Below are positions 1 through 64,000 of a stretch of 64,000 nucleotides of DNA, piece by piece. This DNA is from a virus (lineage: Duplodnaviria; Caudoviricetes): the IMG/VR virus record IMGVR_UViG_3300037755_000987, positions 23,416-87,415 of that record, one strand, 5' to 3'. Numbering within the stretch: position 1 is the stretch's first letter; the number at the start of each line of letters is the position of its first letter. The notes under the pieces are model-generated. The model was not told where the DNA came from. It was given only the letters and a program-made list of their open reading frames with translations, and did no database searches. Position numbers and translations under genes: made by a program.

Positions 1-194
1 TCACCCCGAAGGTCCTCGCCGGGCTGCGCCTGCTCGCCGGCGAGCAGGCTGAGTACCTCGCCTCGCTGGCTCTGCACCCCGCCGATTACGAGCTGCGCGC
101 CGCGGCCGTGTCCTACCTCGAACGCTGGATCGTCCGCCAAGAGGAGCGGCGGGCGAAACGAAAGGAGTCCTCAGTTGCGAACGACGCACCATGA
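1..194 (+). CDS. Hypothetical protein, 3' part only (runs off window start)
   Basis: Open frame 3 with GC-rich third positions, ending TGA 192-194. Confidence 0.55.
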   Translation, partial: TPKVLAGLRLLAGEQAEYLASLALHPADYELRAAAVSYLERWIVRQEERRAKRKESSVANDAP

Positions 195-453
195 AATGCG
201 CACCGAGCGGGTCGAGACGATCCGGGTTCTGTTGACGCCGGTGGATCTGCGGGACCTGCTCGACGGCAAGATCCCCGGGCTCGACGGGATGGCCGAGGAG
301 ATCAAGTTCTACGTGGAGCGCGCCGGCCGAAGCACTGTCGGGCTCGACCAGGACCAACCGTTGATCCTCGAGGTCAAGCGTCGCGAAGTGCTGGTCACCG
401 ATCTCAACACCCCAACCAACGATCCCGCCGACCGGCGGGAGCAGGGAGGCTGA
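175..453 (+). CDS. Hypothetical protein
   Basis: TTG start after AAGGAG; protein-like composition. Confidence 0.65.
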   Translation: MRTTHHEMRTERVETIRVLLTPVDLRDLLDGKIPGLDGMAEEIKFYVERAGRSTVGLDQDQPLILEVKRREVLVTDLNTPTNDPADRREQGG

Positions 454-458
454 CCCGA

Positions 459-2519
459 ATGATCGAGCTCGCCGAAGACCCAACCCCGCCGGCACCGCCC
501 GGCGAGGACCGATACGAGGTCCTGCTGCTCGACCAGGTCGAGCCCGGGCCGTGGAACCGCCGACACTTCGAAAAGGTCGACCTATCGCTCGAGGAGCTGG
601 CCGGTTCGATCCGGACGAAGGGGGTCATCGCTCCGATCACGGTGCGGCGGCACCCCGACACCGCGGACCGCTACCAGATCGTCGCCGGCGAACGCCGCTG
701 GCGCGCCTCGCAGCTCGCTGGCCGACCCGACATCCCATGCATCATCCGAGCGCTGACGTCCGACGAGGCGAGGGAGATCTGCGTCATCGAGAACCTCCAG
801 AGGAAGGACCTGGCGGCGATCGAGGAGGCGCAGGGGGTCGCGCTGCTGCTGGCCCGGGAAGGCGCCACGCCCGAGTCGGTGGCGCTCGAGATCGGCCGCG
901 CGGAGGCGTGGGTCGCCCAGCGCTACTCGATCGCCATGCAGCTCTCGGAGAAGTGGCAGAAGGCGGTCCTCGACCTAGAGTCGCCGTTCGGGCAGCTCAC
1001 CGCCGGCCACCTGATCGTGGTGAGCCGGATGCCGGTCGAGATCCAGGACCGGCTGCTCGAGGCCGACATCTTCTGGACCTGGAACCCGCGGGACCACCGC
1101 AAGAGGATGCCGGTGGTCCCGACAATCGACGGCCTCCGGCGGTGGGCGGAGCGCTACCAGCGGAACCTCAACACCGCCCCGTGGAAGTTGGCCGACGCCG
1201 ACCTGGTGCCGGAGGCTGGACCGTGCACGACGTGCCCGAAGCGCTCCGGCGCCGCGCTCCTGCTGTGGGACGAGTCGGAGCTCGAGGATCATGGTCCCGA
1301 TGGCCGGAAGCGGAAGAAGCCGGCCGACCACTGCCTCGACCCGGCGTGCTGGCAGACGAAGGTCGAGGCGCTGATCGACCGAGCGGCCGCGGAGGCGAAG
1401 TCGGAGTACGGCGAGGTCATCTTCGTCACGGACGGCTCCGGCTACGGCTCGGACCCGCCGGCGCGCTACCCGGGCGCGAAGCGGCGCTACAACCTGCTCG
1501 AGAGCAGCGGCCCGGCGGAGGGCTTCGTGCCGTGCATCGTGGTCGACGGCCACGACGCTGGCCGCTTCTTCTTCGGGAGGTCACAGGCGACCGGAAGTAG
1601 GCCGGACGAGCCGAAGGGGCCGACGCCGCTCAAGGAGCGCCGCAAGCAGCTCAAGCGCCGGCGGGAGCGCACGGCGATCGAGAACCTGTTCGCGCTGGTG
1701 CGGGGCGTCAAGGAGGTACCGGACCTCTCGACCGTCGCGCGGTTGGCTGCCTGCGTCGGCCTCGACGTCAAGGTGGATCGTCCCGCCGGCGGGCACGACG
1801 ACTTCTGGCCGTGGAAGAGCGCCTACCACGACGACCTGCCGGCTGATCCCGTGCCGCTCGAGGAGTGGCGGGCGAAGGTGCCGGAGTCGGGCCATGTGAC
1901 GTGGGCTCGCTTCGACATCCTCGACGACGACCGGACGGCCGCGGTGCTGTGGCGTTGGGTCCTGAACGTCTTCGCCGGCCGGCTGCAGTACGCGCCGAAC
2001 TGGAACACGGGCCTCCAGTGGCTCGAGGTCACGCGCCTGGCGGAGATCGTCGACATCAACCCGGTACCGATCTGGGAGGCCGCCGTCGAGGGCCACCCGG
2101 AGCCGAAGTCGTGGGAGCGGTTGAACGAGGACGGCACGCCGAAGACGAAGGCGGAGCCGTCGAAGAAGAGGGCCGCGAGGGCCGAGCCGCCAGCGGGGAC
2201 GGGTTCCGAGGCGACGCTGTTCTTGACCGACATCCAGGCCAAGACCGACATCCCGTACCCGACCCTGAGTCGGCTCTTCGAGGTCCACTCGGCGGAGATC
2301 CCGCACGAGATGAAGGGCCGGTACCGCTACTTCCCGGTCGAGGCGGTGGTCATCTTCCAGCGGCTCGCCGCAGACGCGAAGACGTCTACGGCAGCAACTC
2401 CACCCCCCACCCCCGAGCCGTCGAAACGTGCGCGTACGAAGCCGAAAGCCGCGGCGAAGGGCAAGAAGCGCCCGAAGGCGAAGAGGGCGACGAAGAGCGC
2501 CGCCGGAGATCCCGAATGA
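459..2519 (+). CDS. ParB/RepB/Spo0J-family protein with Cys cluster, C-terminal HTH-like segment and Lys/Ala-rich tail
   Basis: ParB N-domain motifs (NRRHF, GVIAPITVR, YQIVAGERRWRASQLAG, ENLQRKDLAAIEEA); CTTC...CLDPAC; basic tail KPKAAAKGKKRPKAKRATK. Confidence 0.85.
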   Translation: MIELAEDPTPPAPPGEDRYEVLLLDQVEPGPWNRRHFEKVDLSLEELAGSIRTKGVIAPITVRRHPDTADRYQIVAGERRWRASQLAGRPDIPCIIRALTSDEAREICVIENLQRKDLAAIEEAQGVALLLAREGATPESVALEIGRAEAWVAQRYSIAMQLSEKWQKAVLDLESPFGQLTAGHLIVVSRMPVEIQDRLLEADIFWTWNPRDHRKRMPVVPTIDGLRRWAERYQRNLNTAPWKLADADLVPEAGPCTTCPKRSGAALLLWDESELEDHGPDGRKRKKPADHCLDPACWQTKVEALIDRAAAEAKSEYGEVIFVTDGSGYGSDPPARYPGAKRRYNLLESSGPAEGFVPCIVVDGHDAGRFFFGRSQATGSRPDEPKGPTPLKERRKQLKRRRERTAIENLFALVRGVKEVPDLSTVARLAACVGLDVKVDRPAGGHDDFWPWKSAYHDDLPADPVPLEEWRAKVPESGHVTWARFDILDDDRTAAVLWRWVLNVFAGRLQYAPNWNTGLQWLEVTRLAEIVDINPVPIWEAAVEGHPEPKSWERLNEDGTPKTKAEPSKKRAARAEPPAGTGSEATLFLTDIQAKTDIPYPTLSRLFEVHSAEIPHEMKGRYRYFPVEAVVIFQRLAADAKTSTAATPPPTPEPSKRARTKPKAAAKGKKRPKAKRATKSAAGDPE

Positions 2520-3037
2520 GCGATGCCCGCGAGTGCAACGCCTGTGGCGAACTGGCGCGGTTGCTCGACACGATCCACCTCACCGTCGAGGCGCCGTTCG
2601 AGAAGAAGTCGGCCACCGGCCTCGCCGGCGACGTCCTCTTCCGCACCTGGGAGGTCGACATCGACGCCGCCTGCCTCGACCGACCGCTGCGCGACGTTCT
2701 CGTGGCTGCCTGTATCGGCTTCGGCCTGCCGGCGAGCGAGGTCAAGGCCCCGGTCGAGGAAAAAGCCGGCCGAGGCGGCGCCGAAATGACGAACGTCGAA
2801 ACCGACCGATTCGAGGCTGGCTACCGCGCCGGCCGCCGATCTCTTGCTGAAAGCCTACTCTCGCAACTGTCTCGGGCGCTTGATCCTCGCCAGCAAGACG
2901 CCATCGCCGTGCTGAGCGAACTGGAGTCGGCGCGCACGGCACTGCGTGACCTGGTCGACGAGCCGGACTGGCCGGCAGGCCTTCACCTTCAGGACGTGAT
3001 CGAGAAGTACATCCGTCCGCTGATCCCCGAGGAGTGA
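2516..3037 (+). CDS. Hypothetical protein
   Basis: ATGA overlap with the parB stop; C-terminal part of ORF 1865-3037. Confidence 0.6.
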   Translation: MSDARECNACGELARLLDTIHLTVEAPFEKKSATGLAGDVLFRTWEVDIDAACLDRPLRDVLVAACIGFGLPASEVKAPVEEKAGRGGAEMTNVETDRFEAGYRAGRRSLAESLLSQLSRALDPRQQDAIAVLSELESARTALRDLVDEPDWPAGLHLQDVIEKYIRPLIPEE

Positions 3038-3040
3038 TCG

Positions 3041-3307
3041 ATGGAGCGCATCCCTTTCACGCAGTACCTTCTCCCGGACGGCCGCACTCGGCCGACGGCC
3101 TTCGACGCGCCCGACGACGTCGCGGCGAGGGCGCGGGCCATCATCGCGGCTGGCCACCGCTTCGAGTGCGAGGTCTTGACCACCGGAGAGGTGAGCCTGA
3201 CGATCCACGACGTCGAGAACGGCGAGGACCTGGCGATCGAAGTGGTGCCGAACGGCCCCGAAGTGCCTGAGGCGGTCGTTCGGTTGGTGGAGTCCTTCGA
3301 TGCCTGA
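3041..3307 (+). CDS. Hypothetical phage protein
   Basis: ATG after GAGGAG; phage-like small protein (IPFTQYLLPDGR). Confidence 0.7.
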   Translation: MERIPFTQYLLPDGRTRPTAFDAPDDVAARARAIIAAGHRFECEVLTTGEVSLTIHDVENGEDLAIEVVPNGPEVPEAVVRLVESFDA

Positions 3308-3503
3308 CGACGTGACGATCGCCCCGGGCACCCGCTGGGTGGAGATCAAGACCCGGGCCTGGGTCACCGTGGAGGCGATCGCCGGCCACCGGGGCGATCT
3401 GGTGGAGTACCGGCGGGACCGCAGCACGGGCGTCTCAGGGCGGCGCCAGCGGGTGGCGGTTCTCGACGAGCACTTCCTCGAGCGGTTCGAGCCGAGGGAC
3501 TGA
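3300..3503 (+). CDS. Small hypothetical protein (SH3-like beta pattern)
   Basis: Overlaps previous stop; IAPGTRWVE...VTVEAI...VEYRR. Confidence 0.55.
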   Translation: MPDDVTIAPGTRWVEIKTRAWVTVEAIAGHRGDLVEYRRDRSTGVSGRRQRVAVLDEHFLERFEPRD

Positions 3504-3570
3504 GCGCAGGGAGGGAAGCTCTGACGCAACCAAACACGACAACGAAACACCTCACGGAGGCAAGAGGATC

Positions 3571-5178
3571 ATGGGAACCACCTTTCACCAGCAGAAACGG
3601 GCAGCGCTGCGGAGCTGGCCGCCGCCCGGAATCGACAAGGGCATCCGCGCGGCCTGCGAGCGGATCAACGCCTTCCGCGGCGTCTGCACGACGCAGAGCT
3701 GCGCCGGGCACGTCGAGCCGATCGAGCTGCATGGCCGCCTCTGGCTCCACCTCAACGCCGAGCTACGCTCCCGGCATGACGACCTCGCCCGCGACCTACT
3801 GGCGGCCGGCGCGGGGGTCGAGCAGGCGGGGATGCTCTACGATCGCGAGCCGTGGCCGACGTTCGAGGTGATCTTCGCGCCGTTGCGCGGGAGGGACGTG
3901 GGCGCGGCGGTGTGCGCCTGGCTGACGCTGCGCGGGCTGGGGCTGGAGCCAAGCGCCGCCAGAGACAGGGACCGCGTCGAGGCCGCTGTCGGCGTCTGGA
4001 GCGACCTTGCCGCTGAGGCTCTCGACGAAGCCAAGCGCATGGTCCCCGCCTCGGCCGATGGGAGCGTCAAGCCTCCGGTGATGCGTCCGGCTGCGGCGGG
4101 GACCGGCTTCCCTGGGGCGGGTCCGCGACTTTATGGCGCGCTCCCCCACCCGCCTGCTCGCCGATGGGCCATGTTCCCGGTCGGGAAGATCGAGGACCTC
4201 CAGAGAGGGGACATCGTTCGGGGCGCGGGCGGCGACTCCTATGTGGTCGACCGTAGAGACGGGGTCCGCGCGATCGGCATCCGCACCGTCGCGATCACCA
4301 ACCCCAGCGAGTGGAAGGTGAGGCGCCCGGTCGAGGCGGAGGCCGCCGGTGTCCCGGGCGCCGACTTGATCAAGGAGATGCACCGGGACATCGTCAAGCT
4401 GCGCGTCGCCGAGCAGACTGCCCACCTCCGCATGCTGGCCGCGGTCGAAGACGAGGTCGCCACCCTGAACGGCCCCGAGGCCGCCGGGCCGATCGATCGC
4501 ATGATCCTGCTTACCAGGCGCGGCAGCGGATCGTGGCTGATCACCGAAGGCTACCGCGTCGGCGGATGGCTGGCGCTCGACGAAGCGGTGGCGACCGTCG
4601 CCGCGGTGATGATGGACGACGGCGACCGCCGCGGGCTGGCGAAGAGGATGGAGACGGTCGAAGAGCAGCGCGCGGACCGCGACAGGTGGCGCTCGCCGGC
4701 CGTCGAGGCGAGCGGCGAGGTCGAGGAGGTGGTCGACGCCGAGTACGCGGAACAGCAGTTGGATGGTGTGGCAGTGCGACAGCGACTAGAGGCGGCGCTT
4801 GCGAAACTGGCGGGACTCGACGATGGTCCCGACGGCCAGATCACGCTGGCCCGTGCGTACATTCTCCAGGCCATTACCGGTTGCTCGTCTCCACCGTGGA
4901 AGTTCAAGCTCCTGAACGACTACCACAAGATCTTCAAGTCCCTGTTGGACGAGCTCAAGATCGAACTCGGCATGCCGGAGGCGGGGACAGAGGTGCTGCG
5001 TCGCATCCGGCTGATGCGGGAGGCTTGCGCGGAGCTGCGGCGGTGGTACTACGCGAACGGCGGCGAGTACATCGCCTGCGTCACGCCTCCCCACCGAAAC
5101 AAGGTCGCGCCGACCAACGAGAAGGTGCTGGCGCTCTACCGCGCGTGGGATGCCATCGCCGCCGCGGGGAGGGGGTGA
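3571..5178 (+). CDS. Mosaic hypothetical protein with N-terminal TYW3-like motif
   Basis: 535-aa ORF; GIDKGIRAACERIN...TTQSCAGH. Confidence 0.6.
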   Translation: MGTTFHQQKRAALRSWPPPGIDKGIRAACERINAFRGVCTTQSCAGHVEPIELHGRLWLHLNAELRSRHDDLARDLLAAGAGVEQAGMLYDREPWPTFEVIFAPLRGRDVGAAVCAWLTLRGLGLEPSAARDRDRVEAAVGVWSDLAAEALDEAKRMVPASADGSVKPPVMRPAAAGTGFPGAGPRLYGALPHPPARRWAMFPVGKIEDLQRGDIVRGAGGDSYVVDRRDGVRAIGIRTVAITNPSEWKVRRPVEAEAAGVPGADLIKEMHRDIVKLRVAEQTAHLRMLAAVEDEVATLNGPEAAGPIDRMILLTRRGSGSWLITEGYRVGGWLALDEAVATVAAVMMDDGDRRGLAKRMETVEEQRADRDRWRSPAVEASGEVEEVVDAEYAEQQLDGVAVRQRLEAALAKLAGLDDGPDGQITLARAYILQAITGCSSPPWKFKLLNDYHKIFKSLLDELKIELGMPEAGTEVLRRIRLMREACAELRRWYYANGGEYIACVTPPHRNKVAPTNEKVLALYRAWDAIAAAGRG

Positions 5179-5181
5179 CCG

Positions 5182-5598
5182 ATGCCGGACGACCTGATGG
5201 CCGCAGAGGAGAGGACCTTCGCAGGCTATTGCCCGCACGACGAGCCGGTCTACTCCCGCCCCGGCAAGCCGGGAGAGTTCGACACCGAGTGCTTCCGCTG
5301 CCCGGCTGACGCAGCGTTTCGCCCGCCACTGGAGCTCGAGTCGACGATTGAAAGGGGGGAGCGTTTGGTTCGCGAGTTCGCCGCGGCCGAAGCAATCCGC
5401 AAGGAGGCCCTTGCGCGCCGGGACGACCGCGACCGGGTCGCGGCTCAGGCGTTGCTCGAGCAGAGCCTCGAGCGCGTCATCCGCGAGTGGGAGGAGGAGG
5501 ACCCCGCCGGCCGGCGCGTCGAGCGCGTCTCGGTCCTCGGCCTGCCTGAAGGTGGCGGCCCGATCGTCGAGGTAGTGTTCCTGCCGGAGGACGACTGA
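5182..5598 (+). CDS. Hypothetical protein
   Basis: ATG after GGGAGG; coupled to next gene. Confidence 0.6.
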   Translation: MPDDLMAAEERTFAGYCPHDEPVYSRPGKPGEFDTECFRCPADAAFRPPLELESTIERGERLVREFAAAEAIRKEALARRDDRDRVAAQALLEQSLERVIREWEEEDPAGRRVERVSVLGLPEGGGPIVEVVFLPEDD

Positions 5599-5879
5599 TG
5601 CCGGCCACCGATTCGATCCCCGCTGAGCTGCATTGCCGCTACCACGGCCTCCCCGTCGTCCTGACCGAGTTCGCCGGAAAGAAGATCGAGCACCGCCGGC
5701 GGCGATCCTGGACGGAGCGGCTCTTCGCTCGCCCGTGGCAGCCGCACGTCGCCGAGAAGGTCTGGTCGACCTGGGAGCCCACGGGCGCGGCCTACATCGT
5801 TGAGGGGCGGCTGCACATCCACCCGGCGGACTGGGACCTGGTGCGCCGGCAGCTCGATCGCGCAGGTGCGCCCCGATGA
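5598..5879 (+). CDS. Hypothetical protein
   Basis: TGATG coupling. Confidence 0.6.
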   Translation: MPATDSIPAELHCRYHGLPVVLTEFAGKKIEHRRRRSWTERLFARPWQPHVAEKVWSTWEPTGAAYIVEGRLHIHPADWDLVRRQLDRAGAPR

Positions 5880-6091
5880 GGCGCCAGTTCGGCCCCTGGC
5901 GCAAGGTCACCCGCGCCGTTCCGATGCAGGGCGGCGGGTTCGGTATCCTGTCGAACAGAGGGCACACCAGGAAGTTCTGGTACCTCGACCTCGACTGCGG
6001 GCACGTCGTTCAACGCCCGCGTCCCCGGGCCGCCGTGGCCCCAGGCAAGGCCCGCTGTGAGGAGTGCGATCGAAAGGAGCGTGACGGATGA
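5876..6091 (+). CDS. Small zinc-ribbon protein
   Basis: ATGA coupling; LDCGH...RCEEC. Confidence 0.55.
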   Translation: MRRQFGPWRKVTRAVPMQGGGFGILSNRGHTRKFWYLDLDCGHVVQRPRPRAAVAPGKARCEECDRKERDG

Positions 6092-6399
6092 AAGCCACCT
6101 TCCGGTACCTGCTTCGCCTCGTCGGCCGCTTCGCCGCCGCCTGGGACCGCCGGCGCGCCCCGGACGCTCCTCCGCTGACCACGTGGACCGCCGACTTTGA
6201 GCGGCCGCGGGTGCTCCACTGCCGTTGCGGCGAGGTGGCCGCCGATGACGAGATCGATCTGTGCCACCGCTGCCGGGCTCGTCAGGAACGAGACGCCGCC
6301 GAGCTCGAGGCGCACAAGGAGGAGCGGCGTCGCCGGCGACGAGAAGCCAAGGTCCGGCGGGACAACGCGCCGGTCCTCCGGATGAGGAAGACGGGGTGA
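6088..6399 (+). CDS. Hypothetical zinc-finger protein
   Basis: ATGA coupling after AAGGAG; CRCG...LCHRC. Confidence 0.55.
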   Translation: MKATFRYLLRLVGRFAAAWDRRRAPDAPPLTTWTADFERPRVLHCRCGEVAADDEIDLCHRCRARQERDAAELEAHKEERRRRRREAKVRRDNAPVLRMRKTG

Positions 6400-6671
6400 A
6401 GCGCCTGCCTCCCAAGGCCCCGGTCGCCTTCCGCGCACTCGAGGCGCCCGAGGAACAGCGGGTCTTCAAGGTCGGGCTCCGGGTCGGCGCTGACGTCCTG
6501 TCGGCCTGGGCGTCACGGCTGGCGATCGCTCCCGCCGACCAGCTCGACCACGTTCCGAGCCTCCGGAACCTGACGCTGGTGGAGTTGCTCGCTTCGATGT
6601 ACTTGAACGGCGTGCGGGACTGCGCCGAGGTCGCGGCGAAGCGCGGGCTCTTGAACGGGAGGGCGGGTTGA
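6396..6671 (+). CDS. Hypothetical protein
   Basis: GTGA coupling; C-terminal part of ORF 6261-6671. Confidence 0.5.
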   Translation: MKRLPPKAPVAFRALEAPEEQRVFKVGLRVGADVLSAWASRLAIAPADQLDHVPSLRNLTLVELLASMYLNGVRDCAEVAAKRGLLNGRAG

Positions 6672-7075
6672 CCGCCCCGACCAGCTTCATCCACCCCGCC
6701 CCGGTCGGTTGCCGCCGCTGCGGCACGATCCTCCAGGCGAGCTACGCGGCCGAGGCGGAGTTCTGCTGCCCGACCTGCGGTGAGCCTGCCTGCTACACCT
6801 GCGGCTGCACGGAGACAAGGGCCTGCAGTGCCTCCATCCCGAACCTCGCCGGCAGCCGCACAGCCACGATGCACTGCGGGTGGGTGGCGCCGGGGCTCTG
6901 CTCGTTCTGCGGCGGCCGCGCCGCCTACGAGATGTACATGGCGGCGACGGGTCGCCCCGCGGTCGATCGCTTCTACCTCGGCCTGGCGCCGAGCGCCTTC
7001 GCGGTGCGCGGCCTTGGCGCCGGGCTCGACCAACTGCACCGCCTCGAGGCGAGGAGTGGAATCGATGGGGCGTAA
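6668..7075 (+). CDS. Cys-rich hypothetical protein
   Basis: TTGA coupling; CRRC, CPTC, CYTCGCTETRAC, CGW...LCSFC. Confidence 0.55.
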   Translation: MTAPTSFIHPAPVGCRRCGTILQASYAAEAEFCCPTCGEPACYTCGCTETRACSASIPNLAGSRTATMHCGWVAPGLCSFCGGRAAYEMYMAATGRPAVDRFYLGLAPSAFAVRGLGAGLDQLHRLEARSGIDGA

Positions 7076-7361
7076 CCTATGGCGCCGACCTGGCGAGGTG
7101 GTCGCTCAGGTCCTCCCGAACGGCCTGCTGTTCGTGACGAAGCGCGGCCGGCAACTCCCGAAGTACCAGGGTCCCGTGGTGGACGCGCTTCCTCGCCTGC
7201 TGACCGCTTTCTGGCAAGGGCAGGATGGGCTCGACCAGGTTGGCCGCCTCACGATCGAAAAGCCGACGCATCTCGTAGCGGAGACGTCCGACCTCTGCCC
7301 GCCCACACCGTTGGGGTTCCTGTGGCGCTGCCGGCGACCTCACCGGAAGCCTTTGCCGTGA
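7065..7361 (+). CDS. Hypothetical protein
   Basis: ATG after GAGGAG. Confidence 0.5.
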   Translation: MGRNLWRRPGEVVAQVLPNGLLFVTKRGRQLPKYQGPVVDALPRLLTAFWQGQDGLDQVGRLTIEKPTHLVAETSDLCPPTPLGFLWRCRRPHRKPLP

Positions 7362-7720
7362 CGAGCCCCATCCTCGCCGTCGAGCTCGAGGACACGCTCG
7401 CCGTCCACGACGGCGGCTACCTGTTCGACCTCGCCAACTGGTCGCCGAGGCCGGGGGCTCGCGACTTCCTGGCTCGCGCCACACCGTTCTTCGAGGTCCA
7501 CGTGCTCTCGAGTCGTAGGGCATGGGCCTCCAGCTTCGACGACCAAGGTCTGGCCCGCTGGTGCCGGCAGCACTTTGGCGCGGTCGCCGATGAACTGTGC
7601 TACCCGGGCCACCTCCCTCCGGCCGCGGCGGTGATCGTGAGCGCTCGAGCGGTACGGTTCCGGGCGAGCGAGGGCTTCCCGGATCCGCGGCTGTTGATCG
7701 AGGAGACGGTGCGGCGATGA
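7358..7720 (+). CDS. HAD-superfamily-like small phosphatase (degenerate motif I)
   Basis: ILAVELEDTLA resembles IAxDxDGTL; PRPGARDFL...EVHVLSSR follows the HAD layout. Confidence 0.5.
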   Translation: MTSPILAVELEDTLAVHDGGYLFDLANWSPRPGARDFLARATPFFEVHVLSSRRAWASSFDDQGLARWCRQHFGAVADELCYPGHLPPAAAVIVSARAVRFRASEGFPDPRLLIEETVRR

Positions 7721-7983
7721 GCGACGACGTCCAGCGCATCCCCGAGGAGCCCTACCTCGAGCGAGTGCGACGGCTCGTCGAGGAGCAGTACCTCGACCAC
7801 CCCACCGGCTGCGGCAGCAGCTTCGGCGAGATCCTCTGCCACGAGATCCACACGCAGGGCCTCACCTTCGTTTGGCTGGCCGAGAAGTGGGGGATCAGCC
7901 TCGCCATGCTTGGGGAGCTGATCGCCGATCACTGCCGCCGCCTGGGCGCGCTGCCGGTGGTGGACCACTCGTACCGTCCTTGA
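7717..7983 (+). CDS. Hypothetical protein
   Basis: ATGA coupling after GAGGAG. Confidence 0.6.
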   Translation: MSDDVQRIPEEPYLERVRRLVEEQYLDHPTGCGSSFGEILCHEIHTQGLTFVWLAEKWGISLAMLGELIADHCRRLGALPVVDHSYRP

Positions 7984-7984
7984 C

Positions 7985-8013
7985 TTGCGCCCGGTGGGGT
8001 CACCGGCCATAAT
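7985..8013 (+). promoter_or_regulatory. Sigma70-like promoter with inverted repeat in the spacer
   Basis: TTGCGC (7985-90), 17 bp, CATAAT (8008-13); spacer holds CCGGTG-N4-CACCGG. Confidence 0.7.
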
Positions 8014-8038
8014 GGCGCCGGCGTCGCGCTGCAAGCGG

Positions 8039-8115
8039 ACGGGGATCGTCTAACTGGCCTAGGACGCCGGCGTCTCACGTCGGTAATGGGGGTTCGAATC
8101 CCCCTCCCCGGACCA
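8039..8115 (+). tRNA. tRNA-Glu (anticodon CTC), CCA encoded
   Basis: Cloverleaf folded by hand: D stem GTCT/GGAC, anticodon stem CCGGC/GTCGG with loop GTCTCAC, T arm GGGGG-TTCGAAT-CCCCC, 3' ACCA; A1.G72 mismatch. Confidence 0.9.
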
Positions 8116-8149
8116 CCTCGCACTGCCAGGAGCGTGACAGCCGGTTCGA

Positions 8150-9549
8150 ATGGCTGACTCAATCTTCCTCGGTGTCACGACCGCGCCGGCGCGAGACTTC
8201 GTCGCGCGGTGCATCCGCTCGAGGACCTGGAGCCGGATCTACTTTCCTTGCGCTGGCCGCTTCGGGATGGTCGCCGCCTACCTCCGATCAGGGGGCGTTG
8301 GCGCGAACGTCGAAGCGTCCGACATCGGCCTGTTCTCGACCGTCATCGGGTCGCTTGCAAGCGGCCGTCCGCTCGCCGAGCTCGGCATCCGCTTCGAGAC
8401 GACGGTGCCGGATCCGCCGCGGCTCGAGGATGATCTCGACCTGGCGGCGCAGGTGATGCTGGCGCTCAAGCTCGGTCAGCTCCGGCCCAGCTCCCAGCAT
8501 GGCATCAACCATCGCCGGCAGCTCTGCGCGGACTGGCCTCGTCAACACCAGGTAGTGCGGGACCAGGTGGAACAACTGGTCGGCTCGATCGCCGGGAGTA
8601 GCTACGCGGTGCGCGACCTGTGGGACGTGGTCGAGGAGGCAGCCGAGGATCCTGACGCCTGCCTGGCGGTCAACGTGCCGACCTACTCGGGCGGCTACCG
8701 CCGCATGTTCGCAGGCAGCGGGATCGCCTGGGACGAGCCCAGCATCCCGGAGTTCGACCCCAAGACGTACGAGCGCCTGATCGAGCGCCTGGACACAGCG
8801 AAGTGCGCGGCGCTCGTCTACTGCCAGCGGGAGACGACGGCCATCCCAGAAAGCTGGAAGGTGCTGTTCGCCCAGCCCTATAGCACCGAGCGGATCGACA
8901 CCGTCGTCGCCAACCGCGATCTCGGCGTCGACCCGTACGCCGTGCCGGAGAACAAGGCCGTCACGACGCGGCGCTTCCCGATCTACAACGAGGAGGAGAT
9001 CGCCTCTGAGACGCGGGTTTCGTTCGTCCGGGTCGACGCCGAGACGTGCCTCTACTACCGTGACCTCTTCGTCCACAAGCTGGGCGTGACGCGGGGAGAG
9101 AGCTACTTCTTGATGCTCCTCGACGGGCGGGTCGTGACGGCCTCGGGCTCAACACGCAATTCCTCCGCCGGTTTCAGAGCGACTACGTCTATGAGGTCTT
9201 CGGGATCTCGAAGTCGAGCGAGCGCTACATGCGGCTGGGAAAGCTCTTCATGCTGCTGCTGACCTCGATGGACATGAGACGCTACCTGGAGGCCGAGTTC
9301 AGCTTCGGAGTCCGCCAGCCGCTCGGGATTCAGACGACGTCGATCACGACCTTCGCCGAAGGGAAGACCGACCGAGGGGTCATGAAGCTGGTCCACCGCG
9401 AGGACCTGCCGAGTGGCCGGTTCCGAGTCGTCTACCGCGCGGACTTCCGAGACGACACCTGGCCGGACGTCGTCAAGCTGTGGCTCAACAAGTACGGCAG
9501 CAAGAGGCGGCACAAGCACCGCGAACCGGAGGCGAGAGCAGACGCATGA
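8150..9549 (+). CDS. N6-adenine DNA methyltransferase-like protein fused to a C-terminal (possibly Mom/GNAT-like) domain; apparent -1 frameshift near 9142-9145
   Basis: SAM-binding-like IYFPCAGRF and NPPY-like VNVPTY; after VVTA the protein-like sequence continues in the -1 frame (GLNTQFLRRF...YMRLGKLFMLL...) to TGA 9549. Confidence 0.7.
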
Positions 9550-10511
9550 CCAAGGCATTAAAGACGACCGAGGCGCCAGCCGAGACGACCAAGCTCTTCC
9601 CGTTCACCGGGAGCCTGCCGGAGGGTGTCGAGAGGATGCTCGACCTCGGCCAGGGGCTCGAGGTGTGGAAGGTGCCGGCCGCCGTGCTGCGCGAGCAGGA
9701 CATCAACGCCCAGACCCAGCCGCGGGCGATGTTCGACCGGCTCACCACCACCATCAAGAAGGGCGGGCGGCTCGAGTCGCTGCCGCTGTGCGCGGCCGTC
9801 GAGCACATGATCAAGCGCACCCCGAAGGGTGAGCCCGAGCCGGTGATCATCCCGGAGATCGTCTCGGGTCACCACCGGGTCCGCGCCGGCATGGCCGCCG
9901 GGCTTAGCGAGTTCTTCTGCCTGGTCGACACGAGCGGGCTGTCCCGCGATGAGATCCGCGCCAAGCAGCTCGCCCACAACGCCATCCACGGGACCTCGGA
10001 TCCGGACCTGCTCAAGCGCATCTACGAGCAGATCCGTGATGCGGAAGCGCGGCTCGAGGCTTTCGTCCCCTCCAACCTGGTGACCAAGATCCCCACCGTC
10101 ACCGTGCCGGACATCGCTGTCTCGGTCCAGTTTCAGCGCGTGCTCGTCATGTTCCTCCCGATCGAGCGCGACGTCTTCGAGCGCGCCGCCCAGGCTTGCG
10201 CTGGTCACGATGCCGTCTATGTCGCCGACCAGGAGAGGTTCGAGGACTTCCGCAAGCTCGCGCTTCGCGTGTCGGCCGACCTTGACATCCGGTCGATGGG
10301 GACGATCCTCGCCACGATGGGCGAGATCGTCCTCCGGGAGCTCGGCGAAGAGCCGGACACGCGCACGATGCTGCCGCTGCGCGACGTCCTTCGGGCGAGC
10401 TTCCTCGCCGCCGCTGACGGTGAGGCGCTGGGCGCCGCCCTCGATCGACTCCGGAAGGGCACCAAGCTCTCGAGGCTGGAAGCGCTCGCGGCGTGGGCGC
10501 ACGGAGCGTGA
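9546..10511 (+). CDS. ParB/Srx-like domain protein of the methylase-terminase cluster
   Basis: EQDINAQ...FDRLTTTIKK.GRLESLP...IVSGHHRVRA...QLAHNAIHGTSDPDLLKRIY. Confidence 0.8.
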   Translation: MTKALKTTEAPAETTKLFPFTGSLPEGVERMLDLGQGLEVWKVPAAVLREQDINAQTQPRAMFDRLTTTIKKGGRLESLPLCAAVEHMIKRTPKGEPEPVIIPEIVSGHHRVRAGMAAGLSEFFCLVDTSGLSRDEIRAKQLAHNAIHGTSDPDLLKRIYEQIRDAEARLEAFVPSNLVTKIPTVTVPDIAVSVQFQRVLVMFLPIERDVFERAAQACAGHDAVYVADQERFEDFRKLALRVSADLDIRSMGTILATMGEIVLRELGEEPDTRTMLPLRDVLRASFLAAADGEALGAALDRLRKGTKLSRLEALAAWAHGA

Positions 10512-11140
10512 GCGTGGCGTCTTCTCGGAGATCTCTCGGCGAAGGCAACCCCTGGGACCGGCGGCCCGGTGAGCCGCCGAAGGCTTGGTCTGCCTTCCAG
10601 GTTTACAGGGACCTTGGCAGCTTCGAGCGGTCGTTCAGTCGCGCGGTGACGGCGCTGGGCCGGACTGTCGGCTACAGGCGCGTCCTCGAGGAATGGTCAG
10701 TGCGGTGGTCCTGGGTCGAAAGGTCGCAGGCGTGGGACGCGCACCAGGACGAGCTCCGGCAGCGCAAGCTGAACGAGGAGGTCGAGCAGATGGCGGAGCG
10801 GCACGCCCGGACCGCGCAGCAGATGCTCGAGATCGCCGACCTGAAGCTCCAGGCCGTGATGCGCGGGATCAGCGTCAGCCTGCAGGAAGGTGGCGACAGC
10901 TTCGACGTGCCGGGCCTGACGCTGACCACCCTGCCGACGCTCGTCAAGATCGCCGCCGAGCTCGAGCGGCTGTCCCGCGGTGAGAGCACAGCCGTCACCG
11001 AGCTTCGCCCCGGCGATCGCCTGATGCTCCCGAGTGCCCTGCCGGAGGGTGTCTTCCACCAGGTGGTCGAGGCTCTCGCCGCGCAGAAGGCCATGCCCGG
11101 GACGCGAGACCGGGACCCCATGGCCGACGCAAAGCCGTGA
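10508..11140 (+). CDS. terS: Terminase small subunit
   Basis: RPGEPPKAWSAFQVYRDLG..RS...LEEWSVRWSWVERSQAWD motif; directly upstream of terL. Confidence 0.75.
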   Translation: MSVASSRRSLGEGNPWDRRPGEPPKAWSAFQVYRDLGSFERSFSRAVTALGRTVGYRRVLEEWSVRWSWVERSQAWDAHQDELRQRKLNEEVEQMAERHARTAQQMLEIADLKLQAVMRGISVSLQEGGDSFDVPGLTLTTLPTLVKIAAELERLSRGESTAVTELRPGDRLMLPSALPEGVFHQVVEALAAQKAMPGTRDRDPMADAKP

Positions 11141-11141
11141 C

Positions 11142-12560
11142 GTGTCGTTCGACTACACCGACTTCCAGCGGCTGGTGCACGCCGTGCCGGAGGAGGTCAA
11201 CCGCGCGCTGGTGGGCGGCCGCGGCGGTGGCAAGAGCGTAGGGCTCGCCCAAGGCATCGGGATCAGGGCGGAGCGGTACCAGGAGCGGGCCCGGATCCTC
11301 TACCTGCGCCAGGGGCCGTACAAGTCGCTCTCGGACATCACCGAGACGCTGGCGTCGGTCTTCGATCAGTTCTGGGGGCCGAAGCGCCACAGCCTGAACA
11401 GAAGCTCGATGCGCTGGTCGCTGCCGACCGGCTCCTACTTCGAGCTCGGCATCCTTCCGGACGGAGAGGAGGGTCGGCGATATTACGAAAGAGCGTACCA
11501 GGGGCGGTCTTTCTCCGATGTCACCGTCGACGAATCTCAGCAGTTCAGCCAGCCCACCGTGCTCGACCTTCTGACCTCGAACCTGCGGGGGTCGATCCCG
11601 ACGCGGATGACGATCGCGGCCAACCCCGGCGGCATCGGCCACCAGTGGCTGGTCCGCCGGCACGTCAACGCGGCCGAGCCGTGGGCGTTCTACGACATCG
11701 AGACGGAGGTCACGCTCGGCCAGGCGAAGAGGAAGTTCACGAAGCGCTGGATCAACTGCCCGTCGACCTACCACGACAACCCGCACAACGGCCCGGACTA
11801 CCTCTCGAACCTCGCGATGTCGTCCGGTAACGATCTGGACCTGCTGCGCGCCTGGCTGACGGGTGACTGGAACATCAGCCGCGGCGCGTACTTCGCGGAC
11901 GTCCTCGCCAACCCGAAGATCCGGATCGCGTGGCCGGACCCGTCCGAATGGGCGGGCTGGTCGGCGGATGGCTGGTCGTTCTGGCTCGCCTTCGACCACG
12001 GCTCGGCGGCGCCGAGCGTCTGCTACGTGATGGCGAAGAGCCCGGGGAGCCTGGGACCCGACGGCCGCTACTACCCGCACGGCTCGCTCCTCATGCTCGA
12101 CGAGTGGGCCTGCTACCGGGAGAACGATCTGAGCTCCGCCTTCGGCTGGCACGTCGGCACGATCTCCGGCCACGTCCGGGCGCTGGCCGAGCGCTGGCGG
12201 CTGCCGGCCTGGGGTTTCGCCGACGACGCCTGCTTCGCGGATGCTGGGCACGAGGACGGCACGATCGCGGACGAGTACGCGGAGCACGGCGTCACCTGGG
12301 AGCCGGCGCACAAGGGCACCCGCGCGTCGCGGATGCTGACGATCAAGCGCATGATGGCCGACGCCGGCAACTTCGAGAAGCCGGGGCTCTACGTCTCCAA
12401 CCGCTGCTGGTACTGGTGGAACACGGTGCCGTTCCTCGTCTACGATCCGAACAACCGCGAGGTGCCGAAGAAGTGCTCGACCGACCACGGCCTGGATGCG
12501 GCGAGCTACGGCCTGAGCGGTGACGCGGCTCGAGGCGGGGTGACGGAAAACATCGCCTGA
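11142..12560 (+). CDS. terL: Terminase large subunit
   Basis: Walker A GGRGGGKS, Walker B VTVDESQQF, coupling motif AANPGGIGHQW, nuclease-domain FDHG and TDHGLDAASY. Confidence 0.93.
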   Translation: MSFDYTDFQRLVHAVPEEVNRALVGGRGGGKSVGLAQGIGIRAERYQERARILYLRQGPYKSLSDITETLASVFDQFWGPKRHSLNRSSMRWSLPTGSYFELGILPDGEEGRRYYERAYQGRSFSDVTVDESQQFSQPTVLDLLTSNLRGSIPTRMTIAANPGGIGHQWLVRRHVNAAEPWAFYDIETEVTLGQAKRKFTKRWINCPSTYHDNPHNGPDYLSNLAMSSGNDLDLLRAWLTGDWNISRGAYFADVLANPKIRIAWPDPSEWAGWSADGWSFWLAFDHGSAAPSVCYVMAKSPGSLGPDGRYYPHGSLLMLDEWACYRENDLSSAFGWHVGTISGHVRALAERWRLPAWGFADDACFADAGHEDGTIADEYAEHGVTWEPAHKGTRASRMLTIKRMMADAGNFEKPGLYVSNRCWYWWNTVPFLVYDPNNREVPKKCSTDHGLDAASYGLSGDAARGGVTENIA

Positions 12561-12573
12561 AATCTCGCCGCGG

Positions 12574-12602
12574 TTGCGTTCTGACGCCGCCCCGTGGACA
12601 AT
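12574..12602 (+). promoter_or_regulatory. Putative sigma70-like promoter upstream of portal
   Basis: TTGCGT-17 bp-GACAAT; GGGAGG RBS before ATG 12635. Confidence 0.5.
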
Positions 12603-12634
12603 CAGGTCGCCGAGGGAAACGACCGGGAGGGTTG

Positions 12635-14146
12635 ATGGCCCATAGGACCAAGGATCTGACGATCGAGACCCCGTCGGCAGAGTGGGCAGCCATGGAGGAG
12701 TACCGCGACCTGCCGCGCGACCTCCGCGGGGGCCTGATCCGCATCCAGTCGCTCACCAAGAAGCACCTGTGGCGGGCGGCCCGCGAGCGCGACCACGACT
12801 ACCAGCGCCGCCTGATGGCGCTCCAGTTCGACCCCTTCTATTGGAGCGCTATGGAGCACCTCGGCGGTCAGCCATTCACTCGCCAGGTTGGGTTGAGCGA
12901 CGACGTCCCCGCCGAGCTCCGACCGGACGGGGCGTGGGCGGACGACATCGACGGCCAGGGCCGCGACCTCCGACAAGTCATCCGCGGCACCTGCATCGAG
13001 TCGGCAGGCCTTGGGCTCGTCTACCTCCTGCCGATGTGGAGCGAGGTCGACGAGCGGCCGTACGTCCACGTCCTCAGCGCTCACGACGTGCTCGATCCCT
13101 GGGAGGAGGGAGGCGCCGTACGGCTGCGCATGACCCACCCGGTGCGAACGCCGGGCCGCCCGTGGGAGAAACGGAACGAGGGCCAGATCTGGGTCCTCTA
13201 CGATGGCGAGCCGACCGCCAGCGGTGATGAGCAGTGGGCCCGCTGGGAGGTCTTCGAGCGCGAGGACCCGACGAACCCGAAGAGCCCGTTCCGCGCCTCG
13301 CCGACCGAGGAGCTCAGCGGCCCCTTCCGCTACCAGCCGTGGATCCCGCTCTACCCCCTCTACACCGGCAACGGCGGCTGCCAGGAGGCACTGCCATGGG
13401 TGGCCTTCCCGCCGCTCTACGAGGTGGCCGCCGCGAACCGGGTCTACATGAACAAGCGTTCGGACCTCGACTTCGGCCTGCACGTCTCGAACATCCCTCA
13501 GCGCTGCGCCGCCGGGATCAGCGAAGCGGAGGTGGCGAAGATCGACAAGACCTCCTACAAGGGCATGTGGTGGACGAAGAACCACCAGGGGAAGTTCTAC
13601 TACCTCGAGCACAGCGGCGCCGCGTTCGAGCTTTCGCTCAGGGATCTTGAGGGGCTCGAGCGGCGGATCGAGGTCTGGGGCCTCCAGCCGATGCTCAGCG
13701 AGCACCAGGGCAACGTCACCGCCACCGGCCGGATGATCGACCTGAGCCGCGCCACCACTACCGCGCAGGCATGGACGCTGGGCTGGGAGGACGTCTGGAC
13801 GCAGGTCTGCCACGCGCTCGCCCGGTACGTCCGGAAGCCCGACCGCTTCGAGCTCACGTTCTTCACCGCCTTCGGCCCCGCGCCTCACGATCTCGAACGT
13901 GCGAAGATCATCCAGCAGGATTACCTGCAAGGCGATTTGGAGCCGGAGGCGTACTATCCCGAGATGCAGAAGCTGGGGGTCTACTCCGAGAGCTTCGACG
14001 TCCAGGCCGCGGTGGCCGCCGCAAAGAAGCGGCGCGACCAGGACATGAAGCGCCTGGCGACGATGCCGGTGCCGGGCGGGGGTAGGATCTCACCGAAGCC
14101 GCCGGAAGCGGAGGATCAACCCGATCTCACGCTGAGCGCGGCCTGA
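12635..14146 (+). CDS. Portal protein (DUF4055-like)
   Basis: ~500 aa after terL; PPLYEVAAANRVYMNKRSDLDFGLHVSN.P, FYYLEHSGAA, TATGRMID. Confidence 0.85.
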   Translation: MAHRTKDLTIETPSAEWAAMEEYRDLPRDLRGGLIRIQSLTKKHLWRAARERDHDYQRRLMALQFDPFYWSAMEHLGGQPFTRQVGLSDDVPAELRPDGAWADDIDGQGRDLRQVIRGTCIESAGLGLVYLLPMWSEVDERPYVHVLSAHDVLDPWEEGGAVRLRMTHPVRTPGRPWEKRNEGQIWVLYDGEPTASGDEQWARWEVFEREDPTNPKSPFRASPTEELSGPFRYQPWIPLYPLYTGNGGCQEALPWVAFPPLYEVAAANRVYMNKRSDLDFGLHVSNIPQRCAAGISEAEVAKIDKTSYKGMWWTKNHQGKFYYLEHSGAAFELSLRDLEGLERRIEVWGLQPMLSEHQGNVTATGRMIDLSRATTTAQAWTLGWEDVWTQVCHALARYVRKPDRFELTFFTAFGPAPHDLERAKIIQQDYLQGDLEPEAYYPEMQKLGVYSESFDVQAAVAAAKKRRDQDMKRLATMPVPGGGRISPKPPEAEDQPDLTLSAA

Positions 14147-14166
14147 CCGCAGAGGAGCGCAGCGAC

Positions 14167-14442
14167 ATGAGCGACGACGAGAAGAAGGCAACCCCGATCC
14201 GCGGGGGCGAGTTGGACCTCGATCCCGACTACCACGCCGGCAAGCTGGCTCGTCGCGACGAGCTCGAGGCGCTCGACAAACGCCTCGACGACCTCGCTGC
14301 CACGCTGGGTGGCCGCGTCGACGACATCGAATCGCGCGCTGAGCTTGGCGCCCGCCTCGAGGCGCTCGAGCAGCGGCTGACGTTTGTCGAGGGCGCGCTC
14401 GAGGGGCTGCGCGATGGCGCGGCGGGTGAAGGGGGTCCCTGA
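14167..14442 (+). CDS. Small coiled-coil protein
   Basis: ATG after GAGGAG; heptad pattern. Confidence 0.65.
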   Translation: MSDDEKKATPIRGGELDLDPDYHAGKLARRDELEALDKRLDDLAATLGGRVDDIESRAELGARLEALEQRLTFVEGALEGLRDGAAGEGGP

Positions 14443-14732
14443 TGGCCGACAAGCTCCTGCGCGCCGGCGACCTCAACCTGCGAGGGCCGCGTCCCGCCGC
14501 TGTCCCGCCCCCTCGATCCCGCGACGGCCGGCGGCGTTCGGCCACCACGCCGGCAGTCCACGCCCCCTTCACCGGCGCCAAGGAGGTCACCGTGCGCCGC
14601 GTCACCGGTGGTGACGTCGTCCACGCCCACAAGGAAGGCCCCCCCGGCGGTCCGTACGAGCACGCGGAGATCATCGCCACCACCCCCGCCGACCGTGATC
14701 GCCTGGTCGACGAGTTCCTGGGAGAGGGCTGA
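14442..14732 (+). CDS. Hypothetical protein
   Basis: TGATG coupling on both sides. Confidence 0.6.
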   Translation: MADKLLRAGDLNLRGPRPAAVPPPRSRDGRRRSATTPAVHAPFTGAKEVTVRRVTGGDVVHAHKEGPPGGPYEHAEIIATTPADRDRLVDEFLGEG

Positions 14733-15091
14733 TGTCGGCCTACCGGGAGGTGCAGCTCCTCAGCGCCGAGGGCGTTGAGGCCGCGGGGGTTGGCTCCCAG
14801 GTCGACAGCGCCGAGGGATCGGGCCGCTACGTGCCGGGCTCCCTCGAGGCTCGGTTGTGCCTCGACGTCTCGGCTGCCACCGCCGGCGATCGGACTTTGG
14901 ACGTCGAGGTCTACGGTGTGGTGGGCGGCGCCGAGTTCCTGATCCACACCTTCGAGCAGGTCGCCGCCGAGGCCACCAGCCAGCAGTCCGTGGTGGTCCA
15001 CGCGGTGCCCGCCCGGCTGGTGGTCCGCTACACCCTGCCGGCCGGCACCGGCGGCGACTTCGACTTCGCGGTCCACGTTGTCCGTGGCTGA
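14732..15091 (+). CDS. All-beta hypothetical protein (possible virion decoration protein)
   Basis: Alternating beta patterns (LCLDVSA, TLDVEVYG, LVVRYT, FDFAVHV). Confidence 0.55.
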   Translation: MSAYREVQLLSAEGVEAAGVGSQVDSAEGSGRYVPGSLEARLCLDVSAATAGDRTLDVEVYGVVGGAEFLIHTFEQVAAEATSQQSVVVHAVPARLVVRYTLPAGTGGDFDFAVHVVRG

Positions 15092-15644
15092 TCGGCCGCT
15101 GCTCGCCTGCGCGTTCTGGCGCGTCGCCGCGGGGGTGGCGCTGTGCTCCGGCGCTGCAGCGGCGGCTCAGGAGTCCACCCCCGCCGACGGGCGCCCCTTC
15201 GCCGGAGATGCCATCCCGCCGGTCGTGATTGAGCTCGACTTCGAGCTCGCGGCGGAGGGCACCGAGCCGCCGGAGGAGGAGGCGAAGGAAGCCCCCGAGG
15301 CCCCGCCGCTCGAGGCGGAGCGCACCCCCGGCCGTCTGGTCGCCGCCGGCTGGTGCGCTGTGCGGTCCGGATCCGCGGCCGAGGGCGACGAGCCGGGCTG
15401 TGACGTCGGCTTCGGGGCGTCGTTCTGGACGCACCCGGTCGGCGGCCGCGGCTGGCTGTCGGTCGTCGTTCTCGTTGGCGCCGAGTCGTTTGCGGTCGGG
15501 GGCGCCTGGACCGTGTTGGTCGTCGACCGCCCTGTGTCTGTGGGCGTCGGCGTGATGCTGCCGCACGGCGGCGGCGTTGGGATCTACCTCGACGGCACGA
15601 CGCTCGCCGTTGGGGCAACGTTCGGAATTGGAGGCCAATCGTGA
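15084..15644 (+). CDS. Exported protein with amphipathic beta-strand C-terminus (outer-membrane-like)
   Basis: Signal-peptide-like N-terminus; Gly/aromatic-rich strands ending LAVGATFG. Confidence 0.55.
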   Translation: MADRPLLACAFWRVAAGVALCSGAAAAAQESTPADGRPFAGDAIPPVVIELDFELAAEGTEPPEEEAKEAPEAPPLEAERTPGRLVAAGWCAVRSGSAAEGDEPGCDVGFGASFWTHPVGGRGWLSVVVLVGAESFAVGGAWTVLVVDRPVSVGVGVMLPHGGGVGIYLDGTTLAVGATFGIGGQS

Positions 15645-16132
15645 GAAAGGGTTTGGACCGGATCGGAAAAGCGCTGTTGGTGTTCCTCGAACTGCGGGTG
15701 TTCCTCCCCTCGCCGTTCTGGCGGTGGCCGTCAGCGTGGGGGGTGGCCTGGCGCGCGGTAGCGGCCGCCAGCGTCCTCCTCGCCCTCCCCGCTGCGATTC
15801 TCTGGGCCGGCGGCGGGGAGGACTGCCCACCGGAGCACGTCAGCGTTCCGGTGGTCGTCCCCGGGAACGCCGGGGCGACGGTTGGGTGCGTGCCGCTGGC
15901 GGCCCTCCGGGACGTCTGCAACCCGCCGCGGGTCGTTGCCGCATCGGCCGAGTCGGCTGACCCGGTCGACTGCCCGGTCGCCTGCAAGCTGGGCCTCGTG
16001 AACCTGATCGAGGCGATCGCCGCGCTTCGGTCCCGCGTCGACGAGCACGAGCTCCGCTTTCACCCCGGACTACCGAGCACAGGTCGGACTGACACCGTGC
16101 TCTTCGAGCCCGCCCTTCTGGAGACGCCATGA
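15641..16132 (+). CDS. Membrane-anchored Cys-rich protein
   Basis: GTGA coupling; hydrophobic AVAAASVLLALPAAILW; five Cys downstream. Confidence 0.55.
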   Translation: MRKGLDRIGKALLVFLELRVFLPSPFWRWPSAWGVAWRAVAAASVLLALPAAILWAGGGEDCPPEHVSVPVVVPGNAGATVGCVPLAALRDVCNPPRVVAASAESADPVDCPVACKLGLVNLIEAIAALRSRVDEHELRFHPGLPSTGRTDTVLFEPALLETP

Positions 16133-16638
16133 ACCGACACCGCCTCACAGTCCTCGCCCTCGCCACGCTTCTCGCCTTCGCCACCGGCCTGTCCGGCGGC
16201 TGTGCGTCCGGAGCCGCCGTCGTCGTTCCTGTCGACGCCAAGGTCTACCAGGACACCACGGAGGAGCGTGCGGCCTGGTACGCCGGCTGCGAATGGTGCC
16301 GTCGCCACCCACAGATGTTCCGACCGTCGACCCTCCCCGGCGGCAGCCGTCCTGGCTACCGTCCCGGGCCGTCAGCGAGTTGGCTGTTGGCGAACGGGTA
16401 CACCCACAAGCGGCAGACGACCGCCGTCGGCCCTCGCTTCGTTGCCGTGGCGGCGGAGCTGTGCACTCGGCAAACGACCCCCGTATTCAGCGACGAGTGG
16501 GGCGTCACGATGATCGACGCGCGCATCCAGGGGTTGACGTGCGCGGGGGTCTACTGGGGCCCCCAGGGGCGTTATTGCAGCGCTAGCTACTCCGAACAGG
16601 GTTGCTCTGCCGCCGAGGTAGAGAGGGGCGCGCCGTGA
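16129..16638 (+). CDS. Putative lipoprotein
   Basis: Basic N-terminus, hydrophobic core, lipobox-like SGG-C. Confidence 0.6.
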   Translation: MNRHRLTVLALATLLAFATGLSGGCASGAAVVVPVDAKVYQDTTEERAAWYAGCEWCRRHPQMFRPSTLPGGSRPGYRPGPSASWLLANGYTHKRQTTAVGPRFVAVAAELCTRQTTPVFSDEWGVTMIDARIQGLTCAGVYWGPQGRYCSASYSEQGCSAAEVERGAP

Positions 16639-16970
16639 GCCTGGTGTCCGCTACCGCTCTTCCGCGGGTCGAGGATGCGGAGCGGGTGATCGCCGAACTG
16701 CTCGACCAGGTCCACCCCCGCTGGCGCCAGCAGCCGGTCGCCTACGGCCCGGTGGGCGCGGCGGTCGCGTTCCTCGGGGGCGAGCGCCCGCCGCCGCGGG
16801 AGGCAGACGCCGAGCTGCGCACGGCAGCCGGGCTCTCCATCCTCGACCTCGAGCGCGTACCGGGATCGCTCGCTCATGCCGCCGCGGAGCGGCTGCGCGT
16901 CGCCATCGCGCGGGCGGCGCCGGCAGCGGTGGACGAAGAGACGATCGCAAGAACCGGAGGGTCGGAGTGA
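16635..16970 (+). CDS. Hypothetical protein
   Basis: GTGA coupling after GAGAGG. Confidence 0.55.
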   Translation: MSLVSATALPRVEDAERVIAELLDQVHPRWRQQPVAYGPVGAAVAFLGGERPPPREADAELRTAAGLSILDLERVPGSLAHAAAERLRVAIARAAPAAVDEETIARTGGSE

Positions 16971-17308
16971 CGGGTGCGTATGCGGGCGCCGAGCGGCTAC
17001 GGGAAGAGGACATGCGACGCGTGGCGCTGACGAGCAAGAAGGCCAGAGAGCTGATCGCCAGTGGAAAGGCTAGGGAGCTTCGCGATCCGGTACTGGTCGA
17101 CCACCTCGGGGCGATCAGCTACCGAGGGTGGAAGCTCTACGAGCGCCCCGGTAGGAACCCCCCGCGGTGGACCGCCACCCTGGGTGGGCGCTGCGTATCA
17201 GCCTCGGAGCTCGAGGTTCTGCTGGCGAGGGTCGACGAGCGGGAGGGGTTGGGGCGGCCGGGGACGGCGATCGGCGGCGGCGGCGACGAGGAGGTGGTGA
17301 GTCCATGA
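16967..17308 (+). CDS. Hypothetical protein
   Basis: GTGA coupling after GGAGG. Confidence 0.55.
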   Translation: MTGAYAGAERLREEDMRRVALTSKKARELIASGKARELRDPVLVDHLGAISYRGWKLYERPGRNPPRWTATLGGRCVSASELEVLLARVDEREGLGRPGTAIGGGGDEEVVSP

Positions 17309-18678
17309 GAACCTTCCCCCAGCCCGCCCTCGACTCGCTGGTCCTGCCGAAGAGCGAGGGCGGGGTCCACCACCCGCCCCGCGCCATGATGGCGTGGGCG
17401 CACGAAGGGCGATTCCTCGACCAGCCATACCGCGAGCAACCTGAGGACTCCGGCACCACGAACCATCGAATCCAGCGCTGCGCCGGCTGGATCGTGCACA
17501 CCCGCGGCCGCGACCCTCGATACGTCGGGTGGTGGATCGACCAGATGGGCCGGTGGCGCCGGGAAGGCGAGCAGCTCGGTGAGCAGGACACCGACACGTA
17601 CGACGCGCACTACATCGGCGCCCTCGTTCAGGTGGCCGCGCTGGCGCTGGCGGAGGGCCTCGAGCAACTCTACGCCGCCACCGCGGCCGCGCTCGCGCGG
17701 TGGGTCAGCCTTCGCCTGCTCATCACCGACCCGCGTACCCTCCGGTCGGCGGGGCCGGGCCGCCGCTGTGGCGACCCCTTCGGCCGGTCGCTCAAGCGCG
17801 ACATCGGGGTGTGCCAGCTCACCAGGGCGGCGGTACCGCGCGGCTGGCGCTGGCCGGTCACCGACGTGGCGATGATGGAGCCGCACCTGGTGGCGTCGCT
17901 GGCGCCGGCGCTGCCCCGCCTCTCGCGCAAGGTTGGCGCACTGCCCGTGCTGGAGGACCGGATGATCGTCCAGCCCCACGCGAACGGCTACGCCGCGACG
18001 ACGCCGGTGAGCACCATGAGGTCGGGCCGCGGCGGGTCGATCCTGTGGGGGGTCAGCCACGTCTACGGCAGCGACGAGGACCACTCCTACGCCGGGGTCG
18101 GCTGGCGCGATCTCGGCCTGCCCTACGATGCCAAGGAGGCGGCCGGCATCCCCAGGATCGGGATACCGCCCAACCCGCGACGGCCCTTCGCTCGCCAGAT
18201 GGGCGGCGGCCCGATGCCGATGCCGCTGCCGGGCCTGCCGGGGATCGGCGAACCGGTTGGCGCGCCCGTCGTGGTCGAGTCGGCCAGCGGCGGCGGTGGC
18301 GAGCAGCCCGCCCCGCCGCCACCGAAACCGCAGCCGAAGCCGCCGAAGCCCTCAGCGCCCGCGCGCGGCCGCTGGTCGGTTGCGGCGGGTGCGGCCTTCC
18401 GTCTCGCCCTGGCGGACGCGCGTCCCAACCAGCCGCTCATCAGGGCGCCCGGGGCCGAGTTGACGATCACGCTGCGCGATACCCGCACCAAGGAGCCGCG
18501 GGGAGTCGTCGCGCGAGCGGTCGCCGATCCCAAGGGCGGGCCGCTGGTCGTCGCTGGCGCCGGCTCTCAGCGCTGGCTGCTCGACACCGTCGACACGGAG
18601 AGCGACCAGCCGGCGACACTGGTCGTCCAGTCGCAAGGAGACGAACGGCCGCTGATCTTCATCCGGCAGCACACGTAG
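17305..18678 (+). CDS. Two-domain protein with Pro-rich linker
   Basis: ATG after GAGGAGG; linker PAPPPPKPQPKPPKPSAP. Confidence 0.7.
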   Translation: MRTFPQPALDSLVLPKSEGGVHHPPRAMMAWAHEGRFLDQPYREQPEDSGTTNHRIQRCAGWIVHTRGRDPRYVGWWIDQMGRWRREGEQLGEQDTDTYDAHYIGALVQVAALALAEGLEQLYAATAAALARWVSLRLLITDPRTLRSAGPGRRCGDPFGRSLKRDIGVCQLTRAAVPRGWRWPVTDVAMMEPHLVASLAPALPRLSRKVGALPVLEDRMIVQPHANGYAATTPVSTMRSGRGGSILWGVSHVYGSDEDHSYAGVGWRDLGLPYDAKEAAGIPRIGIPPNPRRPFARQMGGGPMPMPLPGLPGIGEPVGAPVVVESASGGGGEQPAPPPPKPQPKPPKPSAPARGRWSVAAGAAFRLALADARPNQPLIRAPGAELTITLRDTRTKEPRGVVARAVADPKGGPLVVAGAGSQRWLLDTVDTESDQPATLVVQSQGDERPLIFIRQHT

Positions 18679-18696
18679 GACCAACCCGAGAGGAGC

Positions 18697-19032
18697 ATGA
18701 GCATGAGCGAAGCGAGCACGACACCAGGCCAGGCCGTCTCGCACGGCCGCATCGTCGAGTACACCTTCAGCGCAGGCGACGCACCTCCGGGCGCTGCGGA
18801 AGGCGATCGCCGGGCGGCGGTGATCGTCCGGGTCTGGTCGCCGGAGGCCGCCGGCAACGGCTGCGCGAACCTGCTGGTCTTCCTCGACGGCGAGAACGAC
18901 GTGCCGGTCCCGCCAGGGGCGCCCTCCCAGGACGCGGCCGGCCAGATCGCTGCGGCGATGGCCTGGATGACGAGCCGGACCTTCGACCCGGACGGCGCTC
19001 CCGGCACCTGGCGCTGGCCGACGCGAGTGTAG
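18697..19032 (+). CDS. Phage hypothetical protein
   Basis: GRIVEY...RAAVIVRVW...ANLLVFLDG, a pattern I recognise from phage proteins; GAGGAG RBS. Confidence 0.75.
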   Translation: MSMSEASTTPGQAVSHGRIVEYTFSAGDAPPGAAEGDRRAAVIVRVWSPEAAGNGCANLLVFLDGENDVPVPPGAPSQDAAGQIAAAMAWMTSRTFDPDGAPGTWRWPTRV

Positions 19033-19119
19033 TAACCTCGCCGCCTCATCGGTTCCTCCAGCGGGCTGGGTCGGCCGATTCGCTCCCGGTCGACCCCGCC
19101 CCGGTTCTTTCCGCCCCGA

Positions 19120-19195
19120 CGCTCGGTGGCGCAGCGGTCAGCGCGGCGGGTCCATAGCCCGCAGGTCGTGGGTTCGAATCCCACCCGAGCAACCA
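19120..19195 (+). tRNA. Initiator-type tRNA-Met (anticodon CAT), CCA encoded
   Basis: C1.A72 mismatch, three G-C pairs closing the anticodon stem (GCGGG/CCCGC), T arm GTGGG-TTCGAAT-CCCAC; loop reads TC-CAT-AG. Confidence 0.92.
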
Positions 19196-19215
19196 ACCTT
19201 CTGAGGGTGTGCCAG

Positions 19216-19530
19216 GTGAAGGACGTCCAGGTCGAAGACCTACAGCTCGTCGAGATCGTCTGGGTCGACAGCCACTCGCCGAACACCAGCGGATGGGTGG
19301 ACCTCGAGGACATCGAGGGGCTCGGCAGCCGCCTCGAGGTGCGCAGCGCCGGCTACGTGATCGACCAGGAGACGAACGAGCACGCCGTCACGGTGGCCTC
19401 CCACGTCAGCCAGGTCTTCAACGGCCACCCAGGCTCGCTCTTTGGGGTGATGACGATCCCCCGCGTCGCCATCGTCTCGATGCGCGAGATCAAGCCCGCG
19501 CGGAAGAACCGGCGGAGAAGCGGTGAATAA
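19216..19530 (+). CDS. Phage hypothetical protein
   Basis: LVEIVWVDS...GW...VRSAGY...MTIPRVAI; start uncertain. Confidence 0.65.
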   Translation: MKDVQVEDLQLVEIVWVDSHSPNTSGWVDLEDIEGLGSRLEVRSAGYVIDQETNEHAVTVASHVSQVFNGHPGSLFGVMTIPRVAIVSMREIKPARKNRRRSGE

Positions 19531-19581
19531 GCTGCGGAGGCCCCTGGCGTCTCAATGCGGAAATCCTAAGGAACGTTTCCC

Positions 19582-20025
19582 GTGAAACCTGTGGAAGTTC
19601 TGGTGGTCGTCGACATGCAGAACACCTACGCTGCGGCGCGGAGCGGCGAGCTGATCTCCGCGATCGAGCAGGCCGCGGCGCAGGTCGTCGAACGTGGTGG
19701 CCGGATCATCGAGCTTGCCTACGACGACGGCGGCTCTTCGACGGTGCGGCTGCCGCCCGGAACGCCACGCCTCCAGAAGGCGCACGACGACGGGTCCGAG
19801 GTAGTGGTCGCCTGGCTTGAGGGCGCCGGCGTGGTGCCGGAGGTAGTGCGCGTCGTCGGCGTCAACTTCACCGCGTGCGTGATGGTGACAGCGGTCGCTC
19901 TGGCCGACCGACTCCGCGGCATCCACGCGCCAGGCATTGGACCGCTGGTCCAGGTGGTGGCAGACCACTGCGCCGACAACACGACCCACAACTTTCGGGT
20001 CGTCGCGCACTGGCCGCAACGGTGA
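19582..20025 (+). CDS. Isochorismatase/nicotinamidase-like cysteine hydrolase
   Basis: VVVDMQN, LQK..DDGS, VVGVNFTACV: Asp-Lys-Cys triad layout. Confidence 0.75.
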   Translation: MKPVEVLVVVDMQNTYAAARSGELISAIEQAAAQVVERGGRIIELAYDDGGSSTVRLPPGTPRLQKAHDDGSEVVVAWLEGAGVVPEVVRVVGVNFTACVMVTAVALADRLRGIHAPGIGPLVQVVADHCADNTTHNFRVVAHWPQR

Positions 20026-20387
20026 TGACCGCGCTGCTGTCCCCCCTCTACCACTGGAGCCCGCGGCGCCACCGCGTCTCGATCCTCGAGCACGGGCTCC
20101 GCACTATGCAGCCATGGCGCAGCACGGAGACGAACCCGGACGGCTCCGAAGTGCGGTTCCCGTGGATCTGCTGCTCGCCGTCGCCTTCGTCCGCGCTGGG
20201 CCTGGTGCTCGACCTCGAGGCTGAGGAGGACGGCTGGGATCTCTGGCAGGTGGACCTGCGTGACGGGGACCGCATCGAGATCCGCAGCGACTTCGGCCCG
20301 CGGGTGCGGGAGGTTCGGGTGCTGCACGGCCTGCCGGCCGACCGGGTATTCTGGTGCGGATGGCGCGACACGGATGGGCCGCACTGA
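20025..20387 (+). CDS. ADP-ribosyltransferase-fold protein (Tpt1/KptA-like pattern)
   Basis: LYHWSP...SILEHGL...WICCS...EVRVLHGLPADRV; GTGATG coupling to the hydrolase. Confidence 0.6.
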   Translation: MTALLSPLYHWSPRRHRVSILEHGLRTMQPWRSTETNPDGSEVRFPWICCSPSPSSALGLVLDLEAEEDGWDLWQVDLRDGDRIEIRSDFGPRVREVRVLHGLPADRVFWCGWRDTDGPH

Positions 20388-20406
20388 GGCAGAACCCGCG
20401 ACAGTT

Positions 20407-20415
20407 TGATATACT
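20407..20415 (+). promoter_or_regulatory. Extended -10 promoter
   Basis: TG-A-TATACT in an intergenic gap upstream of AGGAGG and ATG 20469. Confidence 0.55.
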
Positions 20416-20422
20416 CCTCCTA

Positions 20423-20447
20423 CCCCCCCCCAAACCCCCAAACCCCC
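20423..20447. repeat. C9-A3-C5-A3-C5 simple repeat
   Basis: Read directly from the sequence. Confidence 0.9.
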
Positions 20448-20468
20448 GAGAGGAGGGCGTCCCGCACG

Positions 20469-20738
20469 ATGCCACAGGAACCGCACCAGACCACCGGACT
20501 GAGAGCCGAGTGGATCGACCACCTCGGCCGCCTGGCCGCCGGCGCCGGCCGTCTCACGCAAGCTCGTCGCGACGGCGTTCGCGCATCGCTCTTCGCTGTC
20601 TGGTCGATCGCCACGGCCCTGCAGATCAGCGCAGACGCTTCGACCACTCCCGCGCCGCAGTGGGTTGACGCGCTGCTGGTCTTCGCCGCCCTGACGCTGG
20701 GAACCTACGCTCTCGGGCTTCGGGAGGCATCGCGATGA
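20469..20738 (+). CDS. Small membrane protein (two hydrophobic helices)
   Basis: AGGAGG RBS; ASLFAVWSIATAL and ALLVFAALTLGTYALGL. Confidence 0.65.
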   Translation: MPQEPHQTTGLRAEWIDHLGRLAAGAGRLTQARRDGVRASLFAVWSIATALQISADASTTPAPQWVDALLVFAALTLGTYALGLREASR

Positions 20739-20920
20739 GTACCTGCGATTGCGATCCCGACGAGATCATCGCCGCCCTCCGGCACTCCCCCGGACAGGTC
20801 CTCTTCTGCCGCTCCTGCGACCGCATCGTCAGTAGCGCGGCCGCGGGCGGGAACTGCCCCGACTGCGGCTACCAGCTCGAGCCGTACCAGCTTCCCGCAA
20901 GCCCCACGGTGCGGCCATGA
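20735..20920 (+). CDS. Small zinc-ribbon protein
   Basis: ATGA coupling; CRSC...CPDCG. Confidence 0.6.
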   Translation: MSTCDCDPDEIIAALRHSPGQVLFCRSCDRIVSSAAAGGNCPDCGYQLEPYQLPASPTVRP

Positions 20921-21093
20921 GCGGTGACTGGCTCCCCTTCGCCGTGGTTTTCGCCGTCTCCTTCGCCATGACCTCCGCCGGCATTCTCTTCGGCTTCCGC
21001 CGCGGGGTCCGTGCTGGCGCTTTCGCCAGCCAAGAAGCCTTCGTGGCTGCCATGCGAAGGGTCGGACTGAGCAAGAATGAGGAGGACACCTGA
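20917..21093 (+). CDS. Small single-pass membrane protein
   Basis: MSGDWLPFAVVFAVSFAMTSAGILFGFRRG...; translated by hand; ATGA coupling. Confidence 0.55.
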   Translation: MSGDWLPFAVVFAVSFAMTSAGILFGFRRGVRAGAFASQEAFVAAMRRVGLSKNEEDT

Positions 21094-21218
21094 TGCCCGC
21101 CCCGGACTTCGCCCTCCGCCTCGCCCTCGCCTCGCTGGTGCTCCTCGCCTGCCTGCTCGCGGTCGTCGCGGCCCCCGAACTGGGCGCGCTGTGGCGGCGC
21201 GTGCGGGGGCTGCGCTGA
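21093..21218 (+). CDS. Small single-pass membrane peptide (41 aa)
   Basis: GAGGAGG RBS, TGATG coupling; LALASLVLLACLLAVVAA. Confidence 0.55.
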   Translation: MPAPDFALRLALASLVLLACLLAVVAAPELGALWRRVRGLR

Positions 21219-21361
21219 TGCCCTGGTACTTCCTCGGCGCCCTCGTGCTCGCCACCCTTGCCGCCACCGCCGTCTGTGTCGCCGCCGTGGTGGCCGGCAA
21301 GGCAGATGACGACCTGCATGACGAGAGCGTGCTGCCCAGCGACTGGAGCGTCGGGCCGTGA
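21218..21361 (+). CDS. Small single-pass membrane peptide (47 aa)
   Basis: TGATG coupling; MPWYFLGALVLATLAATAVCVAAVVAG. Confidence 0.55.
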   Translation: MPWYFLGALVLATLAATAVCVAAVVAGKADDDLHDESVLPSDWSVGP

Positions 21362-21407
21362 GGCTGGTCCTCTGCCGCGCGGTTCGGGCGTTCTGGTCCT
21401 CTGCGCC

Positions 21408-21764
21408 GTGAGGTCAGGCGGCCGGCTGACCCGTGGACCACGGCGCCGGCGCCGCGCCGACCAGGACGAACTACGCTGGCTCTGCCGCTGCACCGACGGC
21501 AACCACATCGGATGGGCGGTCCACGTCGACCGGCTCAGCGCCATGTTCCAAGCGACCCGCTGTTGCCGGAGGGAACCGGGGCTGCGGGTCGCCAGGATCT
21601 TCGACCAACTCCCGCCCGGCTACGACGTCGACCGCCAGGGCAACATCCTGAACCGCGCCGGCCACCGCGTAGCCGACCGTTGGGAGAGGCGGCTGGACAT
21701 GGTTCTTTGGGAGATCCGGCGGCTGCCGGCGATGACCCTGCCGGACGGAAGGGTCCGGGCCTGA
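21408..21764 (+). CDS. Hypothetical protein (start uncertain)
   Basis: C-terminal part of ORF 21258-21764. Confidence 0.4.
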   Translation: MRSGGRLTRGPRRRRRADQDELRWLCRCTDGNHIGWAVHVDRLSAMFQATRCCRREPGLRVARIFDQLPPGYDVDRQGNILNRAGHRVADRWERRLDMVLWEIRRLPAMTLPDGRVRA

Positions 21765-22027
21765 TGATCCACCTCGACTCGACGTCGCTCTGGAAGGTGC
21801 AACGCGCACGGCAGCTCGACCAGCAGCAGCTCGCCGCGTTCCTGGGAGGGTGCGAGCTCGCCGGCGTCGAAGCGTCGGGCGCCGAACTGACCGCTTGGCG
21901 GAAGGGCACCGGCGCCGCCTTCCTGGCGTGGCGAGGTGCCCGCCGCGGCGTTCGCCGAGAGCTGAAGGCGCGGTGGGCGCTGTCGGGCGAGATCATCGCG
22001 CGCGACTGCAGGTGGAAGGCAGGGTGA
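21764..22027 (+). CDS. Hypothetical protein
   Basis: TGATG coupling. Confidence 0.55.
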   Translation: MIHLDSTSLWKVQRARQLDQQQLAAFLGGCELAGVEASGAELTAWRKGTGAAFLAWRGARRGVRRELKARWALSGEIIARDCRWKAG

Positions 22028-22281
22028 TGGGCTGCCCGCCGGCCGTCTACGATGCCCGCTACTACGAAGGGCTCCACAAGGTGGTGTGGCGCCGCGCCGG
22101 CTACCAGCGGGCGCTCTCCGCCTCGCTCGCTGCCGATCGGGCCGCTCGGCGAAGCCACACGCCGGCTCCCGCGACCCTCAGCACGGCAGCCCCGCGCCAG
22201 CGGCCACCTCGGCCCCGCGACCGTGGCGCTCGCAACCGCCGGCGCCGGAACCCCACCGCGCACCGATGCTGCCTTCGCTGA
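22027..22281 (+). CDS. Basic hypothetical protein
   Basis: TGATG coupling on both sides. Confidence 0.4.
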   Translation: MGCPPAVYDARYYEGLHKVVWRRAGYQRALSASLAADRAARRSHTPAPATLSTAAPRQRPPRPRDRGARNRRRRNPTAHRCCLR

Positions 22282-23045
22282 TGGGCCGCCCTCGCCGCCA
22301 CGGTGAACGCAAGCGCCGCCTGGCTGTGCGCCTGTACCGCGACGAAGGGCTGTCGATCAGCCTGGTCACCGCACGGCTGAACGAAGGAGCTCGCAAGGTG
22401 GTGTCGGCGACGTGGGTCTACCAGGTCCTCGACGCCGCCGGCGTGGTCAGGCGCTGCCCGGCTTGGCCGAGCTCGCTGGTGGCTCGCGCCGTTGAGCTCT
22501 ACGTTGACCAACGCCTGAGCGCCCGAGGCGTCGCCAGGGAGCTCGCGGCCGAGAACGGCGGCCGCGGCCCGAGCCACGAGTGGGTCCACCGGCGGCTACT
22601 CGAGCGTGGCGTCTACCGCTGCCGCTCGGCGTCGCAGCGGGCCCGGCGGGAGGCCGAGGCCGGCCAGGACTACGCGGAGGCCGAGCGTCAGGCCGTGGCG
22701 CTGTACGGGGAGGGCTTCGGAGCCCCGACCGTGGCCGGCCGGCTGGGCGTCTCGAAGACGACGGTCCTGCGCTGGGTCCGGGCCCGGCGCGCGGCCGACG
22801 CCACCCGCAAGCGAGCGTGGGAAGCGCCGACCGACGCCGTCCGTGAGCGGCTCAGAAAGCGCGCCGAGGTGATCCGCCTCCGCGGCGAGCGCAAGACCTA
22901 CGCCGCGATCGAGGAGGCGACCGGCGTGAGCGGACCCACGATCTACGGTTGGCTCCGGGCCGCCGGGATGGTTCGGGCGCAGCCACGGCGTCGCGTCCCG
23001 TGCAGGTACCGCCTTCCTGGCGCCCCCGACGAGGCGATGCCATGA
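22281..23045 (+). CDS. Protein with four tandem helix-turn-helix-like units
   Basis: RLYRDEGLSISLV, ELYVDQRLSARGVA, ALYGEGFGAPTVAGRLGVSKTTVLRWV, KTYAAIEEATGVSGPTIYGWL. Confidence 0.7.
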   Translation: MGRPRRHGERKRRLAVRLYRDEGLSISLVTARLNEGARKVVSATWVYQVLDAAGVVRRCPAWPSSLVARAVELYVDQRLSARGVARELAAENGGRGPSHEWVHRRLLERGVYRCRSASQRARREAEAGQDYAEAERQAVALYGEGFGAPTVAGRLGVSKTTVLRWVRARRAADATRKRAWEAPTDAVRERLRKRAEVIRLRGERKTYAAIEEATGVSGPTIYGWLRAAGMVRAQPRRRVPCRYRLPGAPDEAMP

Positions 23046-23338
23046 TCCGGCTGCGCGTCGAAAAGAACCACACCTTCCTGCTGCCGGGCAAGAAGCAGCA
23101 CACCTCGAGCCGCTTCTTCGTCCACGTCGCTGGCCGGAAGATCGGGGCGTTCTCAATCGAGGAGGGCGTCGGCAAGGCGATGCTCGTGCTCGAGGAGGTG
23201 ACGCTCGCCTACACGTGTCAGGACTGCGATGCCGGCTTCGACTGGCCGCACGGCGCGCAGGACCACGGCTGGCGCTGCGATGGCTGCGCGGCGAAGCGGA
23301 AGGAGAGGGGATTGCCGCGATGGGACATGCGACGGTGA
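23042..23338 (+). CDS. Zinc-ribbon hypothetical protein
   Basis: ATGA coupling; CQDC...CDGC. Confidence 0.55.
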   Translation: MIRLRVEKNHTFLLPGKKQHTSSRFFVHVAGRKIGAFSIEEGVGKAMLVLEEVTLAYTCQDCDAGFDWPHGAQDHGWRCDGCAAKRKERGLPRWDMRR

Positions 23339-23769
23339 GGCACCGCCGGAAGATGCGAGGCCGCGTCTCGGCGGCGGCGCAGCGAGCGATCGCCAAGGCG
23401 AAGCGTGACCAGGGTGGTGCCGGAATAGAGCGCGGTCGGCTCGCCGAAGAGCGCGCGCTGGCGGCGGTGCTCGACCACCGCGAACGCTGGCCGGCTTGGC
23501 TGACCGGCGTCCGCGCCGCCACCGCCCTCGAGGACCGCCACGGCGTCGACCTCGTCGCCGAGACGGCCGACGCCGGCGAGGTCGGCATCCAGATCAAGGT
23601 GGGGAGCGCCTGGACGATCGCGAAGCACCCGGAGCGCTATCCGGAGGTGCCGTTGCTCGCCGTGGGCAGCGACAGCGGGCGGCCGCTCTACCAGCGGGCG
23701 CTGGGGCGGATCGGGGAAGGGCGTCGTCGGGAGCTGGCGCGGCGGGAAACCGAGGGGGCAACGAGGTGA
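23320..23769 (+). CDS. PD-(D/E)XK-type nuclease-like protein
   Basis: GRLAEERA...EDRHGVDLV...GIQIK. Confidence 0.6.
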   Translation: MGHATVRHRRKMRGRVSAAAQRAIAKAKRDQGGAGIERGRLAEERALAAVLDHRERWPAWLTGVRAATALEDRHGVDLVAETADAGEVGIQIKVGSAWTIAKHPERYPEVPLLAVGSDSGRPLYQRALGRIGEGRRRELARRETEGATR

Positions 23770-25523
23770 CGGTCCAGCCGATCAGCGCCACCCGTCCACC
23801 CCGCACCTACGGGACCTTGCGGCTGGCGAGCGCCGGCGCCGGGAAGTGGGTGATCGCCGCGGAGCCCCACGTCATCCAGACGGCAAAGCGGCTCTGGCGC
23901 CGGGGCGGCGGGGTGACCGGGAAGATCTACCTCGACGCGACTCCGGCGGCCGCCGTCGATCTCCGCTGGTTCCTCGACCGCTACCCGCTCGAGATGACGC
24001 CCGCCGACGAGTACCGCCTCCATGAGATCGCGGACCGGCACGAAGAGTCGCTCCTGAGGGTCCAGGACTACCTCGGCCACCACGTCCCGCCGCCCGCGTT
24101 CGCCCTCGCACTGCCGCCCCGCGACTACCAGGCGCGGGAGGCGGCGGTCGTGCTCGAGCAAGGGCACCTCCTGGTCGCCGACGAAGTTGGGCTTGGAAAG
24201 ACGATCTCGGCGATCGCCGCGATGGCCGACACTCGCGCGCTCCCTGCTGTCGTGGTCACCCTGACGCACCTCCCGCACCAGTGGGCGGCGGAGGTCCGGA
24301 AGTTCGCGCCTGGCCTGCGCGTTCACGTCATCCGCAACGGGCCGCTCTACCCGCTCGACGGGTCGAAACCGAGCGCCGGCCAGGTCACGCTGCCCGGCTT
24401 CGCCACGCCCGACGTGGTCATCACCAGCTACTCCAAGCTGGCGAAGTGGGCGCAGGTGCTCCGTGAGTTCGCCCGCTACGTGGTCTTCGACGAGGTCCAG
24501 GAGTTGCGCCGGGTGGGTTCGCAGAAGTACGAAGCCGCGGCGGCGATCGCCCACGCTCCCGGTGTCGCTTACCGCATGGGGTGCTCGGCTACCCCAATTT
24601 ACAATTACGGCGACGAGGTCTTCAGCGTGTTGAACGTCCTCGCTCCGGGCTCCCTTGGGACCTGGAGGGAGTTCTCTTCGGAGTGGTGCACCCCGATCGG
24701 CAACAACCGGCACAAGCTGCGTCAGCCGGCGGCGTTCGGGTCGTGGGCCCGGGAGCAAGGGTTGATGGTCCGGCACACCCGGGTCGAGGTCGGGCGCGAG
24801 TTGCCGGACGTCGTCGTATCCGTCCAGGAGATCGGGGCCGAGGCCCACCGGCTCGAGGAGATCGAAGGCCGCGCCGCCGAGCTCGCCAGAATCCTGATGG
24901 ACTCCGCCGCCCGCGAGAAGGGCGAGAAGCTGATGGCGGGCGGCGAGCTCGACCGGATCTTGCGGCAGGCGACGGGCCTGGCGAAGGCACCGTACGTCGC
25001 GGAGTTCGTCCGGCTGTTGGTCGAATCCGGCGAGCGGGTGCTCCTGGCGGGGTGGCACCACGCATGCTACGACCTGTGGGCCGAGCGCCTGGCGCCGCTC
25101 CGGGTCGGCCGCTACACCGGGCACGAGACGTCGGCGCAGAAGCAGTTAATCGCCGGCGCCTTCATCGCCGGCGACCTCGACGTCCTGATGATCTCGCTGC
25201 GCGCCGGCGCCGGCCTCGACGGGCTGCAGGAGGCGGCGCGGGTGGTCGTCTTCGGCGAACTGGACTGGTCGCCTGGCGTCCACGAACAGGTGATCGGGCG
25301 TCTCCACCGCGACGGGCAGCCCGACCCGGTCGTCGCCTACTACCTGGTGGCGGACAGCGGGTCTGACCCGGTCGTCGCGCAGGTGCTTGGGGTCAAGAAA
25401 CAGCAGGCCCTGGGCGTGGTCGACCCGCACGCGAAGGAAGGAGACGGCCAACTCCTCGCCGGAGCGCAGGCGGATCGGGCGCGACAGCTCGCCGAGTCCT
25501 GGATGGCGAGGTCGCAGCGATGA
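23766..25523 (+). CDS. SNF2-family (SF2) helicase/ATPase
   Basis: LVADEVGLGKT, VVFDEVQ, SATPIYN, GAGLDGLQ, ELDWSPGVHEQVIGRLHRDGQ. Confidence 0.92.
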   Translation: MTVQPISATRPPRTYGTLRLASAGAGKWVIAAEPHVIQTAKRLWRRGGGVTGKIYLDATPAAAVDLRWFLDRYPLEMTPADEYRLHEIADRHEESLLRVQDYLGHHVPPPAFALALPPRDYQAREAAVVLEQGHLLVADEVGLGKTISAIAAMADTRALPAVVVTLTHLPHQWAAEVRKFAPGLRVHVIRNGPLYPLDGSKPSAGQVTLPGFATPDVVITSYSKLAKWAQVLREFARYVVFDEVQELRRVGSQKYEAAAAIAHAPGVAYRMGCSATPIYNYGDEVFSVLNVLAPGSLGTWREFSSEWCTPIGNNRHKLRQPAAFGSWAREQGLMVRHTRVEVGRELPDVVVSVQEIGAEAHRLEEIEGRAAELARILMDSAAREKGEKLMAGGELDRILRQATGLAKAPYVAEFVRLLVESGERVLLAGWHHACYDLWAERLAPLRVGRYTGHETSAQKQLIAGAFIAGDLDVLMISLRAGAGLDGLQEAARVVVFGELDWSPGVHEQVIGRLHRDGQPDPVVAYYLVADSGSDPVVAQVLGVKKQQALGVVDPHAKEGDGQLLAGAQADRARQLAESWMARSQR

Positions 25524-25867
25524 CGCCGGCCGAGGTGGCGCGCGCCATCGAAGCCCGGCCCGGCAGGTGGGCTGACGAGGAGCAACTGCAAGAGCACCTC
25601 GCTCAGGTGCTGGCGCCGCTCGGTTTTACTCGAGAGGTGATCGCCGGCGCCGACCGTTTCGACTTCGCGGCTGACGGGCTGATCGTCGAGGTCAAGGTCG
25701 GCGGCACGCCGGCGACGGTCATCCGCCAGCTTCTGCGCTACGCCGCTCGGCCGGACGTGTCGGGGCTGGTGCTCGCCGCGACGAAAGCGTCCCTCGGCGC
25801 AACCCCCGACACGCTGTCGGGCAAGCCGGTGGCGATCGCCCGGCTGTGGCTGTGGGGGCTGCTGTGA
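25520..25867 (+). CDS. Small PD-(D/E)XK-like endonuclease coupled to the helicase
   Basis: DEEQLQEHL...RFDF...LIVEVK; ATGA coupling. Confidence 0.6.
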   Translation: MTPAEVARAIEARPGRWADEEQLQEHLAQVLAPLGFTREVIAGADRFDFAADGLIVEVKVGGTPATVIRQLLRYAARPDVSGLVLAATKASLGATPDTLSGKPVAIARLWLWGLL

Positions 25868-26754
25868 GCCGCTTCGCGCCGGGCGACCGCGTCGAGTGGG
25901 TCTCGCGCTCCGGCATCCGGCGAGAGGGCGAGATCGTCGAGGCCCTGCCGGGCAAGCAGTGGGCGGTGCGGCCGGATGGGTGCGCGGTGGAGCAGGCGGT
26001 GGACGCCGACGACCTGAGCCGCATCCCGGAGCCGGCGGACGCCTTGGAGCTCGGCGGCCCGGTGTCGGCCGTCCTCACGGTGCGGCAGCGAGAGAGCCGG
26101 GCTCGCAAGGCGGCGCTCGCAACACCGCCGGCGCAGCGCCGCGAACGGGCGAGACGAGCCGGGAAGGCGTCGGCGGCGAAGCGCGAACGCGAGCGGCAGC
26201 CGCCGGCCGCCGCCCCGCAGCACGCCGGCGACTTCGGCAGGGCCGGTGGGTTGGCGAGCGCCCAACGGCGAAGGGAGCGCGCCGCCACGGTCGATCAACC
26301 CCCCGCCGGGAAGAACCCCGCCGCCGTGGCGCTCGGGAAGCTCGGCGGCAAGAAGGGCGCCGAAGGCCGCATGGCGAAGCTCTCGCCGGAGGAGCGGTCG
26401 CGGATCGCGGCGCGGGCAGCGCGGGTACGGTGGGCGAAGACGAAGAGCGCGACCCCGGTCGCCGACGTCCAGCACGGCACCCGCCACGCCTACATGAACC
26501 GCGGCTGCCGGTGCGCTCCCTGCCGGCAGGCGAACACCGACTACAACCGCGAGCGCTACCAGCAGCAACGGCGGGGGCTGCCGGCGACCAACGACCGCCG
26601 GAAGGTCACCCTTCGCGGTGGCGGCTCGCTCGTTGTCGAGGTCCGCGGGCTGACGGCGGCCGACGACGACATCCGCCTGGTCAACGCGATCGCGGCCGCC
26701 ATCGAGCTCTACGACGCCGCCGCGGGCGAGGGCGACGAGGCCAGCGAGCAATGA
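25864..26754 (+). CDS. Basic modular putative nucleic-acid-binding protein
   Basis: KNPAAVALGKLGGKKG...LSPEERSRIAARAARVRW and HGTRHAYMNRGCRCAPC motifs. Confidence 0.65.
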   Translation: MSRFAPGDRVEWVSRSGIRREGEIVEALPGKQWAVRPDGCAVEQAVDADDLSRIPEPADALELGGPVSAVLTVRQRESRARKAALATPPAQRRERARRAGKASAAKRERERQPPAAAPQHAGDFGRAGGLASAQRRRERAATVDQPPAGKNPAAVALGKLGGKKGAEGRMAKLSPEERSRIAARAARVRWAKTKSATPVADVQHGTRHAYMNRGCRCAPCRQANTDYNRERYQQQRRGLPATNDRRKVTLRGGGSLVVEVRGLTAADDDIRLVNAIAAAIELYDAAAGEGDEASEQ

Positions 26755-26936
26755 CGACCCCTGCCGGCCCCGAACCACGGCCCGCCCCTTCTTCTGCTAC
26801 GCTCGCGCTCGCCAAGGGAGACACACCAAAGGGTGGGGCCGGGGTTGGCGGTGTCGCGCTCGGTCGATCACGGGCTGAACGCGGGTCGTGGTCGCCGCTG
26901 GCCCCGGCCCCCGCTTCGTTGGCATAGCATCCAGCC

Positions 26937-29270
26937 GTGAGCCTCCACGACGACGTCCTCGAGCGCCTGACCGGCTACGGCGCCCGCCTCCACAGCTTCG
27001 ACGACGGCACCGTCTCGCTGATCCGCAAGATGCTCGAGGACCTCGAGGCGTCGCTGGTCGAACAGTTTCGGCTCGCCGACCCGACGGCCATCGCGCGGCG
27101 CACCCACCGCCTCGCCCGCCTCGAGGCCATCCTCGCCCAGACCCGCGCCACGATCGACGGCACCTACGCTGAGCTCGGATCGACGCTGCGCAGCCGCCTC
27201 GAGGAGGTCGCGGGGTTCTCGATCGAGTTCACGCACGGCACGCTCGTCACTATGCTCGGCCCGGTCCGCACGGCGGTCGGCATCAACACCGTCACCGTCT
27301 CGCCGGAGCTGCTGCGCCGCCTGGCTGACGACACGCTCATCTCGATGGGCGGGCGGACCGGAGCGGCGCCGGTCAAGGAGTGGCTCGCCACCCAGAAGGA
27401 CGACGTCGTCAAGGCGTTCGCCGGCCAGATGCGCGAAGGATTGATGCGCGGCGAGGGCATCCCGGAGCTCGCCCGCCGGATCTCCGGCGGTGGCCGGCAC
27501 GACGGCATCGGACCGATCTCGCGGGAGTGGGCGGAGGCCCTGGCGCGCACGGCCAACACGGCGGTGACGGCGGAAGCGCGGGAAGACGTCTACGCCGCCA
27601 ATTCGGCCGTGGTGAAGGGCATCTTCCACGTGACGACCCGTGATGAACGGACTTGCTTCGCTGCCGGCACGCTCGTACGATTGAGTGATGCGTCAGTCAA
27701 GCCAATCGAGGAGATCGTCCCCGGAGACACGATCATCTCCGGTTGCGGCCGCCCTCGAAGCGTCAGAGGAGTCCTCGAGCGGGTCGCCGCCGACTGGCGA
27801 ACGATCGCCATCGCCGGCGGCGAGCTCGTTCACTGCACCGCCACGCACCCCTTCTGGACCGCCCGCGGCTGGCGGGAGGCCGAAGCGTTCAAGCCTGGAG
27901 ACGTCATCGCTGTCGGCACCGTGTCTGGCCTGCGGCGGGACGCTGCCAGAGAAGCCGAAGGGACGGCGAGGGGGACCACTCGGACCTCCGCGCCTCTACT
28001 GCTCGCCGCGATGCCAGGAGAAGGGCAAGAGAAACATCCAGGTGACAGGACGCTGCGAGGCCTGCGGAAACGATTGTCGGTCCTACCCCAGTACGCCGCG
28101 CCGCTACTGCTCGCGAGCCTGCTACCTCGCGGCCAAGGCCAGCACGCGGCTGAAGCTGACGTGCGGGGCGTGCGGTCGCCCGTTCAAGGTGAGGGCCTCA
28201 CGCGGCAAGAGGGAGGGGGGTCGGTCGCCGAAGTACTGCAGCCGGGCGTGCACACGCAAGGCGCTGGGCTTCCGACCGCCACGGGAGAAGGTTTGCGCGC
28301 GGTGCGGCGTCGGCTTTTCGGTCGAGGGCCGGCGAACAGAAAAGGCGAAGTACTGCTCGCTCGCCTGCAAGCATGGGCCGCGGATCGAGCGACTCTGCCC
28401 CTCCTGCGGCGCATCGTTTTCGCATGTCCCGGCGCTGGATCAGGTCTACTGCTCGGTCGCGTGCTACAGAAGGAGTGCCGCCGAAACCCGCACGGAAACG
28501 ATGGTGAGGCTCGAGCTCGAGGAGATGGACCTGCCCTACGAGCAAGAGGTCAAGGTGGGTCGCTACTCCATCGACTTCGTCGTCTGCGGCTGGCTGGCTG
28601 TCGAACTCGACGGGACCTACTGGCACCGCAATCGCCCGGCAGCGAGGAAGGACGCGGCGGTGAGAGCGGCGGGCTACACGCTTCTGAGGATCACCCTCGA
28701 CACGGCGACAGACGAGTCGCGCCTTCGTGTTCTGCGTCTACTGTGCCGCGCCCTTGCGGCTGGGCCGAGGTCGTCGCGATCGAGAGCGATCAGACGCCGG
28801 CCCTCTGTTACGACCTCGAGATCGAAGGCGACCACAGCTTCCTTGTCGGCCACGCCGGCCTGATCGCCCACAACACGATCGTCTGTCTGGCCTACGCCGG
28901 AAAAGCCTTCGTCCGCGACGCCGACGGCTTCTACCAGCCGCTCGGCCACAAGCTCCCGTACAACGGCGGCGTTCCGCGGCACGTCAGATGCCGGTCGGTC
29001 GAGGCTCCGATGGTGCGGTCGCTCAAGGAGCTCGGGTTGAGCGAGTCCGAGGTTCCACCTGAGCTGCGATCCGCCTTCGGCGCCATGCCGCCGGCTGAGC
29101 AGCAGGGCGAGGCGATCCTCGCGGGGCTGAAGAAGAGCCAGCAGCTCAAGGTGCTCGGCCGCCGGCGGTACGACCTCTGGAAGCGCGGCGACGTGGGCCT
29201 CGCGCAGATGATCTCGCCCGACGGCCAGGTGCTCCGCCTCGACGAGATCGCGGCCGCGGCCACCTCCTGA
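26937..29270 (+). CDS. Head morphogenesis protein (MuF / SPP1 gp7-like), intein-containing precursor
   Basis: AEALARTANTAV, TTRDERT[intein]TIVC, PRHVRCRS MuF motifs; one uninterrupted 777-codon frame. Confidence 0.88.
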   Translation: MSLHDDVLERLTGYGARLHSFDDGTVSLIRKMLEDLEASLVEQFRLADPTAIARRTHRLARLEAILAQTRATIDGTYAELGSTLRSRLEEVAGFSIEFTHGTLVTMLGPVRTAVGINTVTVSPELLRRLADDTLISMGGRTGAAPVKEWLATQKDDVVKAFAGQMREGLMRGEGIPELARRISGGGRHDGIGPISREWAEALARTANTAVTAEAREDVYAANSAVVKGIFHVTTRDERTCFAAGTLVRLSDASVKPIEEIVPGDTIISGCGRPRSVRGVLERVAADWRTIAIAGGELVHCTATHPFWTARGWREAEAFKPGDVIAVGTVSGLRRDAAREAEGTARGTTRTSAPLLLAAMPGEGQEKHPGDRTLRGLRKRLSVLPQYAAPLLLASLLPRGQGQHAAEADVRGVRSPVQGEGLTRQEGGGSVAEVLQPGVHTQGAGLPTATGEGLRAVRRRLFGRGPANRKGEVLLARLQAWAADRATLPLLRRIVFACPGAGSGLLLGRVLQKECRRNPHGNDGEARARGDGPALRARGQGGSLLHRLRRLRLAGCRTRRDLLAPQSPGSEEGRGGESGGLHASEDHPRHGDRRVAPSCSASTVPRPCGWAEVVAIESDQTPALCYDLEIEGDHSFLVGHAGLIAHNTIVCLAYAGKAFVRDADGFYQPLGHKLPYNGGVPRHVRCRSVEAPMVRSLKELGLSESEVPPELRSAFGAMPPAEQQGEAILAGLKKSQQLKVLGRRRYDLWKRGDVGLAQMISPDGQVLRLDEIAAAATS
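27653..27681 (+). promoter_or_regulatory. Putative internal promoter for the nested endonuclease (leaderless start at 27688)
   Basis: TTGCTT (27653-58), 17 bp, TACGAT (27676-81), 6 nt, ATG (27688). Confidence 0.65.
27654..28874 (+). mobile_element. Intein (407 aa) in the MuF gene
   Basis: Block A CFAAGTLVRL, block B CTATHPFW, block F/G CYDLEIEGDHSFLV...IAHN followed by +1 Thr. Confidence 0.92.
27688..28863 (+). CDS. Zinc-finger-repeat Vsr/DUF559-type putative homing endonuclease, nested in the intein in the +1 frame
   Basis: Five CxxC...YCSxxC units, then E...YEQE...GRYSIDF...VELDGTYWH...KD...GYTLLRI. Confidence 0.88.
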   Translation: MRQSSQSRRSSPETRSSPVAAALEASEESSSGSPPTGERSPSPAASSFTAPPRTPSGPPAAGGRPKRSSLETSSLSAPCLACGGTLPEKPKGRRGGPLGPPRLYCSPRCQEKGKRNIQVTGRCEACGNDCRSYPSTPRRYCSRACYLAAKASTRLKLTCGACGRPFKVRASRGKREGGRSPKYCSRACTRKALGFRPPREKVCARCGVGFSVEGRRTEKAKYCSLACKHGPRIERLCPSCGASFSHVPALDQVYCSVACYRRSAAETRTETMVRLELEEMDLPYEQEVKVGRYSIDFVVCGWLAVELDGTYWHRNRPAARKDAAVRAAGYTLLRITLDTATDESRLRVLRLLCRALAAGPRSSRSRAIRRRPSVTTSRSKATTASLSATPA

Positions 29271-29342
29271 ACGCCGCCACCGATCGCCACCCGCGCCCCG
29301 GGCCGCGATAGCTCCCCGTCCGGGTCAAAACGATGTGTCTAG

Positions 29343-29843
29343 GTGAATTAGACGCGGTGACCCCACCACCCCGCAATTCGCGGCGCGCGGGCCGTGTTTA
29401 AGGATAATTGCGGGGACGTTTCGGGTAATTGCGACCTGCAATTATCGGAGTGTTGTCTTGAAGAGAGGACCTCCAAACCTAACCAGGAGAGAGCGTTGTA
29501 AGATATCCGGGAAATTATCCAAACCGTTGGACCTTTTTGGGCCGCCCTTGATTGACGAAATGCCCCGTCATTTGTCGGGGACAACAGCGTTTGAAGAGGA
29601 GCCGTCGGTCAAAGCCGCGGCCGGCCCACAACTTCGTCAGCCCGCAGAGCTTGCAGCGGTGGCACGTTCATTGCCCCGGGTGACCCCTCCGGGATAGTTG
29701 CTACACTCAATTACCGTCCAATTCAATTGGAATGGGGTCCAATTCAAACCCCACGTCTCGCGCTAAGACACAGAAACGACGCTCAGGACTCAACAAGCAC
29801 GCGGGTTTTGAAAGAACGTCTGTGAATTAACTCGGGTGACCCC
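29343..29843. repeat. AT-enriched non-coding segment with several iteron/operator-like repeats
   Basis: GTGAATTA-N5-GGTGACCCC at 29343 and 29822, variant at 29666; GRTAATTGCG at 29403/29424; GTCCAATTCAA at 29716/29737. Confidence 0.75.
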
Positions 29844-29970
29844 AGGGGGACATCGCGCGCACGTTAACCAGAATAAGATAAAACATGGGGGTGTAGGGGC
29901 TCTTTTATCAGTGGTAAGAAACCACAACCCGCGCGCGCGAGGGGCACCGGCCGCGAAAGAGCCGCCCCGC

Positions 29971-29993
29971 AAAAACCAAGGACGTGGTACGAT
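29971..29993 (+). promoter_or_regulatory. Extended -10 promoter motif, copy 1 (upstream of tnpB)
   Basis: AAAAACCAAGGACGTGGTACGAT; TGnTACGAT; 20/23 identical to 31174-31196. Confidence 0.65.
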
Positions 29994-30026
29994 GGTGACT
30001 CGCTCTCAGGGTAGGCTCGACCAGAG

Positions 30027-31127
30027 ATGATCCGCACCTACCGCTACCCACTCAAGCCGACGCGCGACCAGGTTCGCGTGCTCTATTCGTGGCTCTCCTA
30101 CTGCTGCGACCTCTACAACGCGGCCCTAGAGCATCGGATCGGAGCATGGCAGCAAAGTCGCGTTTCGGTGAGCTACAACGCGCAGTCCGTGGAGCTCACC
30201 GGGCTGAGGGCAGACGACGACCTCGCGGCGTCCATCCCGGTAGATGTGCAGCGCTCCGCGCTTCGTCGAGTCGACCGAGCCTTCCAGGCGTTCTTCCGAC
30301 GAGTGAAGTCCGGCGATCGCCGGCCCGGCTTCCCGCGCTTCCGCAGCCGCCGGCGCTACGACTCCTTCGGGATCGGGCGGGTGACGCCGGATGGCGACCG
30401 GGTCCGCGTCCCGAAGCTCGGGGCGGTGCGGTTCCACCTCTACCGGCCGCTGGTCGGCGAGGTCAAGGAGGTCACGATCCGCCGCTCGTGTGGTCGCTGG
30501 TTCGTGTGCTTCAACTGCGAGGTCGGCGCGGCGCCGGCGAAGCGGGCGGTCCGCTCCGCGATCGGCGTCGACCTCGGGCTGACCGCCTTCGCTGTCACCT
30601 CGGAAGGAAGGCGCTACGCCAACCCCCGGCACTTCAAGCGCGGCGAGGAGCTACTCGCGAAGCGCCAGCGACGGCTCGCCCGCCGCAGGCGCGGATCGAA
30701 GTCTCGCGAGCGTGCCCGCCTCCTGGTGGCGAAGGCGCACGAGCACGTCAAGCGCCAACGGCTCGACCACGCCTGGAAGCTGGCCGGCGCGCTGGTGGCT
30801 GAGCATGACCTGATCGCGGTCGAGGCCCTGAACATCGCGGGCCTCGCCCGAATGGACCTGAGCAAATCCGTCGCTGACGCCGGCTGGCGGGTGTTCCTCG
30901 AACGACTCGCACTCAAGGCAGAATGCGCCGGGGTGACGGTGGTCGAGGTGGACCCGCGGGGCACGTCGCAGCGCTGCTCAGGCTGTAGCGAGGTGGTGGA
31001 GAAGCGGCTGTGGGACCGCGTCCACGACTGCCCGCACTGCGGGCTGGTGCTGGACCGGGACTGGAACGCCGCCCTGAACATCCTGAACCTTGGCTATTCG
31101 CCCGGTAAGGGCGAGGCGGCAGCGTGA
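30027..31127 (+). CDS. tnpB: TnpB (IS200/IS605-family RNA-guided endonuclease), no tnpA nearby
   Basis: RTYRYPLKPT N-terminus, PGFPRFRS, RuvC motifs GVDLG / IAVEAL / DRDWNAALNI intact, CSGC...CPHC zinc ribbon. Confidence 0.95.
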   Translation: MIRTYRYPLKPTRDQVRVLYSWLSYCCDLYNAALEHRIGAWQQSRVSVSYNAQSVELTGLRADDDLAASIPVDVQRSALRRVDRAFQAFFRRVKSGDRRPGFPRFRSRRRYDSFGIGRVTPDGDRVRVPKLGAVRFHLYRPLVGEVKEVTIRRSCGRWFVCFNCEVGAAPAKRAVRSAIGVDLGLTAFAVTSEGRRYANPRHFKRGEELLAKRQRRLARRRRGSKSRERARLLVAKAHEHVKRQRLDHAWKLAGALVAEHDLIAVEALNIAGLARMDLSKSVADAGWRVFLERLALKAECAGVTVVEVDPRGTSQRCSGCSEVVEKRLWDRVHDCPHCGLVLDRDWNAALNILNLGYSPGKGEAAA

Positions 31128-31173
31128 GCGCCGAAGGCTCAAACGGAGCCACTACCCAAAAAGAGCTTTCCCG

Positions 31174-31196
31174 AAAAACCTAGGAAATGGTACGAT
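31174..31196 (+). promoter_or_regulatory. Extended -10 promoter motif, copy 2 (downstream of tnpB)
   Basis: AAAAACCTAGGAAATGGTACGAT upstream of GGAGG and ATG 31229. Confidence 0.65.
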
Positions 31197-31228
31197 CCAA
31201 GAACACCACCTCTCCGCACGGAGGCGAC

Positions 31229-31711
31229 ATGACCAACACCACCCCCCTCAACCCTGAAGAGCTCACCGCCGCCGCGATGGCGCTGGGCGCACTCCAGCGC
31301 CAACAGGTCGCCGGCGGCGACGCGGCCCTCTGGGTCGACCGCTACGGCGAGCGCCTGATCGCCACGGTCCTGCGTTCGCAGCGCGACCTGGGTCGCTACC
31401 GACGCAGTCACCGGGCGCTCCAGAACGTCGGCACCGCTGGCGCGAAGTTCCTGAAGGTGTCCTCGGACCTCGTCACGCAGCACGCTGGACTCCTGCCGAA
31501 GAGGTTCGCCGAAGCCTTCCGCGCCGCTGGCCGAGCCGGCAGTTCGGTCGTCCTCGGCCAACTCGCCGTGGCGTCCGCCGCGCTCGAGCACGACGACCGC
31601 GAGGCGATCGACGCAGCGGCCAGGAAGGAAGCGCTCAGCTACCTCGGCAAGAACGCGGCGAACACGTCAACCGACGAGCTGAACCTCGAGGTGCCGGACA
31701 CCGTCCACTGA
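31229..31711 (+). CDS. Hypothetical alpha-helical protein
   Basis: GGAGG RBS; coding-like codon bias. Confidence 0.7.
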   Translation: MTNTTPLNPEELTAAAMALGALQRQQVAGGDAALWVDRYGERLIATVLRSQRDLGRYRRSHRALQNVGTAGAKFLKVSSDLVTQHAGLLPKRFAEAFRAAGRAGSSVVLGQLAVASAALEHDDREAIDAAARKEALSYLGKNAANTSTDELNLEVPDTVH

Positions 31712-31857
31712 GCCCCGCCCGCGAATTGCGCGCCACCGCTCAGCCGCGCTATCCTGACCCCGCTCCTTCCCTCCTCACCCCGCCTGGCGGCCCCGACAGA
31801 GACTGCCGGGCGGGGCCTTGTCGGCCCCCTCCGCCGCATCGCTCCATCCTCGAAGGG

Positions 31858-31887
31858 TTGACACCTCGCCTCGCCGTGCTGTACAAC
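31858..31887 (+). promoter_or_regulatory. Putative promoter of the head-tail operon
   Basis: TTGACA-18 bp-TACAAC in the gap before the scaffold gene. Confidence 0.5.
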
Positions 31888-32044
31888 TTCCTCCCGTGAG
31901 AAGCCGTCAGCTACGAGGTACCCGCCACCGGGGGTGGCAGTGCGGTCGCACGTTGGCCGCCGGGTGCCTCGTCACTGCTGACCGTAATCCTCGCTGCCCG
32001 GGGGGCAGCTAGCGGCCGGGGGCCGGCTGCGATCGGAGACACGC

Positions 32045-32866
32045 ATGGCGATTCCGAGCACTTGGAAGTCGAAGGACCTCGTTCCCGAGTGGGCGCTGCC
32101 GCACGTCGAAGAGAAGGACGGTGAGTTCGTCCTCGACGTGGCGGGTTATCGCCCGAAGAAGGAGGTCGACGAGTTCCGGGAAAACAACCTGAAGCTGACT
32201 CAGAAGCTCGAGGAGCTGCAGGCGAAGATGGCGGAAGGGCTGTCCCCCGAGGAGAAGACCAAGCTCGAGACCGAGATCCAGACCCTGCGCGAGAAGCTCG
32301 AGGCCGGCGAGCACGGCGAGAAGATCGAGGAGCTGATCGCGCAACGGATGACGGAGCTCGAGGTCGGCGGGCGGAAGGTGAAGGTCCCTAAGACCGACGC
32401 CCCGCACCTCCAATCGCAGTTGAAGGCCCTCAACGAGAACGCGACGACCCTCGCGAGCACGGCCGAGACGATGCGCGCCGAGCTCATGAAGGAGCGGATC
32501 GGAGGCGCAACGCTGGCAGCGATGCGCAAGATCGGCGGCTTCAACCCGCGGGCCGAGGACGACGTGGTGGGTCACGTCAGCCTCCGGTTCCAGATGGGCG
32601 ATGATCTCGAGGCATTCCTTCCCGACCCGGACGACAAGGAAGGCAAGACCGCCTCTGTCGGGGCGGACGGGAAGAAGCTCACGATCGAGGGCTACCTTCG
32701 GAATATCGTCGAGTCGGGCGAGAAGGCGGGCGTCTGGGTCGATCCTCCACAGGGAGCACGCCAGCGGATCAAGGCGGGCTCCGTGCCGGAGGCGGAACGG
32801 GCGGCGCCCACCGGATCGCGACGCATCGCGAAGGGTCTGCGCAGCAACAACCTCGGAACGGCCTGA
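32045..32866 (+). CDS. Capsid scaffolding protein
   Basis: Directly upstream of the capsid gene; KDGEFVLDVAG...VDEFRENNLKL, coiled coil. Confidence 0.75.
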   Translation: MAIPSTWKSKDLVPEWALPHVEEKDGEFVLDVAGYRPKKEVDEFRENNLKLTQKLEELQAKMAEGLSPEEKTKLETEIQTLREKLEAGEHGEKIEELIAQRMTELEVGGRKVKVPKTDAPHLQSQLKALNENATTLASTAETMRAELMKERIGGATLAAMRKIGGFNPRAEDDVVGHVSLRFQMGDDLEAFLPDPDDKEGKTASVGADGKKLTIEGYLRNIVESGEKAGVWVDPPQGARQRIKAGSVPEAERAAPTGSRRIAKGLRSNNLGTA

Positions 32867-32914
32867 CCGCCAACGAGCCGGTAGGTTCTCGGGTCTTCGC
32901 TCAAGGAGACTCGA

Positions 32915-33862
32915 ATGGCGACCCAGACCCTCGCGGAGCTCGCCAAGTTCGTCCAGGACGACTTGGTGGGGGGCGTGGCGGAAGACATCATCACCGTCAG
33001 CCCGATCTTCAACTTCCTTCCCTTCCAGGGCTACAGCGGAGACGCGGTGGTCGTCAACCGAGAGACGACCCTCGGCGACGCCGGGCTCTACAGCGTCTCG
33101 GACGCGATCACCCACCGAACGCCGTCGACCTCGACGCCGCTGGCCTTCACGGCCACGAAGCTGATCGGCCAGGTCGACATCGACGGCCTCGTCCAGGCGC
33201 AGGGCGAGAGCGACGGCGTCGACATGACGGCCCAGGAGATGTCGTCAAAGTCGAAGAGCCTGTCGCGTCTTTTCCAGCAGGAGATGGTCAGCGGCACGGG
33301 CGTCGCGCCGTCGATGCACTCGCTGCACTCGATGATCGATTCGGAGCAGTTCGCGACCGCGTCGGCCCTCGAGCGCGACCTCAGCTTCGAGCTGATGGAC
33401 GAGCTGCTCGACCTGGTGGTCGCGAAGGACGGCGAGGTCGACTTCCTCATGGGCCACTCGGTCCTGCTGCGGAAGTACCGGGCGCTCTACCGGGCCCTGG
33501 GCGGGGCGCAGCCCCAGCTCGTCGTCATCCAGATGCCGGACGGCACCGAGCGGACCGTCGAGAGCTACAACGGCATACCGTTCTTCCGCAACGACTACCT
33601 CAGTGTCGCGGAGACGGCGGACGGCGCGGCGCTGACCGGCGGCGACATGACGTCGCTTTGGGCCGGCGTCTGGGACGACGGGTCCCGGAAGGTCGGCCTC
33701 TCGGCCATCTACCCCGAGTCCGTCGACGCCGGGATCATGGTCAAGAACGTGGGGACGTCCGAGACGCTGGACGAGGACATCTACCGGCTGGTGTGGTACA
33801 CGAACTTCGTGAACTTCAACCGGCGCGCCCTCGCCCGGCTCGCCTCGCTCGCCACCACGTAG
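32915..33862 (+). CDS. Major capsid protein
   Basis: TLAELAK..QDDLVGGVAEDIIT..PIF..LPF...NRE..LG, FE.MDELLDLV, YNGIPFFRNDY; AAGGAG RBS. Confidence 0.88.
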   Translation: MATQTLAELAKFVQDDLVGGVAEDIITVSPIFNFLPFQGYSGDAVVVNRETTLGDAGLYSVSDAITHRTPSTSTPLAFTATKLIGQVDIDGLVQAQGESDGVDMTAQEMSSKSKSLSRLFQQEMVSGTGVAPSMHSLHSMIDSEQFATASALERDLSFELMDELLDLVVAKDGEVDFLMGHSVLLRKYRALYRALGGAQPQLVVIQMPDGTERTVESYNGIPFFRNDYLSVAETADGAALTGGDMTSLWAGVWDDGSRKVGLSAIYPESVDAGIMVKNVGTSETLDEDIYRLVWYTNFVNFNRRALARLASLATT

Positions 33863-33879
33863 GCGGCGAACCTTCTACC

Positions 33880-33919
33880 GGCGGCCGGCGTGACGTCGCG
33901 ATGACGTCGGCCGGCCGCC
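33880..33919 (+). terminator. Strong hairpin after the capsid gene (attenuator or mRNA stabiliser; no U tract)
   Basis: GGCGGCCGGC-GT-GACGTC / GACGTC-G-GCCGGCCGCC. Confidence 0.45.
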
Positions 33920-33938
33920 CCTCGCAGGGAGAACGCTC

Positions 33939-34439
33939 ATGGCCAAGAACGACAAGGTCGACGACAAGGCCGACGAGAAGGCCGAGAAGGACGTCCAGGA
34001 CGAGCAGGCCGCGCAGGTGAAGTCCGAGCTCCACGCCGAGGACGTCGCCGTCGGGCGGGCGGCGCCGAGCGTGGTCGCGCCGGCGGCGGGGCAGTCGGGC
34101 AAGGGCACCGTCACCTGCACCTGCTACAGCTCGCGTCCGATCGCGCCCGGGGAGCTGGTGAAGCGCTGGGGCTACGCCTGGCGGGCGGGGGCCGACGGCT
34201 ACCTGCTCGAGGCGGAGATCCCGAAGGCCGCGGTCGACGGCGGCCTCGCCGCCGGGCGGTGGATCAAGAAGGGGTCGAAGTCCGAGGACGCCGGGATCGT
34301 CTACTGGCGCGAGCAGCACGTCCAGGTCCTCGGCCGGGCGGCCGATCCGGAGCTGACCGCCGACCAGATCCGGACGGTGCTCTCGGCCGAGGTGCGCCGG
34401 CGCACGCCGGCGCCGGACCGGACGTCGCTGCGGTCGTAA
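33939..34439 (+). CDS. Hypothetical virion-associated protein
   Basis: GGGAG RBS; between capsid and neck genes. Confidence 0.65.
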   Translation: MAKNDKVDDKADEKAEKDVQDEQAAQVKSELHAEDVAVGRAAPSVVAPAAGQSGKGTVTCTCYSSRPIAPGELVKRWGYAWRAGADGYLLEAEIPKAAVDGGLAAGRWIKKGSKSEDAGIVYWREQHVQVLGRAADPELTADQIRTVLSAEVRRRTPAPDRTSLRS

Positions 34440-34451
34440 GGAGGGAGGAGC

Positions 34452-34961
34452 GTGGCCTTTGAGCTGGAGGAGATCGAGGACGGAACCGCCAAGGCGACGG
34501 CGTTGGTCTACGCGCCGACGTCCGACGCGGTCACCTACCTCACCCGCCGCGGAAGGCCACGCTTCGTCGCTCTCGCCGAAGACCTGCAGGACGTCCACTT
34601 CCTGCGCGGTACGGAGTACGTCGAGGTCTTCGCCAGGCCCTACATCAGGGGCCTGATCGTGCTGCGCGACCAGGGGCTCCTCTGGCCACGGTGGGACGTC
34701 TGGTACGAGGAGCGGCTAGTGCCAGGGCACGAGGTGCCGAAGCGTTGGATCTGGGCCACGTTCGAGGCGGCGGAACTCTCGGCGGCCGGCCAGCCGCTGC
34801 TGCACGTCGTCGACGACAAGATCGGAGTGCGCAGCGAGATGACCGGCCGTTCGATCCAGACGAGCTACGACGAGAGCTTCACCAAGCTCCCGTCCTACCG
34901 GGTCGTCGAGCGCATGCTCACCGGGCTCATCAGCTACGGCATGGAAATCGAGCGTGGATGA
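34452..34961 (+). CDS. Head-tail adaptor (DnaT-like domain family)
   Basis: AVTYLTRRG...LRGTEYVE...RDQGLLWPR pattern; position. Confidence 0.7.
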   Translation: MAFELEEIEDGTAKATALVYAPTSDAVTYLTRRGRPRFVALAEDLQDVHFLRGTEYVEVFARPYIRGLIVLRDQGLLWPRWDVWYEERLVPGHEVPKRWIWATFEAAELSAAGQPLLHVVDDKIGVRSEMTGRSIQTSYDESFTKLPSYRVVERMLTGLISYGMEIERG

Positions 34962-35347
34962 TGGCGATCGACGCCACCCAGGTTCGACTCGATACGGCCG
35001 AACGGCTCCGCGAGCAGAACAACCTCGTCCTGGTCCACCGCGCGGTCTACACCGGCGACAAGCGCACGGGGACGACGCCGCTGCAGACCTACGGCGTCGT
35101 CGACCGCGTGAAGCCGACGCAGGTCAACGGCTCGAACCTCCTCGGCGGGGACCTGTTCATCACGCTGGCGGCGTTGGTCTGGGACCCGGAGCAGTCCACC
35201 TGGACCGACCCGCTCGACCTGGTGGTCGGGGACGTCCTCGAGGCCAACGGCGAGCGCCTCCGGGTGGTCGACCCCGGCGGCGTCGAGCCGACCGGCACGG
35301 CCATCATCTTCGAAGCGCTCGCCCGGAACGCGAAGGAGACGCCATGA
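34958..35347 (+). CDS. Head-closure protein
   Basis: Position; GDLFITL...VVGDVLEANGERLRVV. Confidence 0.6.
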   Translation: MMAIDATQVRLDTAERLREQNNLVLVHRAVYTGDKRTGTTPLQTYGVVDRVKPTQVNGSNLLGGDLFITLAALVWDPEQSTWTDPLDLVVGDVLEANGERLRVVDPGGVEPTGTAIIFEALARNAKETP

Positions 35348-35760
35348 GTGGCCAGCCCGTACGGGCTCACCGCTTCCGCGCCAACCTTCGCGGCACCGCG
35401 GCGGAGATCCGCCGCAAGGCGACGCTGATCGTCAACGGCATCACGTTCGCCGTCTACGCCGAGATCCTGTCCGACCCCGACCACCCGGTCGACACCGGAC
35501 GGTTGCGGTCCGGGTGGTCGATCTCGGTCTACGTGGTCGGCGACCATAAGCCCGCCGCTGGCGAGGGAAGCTATCAGCCGCAGCCGGCCGAGACGTTCGT
35601 CGCCACGCTCGAGGCGGCGCCGCTCCAGGCGAAGAGGTTCATCTACAACCACGTCGAGTACGCGGTTTGGGTGTTTGGTGGGTCCGAGGGCCGCGCTGGC
35701 TCTCACACCCCGGAGCTTGCGATCGCGCGGGTCATCCAGAAAGGGACGAAGGCCGCATGA
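35344..35760 (+). CDS. HK97 gp10-like tail-completion protein
   Basis: PVDTGRLRSGW, IYNHVEYA. Confidence 0.8.
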   Translation: MSGQPVRAHRFRANLRGTAAEIRRKATLIVNGITFAVYAEILSDPDHPVDTGRLRSGWSISVYVVGDHKPAAGEGSYQPQPAETFVATLEAAPLQAKRFIYNHVEYAVWVFGGSEGRAGSHTPELAIARVIQKGTKAA

Positions 35761-36185
35761 GCGCCACCGCCCTCTGGGCCGCGATGCGGGAGCGCTTCGA
35801 CGCCGCCTACCTCGCCGCCAAGGTCATCGAGCCGGCGCTCGTGCACCTCGTTGAGGGCGCGAATCGGAAGCTTGTGTCCCTCGACCCTGAGGTGCCCTAC
35901 TTCCGGCCGTACGTGCGCGGCATCGGTGGCCGGCGACTCGGCGTCGGCGAGGTGGCCCCCGAAGAGCAGAAGGGGATCGCCTACATCGACATGCTGCTCG
36001 TCCTCGAGGTCGGCGACGAGAACGCGATTGCGATCTACGACACGATCCGGCCGCTCTTCAGGACCGGGACCGATGGGCTCGAGTTTGAGGAAGCCCCGTC
36101 GCTGCGGGATGGCCGCGCCGACGGATCTCACTGGTTGGCGGTTGCGGCCCTCCCTTGGACGTGGAGGGAGCTCGCCGCCGCGTAG
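35757..36185 (+). CDS. Tail terminator protein
   Basis: Position before tail tube; GIAYIDML...G...AIAIYDTIRPLF. Confidence 0.65.
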   Translation: MSATALWAAMRERFDAAYLAAKVIEPALVHLVEGANRKLVSLDPEVPYFRPYVRGIGGRRLGVGEVAPEEQKGIAYIDMLLVLEVGDENAIAIYDTIRPLFRTGTDGLEFEEAPSLRDGRADGSHWLAVAALPWTWRELAAA

Positions 36186-36203
36186 CAGAAGAAGGAGAAC
36201 GCC

Positions 36204-37442
36204 ATGCCCGACGAATTCCAACCGGGATCCGGCGAGGAGCTGCGGTGGGTCGAGACTGCGGAGCAGGAGACGTCGTCCGCGACCGACATGCAGGTCCTGC
36301 CGCACTCCGGCAACCCCACCGGCCCGCACAAGCCGCTGTCGCGGGGGCCGACCGACGAGGTCACCAGCGACCTGACCGTCCAGGGCAACGCCAGCCGGGA
36401 CTTCACCGTCCCGCTGTCGTTCCAGAACGTCTGCCGCTACGGGATCTACCACCTCCCCTTCGAGCAGGTGTTCGCCGGCCGCTGGACGGCCGCCTTCGAC
36501 TCGACGGTGCTCGCGACGATCGCCTCGGTCGCGGCCGGCAACAAGCTGGTCGCGAGCGCGGGGACGCCGTTCGCCGACCTCTCCGCCCAGGTGCCGTGCC
36601 CGGTGTGGCTGTGCCGCGGCGGCGCCGACGCGATCCCGGGCCAGCCGGTGCTCGCCACCGAGGTCCTCGCCGCCGGCGCGGAGCTCGTGATCGGCAACGC
36701 CACGAACCACGGCATCACGCTGACCGACGTCGCCGAGGGCGACGACGTACAGGCGATGCACTCTGGCGTGCTCAAGAACGGCGTCGAGCTCATCTTCGCG
36801 ATGATCGAGCGCGCCCAGGCCGCGATCGAGCAGTTCCGCGTCGGCTACGGGATGCTCGGCACGAAGATCGACTTCTCCGGCCAGAAGGGCTCGGACCCCA
36901 CGTGGGCGCTCGAGTTCATGGGCCGCGAGAAGGAGACGGCCGGCGTCACCTTCGGCACCGGAACCCAGACGCCGGCGCCGACGACGCAGCCGTTCAACTT
37001 CGGCAGCCACTTCAAGCACTTCCGCGAGGGCGGCGGGATCGACACGGACCTGCTGATCCGTTCGATCAACTGGTCCTACGCCTTCGGCGGCGTGGTGGTC
37101 AGCCCCGCGGGCGTCGACGGGCCGTACGCCCACACGAAGGCGCGCCAGACGCTGACCGGCTCGGTCAACTTCTTCACCAACGCGGCCGCGGGCGCGATCG
37201 AGACGAAGGCCGAGGACGACGTCGACTCCGCCATCTGGTACGCGCTCCAGCGCACCGACGGCGGCGTCACCCGCGCCGAGCTCGTCCACCTGCCGCTGGT
37301 CCAGTACAGCGACGCCTCGCAGGAGGGTGGCGGCAACGACAACGTCGTCGAGACGCCGGTGCAGTTCATGACCGCGAAGAGCCCCACCCTCGGCTACCAG
37401 GCGCTGCTCGCCCGGTTCGAGGACGTGCCGCTGACGCTGTAG
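36204..37442 (+). CDS. Major tail (tube) protein
   Basis: 412 aa, AAGGAG RBS, position upstream of chaperone and tape measure. Confidence 0.75.
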   Translation: MPDEFQPGSGEELRWVETAEQETSSATDMQVLPHSGNPTGPHKPLSRGPTDEVTSDLTVQGNASRDFTVPLSFQNVCRYGIYHLPFEQVFAGRWTAAFDSTVLATIASVAAGNKLVASAGTPFADLSAQVPCPVWLCRGGADAIPGQPVLATEVLAAGAELVIGNATNHGITLTDVAEGDDVQAMHSGVLKNGVELIFAMIERAQAAIEQFRVGYGMLGTKIDFSGQKGSDPTWALEFMGREKETAGVTFGTGTQTPAPTTQPFNFGSHFKHFREGGGIDTDLLIRSINWSYAFGGVVVSPAGVDGPYAHTKARQTLTGSVNFFTNAAAGAIETKAEDDVDSAIWYALQRTDGGVTRAELVHLPLVQYSDASQEGGGNDNVVETPVQFMTAKSPTLGYQALLARFEDVPLTL

Positions 37443-37497
37443 GCGGCCCACCACACGACGGAAACGGAGCTCCGAGAGGGGCGAGGAGAGAACGACG

Positions 37498-37788
37498 ATG
37501 GCGAAGAAGGTCACCACGACGCTGGCGCTCGAAATCGAGGTCGATGCCGCGCAGCAAGCGTCCTACGAGCAGAAGGTCGGCAAGGGGGCGGACCCGCTGC
37601 GCGCGGCCGCCACCACGCTGGTCAGCCGAGTCACCGGCGGGCCCGGCTACGTCGACACCGTGCCGAACCGGATGGCGGCGCTCTCGGGCAAGACGCTCGG
37701 AGAAGTGCTGATCGCCGCCGGCGTCAAGAAGGCGGAGGCCACCGCGGCTACCGCGGCCGTCAAGGCCGCGGAGCCGCCGAAGCCGTAG
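37498..37788 (+). CDS. Hypothetical protein
   Basis: AGGAG RBS. Confidence 0.65.
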   Translation: MAKKVTTTLALEIEVDAAQQASYEQKVGKGADPLRAAATTLVSRVTGGPGYVDTVPNRMAALSGKTLGEVLIAAGVKKAEATAATAAVKAAEPPKP

Positions 37789-37937
37789 CGCTTCACCCGG
37801 TCGCGGAATCACAGGGGGAGGGCGAGTCCTTGGCACCTGCCTGGTCCTCGCGCAGGCGCCCTAACCCCCTCCGGCGGGAACGACCAGGCCCGCCGGCCGC
37901 GGCCGACTTTCAACCGAACAAGCCAAGGAGAACGCGC

Positions 37938-38612
37938 ATGGCAGACCACAACATGTTCAACCTCGACCAGGTGGAGCGGCAGTCCGCCGAGGTCGACCAG
38001 GACGAGCGCTGGTTCGTGCTCGAGGGTCGCCGCTTCGGCGACACGTCGCCCATGCCGCTGAAGGTCAAGGTCCGCTCGGGCGGCGACAAGTGGCAGCGCG
38101 GCTGGACGAAGGGCGCCCAGGCGTACGCGAAGGACCTGTCGCCGTCGGCGCGGCGCGAGTTCGACCGCGGATCGGGCAACCCGCTGACGATCAACCCCGA
38201 CGCTCTGCCGCGGGCGAACCGCGCGGCGCTGCGGGAGTCCGGCGCGCTTCTCGCGGTCGCGGTCGTCGGCCCGGAGCTCGACGATCTCGACCATCCGATG
38301 ACGGCGGCGCAGGAGAAGATCTACGGCTTCAAGAAGCTGCCGGCGAGCATCAGGCCCCACTACCTGAAGCGCACCGACGGGAAGTGGGCCATCCCGGTCC
38401 AGGCCGAGCCGCCGGCGGAGTTCCGGGCGAGCGACGAGCAGGTCTCGCACCTCCACAAGTACCCGGAGTTCGTCAACGGCGTCGGCCGGGCCCGCCAACT
38501 TCTCGTCGAGGAGGGCAAGGAGTCGCTCGAGGACGAATTGGGAAACTTCGTCGCTGGGTCCGGTGGTGCCGCTGGTGGGGCGGCCTCACCGAGTCCCAGC
38601 GAGAAGGACTAG
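37938..38612 (+). CDS. Tail assembly chaperone (gpG analogue)
   Basis: AAGGAG RBS; position; slippery G-GGA-AAC near the 3' end. Confidence 0.75.
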   Translation: MADHNMFNLDQVERQSAEVDQDERWFVLEGRRFGDTSPMPLKVKVRSGGDKWQRGWTKGAQAYAKDLSPSARREFDRGSGNPLTINPDALPRANRAALRESGALLAVAVVGPELDDLDHPMTAAQEKIYGFKKLPASIRPHYLKRTDGKWAIPVQAEPPAEFRASDEQVSHLHKYPEFVNGVGRARQLLVEEGKESLEDELGNFVAGSGGAAGGAASPSPSEKD

Positions 38613-38950
38613 ACGAGTACCGGAACCGTCCGGAGGAGGAGGGCGGTCCGGTTGACATCTCGCAGCTCGGCGACCCGTCATCGCCGCCGCCGGCCGAAGA
38701 GGAAGTCTGGTTGGAGAACCACCTCGCGGTGCAGCTCTACAACAGCGCCGCGACGCTGGGAAGCACGGTGCTTCAAGTGCTCGATGCCTGGGGCGAGCAG
38801 GGCCGATCGAGGGATGAGCTGCTGGCGAAGGCCGAAGCGATCGCCAGCGAGAACCATCGGATCGACAGGCAGGAGATGGACCGGCAGCGGCAGAAGTCGG
38901 ACGAGCAGCAGACGAAGGCCCGGGCCAAACCGAAGGGACCGCGGACTTGA
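38540..38950 (+). CDS. -1 frameshift extension of the tail chaperone (gpGT analogue)
   Basis: GGGAAAC at 38540-46 in X-XXY-YYZ phase; -1 frame open to 38950 with VWLENHLAVQLY. Confidence 0.75.
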   Translation, partial: GKLRRWVRWCRWWGGLTESQREGLDEYRNRPEEEGGPVDISQLGDPSSPPPAEEEVWLENHLAVQLYNSAATLGSTVLQVLDAWGEQGRSRDELLAKAEAIASENHRIDRQEMDRQRQKSDEQQTKARAKPKGPRT

Positions 38951-41900
38951 GCCAGCAGATTGAGAGCCTCCTCATCGAGATCGAAGCCCAGGGCGCTGAC
39001 CGCGCCCTGGGTGGACTCGAGCGCGGCATGGGACGGGTGGGCGATCGCGCGGTCGACCTCGAAGGGAAGACCAAGCGGCTGGGCACGGCCAACCGCGGGC
39101 TGGGCTCGAGCATGGCCGGCGTCGACCGGGCGATGATGTCCCAGATCCGGCAGTTGGCCGTGATGGCCGCCGGGTACATCGGCATCCACACGGCGATCCG
39201 CCAGGTCGCGAGCGCCGCCAAGCTCTTCGCCGACTTCGAGTACGCGCTGGCCGCCGTCGAAGCCGTCAGCCAGAGCACCCGGTCGGAGATGGCGGCCCTG
39301 ACCGCCCAAGCTCGAGAGTTGGGCGAAACCACGATGTTCACGGCCAGCCAGGCCGGCAACGCCATGGAGTTCCTCGGCCGCGCCGGCTTCAAGGCCAACG
39401 AGATCCTCTCCGCCATGCCGGGTCTGTTGAACCTCGCGGCTGCCGGCAAGCTCGGCCTGGCGGACGCCGCCAACATCGCGGCGCAGTCGCTGCGCGGCTT
39501 CAACCTCGGGGCGGGGGAGTCGACGCGGGTGGCTGACGTCCTCGCCTCTGCGGCCGCCAACGCCAACACCGACGTCTCCCAGATGGGCGAGGGCATGGTC
39601 TACGTCGCCCCGGTGGCCGCAGCATTGGGGATCTCGATCGAGCGAACCGCGGCGGCGATGGGCGTGCTGTCCGACGCCGGGCTGCAGTCGACGATGGCGG
39701 GTACTGGCCTGCGGCGCGTCCTGTCCGAGCTCGCCAACCCCTCAAAGGCTGCCCAGGTGATCCTCAAGGGCTTGGGGTTGACGGTCGCCGAAGTCGATCC
39801 CTTGACCAACCACCTGGCCGACGTCGTCGGCCGTCTCGCCGACGCGGGGATCAGCGCCGCCGACGCCCTGACGATCTTCGGCGACCGCGGTGGCCCGGCG
39901 ATGCTCGCCTTGACGGCCCAGGCGCCGCGGCTGCGCGAACTGACGACCGTGCTCGAGGCGAGCGAAGGCGCAGCCGAGCGCATGGCCGGCACGATGATGG
40001 ACACGCTGGTCGGCGCCAACTTCGAGCTCGCCTCCGCGATCGAGAGCGTGAAGATCGAACTCGGGACCGGGCTCGAGCCGTCGCTTCGCGAGGCGGCCAA
40101 GGAGCTCACGGTCTTCTTCCGCGGCAGCGGCGACTCGGCGCGGGACTTCGGGACCCAGGTCGGCCAGATGGTCGTCGCGCTGGTCAGGGGCTTCCTCTTC
40201 GTCGCCGAGCACATCCAAGTCGTCAAGGCGGCGATCGTCGGACTGCTGACAGCGTTCGTCACGGCGAAGGTCGGTGGCCTTTTGGTCGTGTTCGTCGCGT
40301 GGGTACAGGGGCTCCAGCAGGTCGCGCTTGGGGCACATATGGCAGCGGCCGCCGAGGCCAAGCTCGCTGCCGCGGCAGCCGCCAACAGCGTCGTGCTCGG
40401 CGCGAGCGGGACGGTCGCCGATCTGTACGCCGCGCAGATGTACGGCGTCTCCGGGGCTGTGGTCACCACCGATACGGTCCTCGACCTCTACGACGCCCAA
40501 CTGATCAAGACGAGCGCGACCCAGGCAGCCGCAACTGTCAGCGCCGGCGCCCACGCAGCCGCGACGAACGTCGTGACAGGCGCCACCCTGCGAAGCGCCT
40601 TCGCCACCAGCGTCTTCGGAGTGGCGCTGCAACGCCTGAAGCTTGCCATACTGAGCAATCCGATCGGTCTGATCGCCACCGCGCTCGCACTCCTTGTGGG
40701 AGTGTTGTTGCTCGTCCGGGCCCGCACCGCCGAAGCTGCGGAGGCGCAGGATCAGTACGCCGAGCGGCTGCGCTACGGGACGCCGGAGATCGAGGCCCAG
40801 ACGCGCGCCCACGCCGACCTCATCGACCGACTCGAAGAGGAGATCAGGGTGCGCCGAGAGTTCGAGGCGCTGGGTTCCTCCTCAGACGCGCGGCTGGCCC
40901 AGCTTCGCCCGGTGCTCGGCCAGATGGAGGGCGCGCTCGATCTCGGCGACGCCAAGTCCTACCGGGAAGCGATCGTCGAGGCCGAGAAGCTGGGCGTCGT
41001 CTTCCAGCACGTGTCGATGACGGGAAACTCCGCCCTGGCCCAGCTCCGACTGCAGGTCCAGGCCCTCGAGGCCGACACCCGCAAGAGCGCCGCCGGGATC
41101 GAAGAGTCGGGCGCCTCGATCAACTCCGTCTACCGATCCATGGCCGAGAACGTCGAGGACACGCTTCAGGCAGAGCTTGCGGGCCGCCGCGAGCAGCTTG
41201 CGATCCTCGCCGACCTCGAATCTCAGACCGCCGACCTCGAGCTGCGGATGTCGAAGGTGGTCCCGAACAAGGAGATGCTGCCGACGCTCAACGCCTGGGC
41301 GCGAAAGCTCGCCGAGCTTCGCGGCCTGGCCGCTGACGTCCAGAGCGAACTCGACGCGACCGGCGCCCGCATCGACGAGCAGGTCGTTCCCAACCTCGAG
41401 AACCGGCTCGGCGACCTCTTCCGCAGCGGCGACATGGCCGGCTGGGAGGACCTCATCCGGAGCGTGCCGACCGACGTCTTCGAGAAGATGTTTCCGACCG
41501 AGAACGTCGACACGATCGTCGGGCTCTACACCACAGCGCGGGAGCGGCTCGACGCCTATGCCAAGTCGATGGAGGCCGCGACGCGGAGGGGCGAAGCTGA
41601 AAGCGAGGAGGTCGCGAAGAAGCGCGAGAAGTACCGGGAGCTGCGTCAAGAGGTGGACCTCCAGATCCTTGCCGAACAGGCGTCCGCGGCCGCGTACGGG
41701 GAGAGCGTCCGTGCCGGCCAACTGGCGGTGGCCTCGGCCGAGCTGGAGGCTTCGGCCCGGTCTGCTGTTGGCGACCTGCTCAAGCAAGACGCCGAGCTGC
41801 TCAAGGAGCGGATCCGACTGCTCGACGAAGACAAGCAGCGCACGAGCGGCGCAGCGAACCTCGCGGCGCTGCGCGACCTGGTGGCGGCCGAGGAGCGTGT

Positions 41901-44900
41901 CGCTGCGGCACGGGTGAATGGCGCCGGGGCGACCGAAGCCGCAATCCGGGCCAACGAGCTGTTGCTCGCCATCACCGAACAGCAGACCGGGGCGCACGAG
42001 AGTCAGCTTTCGGAGATCGAGGAAGCGGTGCGGGCATGGATGAAGCTACGCGAGGCGGCCGAGTTCGACGCCCGGACCGAAGCCGTCGACCGCCGCGCTG
42101 AGCAGATGGAGGCCCTGGCTGCCGCTTGGGACGTTGGGGTGGCGGCCGCTCAGCGGCTGCGCGCCGAACAGGAGCTGTCGAACCGGATTCACCTCGAGGC
42201 GGCCGGCGCGATCGACACCGAGCGCGCCGCGCTCGTCGAGCGCATCGCGACCGAGGCGCGGTTCCAGGCGGTCGTCAACGCCCAATCGAGCCTCGAGGCC
42301 ATGCGCCAACAGGTCGCCGAGATGCGGATCTTGGCGCAGGTGCGGCGCGAGGACTTCCTGACCGAGGAGTCCTACCAGGCCGCGGTCCGGCGGGGCAACG
42401 AGGCCAAGGAGCTGCGCACCCACCTGCTGGCGATCGAGAACCAGCGCATGGCTGCCGAAGTGGCGCTCAAGGCCCGCGCCTGGGAGAGCGAGGAGGCGTA
42501 CGCCCGGGCGCTGGCGGCGACCAACATCCAGTTCGCCGCGATGTCGGCCGAGGCGAAGAGCCTGATCGAGATCCGGGCCAAGCTCGCCACGCAGGACGAC
42601 CGCGTGCTCGACAGCCTGAAGACCGCTCAACGCGCCTGGGGCAACTTCGTCCAGGGTATGCAGCGGGACCTCGCGGGCGCCTTCGAGAACCTGTTCGACG
42701 ACGGCCTCGACTCGTTCGCGGACTTCTTCGACCAGGTGCTCTCGATGGCGAAAAGCTTCGTCTCGGAGTGGCTGGCGTACTGGACGATCGCCGGCGGCAA
42801 GGATCTATGGGAACGCTTCGCCGTCGGCGGCACGGCCGAGGTGACGCAGCGGGCGGTCGTCGACATCTCGGCCTCGCAGCTCGCCGAGGCTGCCACCGCT
42901 GCCGCCGCGGCCTTGACCGGCGCCGGCGGCGCGGCCGGGGCGCAGATGACGGCTGGCGGCACCGCGGCAGGTGGCGCCATGACGGCCGGCGGAACCGGGG
43001 CTGGCGCGCAGGTGGCGGTTGCCGGCGCGGTCGCTGGCGGAGAGTTCACCGCCGGCGCCGCGGCGGCCGGCAGCGTCTTGATCGGCAGCTCAGAGGTCGC
43101 CGGGGGCGGCTTCGTCGTCTCGACAACGCAGGCCGGCGCGATCCTGATCCAAAGCGCGGCGGCTGCCGGCGCCCAACTGGCGGCGGGCGGCGCGGCGGGC
43201 GGCGCTGGTTCCCTCGCCGGCGCCGGTGGCGCGGCTGCCGGCGCCGGTGGCTTCTGGTCTGGCGCAATGGGAGGCTCGATCGCCGCCCTCTGGCCGCTGG
43301 CGGTGGCCGCGGCGGTCATCATCGCGGTCGATTGGTACAACGACAAGCAGAGGAACAAGAGGTTCACCGACGTCGGCTCCTTCGGCGTCGTCGACGGCGA
43401 ACGTAGGCCGGGTGGCTTCGTCGGGGAGACGGGCAAACTGGTCGAGGCGTGGGAGGAGACGCTCGACGCCATCGAGGAGCTGACCGGCGGCGTGGTCGAG
43501 AGCCTCCCGGAGATTAGCCTCCAGATCCGCCGTGACGGCAAGGCCGTACGCGCCTACGTCGAGGGCGCCCTGCTCGGGACGTTCAAGGATCTCGGGACCG
43601 CGGCCGCCGCGGCCCTGCGCCACGCCCTGAAGTTCGCCGACATCGCCGGCGTCACGGACGAGATCCTCCAGGTCCTCCGCGCACCCGCCGAGGACATCGA
43701 GGAGCTGATGGCGAACATCGCCATCGTGCAGCGGCAGATCGATCTCTCGCTCGACCTCAGCTCCTTCGAGACGAGCGTGCGGGACTTCCTCCGGACGCAG
43801 GCCGCGGCGGTCAAGGACTTCGAGCGCCTCGGCGTGTCGACGAAGCTCGTCTGGGACAACACGATCGAGGGTATGAAGCGCTTCTACGACGAGCTGCGAG
43901 GGGTGAGCCTCGACCCGGACGCGCAGGCCCGCCGCGACCTCGACTTCATCAACGCCGAGCGCAACAAGCTCGCCGCCGACCTCGAGCGGCGCATCAGCGA
44001 AGCTGAGTTTCAGCTCCTGAGAGCCCTCGAAGCTGTGAGCAAGCTCGCCGAGGGGCTCGCCGGGCGCAACCCCGAGATGATCGCTCTGTGGGAGCAACTG
44101 GCAGCGCAGGTGCCAGCTCTCGAAGCGCTCCTCGCCCTCCTCCGCGAACAGCTCGCCGCCCTGCCTCCGGCGATGTCGCCGGAGGACCTGGCGAAGCGTG
44201 GCGGCGGTGGGCGGCAGCGGGCAGACGAGCGGCAAGAGGCTCGGGAACGGATCGAGGAACTGTCGCTGCTCGCCGGCGGCATGTCGGACGCCGCGCTCGC
44301 CATGCGGAACGTCTTCGTCGACTTCGACGAGTGGGCCGCCGGCGCCCGCAAGCTCGGCATCGCCGAGGCGGACCTGGCTCAGGCGCGGCTCGACAACCTG
44401 ACCATCACGGAGCGGGACTTCGGCACGCAGTTCGATCGGCGCCTCGCCGGCGACCTCGGCGGTCGCGCTCTCGACCTGATCGACGAGTACCGCTCGGCCT
44501 GGCAGGAGGCGATCGAGATCGCCAAGGAAGCCGCTCGCGTTCACGGCACGAGCTTCGAGGATGAGCTTGCGCGGCTCGGAGGGCCGGTGGCGGCCGCCTT
44601 CGCGCAGGACCTGAGCGCGTTCTTCCGCGACGAGCTGACGGGCCTGATCGCCGCCGGCGACGTCGCCGGACTGCGCCGGCTCTTGGAGGTGTTCGAGGGG
44701 CTCGCCGGCCTCGACCTACCGCCCGAGCTGCTGGCGATCGTCGACGGGCTCCAAGCGATGGCCGACGAGATCCTGGCCGCGATCGCCGCCGTCCAGGCGG
44801 CCTTCGGTGGGGTCGAGTGGACCGAGGGCCTGGACGTCTCGGGCATCCAGGAGTGGATCGACCGCGCGCTGGGGATCGGGGACGCCAAGGCCCAGCTCCG

Positions 44901-47175
44901 GGAGCTGGCGCTCGAGTTCGCGGCCGTCTACGCCCAGGCGCGGCTCCTCGGCGCGACCGAAGCCGAGCTCGCCATCATCCGGGAGGCCGAGCGCCTGGCG
45001 ATCGACGACGTGCGGGCCTCCATCATGGAGACGGTCCAGGAGTTCACCGACGCCGCCCTGGGGATCAGCGAGTACCAGCGGAGCCTGATGGACCTCCAGG
45101 ACACCTTCCGGGACGCGCGGGAGGGGCTGGCAGCCGTCGACGACGCCCTCGGCGGCGCCGGCGGCCCTGAGTCCGGGGCGATCGACCCGGTGGCGTCGGC
45201 CGACGACCAGATGCGACGCATCGTCTCGATCTGGACCGACGGGCTCGAGGAGATCCGGCGGTTGACGGCGGAAGCCTTCGAGGCGCAGCCGGCCGATGTC
45301 GAGTCCGCGCAGGTGCCTGAGGGCATGCGCCGGCTGAGCGTGTCGATCCGAGATGCGGCCGCGGCTGGACGCGAGCTTGGCCTCACGACCGACCGGCTGG
45401 GAAACGAGTTCGACCTCCTCGCCGACGCCGAACGGATCGCCATCCGACAGCTCGGCCACGACTTCATCGGCTCACTCGATGCGCTGGGCGTCTCGCTGCC
45501 GACCGAGGTCGTCTGGGAGCTCGCCCGCGCCGAGTTTGCGCTCGCCCAGGTCCAGGCCGTGTCGGCGGCGATGGCGCTGGCGGCCGCCGGCGCCTTCGAG
45601 GGCCTGACCTTCACCCTGGACGAGCTGCTCGGCTGGATCCTGGGCGCCAGCTTCAACGCCTCCAACTTCGCCCCCCGAGTCGACGTCGGTGGCGGTGGTG
45701 GGGGCGGTGGCGGCAACGAAGCCGACCCGCTGGCCGATGCGCTACGCGACGTGCGCGCCCAGATCCGCCAGTGGCAGGACGCGAAGCTCGACCCGGTGAC
45801 CCGCGAGGTGGTCGACCTGACGCGGACCTTCTACGGCCTGCGTGACGCGCTGCTCGCCGCCGGCGGCTCGACCCAGGACCTGATCGCGCTCGAAGGGGAG
45901 TACGAGGATGCCGTGGCCCGGGTCCTCGAGGCTGCGCTCCAGCCGATCCGGGACGCCCAAGAGGAGATCCGCAACGGCCCGCAGGTCGGCCAGCCGGAGG
46001 CGTACGAAACCCTCAGGGCCCGGTTCCAGGAGACGCTCGCGGCCGTCCAGGGCGGAGACTTCTCTCGCATCCAGGAGCTGTCGACCCTAGCGGTCGACCT
46101 GCGCAACGCCGGCGCCGGGATGTTCGGCACCTCGACCGGCGCCTTCCGCGGGCTGGCGCGAGAGATCGACACCGCGCTTCAGGGCCTGCTCGACGCCGGC
46201 ATCGAGATCGACCTCGAGGGGATCGACCTCGACAGCGAGCGCAACGACACGCTGCGCGAGATCCGCGACGAGCTCGTCCGCCACGGCGGCTTTTGGCAGG
46301 GGACCGAAACCTGGCAGGGATCGGCGATCGGCTACCTCCAAAGCCTCAACCTGCCGATGGGCGACATCGCCGCGATCCTGCAGTCGCTCCAGGCCAACGG
46401 GATTCCGCTCTCGAAGATCGAGTCGATCATCGCCGTGCTCCAGGCCCAGAACGTGCCGCTGGGCAAGCTGCCGCTCATCCTGTCGGCGCTCTTCGACAAC
46501 GGCTTCGACCTCGACTCGCTGCCGGAGATCGCCTGGCTGGCCGGGCAGCTTCACGCCAAGGGCTTCCCGCTCAAGGACCTGCCGGCGCTGGTGGCGAAGT
46601 TCAACGAGATGGGCATCCCGCTGAGCAGCCTGCCGGGGATCTTCGCGGAGCTGGACGCACAGGGATGGGACCTGTCGAGCCTGCCGTCGATCCTCCAGGG
46701 CATTCAGGCGATCCAAGACAGCGCGGTCCGGATCGACGGCAACACCGCGGGCCTGCGCAACATCACCTCCTCCTCGACCTTTGCGCTGACCGCGCCGCAG
46801 CTCGACGTCGGCGGCCGCATCTTGCGCGAGGGCCTGGCTCACCTGCACGCCGGCGAGGTGGTGTTGACGCCCGACCAGACGCGGCACTTCTACAGCCTGC
46901 TCGACACGGCCCGCCGGCCGACGTTCGAGGCCCCGACGTTGAGGCCCCCGACGTCGTCCGTCACGGCGGCCACCGCGCCGCCGCCGGTGAACGTCATCGT
47001 CCCGCCGGCGCCGCGCCGGGAGTCGACCGCGGCCGACCGGGACGCGGTTCGCCGCGAGGAGCGGATCGCCGACCAGATGGAGCGGATGAGCAAGGCGATG
47101 GAGGCCCTGACCGCCGAGCTTGCGCGGTCGTCCTCGAGCGGCAGCCGCTTCGCCGGCGGAAGGGAGCGGCCGTGA
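38947..47175 (+). CDS. Tail tape measure protein (2742 aa)
   Basis: TP901-type motifs (LTAQARELGETTMFTASQAGNAMEFLGRAGF, ANANTDVSQMGE), Ala-rich helical repeats, C-terminal LHAGEVVLT. Confidence 0.93.
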   Translation: MSQQIESLLIEIEAQGADRALGGLERGMGRVGDRAVDLEGKTKRLGTANRGLGSSMAGVDRAMMSQIRQLAVMAAGYIGIHTAIRQVASAAKLFADFEYALAAVEAVSQSTRSEMAALTAQARELGETTMFTASQAGNAMEFLGRAGFKANEILSAMPGLLNLAAAGKLGLADAANIAAQSLRGFNLGAGESTRVADVLASAAANANTDVSQMGEGMVYVAPVAAALGISIERTAAAMGVLSDAGLQSTMAGTGLRRVLSELANPSKAAQVILKGLGLTVAEVDPLTNHLADVVGRLADAGISAADALTIFGDRGGPAMLALTAQAPRLRELTTVLEASEGAAERMAGTMMDTLVGANFELASAIESVKIELGTGLEPSLREAAKELTVFFRGSGDSARDFGTQVGQMVVALVRGFLFVAEHIQVVKAAIVGLLTAFVTAKVGGLLVVFVAWVQGLQQVALGAHMAAAAEAKLAAAAAANSVVLGASGTVADLYAAQMYGVSGAVVTTDTVLDLYDAQLIKTSATQAAATVSAGAHAAATNVVTGATLRSAFATSVFGVALQRLKLAILSNPIGLIATALALLVGVLLLVRARTAEAAEAQDQYAERLRYGTPEIEAQTRAHADLIDRLEEEIRVRREFEALGSSSDARLAQLRPVLGQMEGALDLGDAKSYREAIVEAEKLGVVFQHVSMTGNSALAQLRLQVQALEADTRKSAAGIEESGASINSVYRSMAENVEDTLQAELAGRREQLAILADLESQTADLELRMSKVVPNKEMLPTLNAWARKLAELRGLAADVQSELDATGARIDEQVVPNLENRLGDLFRSGDMAGWEDLIRSVPTDVFEKMFPTENVDTIVGLYTTARERLDAYAKSMEAATRRGEAESEEVAKKREKYRELRQEVDLQILAEQASAAAYGESVRAGQLAVASAELEASARSAVGDLLKQDAELLKERIRLLDEDKQRTSGAANLAALRDLVAAEERVAAARVNGAGATEAAIRANELLLAITEQQTGAHESQLSEIEEAVRAWMKLREAAEFDARTEAVDRRAEQMEALAAAWDVGVAAAQRLRAEQELSNRIHLEAAGAIDTERAALVERIATEARFQAVVNAQSSLEAMRQQVAEMRILAQVRREDFLTEESYQAAVRRGNEAKELRTHLLAIENQRMAAEVALKARAWESEEAYARALAATNIQFAAMSAEAKSLIEIRAKLATQDDRVLDSLKTAQRAWGNFVQGMQRDLAGAFENLFDDGLDSFADFFDQVLSMAKSFVSEWLAYWTIAGGKDLWERFAVGGTAEVTQRAVVDISASQLAEAATAAAAALTGAGGAAGAQMTAGGTAAGGAMTAGGTGAGAQVAVAGAVAGGEFTAGAAAAGSVLIGSSEVAGGGFVVSTTQAGAILIQSAAAAGAQLAAGGAAGGAGSLAGAGGAAAGAGGFWSGAMGGSIAALWPLAVAAAVIIAVDWYNDKQRNKRFTDVGSFGVVDGERRPGGFVGETGKLVEAWEETLDAIEELTGGVVESLPEISLQIRRDGKAVRAYVEGALLGTFKDLGTAAAAALRHALKFADIAGVTDEILQVLRAPAEDIEELMANIAIVQRQIDLSLDLSSFETSVRDFLRTQAAAVKDFERLGVSTKLVWDNTIEGMKRFYDELRGVSLDPDAQARRDLDFINAERNKLAADLERRISEAEFQLLRALEAVSKLAEGLAGRNPEMIALWEQLAAQVPALEALLALLREQLAALPPAMSPEDLAKRGGGGRQRADERQEARERIEELSLLAGGMSDAALAMRNVFVDFDEWAAGARKLGIAEADLAQARLDNLTITERDFGTQFDRRLAGDLGGRALDLIDEYRSAWQEAIEIAKEAARVHGTSFEDELARLGGPVAAAFAQDLSAFFRDELTGLIAAGDVAGLRRLLEVFEGLAGLDLPPELLAIVDGLQAMADEILAAIAAVQAAFGGVEWTEGLDVSGIQEWIDRALGIGDAKAQLRELALEFAAVYAQARLLGATEAELAIIREAERLAIDDVRASIMETVQEFTDAALGISEYQRSLMDLQDTFRDAREGLAAVDDALGGAGGPESGAIDPVASADDQMRRIVSIWTDGLEEIRRLTAEAFEAQPADVESAQVPEGMRRLSVSIRDAAAAGRELGLTTDRLGNEFDLLADAERIAIRQLGHDFIGSLDALGVSLPTEVVWELARAEFALAQVQAVSAAMALAAAGAFEGLTFTLDELLGWILGASFNASNFAPRVDVGGGGGGGGGNEADPLADALRDVRAQIRQWQDAKLDPVTREVVDLTRTFYGLRDALLAAGGSTQDLIALEGEYEDAVARVLEAALQPIRDAQEEIRNGPQVGQPEAYETLRARFQETLAAVQGGDFSRIQELSTLAVDLRNAGAGMFGTSTGAFRGLAREIDTALQGLLDAGIEIDLEGIDLDSERNDTLREIRDELVRHGGFWQGTETWQGSAIGYLQSLNLPMGDIAAILQSLQANGIPLSKIESIIAVLQAQNVPLGKLPLILSALFDNGFDLDSLPEIAWLAGQLHAKGFPLKDLPALVAKFNEMGIPLSSLPGIFAELDAQGWDLSSLPSILQGIQAIQDSAVRIDGNTAGLRNITSSSTFALTAPQLDVGGRILREGLAHLHAGEVVLTPDQTRHFYSLLDTARRPTFEAPTLRPPTSSVTAATAPPPVNVIVPPAPRRESTAADRDAVRREERIADQMERMSKAMEALTAELARSSSSGSRFAGGRERP

Positions 47176-50100
47176 GCATCGCCGCGCTGGCGCGCCAGCA
47201 GGTCAGCCGGAAGATCGCGCTGGTCGAAGTCGACGTCGCCGACGCCGACACCGGGGAGCTGATCGACTTCGTCGCCGCGAAGCTCGGCCGCTGGAGCTCG
47301 CACGGCTACAAGTCCCGGCCGACCGACGATCCGGCCTCGCTCTTCTATCCGGGCCGGATGCGCGGCAACTTCCGGGTCACCTGGAGCCGGGTGGCGGGCA
47401 GCCTGCTGCGCGGCCGCGCCCGGGCCGAGGTGGGCGAGATCGAGCTCATCAACGTCGACGGCGCGCTGCGCGACCTCGCCTCCTACCAGGTGGCCGGCCA
47501 GCCGCTGCGGATCAAGCTGGGCACGACGGGCTGGACCTTGGCCGAGTTCGAGGAGGTGTTCGGCGGCCTGTGCGCGCAGGCCAACCCGAGCAGGAACGGT
47601 CGGCGGGTCATCCTCCGCCCGGTGACCGAGGATGCGCTCTTCGACCGCGAGATCCAGCGCGACCTCTACCTCGGCTTCGACGGGTGCCTGTCGTTCGACG
47701 GCTCCGACTACGCGGACGTCGGAAACCACTTCGCCTTCGGCGCCACCGACAGCTTCGGCATCGACGTGCGGTTCCGGCGGTCGACGAGCGGAGCGGTCAG
47801 GTACCTGCTCGGGAAGATGTCGGCCGCGACCGGGGTGCCGGGGCTCAGGCTCAACTTCGACGCCGCGGACAACCTCGTCGCCCACGTCGAGGACGCCGGC
47901 GGCAACGCCGCCACCGCCAATGTGGCCGGCGCCGCCTACCTCGACGACCGCTGGCACGAGGCGTCGCTGCGGGTCGACCGGGCCACGCAGACGCTGGCGC
48001 TTCTCGTCGACGGCGCTCCGGTCGCCTCCGCGTCCACCGCAGCCGTGGGGAGCCTGGTCAACTCCCAGCCCTTGCTCTTCGGCGCGCTGACCACTGGCGG
48101 CGGCGGCAAGTGGGACGGCGAACTGGACGAGGGGCGCTTCTGGAGCTACGCACCGACCGACGCCGAGACGGCCGCGAACTGGAAGTCGCCGATCTCACCC
48201 GACACGCCGCGGCTGATCGGCCTCTACCCGATGAACGAGCGCGCCGGAGCGGTCGCTCACAACGAGGCGCGGCTGACGGCGGAGGGCGTCCTGCTCGACG
48301 GCGTCGACGACTCGATCGAGGTCGCGCTGCCGGCGCCGCTCTACGACCCGGCGGCGCCCGTGCTGAGCATCGAGATGATGGTGCGCGACGACGGCAGCGC
48401 GACCGGCTTCGAGTACCTCTGGAGTGAAGGAAACAGCGCGTCGAACAACGGATGGGTCGCCCTGCGCAACGGTGGCGCCCTAAACCCAACCAACCTTCAA
48501 TGGGCAGTGACGGCGAACAGCGGAGTGACTAGGTCGGTCACGTTTACGAACGTCCTTGACGGTGGCGGACCGAAACACCTACTGCTCATCGACAACGACG
48601 GCGCCGTGCGCCTCTACGTCAACGGCATTCTGCACGGCGAGTCTAGTTACACGCCGTGGGGGGCCGGCAACGTCACGCTCAGCCGCGCTGGCTTCGCGGC
48701 ACTGTTCCGCATTGCGCCGGCGCTGTCCTGGGGCGGCAACCTATACTACGCGCGGCTCTGGAGTCGGGCGCTCGATCCGGATGAGATTCCGGACCTGGTC
48801 GTCAACCGCGCGCCGAAGAACGTGTCCGGCCTCGAGGTCGACCTGGTGCTCGACGAGGGCGGCGGCGCGCCGGCTGACCACTCACCGAACGCCCGGGTGG
48901 TAACGATGACGGGCGGCACCTGGGTCGACACCAACGCCGACATCACGGGGGCGACGTGGGCCTCGACGCTCGAGGGCCCGCCCGAGCTCCAGGGTAAACC
49001 TAAGCCGACGTCGTTCGGCGAGGTCCCGCACCGGCACGCGATCCAGGTGGACCAGATCCTGCGCGTCTACCAGGTCCACCACCGCGCGATCGAAGGGCTC
49101 GACGGCGTGTACGAGGGCGGCAACAAGCTGATCCCCCTGCACTCCGTTTCGGGGGCGACGATCCAGTTCCTCGCCGGCAAGAAGCGCATCGTCGGGTTGG
49201 GCGGTCAGAACATGCGCCCGCTCGCGCCTGGCCAGTCGGTCACGGTGAGCGGCAGCGCTTCGAACAGCGGCGCGCTGACCGTGGCGCGGGTCGACGAAGA
49301 GGAGGGCCGCTGGATCGAAACCGTCGAAGCGCTGGTGAACGAGTCCCCGGGCGCCAGCGTCACGGTCGCGACGACGACCGACACCCACGACTACGTGCCG
49401 GACCTTGCGACCGGCTCGTTCACGCTGGTCGCTCCTGCGACCCTGCCGGTGACGGCGCGCCTGCGTGGCGACAACGTCGGCGGCTACGTGTCGACCGTCC
49501 CGAACATCATGGAGCGGATCGCGGTCGACTACGTGGGCTGGGACCCGGCGCGGATCGGCGCCAGCTTCGCGGCGGTCGCCGCGGCGCACCCGGCGGTGGC
49601 CTGCTACGCGACGGGCGTCGAGCACGAGCAGGCGGCCGACTGCATGTCGCGGCTCGCCGTCTCGATCGGCTCGACCTGGGCGGTCGACCCGTCGGGCGAC
49701 CTCGAGGTGGATGTCACGGAGCCGCCGCCGGCGTTGGAGGACGTCGACCCCGCGGACCTGCTCGACCTCGACCCGCGGTCGCTGCTGTCGCTCGAGCGGG
49801 AGGACAGCCCGCAGGCGGTGAGCCGCTGCCTCGCCAACTTCCGACCGAACTTCGCGCGGCTCACCTGGGACCAGCTCGCCGAGTTCGTCCAGAGCGAGCC
49901 GACGCTGCGCCAGTGGGCGGAGTACATCACCTCCGAAGGGCTTCAGGTGACGAACGACGACTCGTCGACGGACGAGCCGCTGAACCCGCTGTCGAAGCCG
50001 CAGGACGAGATCGACTGCTACCTGATCGACCGCGCAGCGACCAGGGCGGTGACGGTGCGGCAGTTCGCGCTCCACGGCGTCGACCGGGAGGTCTTCCGGG

Positions 50101-50255
50101 CGCGGATGAAGCTCCAGGGCTACACCGTCAACCCGCGGACGGCGATCGTGCGGCTGGTCGATCCGCGCTGGGCGACGACGGTCGAGGGTAAGCTCTGCCG
50201 CGTCATCGAACGCGAAGGCAGCCGGACGAACACCGTCCTGGGGGTGTGGGGATGA
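47172..50255 (+). CDS. Tail tip/hub protein with two inserted LamG (ConA-like) domains
   Basis: CLSFDG..DY...WDGELDEGRFWS and LLDGVDD...YARLWSRAL; GKPKPTSFGEV; GTGA coupling. Confidence 0.8.
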   Translation: MSIAALARQQVSRKIALVEVDVADADTGELIDFVAAKLGRWSSHGYKSRPTDDPASLFYPGRMRGNFRVTWSRVAGSLLRGRARAEVGEIELINVDGALRDLASYQVAGQPLRIKLGTTGWTLAEFEEVFGGLCAQANPSRNGRRVILRPVTEDALFDREIQRDLYLGFDGCLSFDGSDYADVGNHFAFGATDSFGIDVRFRRSTSGAVRYLLGKMSAATGVPGLRLNFDAADNLVAHVEDAGGNAATANVAGAAYLDDRWHEASLRVDRATQTLALLVDGAPVASASTAAVGSLVNSQPLLFGALTTGGGGKWDGELDEGRFWSYAPTDAETAANWKSPISPDTPRLIGLYPMNERAGAVAHNEARLTAEGVLLDGVDDSIEVALPAPLYDPAAPVLSIEMMVRDDGSATGFEYLWSEGNSASNNGWVALRNGGALNPTNLQWAVTANSGVTRSVTFTNVLDGGGPKHLLLIDNDGAVRLYVNGILHGESSYTPWGAGNVTLSRAGFAALFRIAPALSWGGNLYYARLWSRALDPDEIPDLVVNRAPKNVSGLEVDLVLDEGGGAPADHSPNARVVTMTGGTWVDTNADITGATWASTLEGPPELQGKPKPTSFGEVPHRHAIQVDQILRVYQVHHRAIEGLDGVYEGGNKLIPLHSVSGATIQFLAGKKRIVGLGGQNMRPLAPGQSVTVSGSASNSGALTVARVDEEEGRWIETVEALVNESPGASVTVATTTDTHDYVPDLATGSFTLVAPATLPVTARLRGDNVGGYVSTVPNIMERIAVDYVGWDPARIGASFAAVAAAHPAVACYATGVEHEQAADCMSRLAVSIGSTWAVDPSGDLEVDVTEPPPALEDVDPADLLDLDPRSLLSLEREDSPQAVSRCLANFRPNFARLTWDQLAEFVQSEPTLRQWAEYITSEGLQVTNDDSSTDEPLNPLSKPQDEIDCYLIDRAATRAVTVRQFALHGVDREVFRARMKLQGYTVNPRTAIVRLVDPRWATTVEGKLCRVIEREGSRTNTVLGVWG

Positions 50256-52195
50256 GCGGGGAGAAGACCAACTTCCTCTTCGGCTGCATGCCGAACTGGA
50301 TCGACCTGGAGGAGACGACCCTGACCGCCGGCGGGGAGGTTGCTGGCTCCGAGGTCGACAACCTCAAGACGCAGGACCTCGCCGACACCTGGCGCACGCC
50401 CAACCTCTTCCCGCACCGGACGCGAGTGGCGGTCGACTACGGCGAGACGGAGCGGCCCTCGGCCGGCGCCTTCGTCGGCAACTTCAACCTGAAGGGCGCG
50501 GGGAACTACTTCCGGCTGCGGCGGGGCGAGGACGTCTCGGACGTGAGGCTCTGGCCGGCGTACAACGATGGGGTGCACGCGGACGTCCTGTTGCCGACTG
50601 ATGGGCGGCCGGACCCCATCAACGTCACCGGCTCTCCGTCGTCGTTGCACGAGGACCCGTTGTCGGCCATTACCACGTGGGTGACGCCAACCGACCCGGA
50701 CTTCACCGGCGACATGAATTTCAGCGTGGCGCTACAAACGCCTCGCTCCCCGCTGGCAATGGGGCCGTTTCTCCAGGCGATTCTCGTCGCGTGGCAACCA
50801 GTCGACGTCGCCGTGGTCGGCTCCCTCACGCTCAAGCTTTGGCAGAACGGCGTCGACCAGGGAATCGGGGTCGCACAGACCGGGCTCATCGGTGGGGAAG
50901 CCGGACCGCACGTCCTCGAGCTCAAGTTCGATGCTGCCGACCTCGACGACCCGAGTGGCGCCGGGCTCAGCTTGAGCATCTACTCGTCGGCCATGTTCCC
51001 GGGGCTCGACGGACTGCATGAGATCGGCGGCGTCGTCTGGCACGCCACGCTCGCCAACCGCGAGCACCGAAGCACCGCAGGCCAGACGGGGCTCGAGCCG
51101 GAGGCTGTCAACGCCAACGGAAACGGAAGTCCTCACGGTGGCGCTGCTGTCGGGCAGAACCCCTTCGACCCGCCCGCCGGCGACACGATCGGCGTCGAGC
51201 CGTTGACTGCGACCGCCGTCTGGTCAGTGCGTTGGCGACTCGTTGAGGATGCGGTCGTCGGACTCCTCGCCACTGGTGCAAGTCGACAGACGGTGGCGGT
51301 GCGCTGCGACCGAGGAGGCAGCCCTGGCACTGGCGTTCCAACCGCCCGAGTCGAGCTGTGGCAGAACGGGGTCTACCAGAACGTCTTCGTCGAACGGACG
51401 ATCAGCACAAACGGCAACCACTACATGGCGGCGACCTTCGACGCCGCCGACCTCGACGATCCGACCGGGGCGAACATGGAGGTGCGGTTTATCGGTACGC
51501 CGGACGGCGACACCTTCGCTCGCCTCTACAGCCTCATGTGGTTCGCGCTGACCACCGAAGACGCCTACGAATACGACTCCGGCTACCTCGAGCTCGACCC
51601 CGCGCTGACGGCGCCCGGAGTTGCAATCCCCGGCGGAGTCGGCAAGCCGTCGATCGTTTCGTTGCCGTTGGTCTACCCGCAGAACGAGAGCGGCGAGGTG
51701 GTCCACCTCGCGGGGCGTCACCTGGTCATCGAGTTCTACGCCCGGTCGGCCTACGTCGCCACGGGCTTCGCCGGCGTGTTGGAGTTCACCAATGAAGGGG
51801 GCACCGATGGTGTCGACTTCCTCGACGTCGGACGGCTCGCCGAAGGCCCGGCGCTCTCGGGAATGAAGCTTGACGGCGGCTTCTCGATGGAGGTCGTCGA
51901 CCCCAGCCTCATCGAGGAGAACGACCTCGGCATCATCTGGTCGGATGACGAAGCCACCTACCGCATCTTCACGTTCCGGCTGATCAACCTGCCGAAGACG
52001 TTGGCGCTCTCGTCGTTCTTCGACTACCTGATGCGCCGCCACGGACACACCCGGGACGTGCTGCTGATCATCTTCCCGGAGGACGCGGACTTCCGCCGGG
52101 TCGCCCACTGCTGGGGACCGCTCCGCACCACGAAGCTCGATCACGACCACGGCACGATCTTCCGTGCCGACCTGAAAGTGCGGGAACGACTCTAG
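50252..52195 (+). CDS. Minor tail protein with internal repeated beta domains
   Basis: Position; NLKTQDLADTWRT; repeated LWQNG...FDAADLDDP.GA unit. Confidence 0.75.
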   Translation: MSGEKTNFLFGCMPNWIDLEETTLTAGGEVAGSEVDNLKTQDLADTWRTPNLFPHRTRVAVDYGETERPSAGAFVGNFNLKGAGNYFRLRRGEDVSDVRLWPAYNDGVHADVLLPTDGRPDPINVTGSPSSLHEDPLSAITTWVTPTDPDFTGDMNFSVALQTPRSPLAMGPFLQAILVAWQPVDVAVVGSLTLKLWQNGVDQGIGVAQTGLIGGEAGPHVLELKFDAADLDDPSGAGLSLSIYSSAMFPGLDGLHEIGGVVWHATLANREHRSTAGQTGLEPEAVNANGNGSPHGGAAVGQNPFDPPAGDTIGVEPLTATAVWSVRWRLVEDAVVGLLATGASRQTVAVRCDRGGSPGTGVPTARVELWQNGVYQNVFVERTISTNGNHYMAATFDAADLDDPTGANMEVRFIGTPDGDTFARLYSLMWFALTTEDAYEYDSGYLELDPALTAPGVAIPGGVGKPSIVSLPLVYPQNESGEVVHLAGRHLVIEFYARSAYVATGFAGVLEFTNEGGTDGVDFLDVGRLAEGPALSGMKLDGGFSMEVVDPSLIEENDLGIIWSDDEATYRIFTFRLINLPKTLALSSFFDYLMRRHGHTRDVLLIIFPEDADFRRVAHCWGPLRTTKLDHDHGTIFRADLKVRERL

Positions 52196-52606
52196 ATGCA
52201 GTGGGTCATGAGCTGGGTCTGGAACGCCGACGAAGCCGACCGGGGAGCGCTCCTCCTCTCGTGGGGGCTCGCCATGCTCTGGCCACCCCAACCCGGCGGG
52301 GTGGAGATGGTCATCGGGGCGGTAGCGGTGGCCGACGGCGTCGCCAAGCTGGTGTTCTCGACGACGAGGCTGGGGCGCCTTCGGCCGGGCTCCTGGATGC
52401 GTCTCGGGCTGCCGATCGTGGACCTGATGATCTGGCTCGGAGCGTGCCTGGTCGCCGTCGCCAGCGGATGGGGTGCTGGCTGGGGCGGCTGGGCGTCAGT
52501 CCTCTACGGCTGGATGGCCTACCGCTCGGTCAAGGCGTTCTACCGGCTGCTCACGAAGTACGTCGCCGACCAGGTCCTGGAGCAAACTCACGGTGCTGGG
52601 CGGTAG
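52196..52606 (+). CDS. Multi-pass membrane protein (holin candidate)
   Basis: Four hydrophobic segments; start of lysis region. Confidence 0.55.
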   Translation: MQWVMSWVWNADEADRGALLLSWGLAMLWPPQPGGVEMVIGAVAVADGVAKLVFSTTRLGRLRPGSWMRLGLPIVDLMIWLGACLVAVASGWGAGWGGWASVLYGWMAYRSVKAFYRLLTKYVADQVLEQTHGAGR

Positions 52607-52611
52607 CCGCA

Positions 52612-52968
52612 ATGGATGGCGTGGTTCAGTCCGTCCTCGTGCCGGTCGCGGTGACGACCGTCGCGCTGTTGGTGGCGGCCGGCGGTCGTCTGTTGATCCG
52701 CTACGTTCGCCGAGAGGGCGCGGCCGACCTGCGGCGGGTCGATCTCGACCGAGAAACGCAGTTCCGCGACGACTTGATGGAGGCTCTCGACAAGTCGAAA
52801 GCGGAGGCGGCGCGGGCGTGGGAGCGAGCGCAGATGGCCGAGAGCGACGCGATGAAGGCGCAACGCGAAGTCTGGACACTCAAGGCGCGAGTCGAAGCGC
52901 TCGAAGATCGGGTCGCCTCGCTCGAAACGGAGAACGCTGAGCTGAGAGCGGAACTCGGAGGCCACTAA
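52612..52968 (+). CDS. Transmembrane plus coiled-coil protein (lysis-associated)
   Basis: VLVPVAVTTVALLVAAGG followed by heptad repeats. Confidence 0.6.
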   Translation: MDGVVQSVLVPVAVTTVALLVAAGGRLLIRYVRREGAADLRRVDLDRETQFRDDLMEALDKSKAEAARAWERAQMAESDAMKAQREVWTLKARVEALEDRVASLETENAELRAELGGH

Positions 52969-52969
52969 C

Positions 52970-53512
52970 ATGACCCGTACGGTCGTCAAGGCGACGCACC
53001 CGCGGCTCGAGCTGCTGGGCGACTGGCACACCTTCCGGCTGCTTGAGTCCTGGTGCTACGAGTGGGTGGGGCCTGACGGCCGCCGCCGGCTCCTGCGCGC
53101 GCCGGCGGGCACCCGCACCGATCTCGCCTCAGTTCCGAAGCTCCTGCACTGGTGGATCGGCCCGCCGGATCTCCGGCGCTCGAGCATCCCACACGACCTG
53201 CTCTACTTCTTCGCCGGCAGGATACCGCCCACCTACTTCCTGCTCGACGGCGAGCCCTGCTACCAGCAGTGGACCCGCAAGGCCGCCGACAAGCTCTTCG
53301 CTCGGATCATGCGCGACGACGGCGTCAGCCGGGTCAAGCGCCGGGCGGCGTACCTCGGCGTCAGGCTCGGCGGAGGCTTCGTCTGGGACCGAGCGCGCCG
53401 GCAGCGGCCCGCGCGGATCGACGAACACCACCGCCAGGTGCGGGCGCTCGCCGCCGCCGACACCCCCATCAAGCTCGACATGACGAGCCGCACCGGAGGA
53501 GGAACCCCATGA
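52970..53512 (+). CDS. DUF1353-like protein
   Basis: APAGTRTDLASVP...PHDLLY...RKAADKLF...GVS..KR..AYLGVRLGG. Confidence 0.8.
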   Translation: MTRTVVKATHPRLELLGDWHTFRLLESWCYEWVGPDGRRRLLRAPAGTRTDLASVPKLLHWWIGPPDLRRSSIPHDLLYFFAGRIPPTYFLLDGEPCYQQWTRKAADKLFARIMRDDGVSRVKRRAAYLGVRLGGGFVWDRARRQRPARIDEHHRQVRALAAADTPIKLDMTSRTGGGTP

Positions 53513-54285
53513 CGGTCGACATCCGCACCCCCGCCGATATCAAGCGCGACGCCGACAACGAACGGCTGGTCCGCACCCGCGTACAGCCCCACCTCGCCGC
53601 CGCCGGCGTCTACGCCGGCAAGGTCGACGGCTGGGGCGGAAAGGCCACGGTCGAGGCGTGGAATGAGCTCTTCCCGCCGGCGAAGGGGGACGATTCGGGG
53701 CAGCACCCCGAGCTGCCCGGCTTCCGGGGCGACCTCGCTCGCGTCCACGGCTGGGAGTCGCACGCCGGCAAGCCCTACTGGCCAACAGGCGATAGCGGGG
53801 TGACGCTCGACCCCGGCTTCGACCTCGGCCACCAGACCGAGGCCACGCTGCGCCGCCACTACCTCGAGACCAACATCCTGACCGAGGCAGAGGTCCGCGC
53901 CCTGGTGCCGGTGCTCGGGATTCGAGGCGGGGCAGCGAAGGCAGCGGCGAAGCGGCCGTCCGTCGCCCGCATCAGGATCTCCCGCGCCGCGGCGACGAAG
54001 GCGATGCCGGCGATCGCGGCCCCGTACTGGCGCGACGTGGCGAAGCGGTTTCCCGCGCTACTCGACACGGACACGCCCTCGGCGGTGCACACCGTCTTCC
54101 TGTCGCTCGGCTACAACCGCGGGCCGAACAACCGCGAACTCGGGCCGCTGGCCGTCCAGTTGGCGGCGAAAAACTGGAGCGCGCTGGCCGACGCGATCGG
54201 TGGCATGCAGCAACGCCACAAGACCCCTGGCATTCCGGTCCGGCGTCGCGAAGAGGCGGATCTGATTCGACAGGCGATCGCCTGA
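53509..54285 (+). CDS. Endolysin: peptidoglycan-binding domain plus pesticin-like muramidase
   Basis: QPHLAAAGVYAGKVDGWGGKAT; WES...YWPTGDSGVTLDPGFDLG...RRREEADLI; GGAGG RBS. Confidence 0.82.
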   Translation: MTVDIRTPADIKRDADNERLVRTRVQPHLAAAGVYAGKVDGWGGKATVEAWNELFPPAKGDDSGQHPELPGFRGDLARVHGWESHAGKPYWPTGDSGVTLDPGFDLGHQTEATLRRHYLETNILTEAEVRALVPVLGIRGGAAKAAAKRPSVARIRISRAAATKAMPAIAAPYWRDVAKRFPALLDTDTPSAVHTVFLSLGYNRGPNNRELGPLAVQLAAKNWSALADAIGGMQQRHKTPGIPVRRREEADLIRQAIA

Positions 54286-54296
54286 GGCGCCGCCCG

Positions 54297-54773
54297 TCAG
54301 CCACGGCCGTCGTCGAGCGGCTCCCCCGAACCGGCGCCGCCATCGCAGTCCGGCTCCGCGCACTGGCCCTCCCCGCCAATCGGCAATGAGCCCGGCGCGG
54401 TGAGGCACTCGATCGACTGCAGCTCGAGACCGAGATCCGCGTCCGACCTGGTGGCGAGGATGCCGGCTCCAAGCCCTTCGGCACAGATCTGCGTAGAGGT
54501 CGTCGTCACCCCGTCCGTGCTGCTGGCGACGTGGACCTGATCGCAGGTGCGCAGCCACATCTTCGACCACGGCTCGCAGAACGAGCTCCCGCTTTCGACC
54601 GGGCACGAGTAGGGGACGTCGGCTCCGCTGTCCGCCGACCGGACCACGACCTCCTGAGCTGTCATGGTGCCGTTGATGAAGGTGACCGAGTCGCCGACGA
54701 CGTGCCCGACGATGTCGCTGGCCCAAGCGGGCAAGGCAAGAACAACGGCGAGGACTCCAAGGAACGCTTTCAC
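54297..54773 (-). CDS. Exported Cys-containing protein
   Basis: AAGGAG RBS, GTG start; signal peptide KAFLGVLAVVLALPAWA. Confidence 0.7.
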   Translation of the reverse strand: MKAFLGVLAVVLALPAWASDIVGHVVGDSVTFINGTMTAQEVVVRSADSGADVPYSCPVESGSSFCEPWSKMWLRTCDQVHVASSTDGVTTTSTQICAEGLGAGILATRSDADLGLELQSIECLTAPGSLPIGGEGQCAEPDCDGGAGSGEPLDDGRG

Positions 54774-54815
54774 GTGGTTCTCCTTCGGTGTGGTGGTTGT
54801 CATGCGTGTTCTCGG

Positions 54816-55523
54816 TCAGCGGCCGTCGCTGTCGACCGGCTCCTCGCTGTTGGTGGCGCAGCCGAGCTCGCACCACACGACCCACTCCGGCAGGAAGTGC
54901 TCGTTGGGGAGGACCTGAGCCCGGAGGGTCTGCCAGGGGCCGATGATCTTCGACGGCGCGCCGCTGATCTCCTCACCCGCGACCACCTCGACGGTGCTCG
55001 TGCCCGGCGCCTTCTGCGTGAGCATCACGACGGTTCCCAGCTCCACCGCGGCCGCCACCTCGAGCGTGATGGTCAGCGAGCCGACGACCATGAAGTGCTG
55101 CCAGGGCAGCTTGAGCCGGTTGGCGTCGAGGATGGTGTCGGTCGAGATCACGCCGACCGGCATCCGTCCCATCGCTTGGCCGGCAACCAACTCCGGGCCG
55201 TGCTCGTCGCTGTGGACGTAGACCAGGCCGGGGAACGTGACGCCGGCGAAGCCAGCGTCGACGAAGGTGAAGTTGCCCTCGGCCGGCTGCTCGAAGGTCC
55301 AGGAGAGGCCGTTCCAGGTGGCCCACTGGTGTTCGTGGCCGGCCCAGCTCCCCGACGCCGGCGCTGCGACAAGGAACGTCGTACCGGACGCGAGAATGGA
55401 AGGAGGACTCGATCGAACCTGGAAGACCCTCTTCATCAGCATCACCTCGACGGCGCCGGCGGCCGGCAGGGCGGCGAGAACGAACAGGGCGAGGGCTACG
55501 GTGTAGGTCACGAAACGGCGCAT
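54816..55523 (-). CDS. Exported protein with DUF2793-like segment
   Basis: AAGGAG RBS; signal peptide; PP...GTTFLVAAPASGSWAGHEHQWATW...WTFEQPAEG. Confidence 0.65.
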   Translation of the reverse strand: MRRFVTYTVALALFVLAALPAAGAVEVMLMKRVFQVRSSPPSILASGTTFLVAAPASGSWAGHEHQWATWNGLSWTFEQPAEGNFTFVDAGFAGVTFPGLVYVHSDEHGPELVAGQAMGRMPVGVISTDTILDANRLKLPWQHFMVVGSLTITLEVAAAVELGTVVMLTQKAPGTSTVEVVAGEEISGAPSKIIGPWQTLRAQVLPNEHFLPEWVVWCELGCATNSEEPVDSDGR

Positions 55524-55634
55524 GGTGGTTCTCCTTGGCTCTCCGGCCCGCACGCCGGAGGCGCTGCTGTAGGGAGGAAGGGTGGCGCTGGGGTGCGGCC
55601 AGCCCCGGACAGAGGATGCAATCGGTCGGCCGCC

Positions 55635-56015
55635 TCAGTTCCCCTGCGACGCCACAGGCGCGAACCTACCACCCCGGTCGCGCACGTCATGATACTGCCA
55701 CGGCACCAAGTGGGTCAGCAGCATCAGGCGAGCGCGCAGCGCCCGGGCATGCTCGGCCGAGAGCTCGTCCTCGAGGTCCCAGACACCGCCGGCCGGCACC
55801 GGCGGGCTGGGCTGGTTGTCCCCGCGGTACTCCGCCGGCCCCTCACCGGAAAGCGCCAGGAGCTCACGCTCGAGCGCCGCGATGAACTTGTTGACGTCGC
55901 GGCAGTGCGGCCGGCAGACCTCGCGTGGCGTCTTCCCCTCGCTCGGCGGCAGGGTACCGACCACAGACCGAGCACCGATCCTGCTCCGGGCAGGTACCCG
56001 CCTGGATTGGAGCAA
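55635..56015 (-). CDS. Hypothetical protein (start uncertain)
   Basis: Fills the gap in the leftward operon; VNKFIAALERELLAL helix. Confidence 0.45.
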   Translation of the reverse strand: MLQSRRVPARSRIGARSVVGTLPPSEGKTPREVCRPHCRDVNKFIAALERELLALSGEGPAEYRGDNQPSPPVPAGGVWDLEDELSAEHARALRARLMLLTHLVPWQYHDVRDRGGRFAPVASQGN

Positions 56016-56702
56016 TCATGCGCCACCACCCGTCAAGCCGTTGTCCTCCAGCACGCCCACCGCCCGCTCCACCCGGTCCCAGCGGGTGCGGTCGCCCTCC
56101 CGGGCGTCCGGGTGGTTCTGGACCCGCGCCGTCCTGATCGCGGCTCGGACGGTTTCAGGCACCTCCGAATCGAGCAGTGAGCCCGAAAGCGTCTCGATCT
56201 CGCGCATGGCGGCTTCGACCGTGGTCGGCCCGGTCGAGGGCGGCAGGGCCTTGAAGCCGCGGAACGACGCCGTGACGATCGCCCGCGACCCCCAGCGCTC
56301 CAGCCCACGCAGCGCGGCGATCGACAACCCGATCGCGTAGAGGTTGTCGGCGACGCGGAGCCAGCGGTCGTTCGGGATCGCCTGGTCCTGGCCGTCCAGT
56401 TTGAAGTAGACGACGACGCCCGGGTCGCTCGGCCGGGCATCGTCCTGGCCGGCGCGACGCCGGCCGTCGATCCGCACGGCGAGGTTGGTCGAGATCCGGA
56501 CCGGACCCTTGGCACCGAGCCGTTCGAGCTCCTCGAGGAGGAACTGCTCGGCCGCGGCCATCGTGGCTCCCTGCGCGCCGCGGCGAGAGCGGCCGTAGGA
56601 GAAGCGGGCATCCTCGCGGCTCTTGCTGCGCGGCCACCCCGCCGGCCAGGTCAACGGCTCGACGAATTCGGCGCTCAGCACGCCATGGAATCGGTGGCTC
56701 AC
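56016..56702 (-). CDS. Phage J-domain (DnaJ-like) protein
   Basis: PLTWPAGWPRS...ISTNL...DPGVVVYF...DRW..VADNL.AI...ALRGLERWG...FRGFKALP; C-terminal HPD. Confidence 0.82.
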   Translation of the reverse strand: MSHRFHGVLSAEFVEPLTWPAGWPRSKSREDARFSYGRSRRGAQGATMAAAEQFLLEELERLGAKGPVRISTNLAVRIDGRRRAGQDDARPSDPGVVVYFKLDGQDQAIPNDRWLRVADNLYAIGLSIAALRGLERWGSRAIVTASFRGFKALPPSTGPTTVEAAMREIETLSGSLLDSEVPETVRAAIRTARVQNHPDAREGDRTRWDRVERAVGVLEDNGLTGGGA

Positions 56703-57532
56703 GCGCGCACCTCGCAATAGATCTCGGCTCCCGCGCCGAGCGGCCGGCCCCACGTACGGAGCGCGACCTGGTTGGCGGTCCGCAGAAGCTCCGCACGCGA
56801 GGAGCCCCGCGCTGCAGCACCGGGAGCCTCTGCATCGCCGTCGACCAGCCGGAAGCGGACGGCGCCGGTGCCCTCCGCGGCCGCGGGGAGGTTGAAGACG
56901 CGGACCGCTGGCGGCTTCCAGACCTGCCGCGGACCGAGGTCCGAGACGGCGACCTCGACGCGGGGATTCCAGGGCTCCATCCAGGACCGGCGGCTGCTGC
57001 CGTGCCCGTTGATCCAGTGGTCGGTCTGGATGAGGCCCGCGTCCTCGAGCAGGTCCCATACCGCCTCCTGGAAGTTGATGAGGTCGCCACGCTGCCCCTG
57101 CGCCATGTAGACGACGACCTCGACCTCGACCAGGTGGCCGTCGGCGACGAGCGGCCGCGGGCACTGCGCCGCCTTCGCGGCCTTCAGAGCTTGCCGGTGC
57201 CAGGTCTGATGCGACGTCGGCGGCTGGATCCGCGGCGCCACCCTGCCTGACGCCTCGACGAGCCGCCGGCGGACGCCGGAGGGGTCCCGCGGGAGGTTCT
57301 CGGCTGCCCACTGGATCAGGTCCTCCGGGCTCGAGACGAGACGCGGCACCCGTTGCGGATTGCGGCCACGCTCGGCCGCGCGAGTGCGGGCCCGGGCAAG
57401 CTGGCCGATGCTCTTCGGCAGGCGAAGGGCCAGCAGGCCCGGGAACGTCACCCGGCCGCTGGTCTTCTTGCCCGCCGCCTCGCCTGGCAGGGTGAGCCGG
57501 GCGACAAGCCGTGGTTCTGGGCGGTTGCTCAT
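56699..57532 (-). CDS. RusA-like Holliday junction resolvase
   Basis: RGDLINFQEAVWDLLEDAGLIQTDHWI...NPRVEVAV. Confidence 0.7.
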   Translation of the reverse strand: MSNRPEPRLVARLTLPGEAAGKKTSGRVTFPGLLALRLPKSIGQLARARTRAAERGRNPQRVPRLVSSPEDLIQWAAENLPRDPSGVRRRLVEASGRVAPRIQPPTSHQTWHRQALKAAKAAQCPRPLVADGHLVEVEVVVYMAQGQRGDLINFQEAVWDLLEDAGLIQTDHWINGHGSSRRSWMEPWNPRVEVAVSDLGPRQVWKPPAVRVFNLPAAAEGTGAVRFRLVDGDAEAPGAAARGSSRAELLRTANQVALRTWGRPLGAGAEIYCEVRA

Positions 57533-58050
57533 GCGGCCTCGGACTCGTCCTGCTCCTGCTCGCCGCGCTCGAACTCGAGGATGAACTGCTCGGGCTCCTC
57601 GATCGCCTGACGCAGCTTGCGCAGCTCGCCGATCTCGGCCAGCAGCCCGGGGTTGCGCGCGATCACGTGCGGGTGGACCGAGAGCGACGGCCGCAGCTCT
57701 TCGTAAAGCTGGCGCTCGCCCTTCTGCGTCTGCATGGTGGTGGTGCCCCCGGACTTCGCCGCCACCTGGGACAGGAAGTGGTCGATCAGTCCGCGGCGAC
57801 CCTCCGCCTTCATGCTGTCCCACAGCGCGCGGTTGATCTGCAGAACGATGTCGGCGGCCGACAGCCACCAGAGGATCTCGGTGGCGGTGTTGATCTTGCC
57901 CCAGGCGTTGAGGGGCTTCGCCCGCTGCCAGAACATCTCGATCGTCGCGCCGGCGAGGTTGGGGTGGTGGGCCTTGACCACCGACTTGACGACGTCGATG
58001 ACGCCCTTGTCGACGATCGGCTCGAGGCTGGACTCCTTGCTCTCGGACAT
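57529..58050 (-). CDS. Putative phage metallopeptidase-like protein (degenerate)
   Basis: HHPNLAGATI...DIVLQINRALWD...RRGLIDHFL; GGAGG RBS. Confidence 0.55.
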   Translation of the reverse strand: MSESKESSLEPIVDKGVIDVVKSVVKAHHPNLAGATIEMFWQRAKPLNAWGKINTATEILWWLSAADIVLQINRALWDSMKAEGRRGLIDHFLSQVAAKSGGTTTMQTQKGERQLYEELRPSLSVHPHVIARNPGLLAEIGELRKLRQAIEEPEQFILEFERGEQEQDESEAA

Positions 58051-58141
58051 GGTTCGCTTCCTCCTCCACCGCTCCGGTGCCGGTGCGGGCGGGGTCAAGA
58101 GGTCTGGGGGCGGAGGCACCTCCGATGACTCGACGCCCAGG

Positions 58142-58172
58142 ATTGTACATCGGCGCCCACTTCCATTACAAT
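58142..58172. promoter_or_regulatory. Overlapping divergent promoters
   Basis: + strand TTGTAC-18-TACAAT; - strand TTGTAA-18-TACAAT; at the point where gene orientation flips. Confidence 0.65.
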
Positions 58173-58210
58173 GGGGGACGAGGAAACTACGGGCCGACAA
58201 GGAGGGAGCG

Positions 58211-58351
58211 ATGGACGTGAAGCACGGCGGCTGTTTTGACTGCGGGTCGACCGAGCAGGAGATCCTCGAGAGCGTCATGGTGCTCGCTCCGAAGATGCAG
58301 AGCATCGCCGTCTGTCGGGGCTGCAAGGCGAAGCGGGAGGCGGCGGGGTGA
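58211..58351 (+). CDS. Small zinc-finger protein
   Basis: GGAGG RBS; CFDC...CRGC. Confidence 0.65.
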   Translation: MDVKHGGCFDCGSTEQEILESVMVLAPKMQSIAVCRGCKAKREAAG

Positions 58352-58381
58352 TCCGCCGGGGAAGCGAGGGGAGGAACTGCT

Positions 58382-58409
58382 GGCCGGGGGGTCCGCACAC
58401 CCCCCGGCC
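58382..58409 (+). terminator. Perfect 11-bp hairpin (attenuator-like, no U tract)
   Basis: GGCCGGGGGGT-CCGCAC-ACCCCCCGGCC. Confidence 0.45.
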
Positions 58410-58475
58410 CTTGAGGAGGCCCAGAACCACGAAGCGCCGAGCCGTGGGCGATCGTACCACAACCCGGAGAACGAC

Positions 58476-58880
58476 TTGAAGAGCCATCTGACAACGATGT
58501 CGCGCGACGTCCACCAGCAGCTCGAGGAGGCCGTCGCCGCGCAGCGCCTGACGGGCGTTCCGTCCGCCGTCATCCTCTTCCTCGAGTCCTGCAACGGCGC
58601 CGTCGAGACGCTGGTCAGGGAGTTCTTCAACGCCTGGGCTCCGTGGAGCGAGAGCTACCAGGTGCGCGTCTCCCTGTCGCTGCCCGCAGAGCTCAAAGAC
58701 GAGATCGACCGCGCCGCCGATCGCCTCTACCTCAAGAGGCACGCGATCGTCGGCATCCTGTTGGCCGAGCACGCCGCGAACGGCGCCATCGCCAAGCGCA
58801 TCGCGCTCGGCCGCACTCTCACCACCACCAAGGAGGCACCCGCACATGCCCCGCACCGAGCAGGAGAAGCGACGTCCTAG
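58476..58880 (+). CDS. Ribbon-helix-helix (Arc/CopG-like) regulator
   Basis: GGAG-6-TTG; VRVSLSLPAELKDEIDRAADRL...RHAIVGILL. Confidence 0.65.
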   Translation: MKSHLTTMSRDVHQQLEEAVAAQRLTGVPSAVILFLESCNGAVETLVREFFNAWAPWSESYQVRVSLSLPAELKDEIDRAADRLYLKRHAIVGILLAEHAANGAIAKRIALGRTLTTTKEAPAHAPHRAGEATS

Positions 58881-60624
58881 CGACGTCGTCGAAGTCCCCG
58901 TCGAGATCGACAACATCGACGGGATCAACCCCCTCGCCCTCATTCTCCGCCACGGGATGAATGAGCTTTGGGGTCCGAACGCCTCCCGTAAGTCCCGCAC
59001 TCGAGCCGCGATCGACGAGACGATCGGGACCACCCGCAGCTACACGGTCGGCATCAGCGACGCCCGCCGCGACGGCACCGACACGCTGGTCGGCACCGCA
59101 ACGGTGGCCGGCCGCACGCTGACCATCACGCGCTCGGGAGCGGTCAGCCGCACCGGGCAGATGTTCGCCAACCTGTCGCTGGCGGACACCGGCGCCGTCT
59201 CCCGCCTGATCGACCCCGGGATCAAGGACGACGAGGCGAAGCGCCGCGAGCAAATCAAGGCCCTGCTCGAGCTGGTGCCGTTGGGCGTCACCGCCGAGCG
59301 CATCGCGGCGGTCGCCGGCGACGACGAGCCGACCATCGAGCACGTCGTCGGCCTGGTGGAGTCGAAGGGGCTGGCCGACATGCTCGGCGCTACGAAGGCC
59401 ATGCGGACGTGGGTCCAGGCGTCGGCTCGCGAGCAGGAGGAAGACGCCGAGCGGCAGGCCGCGCTGCTCGACCGGCTCGATGGCCGGCTGGTCGAGAGGG
59501 TGGAGGAAGCAAAGGGCGCCGCGGTGGTCCTGGTCGAGCCTCCGTCAGTCGGCGAGCCTACGCCGGAGGGCTGGGAGGTCCACGACGGGAGCTTCGCCCT
59601 CACGAAGACCGGAGTGCTGCGGCTCTTCGGGAAGGCCGGGGACGCGCAAGGGCGCGAGGAGGAGAAGCGCAGGGCGAGCGAGGAACTGGGCACGGTCAGG
59701 GCCGAGCGGCGCTCCTACCTCGAGGCCGTCGCCGGGCGCGAGGAGTTGCGGGGGACGCTCGACTCCAAGCCCGACCCGACGGTGGCGATCGCGCGCGCCG
59801 ACGCTCTCGCAGTGAGGGTCGCCGACCTGAACGTGAAGCTCCAGAACGAGGAGGAAGAACTGGAGCGGCTCCGCCGGGCGGTCGAGGAGAAGCAGCGCGA
59901 CGTGGCGGGCCTGCGGTCGAGTTGCGAGGAGGCTCAGACCTCGGCGGATGACGCCTTCGCACGGCGCGGCGAGCTTGTCAGCGCCGCGGAACGCTGGGAG
60001 GCCACGTCCGCCCGGCTCGACGAGCCCCTCCAGGAGGTCGGCGAGGAGGTCGTGACCGAAGCCGAGGCGATGGCGCGCCGGGCCGAGGCGTGGCTCGCGT
60101 TGGCGCGGATCGGCGAGCGGTACTTCGAGCTCCAACAGGAGGCCAAGAGCCTCCAGCAGGCGCGATCGAGGGCCGAGAAGCGCGCCGAGAAGCTGCGAGG
60201 AATCGAGCGCGGCGCGTGGGGGGCGCTCGGCGAGCTTGTCACCGCCCAGACGGACGTCCCCGAAATCACCATCAGCAACGGCTTCGTCGCCTACAGGGGC
60301 GCCGACGGCGTGCCGGTGGACTGGAACAGCAAGTACGTCTCGACCGGTCAGAGGAACAGCGCGGCGTTCCGTCTCGGCGCCCGCTGCTTCGGCGAGCATT
60401 CGATCATTCAGTTGGACGGAGGGATCTGGGAGACGCTCGAGATCGAGGAGCAGCTCCACCTCCACCGCGTCTGCCGGGAGGAGCGGATCTTCGGGTTGAC
60501 GGAGGTCGCGTCGACCAACCTGGACCGCTTGCGGCACGTTCTGGTCGGCACCGCGGAGTGGGCGGACAGCTACCGGCTGCTGGCCGAGGCGGCAGTGAAG
60601 GCGGCCGAAAGCGAGGCGGCGTGA
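58846..60624 (+). CDS. SbcC/Rad50-like coiled-coil ATPase
   Basis: NELWGPNASRKS (Walker A-like), long coiled coil, STGQR signature, IIQLDG Walker B-like. Confidence 0.7.
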   Translation: MPRTEQEKRRPSDVVEVPVEIDNIDGINPLALILRHGMNELWGPNASRKSRTRAAIDETIGTTRSYTVGISDARRDGTDTLVGTATVAGRTLTITRSGAVSRTGQMFANLSLADTGAVSRLIDPGIKDDEAKRREQIKALLELVPLGVTAERIAAVAGDDEPTIEHVVGLVESKGLADMLGATKAMRTWVQASAREQEEDAERQAALLDRLDGRLVERVEEAKGAAVVLVEPPSVGEPTPEGWEVHDGSFALTKTGVLRLFGKAGDAQGREEEKRRASEELGTVRAERRSYLEAVAGREELRGTLDSKPDPTVAIARADALAVRVADLNVKLQNEEEELERLRRAVEEKQRDVAGLRSSCEEAQTSADDAFARRGELVSAAERWEATSARLDEPLQEVGEEVVTEAEAMARRAEAWLALARIGERYFELQQEAKSLQQARSRAEKRAEKLRGIERGAWGALGELVTAQTDVPEITISNGFVAYRGADGVPVDWNSKYVSTGQRNSAAFRLGARCFGEHSIIQLDGGIWETLEIEEQLHLHRVCREERIFGLTEVASTNLDRLRHVLVGTAEWADSYRLLAEAAVKAAESEAA

Positions 60625-61007
60625 TGGACGCGAAAGTCCTGGCTGAGAAGATGAGGCGTGTCGGCACCAACATGCGAATGGCTGGGATCAGCGACGAGTC
60701 GATCCTCTTCAACATACAGGAGAGGTGGCCCGACTTCCTCGAAAACAATCCCGAATTCCGGGACTGGCTCGCCGAGCAGCCGAAACCCCCCGAGCTCGCG
60801 GCGATGGCGCCGGCGGCGAACATGGACGCCCGCCACGCCGGCGAACTCGCCGCCCTGCTGCGGTACTTCACCGACGACGTCGACTCCTACCTGTCGATGC
60901 CGACGCCGCACGGGAAGGAGCTGCTGAACCGCCACGTCCTGCGCTGCCGCAGTCGGCTCCTGACCATCGACGCGGAGTTCCTGCGGGCGACCGGGGCGTA
61001 CCGATGA
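60624..61007 (+). CDS. Hypothetical protein
   Basis: TGATG coupling. Confidence 0.6.
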   Translation: MDAKVLAEKMRRVGTNMRMAGISDESILFNIQERWPDFLENNPEFRDWLAEQPKPPELAAMAPAANMDARHAGELAALLRYFTDDVDSYLSMPTPHGKELLNRHVLRCRSRLLTIDAEFLRATGAYR

Positions 61008-61264
61008 CCGTCGAGACCTGGTACGCAGCGGGCCTCGAGCATCACGCCGATGAGTTGGAGACCGCGGCGAGGCTCACGCGGTTGCGCGCGAAACGTCTCC
61101 CCGAAATCTACCGCGGCGAGGCTCTAACCGTTTTCTCGGAGGGTATGTCCGCAGCAGCCAAGGAACTGCGGAAGGCTGCGACGCAGCTCCGGCCAACCGT
61201 CGTCATCGACCGGCGCGCCCTGTCGCGGCTCGCCAGCGTGGAAAACTCGGAGGAGCTGGCATGA
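61004..61264 (+). CDS. Hypothetical protein
   Basis: ATGA coupling. Confidence 0.55.
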   Translation: MTVETWYAAGLEHHADELETAARLTRLRAKRLPEIYRGEALTVFSEGMSAAAKELRKAATQLRPTVVIDRRALSRLASVENSEELA

Positions 61265-61773
61265 CGCGCCGCTACGACGAGCCGAAGATCGCCGGCCACG
61301 AGCACAGATGGTTTTCGATGGACTGGATCGGTGTCGCCCGGGAGCATCAGAAGTGCGCTGGCTGCGGTTGGAGTCGCTGGCGCGAGGATGCCATGGCTGC
61401 GCCGGACTCCCCCGGCTCGGAGGACGTGATGCTGGTCGACGTCTCCTCCCTGGGGCCGTGGCTCTACGTCGCCCCCGGCGACGACACGCGACCGCCCCCG
61501 GCTCGCGGACGGGAGGTTGTCGTCTGGCTCGACCCGAAGGCCGACCCGCCGCCGTTCCGGACGGCCCGCGGCAACCCGCTGCTCGGCTGGGTCAGGTACG
61601 CCGGCGGCGGCGCGGGGTCGGAGTTCTGGCTCGGCCTCCACCGCTCGAACGGCGAGTGGGTGGTGCCGCGCGGGAAGCAGCGGATCGCGCTGCCGACCAC
61701 GATCGAGGTCCTCGCCTGGTCGGAGTCGCTGCGCGGGCCGTGGCCGGACGGCGAGGAGGCAGCCGATGCCTGA
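61261..61773 (+). CDS. Hypothetical protein
   Basis: ATGA coupling after GGAGG. Confidence 0.6.
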   Translation: MTRRYDEPKIAGHEHRWFSMDWIGVAREHQKCAGCGWSRWREDAMAAPDSPGSEDVMLVDVSSLGPWLYVAPGDDTRPPPARGREVVVWLDPKADPPPFRTARGNPLLGWVRYAGGGAGSEFWLGLHRSNGEWVVPRGKQRIALPTTIEVLAWSESLRGPWPDGEEAADA

Positions 61774-62365
61774 GGTCGCGGGAACGCAAGAGCCGACACC
61801 TGTGTTCGCCGGAACGCTCGCCGGCAGGAGGTGTCGGAGGACCTCGATCTTCATCGAACAGGAGTCCAGGGCGGTCGTTGACGTCGTCGGTCGGGAGACG
61901 AAGCTGAACCTCGGCGCTGTGTCCTGGGGCGGCTCTGTCGAGGTCTTCCGTGAGATGGGCTCGCCGCTGAGCTACGGCCTGACGGTCCCTTATGAGGGAC
62001 TGATCGAGGACCGCCGACCTCCGCAAGGACGCAACCCTCTTCGCTGGTGTCGAGGCGACGTTTGCATCCGTGAACTCGAGGTCGAGAGCGACGGGCTCTT
62101 GATCCAGGTCGACGGTCTGGGCTTGCCGCAGCGAGCGCTGCCGCCGTGGTTGTACGAGCCTCGAAGGCTGGTCGGTGCCGCGCTTGGAGAGTTCGAATGC
62201 GGCGGCGATCCGGTCCCGGACCTGTTCAACGCGCTGATCGAGCTGCTGCCGGAAGGCGAGATCCGAACCGCTGTCGAACTGCTCTCGCTCCGCCGTGCGA
62301 TGGAGGACTCGTATTCCTGCGACAGCAGCGGCTTCAACGACGGCGGAGGGCTGGAGCGTGCCTGA
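61766..62365 (+). CDS. Hypothetical protein
   Basis: ATG after GAGGAGG. Confidence 0.55.
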   Translation: MPEVAGTQEPTPVFAGTLAGRRCRRTSIFIEQESRAVVDVVGRETKLNLGAVSWGGSVEVFREMGSPLSYGLTVPYEGLIEDRRPPQGRNPLRWCRGDVCIRELEVESDGLLIQVDGLGLPQRALPPWLYEPRRLVGAALGEFECGGDPVPDLFNALIELLPEGEIRTAVELLSLRRAMEDSYSCDSSGFNDGGGLERA

Positions 62366-62657
62366 GCCTTCGGCATTCACCGTCGCTGCCGCGGACGCGA
62401 AGGTCGCCATGCGCACGATGCAGGACGCGGACGGGACGCCCTACGTGGTCGCCTTCATCGCGCCGGTTGAAGAGGCGGAACCGACTCCGGCATGGATGGA
62501 GTTGGGCCGCGTCAACCTCGAGCTCGTCAAACAGGACCCGGTTCTCTGGGCCGACTTTCAGGCGATCTTCGCCGCGATGTTGACCCGACTGGTGCCGGGC
62601 TCGAAGCCGATGACGCTGCCGGCGCGCTGGCTCGGCGGCGACGGGAAGGGGAACTGA
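62358..62657 (+). CDS. Hypothetical protein
   Basis: GTG after GGAGG. Confidence 0.6.
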   Translation: MPEPSAFTVAAADAKVAMRTMQDADGTPYVVAFIAPVEEAEPTPAWMELGRVNLELVKQDPVLWADFQAIFAAMLTRLVPGSKPMTLPARWLGGDGKGN

Positions 62658-62899
62658 TGGACTTCGACGCTGTTTCGCGCGATCGGCTCGTGACCGCCGG
62701 CGTCGTGCTCGACAGGGTGCGTCAGGGCGCCGACGCCGCTCATGGCGCGTGCCCGTTCCCGCGCTTCATGCTGATGATCGGTGCGTTGATCTCCGGAGAC
62801 CCGCTGGCCTGTCGCCGCGCCTTCGCGGGGTTGGCTCCCGAATTCAAGGATGTTGTGGTGGCGGCGCTGGAAACCCCGAACGGAAAGGAGAAGGCATGA
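62657..62899 (+). CDS. Hypothetical protein
   Basis: TGATG coupling. Confidence 0.55.
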   Translation: MDFDAVSRDRLVTAGVVLDRVRQGADAAHGACPFPRFMLMIGALISGDPLACRRAFAGLAPEFKDVVVAALETPNGKEKA

Positions 62900-63300
62900 A
62901 GCACGCTCGACTTGACTACCAGCAGGCGATCGTCGACCTGCGCGACCCGGAGTTTCAGAAGGACTTTGCCGAGCGGTTGCTCTCCGAGCTCGCCGGCCGC
63001 CTCGAGGCAGCCACGAGCATCGACGGCGCCGTCGGTAACGCGCTCCGCGCCACGTTCCATTCGTTCTCGCACGGTGACCCCGGCATCCCCACCGACGAGC
63101 CGGTCTTCCTGCTACGCGCGCAGGATCAGGCCGCGCCGGCGACGGTCGAGGACTACGCGGAGTTGGCTCGTCAGCTCGGCTCGAGCGAGCTGCTGGTCGA
63201 AGCCTGCCTCGGTCAGGCGATGGCGATGGCGATGTGGCAGGAGAACGTCAAGGCGAAGGTCGCCGACCTGCCGATCGAAGAAGCGGAGGCGACTCCGTGA
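62896..63300 (+). CDS. Phage hypothetical protein
   Basis: AAGGAG RBS; DEPVFLLRAQD motif recurrent in phage proteins. Confidence 0.7.
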   Translation: MKHARLDYQQAIVDLRDPEFQKDFAERLLSELAGRLEAATSIDGAVGNALRATFHSFSHGDPGIPTDEPVFLLRAQDQAAPATVEDYAELARQLGSSELLVEACLGQAMAMAMWQENVKAKVADLPIEEAEATP

Positions 63301-63569
63301 AGCCCGCCCCGTTCGACCAGGCGACCGGCAACCTGGCACCTCCCGAGGGCTGGACGCGAGAGCAGTGCGGCGATCTTCCCTTCCACTACGACGGGCAGGC
63401 GTACGTGTCCTGCTGGGAGCCGAGCGACGAAGAGCGGCGGCTGATCGCCGAGGGCGCGCCCGTGTGGCTCTACGTCTGGGGACGGGCGCACCCGCCGGTG
63501 AAGGTCACCGCGGAGAGCCCGTGGGCCGCGGCGCCGGCGAGCGACGACGGAGAGGGAGGGGCGTCATGA
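63297..63569 (+). CDS. Phage hypothetical protein
   Basis: CGDLP...VSCWEPSDEER..IA.G..VWL.V.G..HPPV motif. Confidence 0.7.
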   Translation: MKPAPFDQATGNLAPPEGWTREQCGDLPFHYDGQAYVSCWEPSDEERRLIAEGAPVWLYVWGRAHPPVKVTAESPWAAAPASDDGEGGAS

Positions 63570-63868
63570 AGATCATCGCCAGTACCGGCCCCTGCCTCCT
63601 GGTCGAAGCGACGCGCGACGAACTGGCGAAGATCGCCGGCCACCATAGCGCCTACGGGATCAAGACGACCGCCCTCGAGATCGGTGCGGAGATCCGCGTC
63701 TCGGAAGCCTACGAGGCCGTGTCGAAGCTCCGCAGCTCGCCTCGCAGGGTCGAGGAGATCAAGAAGCTGCTGGCCGAAGTGGCGGAAGGACTGACGCCGG
63801 TAAAAGCGCTGATCGAGCCCATCGAAGCGCAGCTCAAGGACGTGACGCTGCCGGGGCGGGACGGATGA
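63566..63868 (+). CDS. Hypothetical protein
   Basis: GGAGG RBS, ATGA coupling. Confidence 0.65.
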   Translation: MKIIASTGPCLLVEATRDELAKIAGHHSAYGIKTTALEIGAEIRVSEAYEAVSKLRSSPRRVEEIKKLLAEVAEGLTPVKALIEPIEAQLKDVTLPGRDG

Positions 63869-64000
63869 GCGGCACGGCTCTTGACCTCCCCCGCCCGGTG
63901 CCGGCGGCGCGCTGTCCCGGCTTCGGCGAGATGGCTGGCCGCTGCGCCAGGCCCGCCGGCAGCGGCTTCGTCACCCCGAAGCTCTGCCCTCGCTGCCACG
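63865..64000 (+). CDS. Cys-containing hypothetical protein, 5' part only
   Basis: ATGA coupling; open to window end. Confidence 0.4.
   Translation, partial: MSGTALDLPRPVPAARCPGFGEMAGRCARPAGSGFVTPKLCPRCH

Follow-up and report, generated by a model that had tools for sequence, protein, structure and literature searches.

A phage MuF intein likely to hold a separate, same-strand homing endonuclease gene in the +1 frame

The MuF gene of a Caudoviricetes virus (IMG/VR record IMGVR_UViG_3300037755_000987) contains an intein that, in a reading we hold with considerable confidence, houses a separate homing endonuclease gene on the same strand in the +1 frame, encoding five zinc fingers and a Vsr/EDxHD nuclease. 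The locus lies in a 64,000-nt stretch of that record (positions 23,416 to 87,415; hereafter the window), and its features are listed in Table 1. The arrangement is the same-strand variant of a layout that was first reported in 2025. The class to which it belongs is already on record through inteins with an antisense Vsr nuclease and others with an EndoVII or LAGLIDADG nuclease out of frame (preprints of the Gogarten laboratory, 2025 and 2026).

Table 1. Features of the MuF locus (window coordinates; 3r3p is the PDB entry of I-Bth0305I)
Feature	Position	Strand	Details
MuF ORF	26937-29270	+	777 aa, single open frame
N-extein of MuF (head morphogenesis), ending ...TTRDERT	26937..27653	+	PHROG 241 match
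Contiguous class-1-type intein, 407 aa, MuF frame	27654..28874	+	Cys1 ... His-Asn, then Thr+1
N-terminal HINT half, intein residues 1-90	27654..27923	+	AF2 pLDDT 92-96; MuF-frame codon-position GC
Host-frame read-through linker, intein residues ~91-364	27924..28745	+	AF2 pLDDT 29-57; overlaps nuclease gene
C-terminal splicing half, intein residues ~365-407, ...YDLEIEGDHSFLVGHAGLIAHN	28746..28874	+	AF2 pLDDT 92-96; NCBIfam intein_Cterm
C-extein of MuF, starting TIVCLAYAGKAF	28875..29270	+	PHROG 241; junction alignment with L004
+1-frame ORF, 392 codons plus stop, entirely within intein	27685..28863	+	
GTG 27685 and ATG, sole ATG/GTG/TTG upstream of finger 1	27688..27690 (ATG)	+	78 codons upstream
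GGAG 27897-27900 (intein Gly-Asp codons), then TCG 27907, CTG 27910	27897..27912	+	
Conserved homing-endonuclease core	27919..28750	+	Homologues, alignment A1, AF2, 3r3p match
Five Cys4 zinc-finger modules (CxxC...YCSxxC)	about 27922-28470	+	
Vsr/EDxHD nuclease domain	about 28470-28745	+	IDF..VELDGTYWH..RKD
Active-site residues D219, E229, D231, H236	28573, 28603, 28609, 28624	+	
GCA (Ala) in catalytic Asp column (Asp222 of I-Bth0305I)	28639..28641	+	

The host gene and its insertion point are well defined. The two exteins match the PHROG 241 'head morphogenesis' profile at positions 31-238 (N-extein, E 1.8e-32) and 241-354 (C-extein, E 4.2e-13), so that they are contiguous in the profile (238|241) and colinear on either side of the insert. 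Pfam Phage_Mu_F (PF04233) reached only 20 bits (E 0.0012; cut-off 29.6) because the intein splits the MuF domain. An alignment with intein-free MuF, suggested in a preliminary description of this DNA, was informative: once joined, the exteins can be aligned over the junction with the intein-less MuF 'DGRQCVVCGALDGK' of locus L004, and the insertion point is directly 5' of the first residue of a motif that is CxxC in intein-less alleles. The same description had recognized a 407-aa intein with C1, THPF and HN/T motifs in the open MuF frame, and this holds up. The intein starts with CFAAGT, contains TATHPF and ends in AHN followed by T (28866-28877); C1 (27654), T62, H65, H406 and N407 are invariant in alignments A2 and A3; and both Pfam Intein_splicing (PF14890; E 5.7e-9, 36.4 bits against a cut-off of 35.8, on the 407-aa piece) and NCBIfam intein_Cterm (E 1.9e-4, 21.6 bits against 15.6) are matched. 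Judged from its sequence, the intein looks intact. The AF2 model is confident at residues 1-90 and 365-407 only (pLDDT >92), and the true splicing domain consists of just the first ~90 and last ~43 residues. The intervening ~272 host-frame codons, rightly described earlier as a shadow frame, are read-through of the nuclease gene; they are unstructured, form no folded domain and have the GC pattern of the +1 frame. A search of the viral record found no further intein in it, and Rfam gave nothing in or near the intein, with two tRNAs its only matches in the window.

The earlier assignment of the +1 frame to five zinc fingers and a Vsr/DUF559 nuclease was also confirmed. The ORF matches Pfam DUF559 (23 bits; cut-off 20.6) and MTES_1575, its product has homologues with E values as low as 3e-34, and it is homologous to free-standing nucleases of 250-310 aa that begin M-x(2-5)-CxxC. 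The AF2 model of the nuclease has a pLDDT of 86, and I-Bth0305I is the top PDB match both by profile (E 1.6e-16) and by fold (Foldseek TM 0.70, probability 1.00). I-Bth0305I is the prototype of the EDxHD homing endonucleases (Taylor et al. 2011, PMC3239194; PDB 3r3p). Equivalents of its D196 and H213, together with an extra Glu, are conserved in the window nuclease, where E193, D219 and H236 (plus E229 and D231) of the EDxHD composite motif are kept and the final Asp is replaced by Ala, with an Asp following four residues later (RKD). The window nuclease differs from I-Bth0305I in having Ala at the position of Asp222, and also in carrying five Cys4 zinc fingers, whereas I-Bth0305I is intron-encoded and has NUMOD DNA-binding motifs.

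Several observations support the proposal that the nuclease is a separate, non-fused gene: the composition specific to each frame, the free-standing homologues, a codon-shuffling test and 46 related loci. Along the gene, the GC-rich codon position is that of the MuF frame up to ~27925, that of the +1 frame from there to ~28735 and that of the MuF frame again thereafter; both switches coincide with the domain borders. Across the nuclease, which has 22 codons with a T at the end and 57 beginning with AA, AG or GA, 4.5 host-frame stops are expected and none is observed. When nuclease codons were shuffled synonymously, the host frame stayed open in only 92 of 20000 shuffles (P = 0.0046), and we therefore reject a chance open frame; at the 12 other sense loci it stayed open in at most 1 of 500 shuffles each (none at 11 loci, one at L027). 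Which synonymous codons the nuclease uses, and in what order, keeps the host frame stop-free, and the openness of that frame in the window is neither chance nor the effect of GC content against which the preliminary description had cautioned.

Two further explanations would make the nuclease part of an ordinary fusion protein. The first is that two compensating one-base sequencing or assembly errors conceal a canonical in-frame intein-endonuclease fusion, a scenario named earlier as one that would undo the interpretation. The junctions do become smooth once one base is removed (...GDVIAVGT / CLACGG...). Against this, (i) an independent Logan assembly of SRR12681864 gives the identical 777-aa product, although the reads are possibly the same; (ii) the +1 offset is common to the twelve other sense loci, which come from separate IMG/VR records; (iii) the frame borders are the domain borders; and (iv) an artefact would have no use for a codon order that keeps stops out of the host frame. 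We reject this explanation on these grounds and regard it as barely credible. The second is programmed ribosomal frameshifting, +1 and then -1, producing a fused intein-nuclease. The shared strand, and a window copy that lacks a canonical start at finger 1, would fit such a scheme, but on inspection neither junction showed a slippery heptamer or a known +1 shift site, the sense relatives mostly have a start near finger 1 and all have a stop, and the antisense majority of the class cannot fuse. Double frameshifting was accordingly rejected as well, given the missing shift sites and the relatives' own starts and stops, and we consider it highly improbable.

The window copy is one member of a larger class. 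We found 85 loci with this nuclease, among them 34 non-redundant antisense and 13 sense nestings in MuF inteins, and the spanning ORF matches Pfam Intein_splicing in 42 of the 46 related loci. The offset is +1 in all 13 sense cases. All 34 antisense cases are codon-on-codon and have no TTA, CTA or TCA in the nuclease, codons that number 2-18 per gene in 13 free-standing nuclease genes. Within-gene synonymous shuffling is uninformative for the antisense form because the three forbidden codons are simply absent; antisense loci were instead scored against extein codon usage, which gave a joint P of ~1e-48 over the 30 scorable loci. Same strand +1 and codon-on-codon antisense are the only phases without unavoidable stops in all 68 family proteins, that is, the two phases in use are the only ones in which synonymous nuclease changes can remove every host-frame stop. 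We lean slightly towards a joint reading of these data in which nesting obeys the genetic code, using two of the five overlapping phases, and in which the same-strand form is a distinct, mostly monophyletic lineage with the ribosome-binding-site and TTG scheme outlined below. In the loci surveyed here the antisense form occupies the same MuF insertion point, before the first Cys of CxxC. L051, among the nearest nuclease relatives, is a free-standing gene just downstream of an intein-less MuF, and L085 looks like the fractured-gene type discussed below.

Constraint in both frames had been put forward as a test. In related pairs, omega is 0.07-0.30 for the nuclease frame and 1.0-1.7 for the host frame; purifying selection maintains the nuclease frame, not the host frame, in these pairs. 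These values apply to relatives, the window copy itself having closest relatives at a best identity of only 35-43% in the collections searched. A search of 5.8 billion proteins with the intein region returned the same protein only, IMG/VR yielded nothing close, the best match among metagenome contigs was 35-36%, and GenBank phages gave 28% protein identity and no DNA match.

With regard to expression, an ATG or TTG lies a short way ahead of finger 1 in most sense relatives, with GGAG or GGGA in front of it in seven, and every sense relative's nuclease ends at its own stop codon. At the site where the window reads GGAG followed by TCG and CTG, sense-clade relatives have GGAG, 6 nt and a TTG start (L043, L049, L064, L076, L079, L082 and L072). 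The window +1 frame has no ATG, GTG or TTG between 27691 and finger 1. An alternative is that the nuclease starts at the ATG at 27688 of a leaderless transcript, from a promoter spanning the extein/intein junction, and is a 391-aa protein with a 78-residue N-terminal extension. The +1 frame is indeed open back to 27685, and TACGAT plus 6 nt plus ATG occurs once in the window (0.12 expected; at least one in 11 of 100 shuffles). However, TTGCTT-17-TACGAT, the promoter proposed, agrees with the consensus at only 7 of 12 bases, and a promoter scan of 26700-29500 reported neither this sequence nor any other promoter-like site for the nested gene. Of the nine TACGAT copies in the window, five have coding-like GC-rich contexts and seem to be ordinary Tyr-Asp codons, and the tgg of tggTACGAT, present in both intergenic copies flanking TnpB and at 58451-58456 on the minus strand, is absent at the 27688 site. 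Moreover, the extension is Ser/Pro-rich off-frame sequence, of a length unseen in relatives, whose +1 frame is closed upstream and whose starts adjoin finger 1. We consider a leaderless start unlikely. Transcription of the nuclease is probably shared with MuF, since the two are on the same strand, there is no promoter-like site in the region scanned and the relatives' ribosome-binding site lies within intein codons. The earlier suggestion that the nuclease is uncoupled from capsid-protein expression gains no support from the shared strand and the outcome of the promoter scan.

Nor can the nuclease be called 'complete', as it was at first: the canonical start that relatives have at this site is missing, and Ala occupies the position of Asp222. 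A plausible scenario, to which we give somewhat less than an even chance, is that the window nuclease is already dead, a young pseudogene with its start lost and its active site crippled, and that what persists of the element is just a splicing intein whose linker is junk. This would match a late stage of the homing cycle. The TCG and CTG stand in place of the relatives' TTG; at 27907-27909 one transition is enough to turn TTG into TCG, and it leaves the host-frame amino acid unchanged (ATT to ATC). The catalytic column holds Asp in 27 of 29 family members and Ala in the window, and D222N in I-Bth0305I abolishes cleavage (PMC3239194). The terminal branch of the window nuclease is also long (0.98, against a median of 0.46). 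Among the nearest relatives, L036 and L027 differ by one base in 1236, and through that base L036 has a stop in place of the conserved Tyr of CYR, in the nuclease frame only. L027 itself carries an ATG start and the canonical Asp.

Other features argue against a dead nuclease. The 392-codon +1 frame remains open, and by our estimate 277 neutral codons would stay open by chance at 67% GC with a probability of ~0.002. The window copy keeps 58 of 69 conserved family columns (family range 51-69), and all Cys ligands as well as D219, E229, D231 and H236 are intact. Over 27927-28736, nuclease-frame GC is 0.74-0.90 at the third codon position and 0.40-0.74 at the second; a third-position value well above the second is expected of a frame long under constraint. 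Two relatives, L025 and L059, also lack the canonical Asp (Ser, 11 residues before a conserved Gly by manual count), and their nuclease frames are open. CTG can initiate translation at a low level. Judging by these sequence features, we put the odds that the nuclease of the window copy is still made and active at about even.

Our working model for the nested gene is as follows. The MuF precursor would be translated through the unstructured linker, and the HINT halves would then splice the MuF exteins together. In the sense clade the nuclease would be translated separately from the same mRNA, starting at a weak TTG that lies a few codons ahead of finger 1 and using the GGAG that the intein's Gly-Asp codons supply. 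Given a ribosome-binding site in conserved Gly-Asp codons and a weak TTG, we propose that nuclease synthesis rides on the late MuF mRNA. The nuclease may cut intein-less MuF alleles, and as a consequence intein and nuclease would be copied in together.

There is precedent for nucleases outside the intein frame, and the preliminary description was correct to caution that such cases might already be on record. Antisense 'VSR -1 ORF' inteins occur in MuF-like minor capsid proteins of actinobacteriophages (Gosselin, Arsenault & Gogarten, bioRxiv 10.1101/2025.01.02.630785), and in the supplementary table of that study 16 of 16 VSR entries are '-1 ORF'; the proposed origin is invasion of the intein by a free-standing nuclease gene. 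The window locus resembles these inteins in its MuF family host (IPR006528), in its contiguous intein with a Vsr-like nuclease as a separate overlapping ORF and in its unstructured host-frame middle. It differs from them in its +1 extein residue, which is Thr rather than Cys, and in that its nuclease lies not on the opposite strand but on the same strand at offset +1; the nuclease would therefore share the MuF transcript, with a ribosome-binding site inside intein codons. The same preprint reports an EndoVII-like HEN in 'frame 3', on the same strand and out of frame, and a LAGLIDADG '+2 ORF' has been described in a cyanobacterial dnaX intein, where the nuclease frame evolves under purifying selection (Phillips et al., bioRxiv 10.64898/2026.09.14.751524). 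Like these two cases, the window has a sense-strand overlapping ORF in a contiguous intein with a disordered host frame. In related pairs of its class the nuclease frame is under purifying selection, as it is in dnaX. Unlike the two published cases, the window involves another nuclease family and another host gene, and the EndoVII ORF is in frame 3, not +1. The sense +1 Vsr form is absent from these two preprints. In 'fractured genes', a free-standing Vsr-like endonuclease gene lies between the halves of a split intein (Dassa et al. 2009, PMC2677866). The nuclease superfamily, the phage setting and a nuclease unfused to the intein are shared with the window, but fractured genes have two host ORFs and trans-splicing whereas the window has a single 777-codon ORF running through the nuclease gene.

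The layout offers a snapshot of a free-standing homing endonuclease gene inside a splicing-only intein, with fusion still to come, and as such lends support to the 'splicing first, nuclease later' view of how inteins arose. A single indel at each end separates the same-strand +1 form from a canonical in-frame intein nuclease, and this form is the intermediate on which bioRxiv 10.1101/2025.01.02.630785 speculated for same-strand ORFs. It also draws two products from ~800 bp. Because gene callers report the long ORF only, nucleases of this kind escape annotation; the two-phase rule, together with a codon order that avoids stops, provides a simple computational signature for finding more. Should the phase rule hold generally, it would predict at which places a free-standing nuclease gene can turn into an intein nuclease, and by what route.

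An uninterrupted MuF ORF carries a contiguous intein (see table). The analysis showed that the middle of this intein results from reading through a distinct nuclease gene, and that selection keeps this read-through open. The first 239 and last 131 residues of the MuF ORF match PHROG 241 (head morphogenesis, MuF), and the profile positions matched by the two flanks adjoin (31-238 and 241-354). The residues between them start with CFAAGT, contain TATHPF and end in AHN followed by Thr, and the excised intein passes the Pfam Intein_splicing cut-off unaided. In its structure model confidence is confined to the two ends (pLDDT 92-96 for residues 1-90 and 365-407; 29-57 for residues 91-362). The nuclease, modeled with an alignment of its family, reached a mean pLDDT of 86, and its top solved relative is the catalytic domain of I-Bth0305I, the prototype EDxHD homing endonuclease (profile E 1.6e-16; fold TM 0.70), with Vsr ranking next. 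Free-standing proteins of 250-310 aa, which begin M-x(2-5)-CxxC and contain DUF559, share 32-43% identity with the +1-frame product. Codon-position GC follows the same division: GC peaks at third positions of the MuF frame until ~27925, at those of the +1 frame between ~27925 and ~28735, and at those of the MuF frame once more downstream. Given this switch and the motif and profile matches, the preliminary description of a MuF-frame intein with its nuclease in the +1 frame was accurate, and the ORFs and the Pfam and PHROG matches bear it out.

Features of the MuF region and its surroundings in the window
Feature	Coordinates	Strand	Remarks
MuF ORF	26937-29270	+	777 aa, open throughout
Intein	27654-28874	+	407 residues between MuF flanks
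+1-frame ORF	27685-28863	+	five CxxC...YCSxxC modules and DUF559/MTES_1575 nuclease
ORF just upstream of MuF	25846-26754		Cys-rich C-terminal stretch, ~residues 185-243
TnpB-type gene	30027-31127		directly after MuF; PHROG 506 transposase, E 1e-91
tggTACGAT	29985-29993 and 31188-31196		on both sides of TnpB-type gene
tRNA genes	8039-8112 and 19120-19192		no other Rfam matches in the 64-kb window

An open host (MuF-intein) frame could in principle reflect chance or assembly error. Among 277 conserved nuclease codons, 22 have a final T and 57 an initial AA, AG or GA, so that 4.5 host-frame stops are expected versus none observed; only 92 of 20000 synonymous shuffles of the window nuclease left the host frame open, and it is the sole open one among the alternative frames of the region. 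As for two compensating indels in the 87-kb IMG/VR viral record that contains the window, a second assembler (Logan, SRR12681864) gave an identical 777-aa product, and the strongest case against them is the comparison with related loci.

Using an alignment of nuclease relatives we retrieved 80 IMG/VR loci, and a nuclease gene was counted as nested where another ORF covered all of it and ran more than 60 codons beyond on each side, as it did in 47 non-redundant loci. The spanning ORFs show ...D(D/E)R(V/T)|CF.(A/E)GT... on the N-side and ...Y(N/D)L.VE....(F/Y).A.G.(L/V)VHN|C..C on the C-side; 42 of 46 match Intein_splicing and many match Phage_Mu_F or portal-MuF fusions. Thirty-four nestings are antisense, all codon-on-codon, and 13, including the window, are same-strand, all with a +1 offset. 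When every synonymous coding of 68 family proteins was evaluated by dynamic programming, these two proved to be the only phases without an unavoidable stop for every protein; the three others have unavoidable stops in 25/68, 66/68 and 54/68. In the antisense phase a host stop arises wherever the nuclease has TTA, CTA or TCA, codons that are absent from all nested genes versus 2-18 per gene in 13 free-standing genes (joint probability ~1e-48, from extein, that is flanking MuF, codon usage at 30 scorable antisense loci). At none of the 12 other sense loci did the host frame stay open in more than 1/500 synonymous shuffles. Over the same bases, omega in related pairs was 0.07-0.30 in the nuclease frame versus 1.0-1.7 in the host frame. 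The nuclease tree places 11 of the 13 sense nestings, the window's among them, in one group (SH-aLRT 88); the other two lie among antisense genes and, therefore, +1 nesting arose more than once.

Intein-bearing host proteins in the alignment of related host ORFs include portal-MuF fusions (Phage_portal in five, Portal_Mu in three) and single proteins with an ADP-ribosyltransferase exoenzyme or inorganic pyrophosphatase domain. Within the window, the Cys-rich stretch of the ORF upstream of MuF matches PHROG HNH endonuclease and HTH DNA-binding protein families (E 2e-6 to 4e-4); it may represent a further DNA-binding module of the mobile-nuclease type next to the head gene. A 750-bp ORF-free stretch of 55-60% GC precedes the TnpB-type gene, the Logan copy of which matches Pfam OrfB_IS605 and Cas12f1-like_TNB; no tnpA was seen with it (29275-31200).

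In our working model the precursor would splice across the disordered linker, and the nuclease would be translated separately and would cut intein-less MuF alleles. Seven same-strand relatives start with TTG 6 nt downstream of GGAG or GGGA, a motif supplied by Gly-Asp or Gly-Glu codons of the intein late in its N-terminal half; others have an ATG start. A promoter scan within and upstream of the intein found no promoter-like site. The nuclease is therefore probably transcribed together with MuF, which is at odds with the earlier suggestion that the nuclease is uncoupled from capsid-protein expression. A candidate leaderless promoter is weak (hexamer match 7/12, not picked up by the scan).

The window's own nuclease may have decayed, and we consider the chances that this copy is active to be about even. 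At the homologous start position it reads GGAG-ACGTCA-TCG-CTG (27897-27912), TCG being one transition, silent in the host frame, from the TTG of the seven relatives; the only upstream ATG/GTG (27685-27690) lies 78 codons before, an extension absent from relatives. The residue aligned with Asp222 of I-Bth0305I, an enzyme that loses cleavage with D222N (PMC3239194), is Ala in the window versus Asp in 27/29 family members. Two loci of the same clade, L025 and L059, have no Asp at that position either, so within this clade the register may be different. The window nuclease also sits on a long terminal branch (0.98). Nevertheless, the 392-codon nuclease frame is still open, it retains 58/69 conserved columns and every Cys ligand, and its frame is the one that third-position GC tracks. 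L027:2806-4041 and L036:3224-4459, the inteins that hold its nearest relatives, differ by 1 base in 1236: a C to A change replaces the conserved Tyr of CYR with a stop in the nuclease frame, while the intein frame stays open. This is a recent knockout of the nested nuclease in L036; thus nuclease loss with intein retention happens in this group.

There is precedent for such arrangements. Vsr-like genes occur between split inteins (Dassa et al. 2009, PMC2677866), out-of-frame LAGLIDADG nucleases in dnaX inteins (Phillips et al., bioRxiv 10.64898/2026.09.14.751524), and full inteins whose LAGLIDADG or VSR-like nucleases are antisense, or whose EndoVII-like nuclease is out of frame, were described by Gosselin, Arsenault and Gogarten (bioRxiv 10.1101/2025.01.02.630785), in whose study minor-capsid (MuF-like) inteins were all non-canonical. 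The preliminary caution that alternate-frame intein nucleases may already have been reported was justified by the latter two preprints. VSR cases were tabulated by Gosselin et al. solely as '-1 ORF', antisense, whereas the window's nuclease is same-strand; the window is a same-strand +1 version of this recently described kind.

At L085:2274-4169 the MuF N-extein and intein N-half are in frame with a zinc-finger/Vsr nuclease, after which the ORF ends; no ORF spans the nuclease. The locus resembles a split-intein ('fractured gene') arrangement in which the N-half is joined to the nuclease and the first residue is not Cys. Free-standing family members adjoin intein-less MuF genes at three loci, just downstream on the same strand in L051:1936-4352, and convergent with MuF, overlapping its 3' end, in L003:4001-5857 and L004:4001-5539. 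Their position is consistent with a MuF-targeting nuclease that later moved into the MuF intein.

Follow-up and report, generated by a model that had tools for sequence, protein, structure and literature searches.

A putative leaderless promoter overprinted on the splice junction of a phage MuF-type intein that carries a nested Vsr-like nuclease gene

How a nuclease gene hidden out of frame inside an intein is expressed is the question raised by this locus, which lies in a 64,000 nucleotide stretch of the genome of an uncultured, metagenomic Caudoviricetes phage (positions 23,416 to 87,415 of IMG/VR record IMGVR_UViG_3300037755_000987, here called the window). Inteins whose nuclease gene is out of frame or antisense have been described in papers from 2025–26 (bioRxiv 10.1101/2025.01.02.630785; bioRxiv 10.64898/2026.09.14.751524; the hidden HNH of ShiLan, PMC11855218). 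None of these three papers mentions a promoter, and the cyanobacterial dnaX intein paper suggests Shine-Dalgarno (SD) motifs (bioRxiv 10.64898/2026.09.14.751524). The recent preprints leave the expression of the hidden genes open; a conserved leaderless promoter, if true, would provide the answer for one clade.

The intein interrupts a MuF-like head-morphogenesis gene on the forward strand (26937..29270). This gene comprises 777 codons with zero stops, its frame is open throughout, and it has a weak match to Phage_Mu_F (residues 164–240) as well as matches to Intein_splicing/Hint. The intein occupies 407 codons of it (27654..28874, forward strand), from Cys1 (TGC, 27654–56) to the His-Asn pair (28869–28874), which is followed by the +1 Thr. 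The splicing blocks are intact (Cys1, T-x-x-H, His-Asn and +1 Thr), and the middle ~290 intein codons are frame-shadow sequence. The insertion site (..D-x-R-T|C-F..) is common to about 20 other loci, and fractured versions of MuF with the same insertion site are found at L012 and L102. The MuF-intein protein has an identical copy in a second sample (P0155), which is a second copy of the phage.

The nested nuclease gene is on the same strand in the +1 frame (27688..28863, 392 codons, with an in-frame GTG at 27685). It begins with a 78-codon overprinted leader, and homologues are lacking for residues 1–74, where none of the nuclease's 2093 relatives aligns. Five zinc modules of the form CxxC...YCSxxC come next (Cys codons at 27922, 28054, 28162, 28294 and 28396), followed by a Vsr-like nuclease core at 28486–28725. 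The core matches the I-Bth0305I structure (PDB 3R3P, residues 268–347, E=1.3e-3), the protein scores 23.0 bits against Pfam DUF559 (cutoff 20.6), and its MTES_1575 score of 28.4 is under the cutoff of 38.2. All five modules are present, and the invariant D, E.DG and W residues of the nuclease alignment are kept. The product is predicted to be a homing endonuclease of free-standing type, with zinc-ribbon repeats and a Vsr-like/I-Bth0305I-type core.

The original prediction held that a promoter spans the extein/intein junction and gives this nuclease a leaderless mRNA. The layout that it described is present: a -35-like hexamer TTGCTT (27653..27658, forward strand), a 17 nt spacer (CGCTGCCGGCACGCTCG), a -10-like hexamer TACGAT of the TANNNT type (27676..27681, forward strand) and, after 6 nt, the ATG proposed as 5'-terminal start (27688..27690, forward strand). 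The 6 nt gap is TGAGTG, formed by a TGA stop (27682–84) and the in-frame GTG at 27685. The -35-like box is indeed made from the last base of the extein Thr codon and the codons of Cys1 and Phe2 (ACT|TGC TTC); because Cys1 is the TGC at 27654–56, the Thr codon gives just the first T. The -10-like box lies inside GTA-CGA-TTG. The three codons of the -10-like box were said to be rare, and in this phage they are, as is the ACT of the -35-like box: GTA makes up 1.3–1.6% of Val codons, CGA 7.5–7.9% of Arg, TTG 6.5% of Leu and ACT 2.6% of Thr, while AGT and TCA just 3' of the boxes have a usage of 1–2%.

The signature of leaderless mRNAs in high-GC bacteria is TANNNT about 12 nt ahead of the start codon (PMC3160421, PMC3898074, PMC4007540). 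The first T of TACGAT is 12 nt before ATG 27688, the position given for this signature in PMC3160421. Such an arrangement is rare in the window, which has 70% GC: TANNNT occurs 5–9 nt before 14–15 of 2757 ATG/GTG codons, and a TTG 16–18 bp above such a TANNNT is found for one of the 2757, 27688 alone. The rate of the full TTG..TANNNT..start pattern is ~0.2% in other GC-rich loci. The motif agrees with the consensus at 7/12 positions, four of six in the -10-like box and three of six in the -35-like box, where TTG alone matches. A scan of 22–34 kb for consensus promoters made zero calls, the junction site therefore being sub-threshold by the E. coli rules of the scan. The -35-like TTG at 17 bp spacing, uncalled by the scan with its 3/6 match, is kept, including the rare ACT, in two relatives (L010 and L111). 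The junction motif in the window has no extended -10.

TACGAT had also been said to occur in promoters on both flanks of tnpB. The hexamer does stand beside tnpB at 29988 and 31191, in each case as part of TGGTACGAT, which makes an extended -10, and without a -35; five other copies are ordinary in-frame Tyr-Asp codons. This likeness was rejected as meaningful support for the junction motif, the flanks being of another promoter type and most of the other copies being Tyr-Asp codons. The relatives of the TnpB protein do not cluster in one phylum but occur in Chloroflexota, Acidobacteriota, Actinomycetota and Deinococcus.

The same-strand, +1-frame nuclease layout recurs in L009, L010, L016, L017 and L111, and the sense clade has 100/100 support in the tree. 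The motif is carried by three loci only: the window, L010 and L111. L010 has TTGTTT-17-TACACT-6-GTG at the same codons, with the GTG at offset +34 as in the window, and L111 has TTGTTT-17-TGG TACGAT-9-ATG, again at the same codons, with the ATG at +37. The -10-like box lies at an offset of +22 from Cys1 in each of the three. T|TGY TTY, 17 bp and TACNNT are kept at equal codons in very distant loci; in the -10 the opening TA and the last T never change, and the middle positions vary. The three loci otherwise have 40–55% DNA identity, with synonymous differences adjoining the motif and protein branch lengths of 0.7–1.6.

The original prediction proposed conservation of these codons in homologous inteins as a check, and its outcome is positive, through the rare codons shared with L010 and L111. 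Both reuse ACT, GTA and TTG, codons that are rare in GC-rich genomes but not rare in L111. The window and L010 have four rare codons in common, three of which are ACT, GTA and TTG; GC-rich pairs of loci share 0–2 per ~40 identical residues. The rest of the arrangement co-varies with the boxes. In the boxed loci an ATG or GTG in the +1 frame lies 6–9 nt past the -10, and in 3/3 the +1 frame is open from this start to the nuclease, or to within 16 nt of it; the chance of such an open frame is 0.38 in the window and 0.027 and 0.13 in the other two. The two sense relatives without boxes (L009 and L016) have several +1 stops and SD-led internal starts, and sense loci with GIY-YIG or HNH nucleases likewise have SD-led internal starts and are without the motif. 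A look-alike motif at L011 is probably due to chance; it heads a 14-codon ORF in DNA of 41% GC, and the +1 frame is not open to the nuclease.

Inteins at the same site served as controls, and the junction motif is present in none of ten (8 antisense, 2 mini-inteins). Antisense nested nucleases of the same family have a -10 box of their own: in seven of ten it stands 5–7 nt before the ATG or GTG (background 1.2%), as TATAAT, TAGAAT, TACAAT, TACTCT, TATCAT or TAGATT, and the other three have TATAAT 13–40 nt upstream. P0021 was considered as an added member of the sense clade and rejected; it is another antisense case without the junction.

Searches for further members of the clade covered several collections. 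A scan for the intein N-domain gave no match in genome contigs and one locus in metagenomes. A DNA pattern of the C-terminal part of the intein found nothing in viral contigs, the leader of L111 found nothing when compared with protein sequences, and cultured phages gave generic Hint matches only. The terminase large subunit (TerL) has at most 26.5% identity to those of known phages.

The start codons of the window bear on how the nuclease is translated. In the +1 frame the only canonical starts 5' of the first zinc module (Cys codon 27922) are ATG 27688 and GTG 27685, and the 20 nt before ATG 27688 contain no SD. In this phage the start of most genes is preceded by GGAGG or GGAG at a distance of 4–10 nt, and no other convincing leaderless-type gene start was found in the whole 87-kb phage record. 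An SD-led TTG start by the first zinc module is kept in L111, L010 and L017 and is gone from the window, so that the upstream ATG is the window's only canonical nuclease start. In L010 and L111 a 5'-terminal start could be incidental, because the SD-led TTG by the zinc modules could be used for translation.

We therefore propose, as slightly the better-than-even reading of these sequence comparisons, that the intein carries a putative promoter which gives the nuclease a leaderless mRNA. One extein base and the 35 intein bases that follow it would double as a promoter of the sigma-70/sigma-A type (TTGCTT, 17 bp, TACGAT). Transcription by RNA polymerase would begin at the A of ATG 27688 or beside it, and ribosomes would translate from the 5'-terminal AUG without an SD site; the phage host may be competent for leaderless translation. 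The nuclease would be made with an overprinted leader of 78 residues at its N-terminus. On the late MuF message the internal AUG, being without an SD, would be poorly used, and the nuclease would be produced independently of that message, probably earlier and at a lower level. What the sequences show is the motif, how rare it is, that it is conserved and co-varies at codon level in relatives, and the -10/start geometry across the family; that the promoter is active, where transcription starts, that translation is leaderless and when the nuclease is made are inferred.

The original prediction is partly supported: its idea of a promoter across the junction passes the comparative test, through the L010 and L111 codons, the +1 start, the open frame and the antisense geometry, and two attached claims go too far. 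The promoter was said to be complete only after insertion at the homing site; one T does come from the extein ACT, and 11 of the 12 box bases are inside the intein. The promoter was also to explain why the out-of-frame layout works, for which it is not needed, since L009, L016 and the GIY-YIG and HNH sense loci use SD-led internal starts.

Other explanations of the conserved bases have to be weighed. They could form a translation-initiation region, in which ATG 27688 is used internally on the long MuF mRNA within an A/T-rich, unstructured stretch without an SD. A same-strand gene strictly needs no promoter, the +1 frame is open from the ATG in the window and in L111, and six of the ten codons at 27675–27704 are rare, A/T-ending and clustered round the ATG. 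We consider this unlikely, as it accounts neither for the conservation of the ACT codon's T, which is 35 nt upstream, nor for the exact T-A-n-n-n-T at -12 with its variable middle; moreover, ribosomes initiate inefficiently at SD-less sites within an ORF that is itself being translated, and clear SDs serve the other sense loci. Equally unlikely in our judgement is that the motif is unused here, the upstream open frame being due to chance and the nuclease starting downstream on the MuF mRNA, at CTG 27910 or GTG 28042. The near-cognate CTG (GGAG-9 nt-CTG, 27897..27912, forward strand), which the original prediction itself listed as an alternative, could be such a start, because the window keeps the GGAG 9 nt before it, near the TTG start of L111 and L017; the adjacent TCG 27907 aligns with the SD-led TTG of L111. 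The starts nearby in relatives are GGGAG-6 nt-TTG in L111, GAGGGAGG-9 nt-TTG in L010 and a TTG in L017, no homologue aligns with ORF residues 1–74, chance alone would leave the +1 frame open with P=0.38 in this GC-rich DNA, and the region where P0003 starts falls at GTG 28042 in the alignment. CTG, however, serves very poorly as a start codon in bacteria, no SD is suitably spaced from GTG 28042, a start there would lose the first zinc module, which is intact, and the conserved rare codons of L010 and L111 would be left unexplained.

The conserved nucleotides could instead have another role in DNA or RNA, such as binding the nuclease or a regulator, or signalling recombination or pausing, with the likeness to a promoter coincidental. 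T4 intron endonucleases do bind operators near their own genes (PMC2988022), and the sample is three loci. This seems quite improbable, given that in 3/3 loci the conserved positions are exactly the informative ones of a promoter (TTG in the -35; T, A and the last T in the -10), with boxes 17 bp apart and a start codon at the distance expected; pausing would in addition need codons rare in each genome, and they are not rare in L111. The absence of a canonical SD-led start, with TCG and CTG in place of the relatives' TTG, might also mark a nuclease no longer expressed, in a decaying gene where the motif is a relic. We think this very improbable for a 392-codon ORF that is intact, with its five zinc modules and invariant catalytic residues, and whose MuF-intein protein is identical in the second sample. 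Programmed frameshifting from the intein frame into +1 would fit the finding that 10/10 same-strand nested nucleases are in +1 and none in +2. This preference is explained by easy stop avoidance in the host frame and shared ancestry, and the relatives have SD-led starts of their own; frameshifting, the least probable reading, was rejected because 27654–27960 contains no slippery X XXY YYZ heptamer or homopolymer run.

The intein-carried promoter is the reading that we favour. A broader statement, to which we give a little under even chances, is that the Vsr-like nuclease genes nested in MuF inteins are as a rule autonomous leaderless transcription units, whose -10 is overprinted on Hint codons in either orientation. 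The nuclease would then be made early, sparingly and uncoupled from the late structural message. The same-strand promoter would, since it straddles the splice junction, travel with the intein and the co-converted last extein base.

The arrangement resembles the non-canonical inteins of the actinobacteriophage survey, cyanobacterial dnaX and ShiLan, in which the nuclease is nested off the splicing frame and the host frame is open; phage minor-capsid or MuF-type host genes and a Vsr-like nuclease are also shared with such inteins. Their nucleases are antisense and VSR-like or in frame 3 and EndoVII-like, whereas here a VSR-like nuclease is on the same strand in +1. For the dnaX intein SD motifs are suggested, whereas the window has a conserved promoter-like element that is written across the splice junction into block A of the intein and leads to a candidate leaderless start. 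The same-strand junction promoter appears to be new.

Endonucleases that have a promoter to themselves within the transcription unit of the gene they interrupt, and whose expression is uncoupled from that gene, are known from T4 I-TevI/II/III (PMC2988022), and, as cited there, Aeh1 mobE has its own promoter within the host-gene transcription unit (Gibb and Edgell 2007); the promoter here is putative. The T4 and Aeh1 promoters lie in non-coding intron or intergenic DNA and give leadered mRNAs with RBS-sequestering hairpins, whereas in the window codons of a protein spell the boxes and a leaderless mRNA would result. In 'fractured genes' a free-standing Vsr-like or GIY-YIG endonuclease gene lies between the halves of a split intein (Dassa et al. 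2009, PMC2677866). The likeness is that the endonuclease behaves as a gene in its own right and comes with control elements; the difference is that the intein here is unbroken, with a reading frame that runs on across the nuclease gene. The nuclease family is shared with I-Bth0305I (PMC3239194, PDB 3R3P). The position of the -10, the TANNNT and the lack of an SD are as in high-GC leaderless mRNAs (PMC3160421, PMC3898074, PMC4007540), but those have intergenic promoters and belong to cellular genes, whereas this motif is inside the ORF of a phage structural gene.

If the promoter is real, the same 35 bases hold three layers of information, namely the splice junction with Hint block A, a promoter and the beginning of another protein, and the timing of a selfish nuclease apart from an essential late gene would be explained. 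Looking inside inteins for start codons that have a -10 some 6 nt ahead of them would also be a search rule for hidden nuclease genes in phage annotation.

The phage record that holds the window is 87.4 kb long with about 70% GC (IMG/VR). Its MuF-like head-morphogenesis gene (26937-29270, plus strand) is host to an intein of 407 codons on the same strand (Cys1 = TGC 27654-56; His-Asn end 28869-74; +1 residue Thr), the middle of which is frame-shadow sequence. The nested nuclease ORF lies in the +1 frame (27685-28863, plus strand) and comprises a Vsr-like nuclease core together with five zinc modules of the pattern CxxC...YCSxxC. This core matches Pfam DUF559, MTES_1575 (below that family's cutoff) and the structure of I-Bth0305I (PDB 3R3P, E=1.3e-3), and the nuclease has ~2,100 representative relatives. 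A second copy of the MuF-intein protein, P0155, comes from an independent sequencing run (Logan SRR12681864, 28.6-kb contig); it is identical apart from an M/V difference at the first residue, and its neighbours are those of the window, tnpB included. GTG 26937 is the first possible MuF start and a candidate for the true one. It too has a TANNNT (TAGCAT) 6 nt upstream and no SD (26922-26939), but the ORF before it terminates at that TAG.

The original prediction placed a promoter across the extein/intein junction, and the layout it described, TTGCTT-17-TACGAT-6-ATG, is exact in the window. The -35-like TTGCTT (27653-58, plus strand) takes only its first T from the extein, in codon ACT, and the -10-like TACGAT (27676-81, plus strand) follows a 17-nt spacer and precedes ATG 27688 by 6 nt. 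The box codons are indeed rare in the phage (ACT 2.6%, GTA 1.3-1.6%, TTG 6.5%), and six codons of the ten-codon stretch 27675-27704 are rare too. GGAGG or GGAG is present before most genes of the phage, and SD is absent upstream of ATG 27688. TANNNT stands at the right distance before 14-15 of the 2757 ATG/GTG in the window, and only ATG 27688 also has TTG 16-18 bp further up. The match to the E. coli consensus is weak (7/12), and a standard scan by E. coli-type consensus did not call the window motif. Across the whole 87-kb record no other convincing leaderless-type gene start was found. TACGAT had also been described as common to the junction and the tnpB flanks; copies exist there, but the tnpB sites are TGGTACGAT, an extended -10 without a -35, and both flanking repeats (29965-29996 and 31168-31199) carry AAAAACCnAGGAnnTGGTACGAT, a site of this type. 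The 9-mer TGGTACGAT is identical in the junction of another locus, L111. The five other TACGAT copies in the window are Tyr-Asp codons.

About 20 MuF inteins at the window's insertion site were gathered regardless of boxes. Same-strand Zn + Vsr-like nucleases are found in the window, L009, L010, L016, L017 and L111, same-strand GIY-YIG nucleases in L011 and L015, and a same-strand HNH nuclease in L106. Antisense Zn + Vsr-like nucleases are found in L098, L100, L101, L105, L107, L108, L110, L112 and the L005 family, and at a different MuF site in L013; L099 and L103 are mini-inteins. In L012 and L102 the MuF gene is fractured, with a broken intein frame and a same-strand nuclease. The nucleases fall into a sense and an antisense clade, each with 100/100 support, and branch lengths are 0.7-1.6 changes per site. 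Relative to the intein, all same-strand nested nucleases seen, in three nuclease families and eleven loci, use the +1 frame and none uses +2, likely because the synonymous third-position choices of the nuclease can always avoid host-frame stops.

The box codons are conserved at matching positions in two homologous inteins, L010 (ACT|TGT TTC ... GTA CAC TTG, giving TTGTTT-17-TACACT-6-GTG) and L111 (ACT|TGT TTT ... TTG GTA CGA TTG, giving TTGTTT-17-(TGG)TACGAT-9-ATG), whose start codons lie in the +1 frame at +34 or +37 from Cys1. Invariant in these three loci, the only carriers of the motif, are the -35 TTG and, in the -10, the initial T and A and the last T; the middle -10 positions vary, once with an amino-acid change. 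Elsewhere the three share 40-55% DNA identity, and adjacent codons differ synonymously. For every ~40 identical residues, GC-rich pairs have 0-2 rare codons in common; four are common to the window and L010, among them ACT, GTA and TTG. The +1 frame is open from the start codon in all three, with a chance by synonymous-codon resampling of 0.38 in the window and of 0.027 and 0.13 in the other two. This open frame is continuous with the nuclease in the window and L111; in L010 it ends 16 nt short of an SD-led TTG. L009 and L016 lack the motif (ACC/ACA, GTG/GTC and CTG/ACG at the box codons). Their +1 frame contains several stops, and they have other starts; the SD in L016 is clear (GGAGGA-8 nt-ATG). 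The motif is also absent from 8/8 antisense and 2/2 mini-intein controls. A look-alike in L011, in 41% GC DNA, heads only a 14-codon ORF and was counted as chance. The three motif-positive loci fall on either side of the sense-clade root, so the junction element seems to be an ancestral one that was maintained, and was lost in L009 and L016.

In the proposed mechanism an intein-borne promoter over block A and the splice junction would place the transcription start at ATG 27688. Translation of the resulting leaderless mRNA would yield the nuclease with an overprinted leader of 78 residues, produced independently of late MuF transcription. The window motif fits the TANNNT at minus 12 that marks leaderless genes of high-GC bacteria (PMC3160421). 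The predicted promoter and leaderless message are supported in part, by box conservation in L010 and L111, and set against them are the weak consensus match, the restriction to three loci and the absence of any other convincing leaderless-type gene start from the record. On these sequence comparisons we give a functional junction promoter with a leaderless or near-leaderless message slightly better than even chances. That the conserved bases are purely a translation-initiation region, with no promoter, is improbable; this would account for the A/T-rich cluster, but it leaves the conserved T 35 nt upstream unexplained.

The only canonical +1-frame starts before the first zinc module (27922) are GTG 27685 and ATG 27688. 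L111, L010 and L017 have an SD-led TTG beside this module, which could do the translating in L010 and L111. The window lacks it, so the upstream ATG 27688 is its only canonical option; GGAG is kept 9 nt upstream of CTG 27910, which is possible as a weak start. Window 27907-27912 (TCG 27907, CTG 27910) resembles a lost or weakened canonical start. Frameshifting into the nuclease frame was rejected, as no slippery site was found in 27654-27960.

Antisense nested nucleases require their own promoter, and each one examined has an evident -10 box. The gap to the start is 6 nt in L100 (TATAAT, 2721-2747, minus strand), L101 (TACTCT, 4030-4056, minus), L105 (TACAAT, 389-415, plus), L108 (TGC-TATAAT, 8507-8533, plus) and L110 (TGA-TAGAAT, 1269-1295, plus), all five starts lying four codons ahead of the first Cys; it is 5 nt in L112 (TAGATT, 255-274, plus) and 7 nt in L107 (TGA-TATCAT, 2470-2491, minus). 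In L005, L013 and L098 TATAAT is 13-40 nt upstream of the start, with an SD in L013. The -10/start geometry of the seven loci with a 5-7 nt gap is of the leaderless type, written over the strand opposite the coding region of the intein C-terminus, and TANNNT at a 5-7 nt gap precedes 1.2% of ATG/GTG in the antisense loci. From the geometry against this background, leaderless-type expression appears common for Zn + Vsr-like nucleases within inteins.

Out-of-frame and antisense intein nucleases are already known as a general kind. Phage inteins, including ones in minor-capsid genes, that carry antisense VSR-like or out-of-frame nucleases are described in 2025-26 preprints (bioRxiv 10.1101/2025.01.02.630785; 10.64898/2026.09.14.751524) and the ShiLan paper (PMC11855218), none of which mentions a promoter. 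A 2009 paper reported Vsr-like nucleases lying between the two halves of split inteins (PMC2677866), and nuclease-specific promoters within host transcription units are classic in T4 introns (PMC2988022). What appears new here is a same-strand +1 Vsr-like layout in which the splice junction bears a conserved promoter-like element and the nuclease has a putative leaderless start.

The fractured MuF genes of L012 (1844-4278) and L102 (5672-8083) consist of three overlapping ORFs, in the order N-extein + Hint-N, Zn+HNH nuclease gene, and Hint-C + C-extein; in split-intein form they correspond to the read-through layout. L010 (3-4709) is a single MuF-fusion ORF with two inteins, the first at ..DGRT|CF with its +1-frame nuclease at 982-1788, the second starting with Ala (..FHYN|AIPRG) and carrying an antisense DUF559-type gene (1935-2810). 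L011, L015 and L111 likewise have a second intein, which lies at the PPxH(I/Y/H)N site. The phage MuF gene on L111 (NCBI JALAHR010000367.1), a 2.5-kb contig in a Nitrososphaera MAG bin, contains two inteins as well as nested nucleases; the contig is probably a mis-binned phage fragment.
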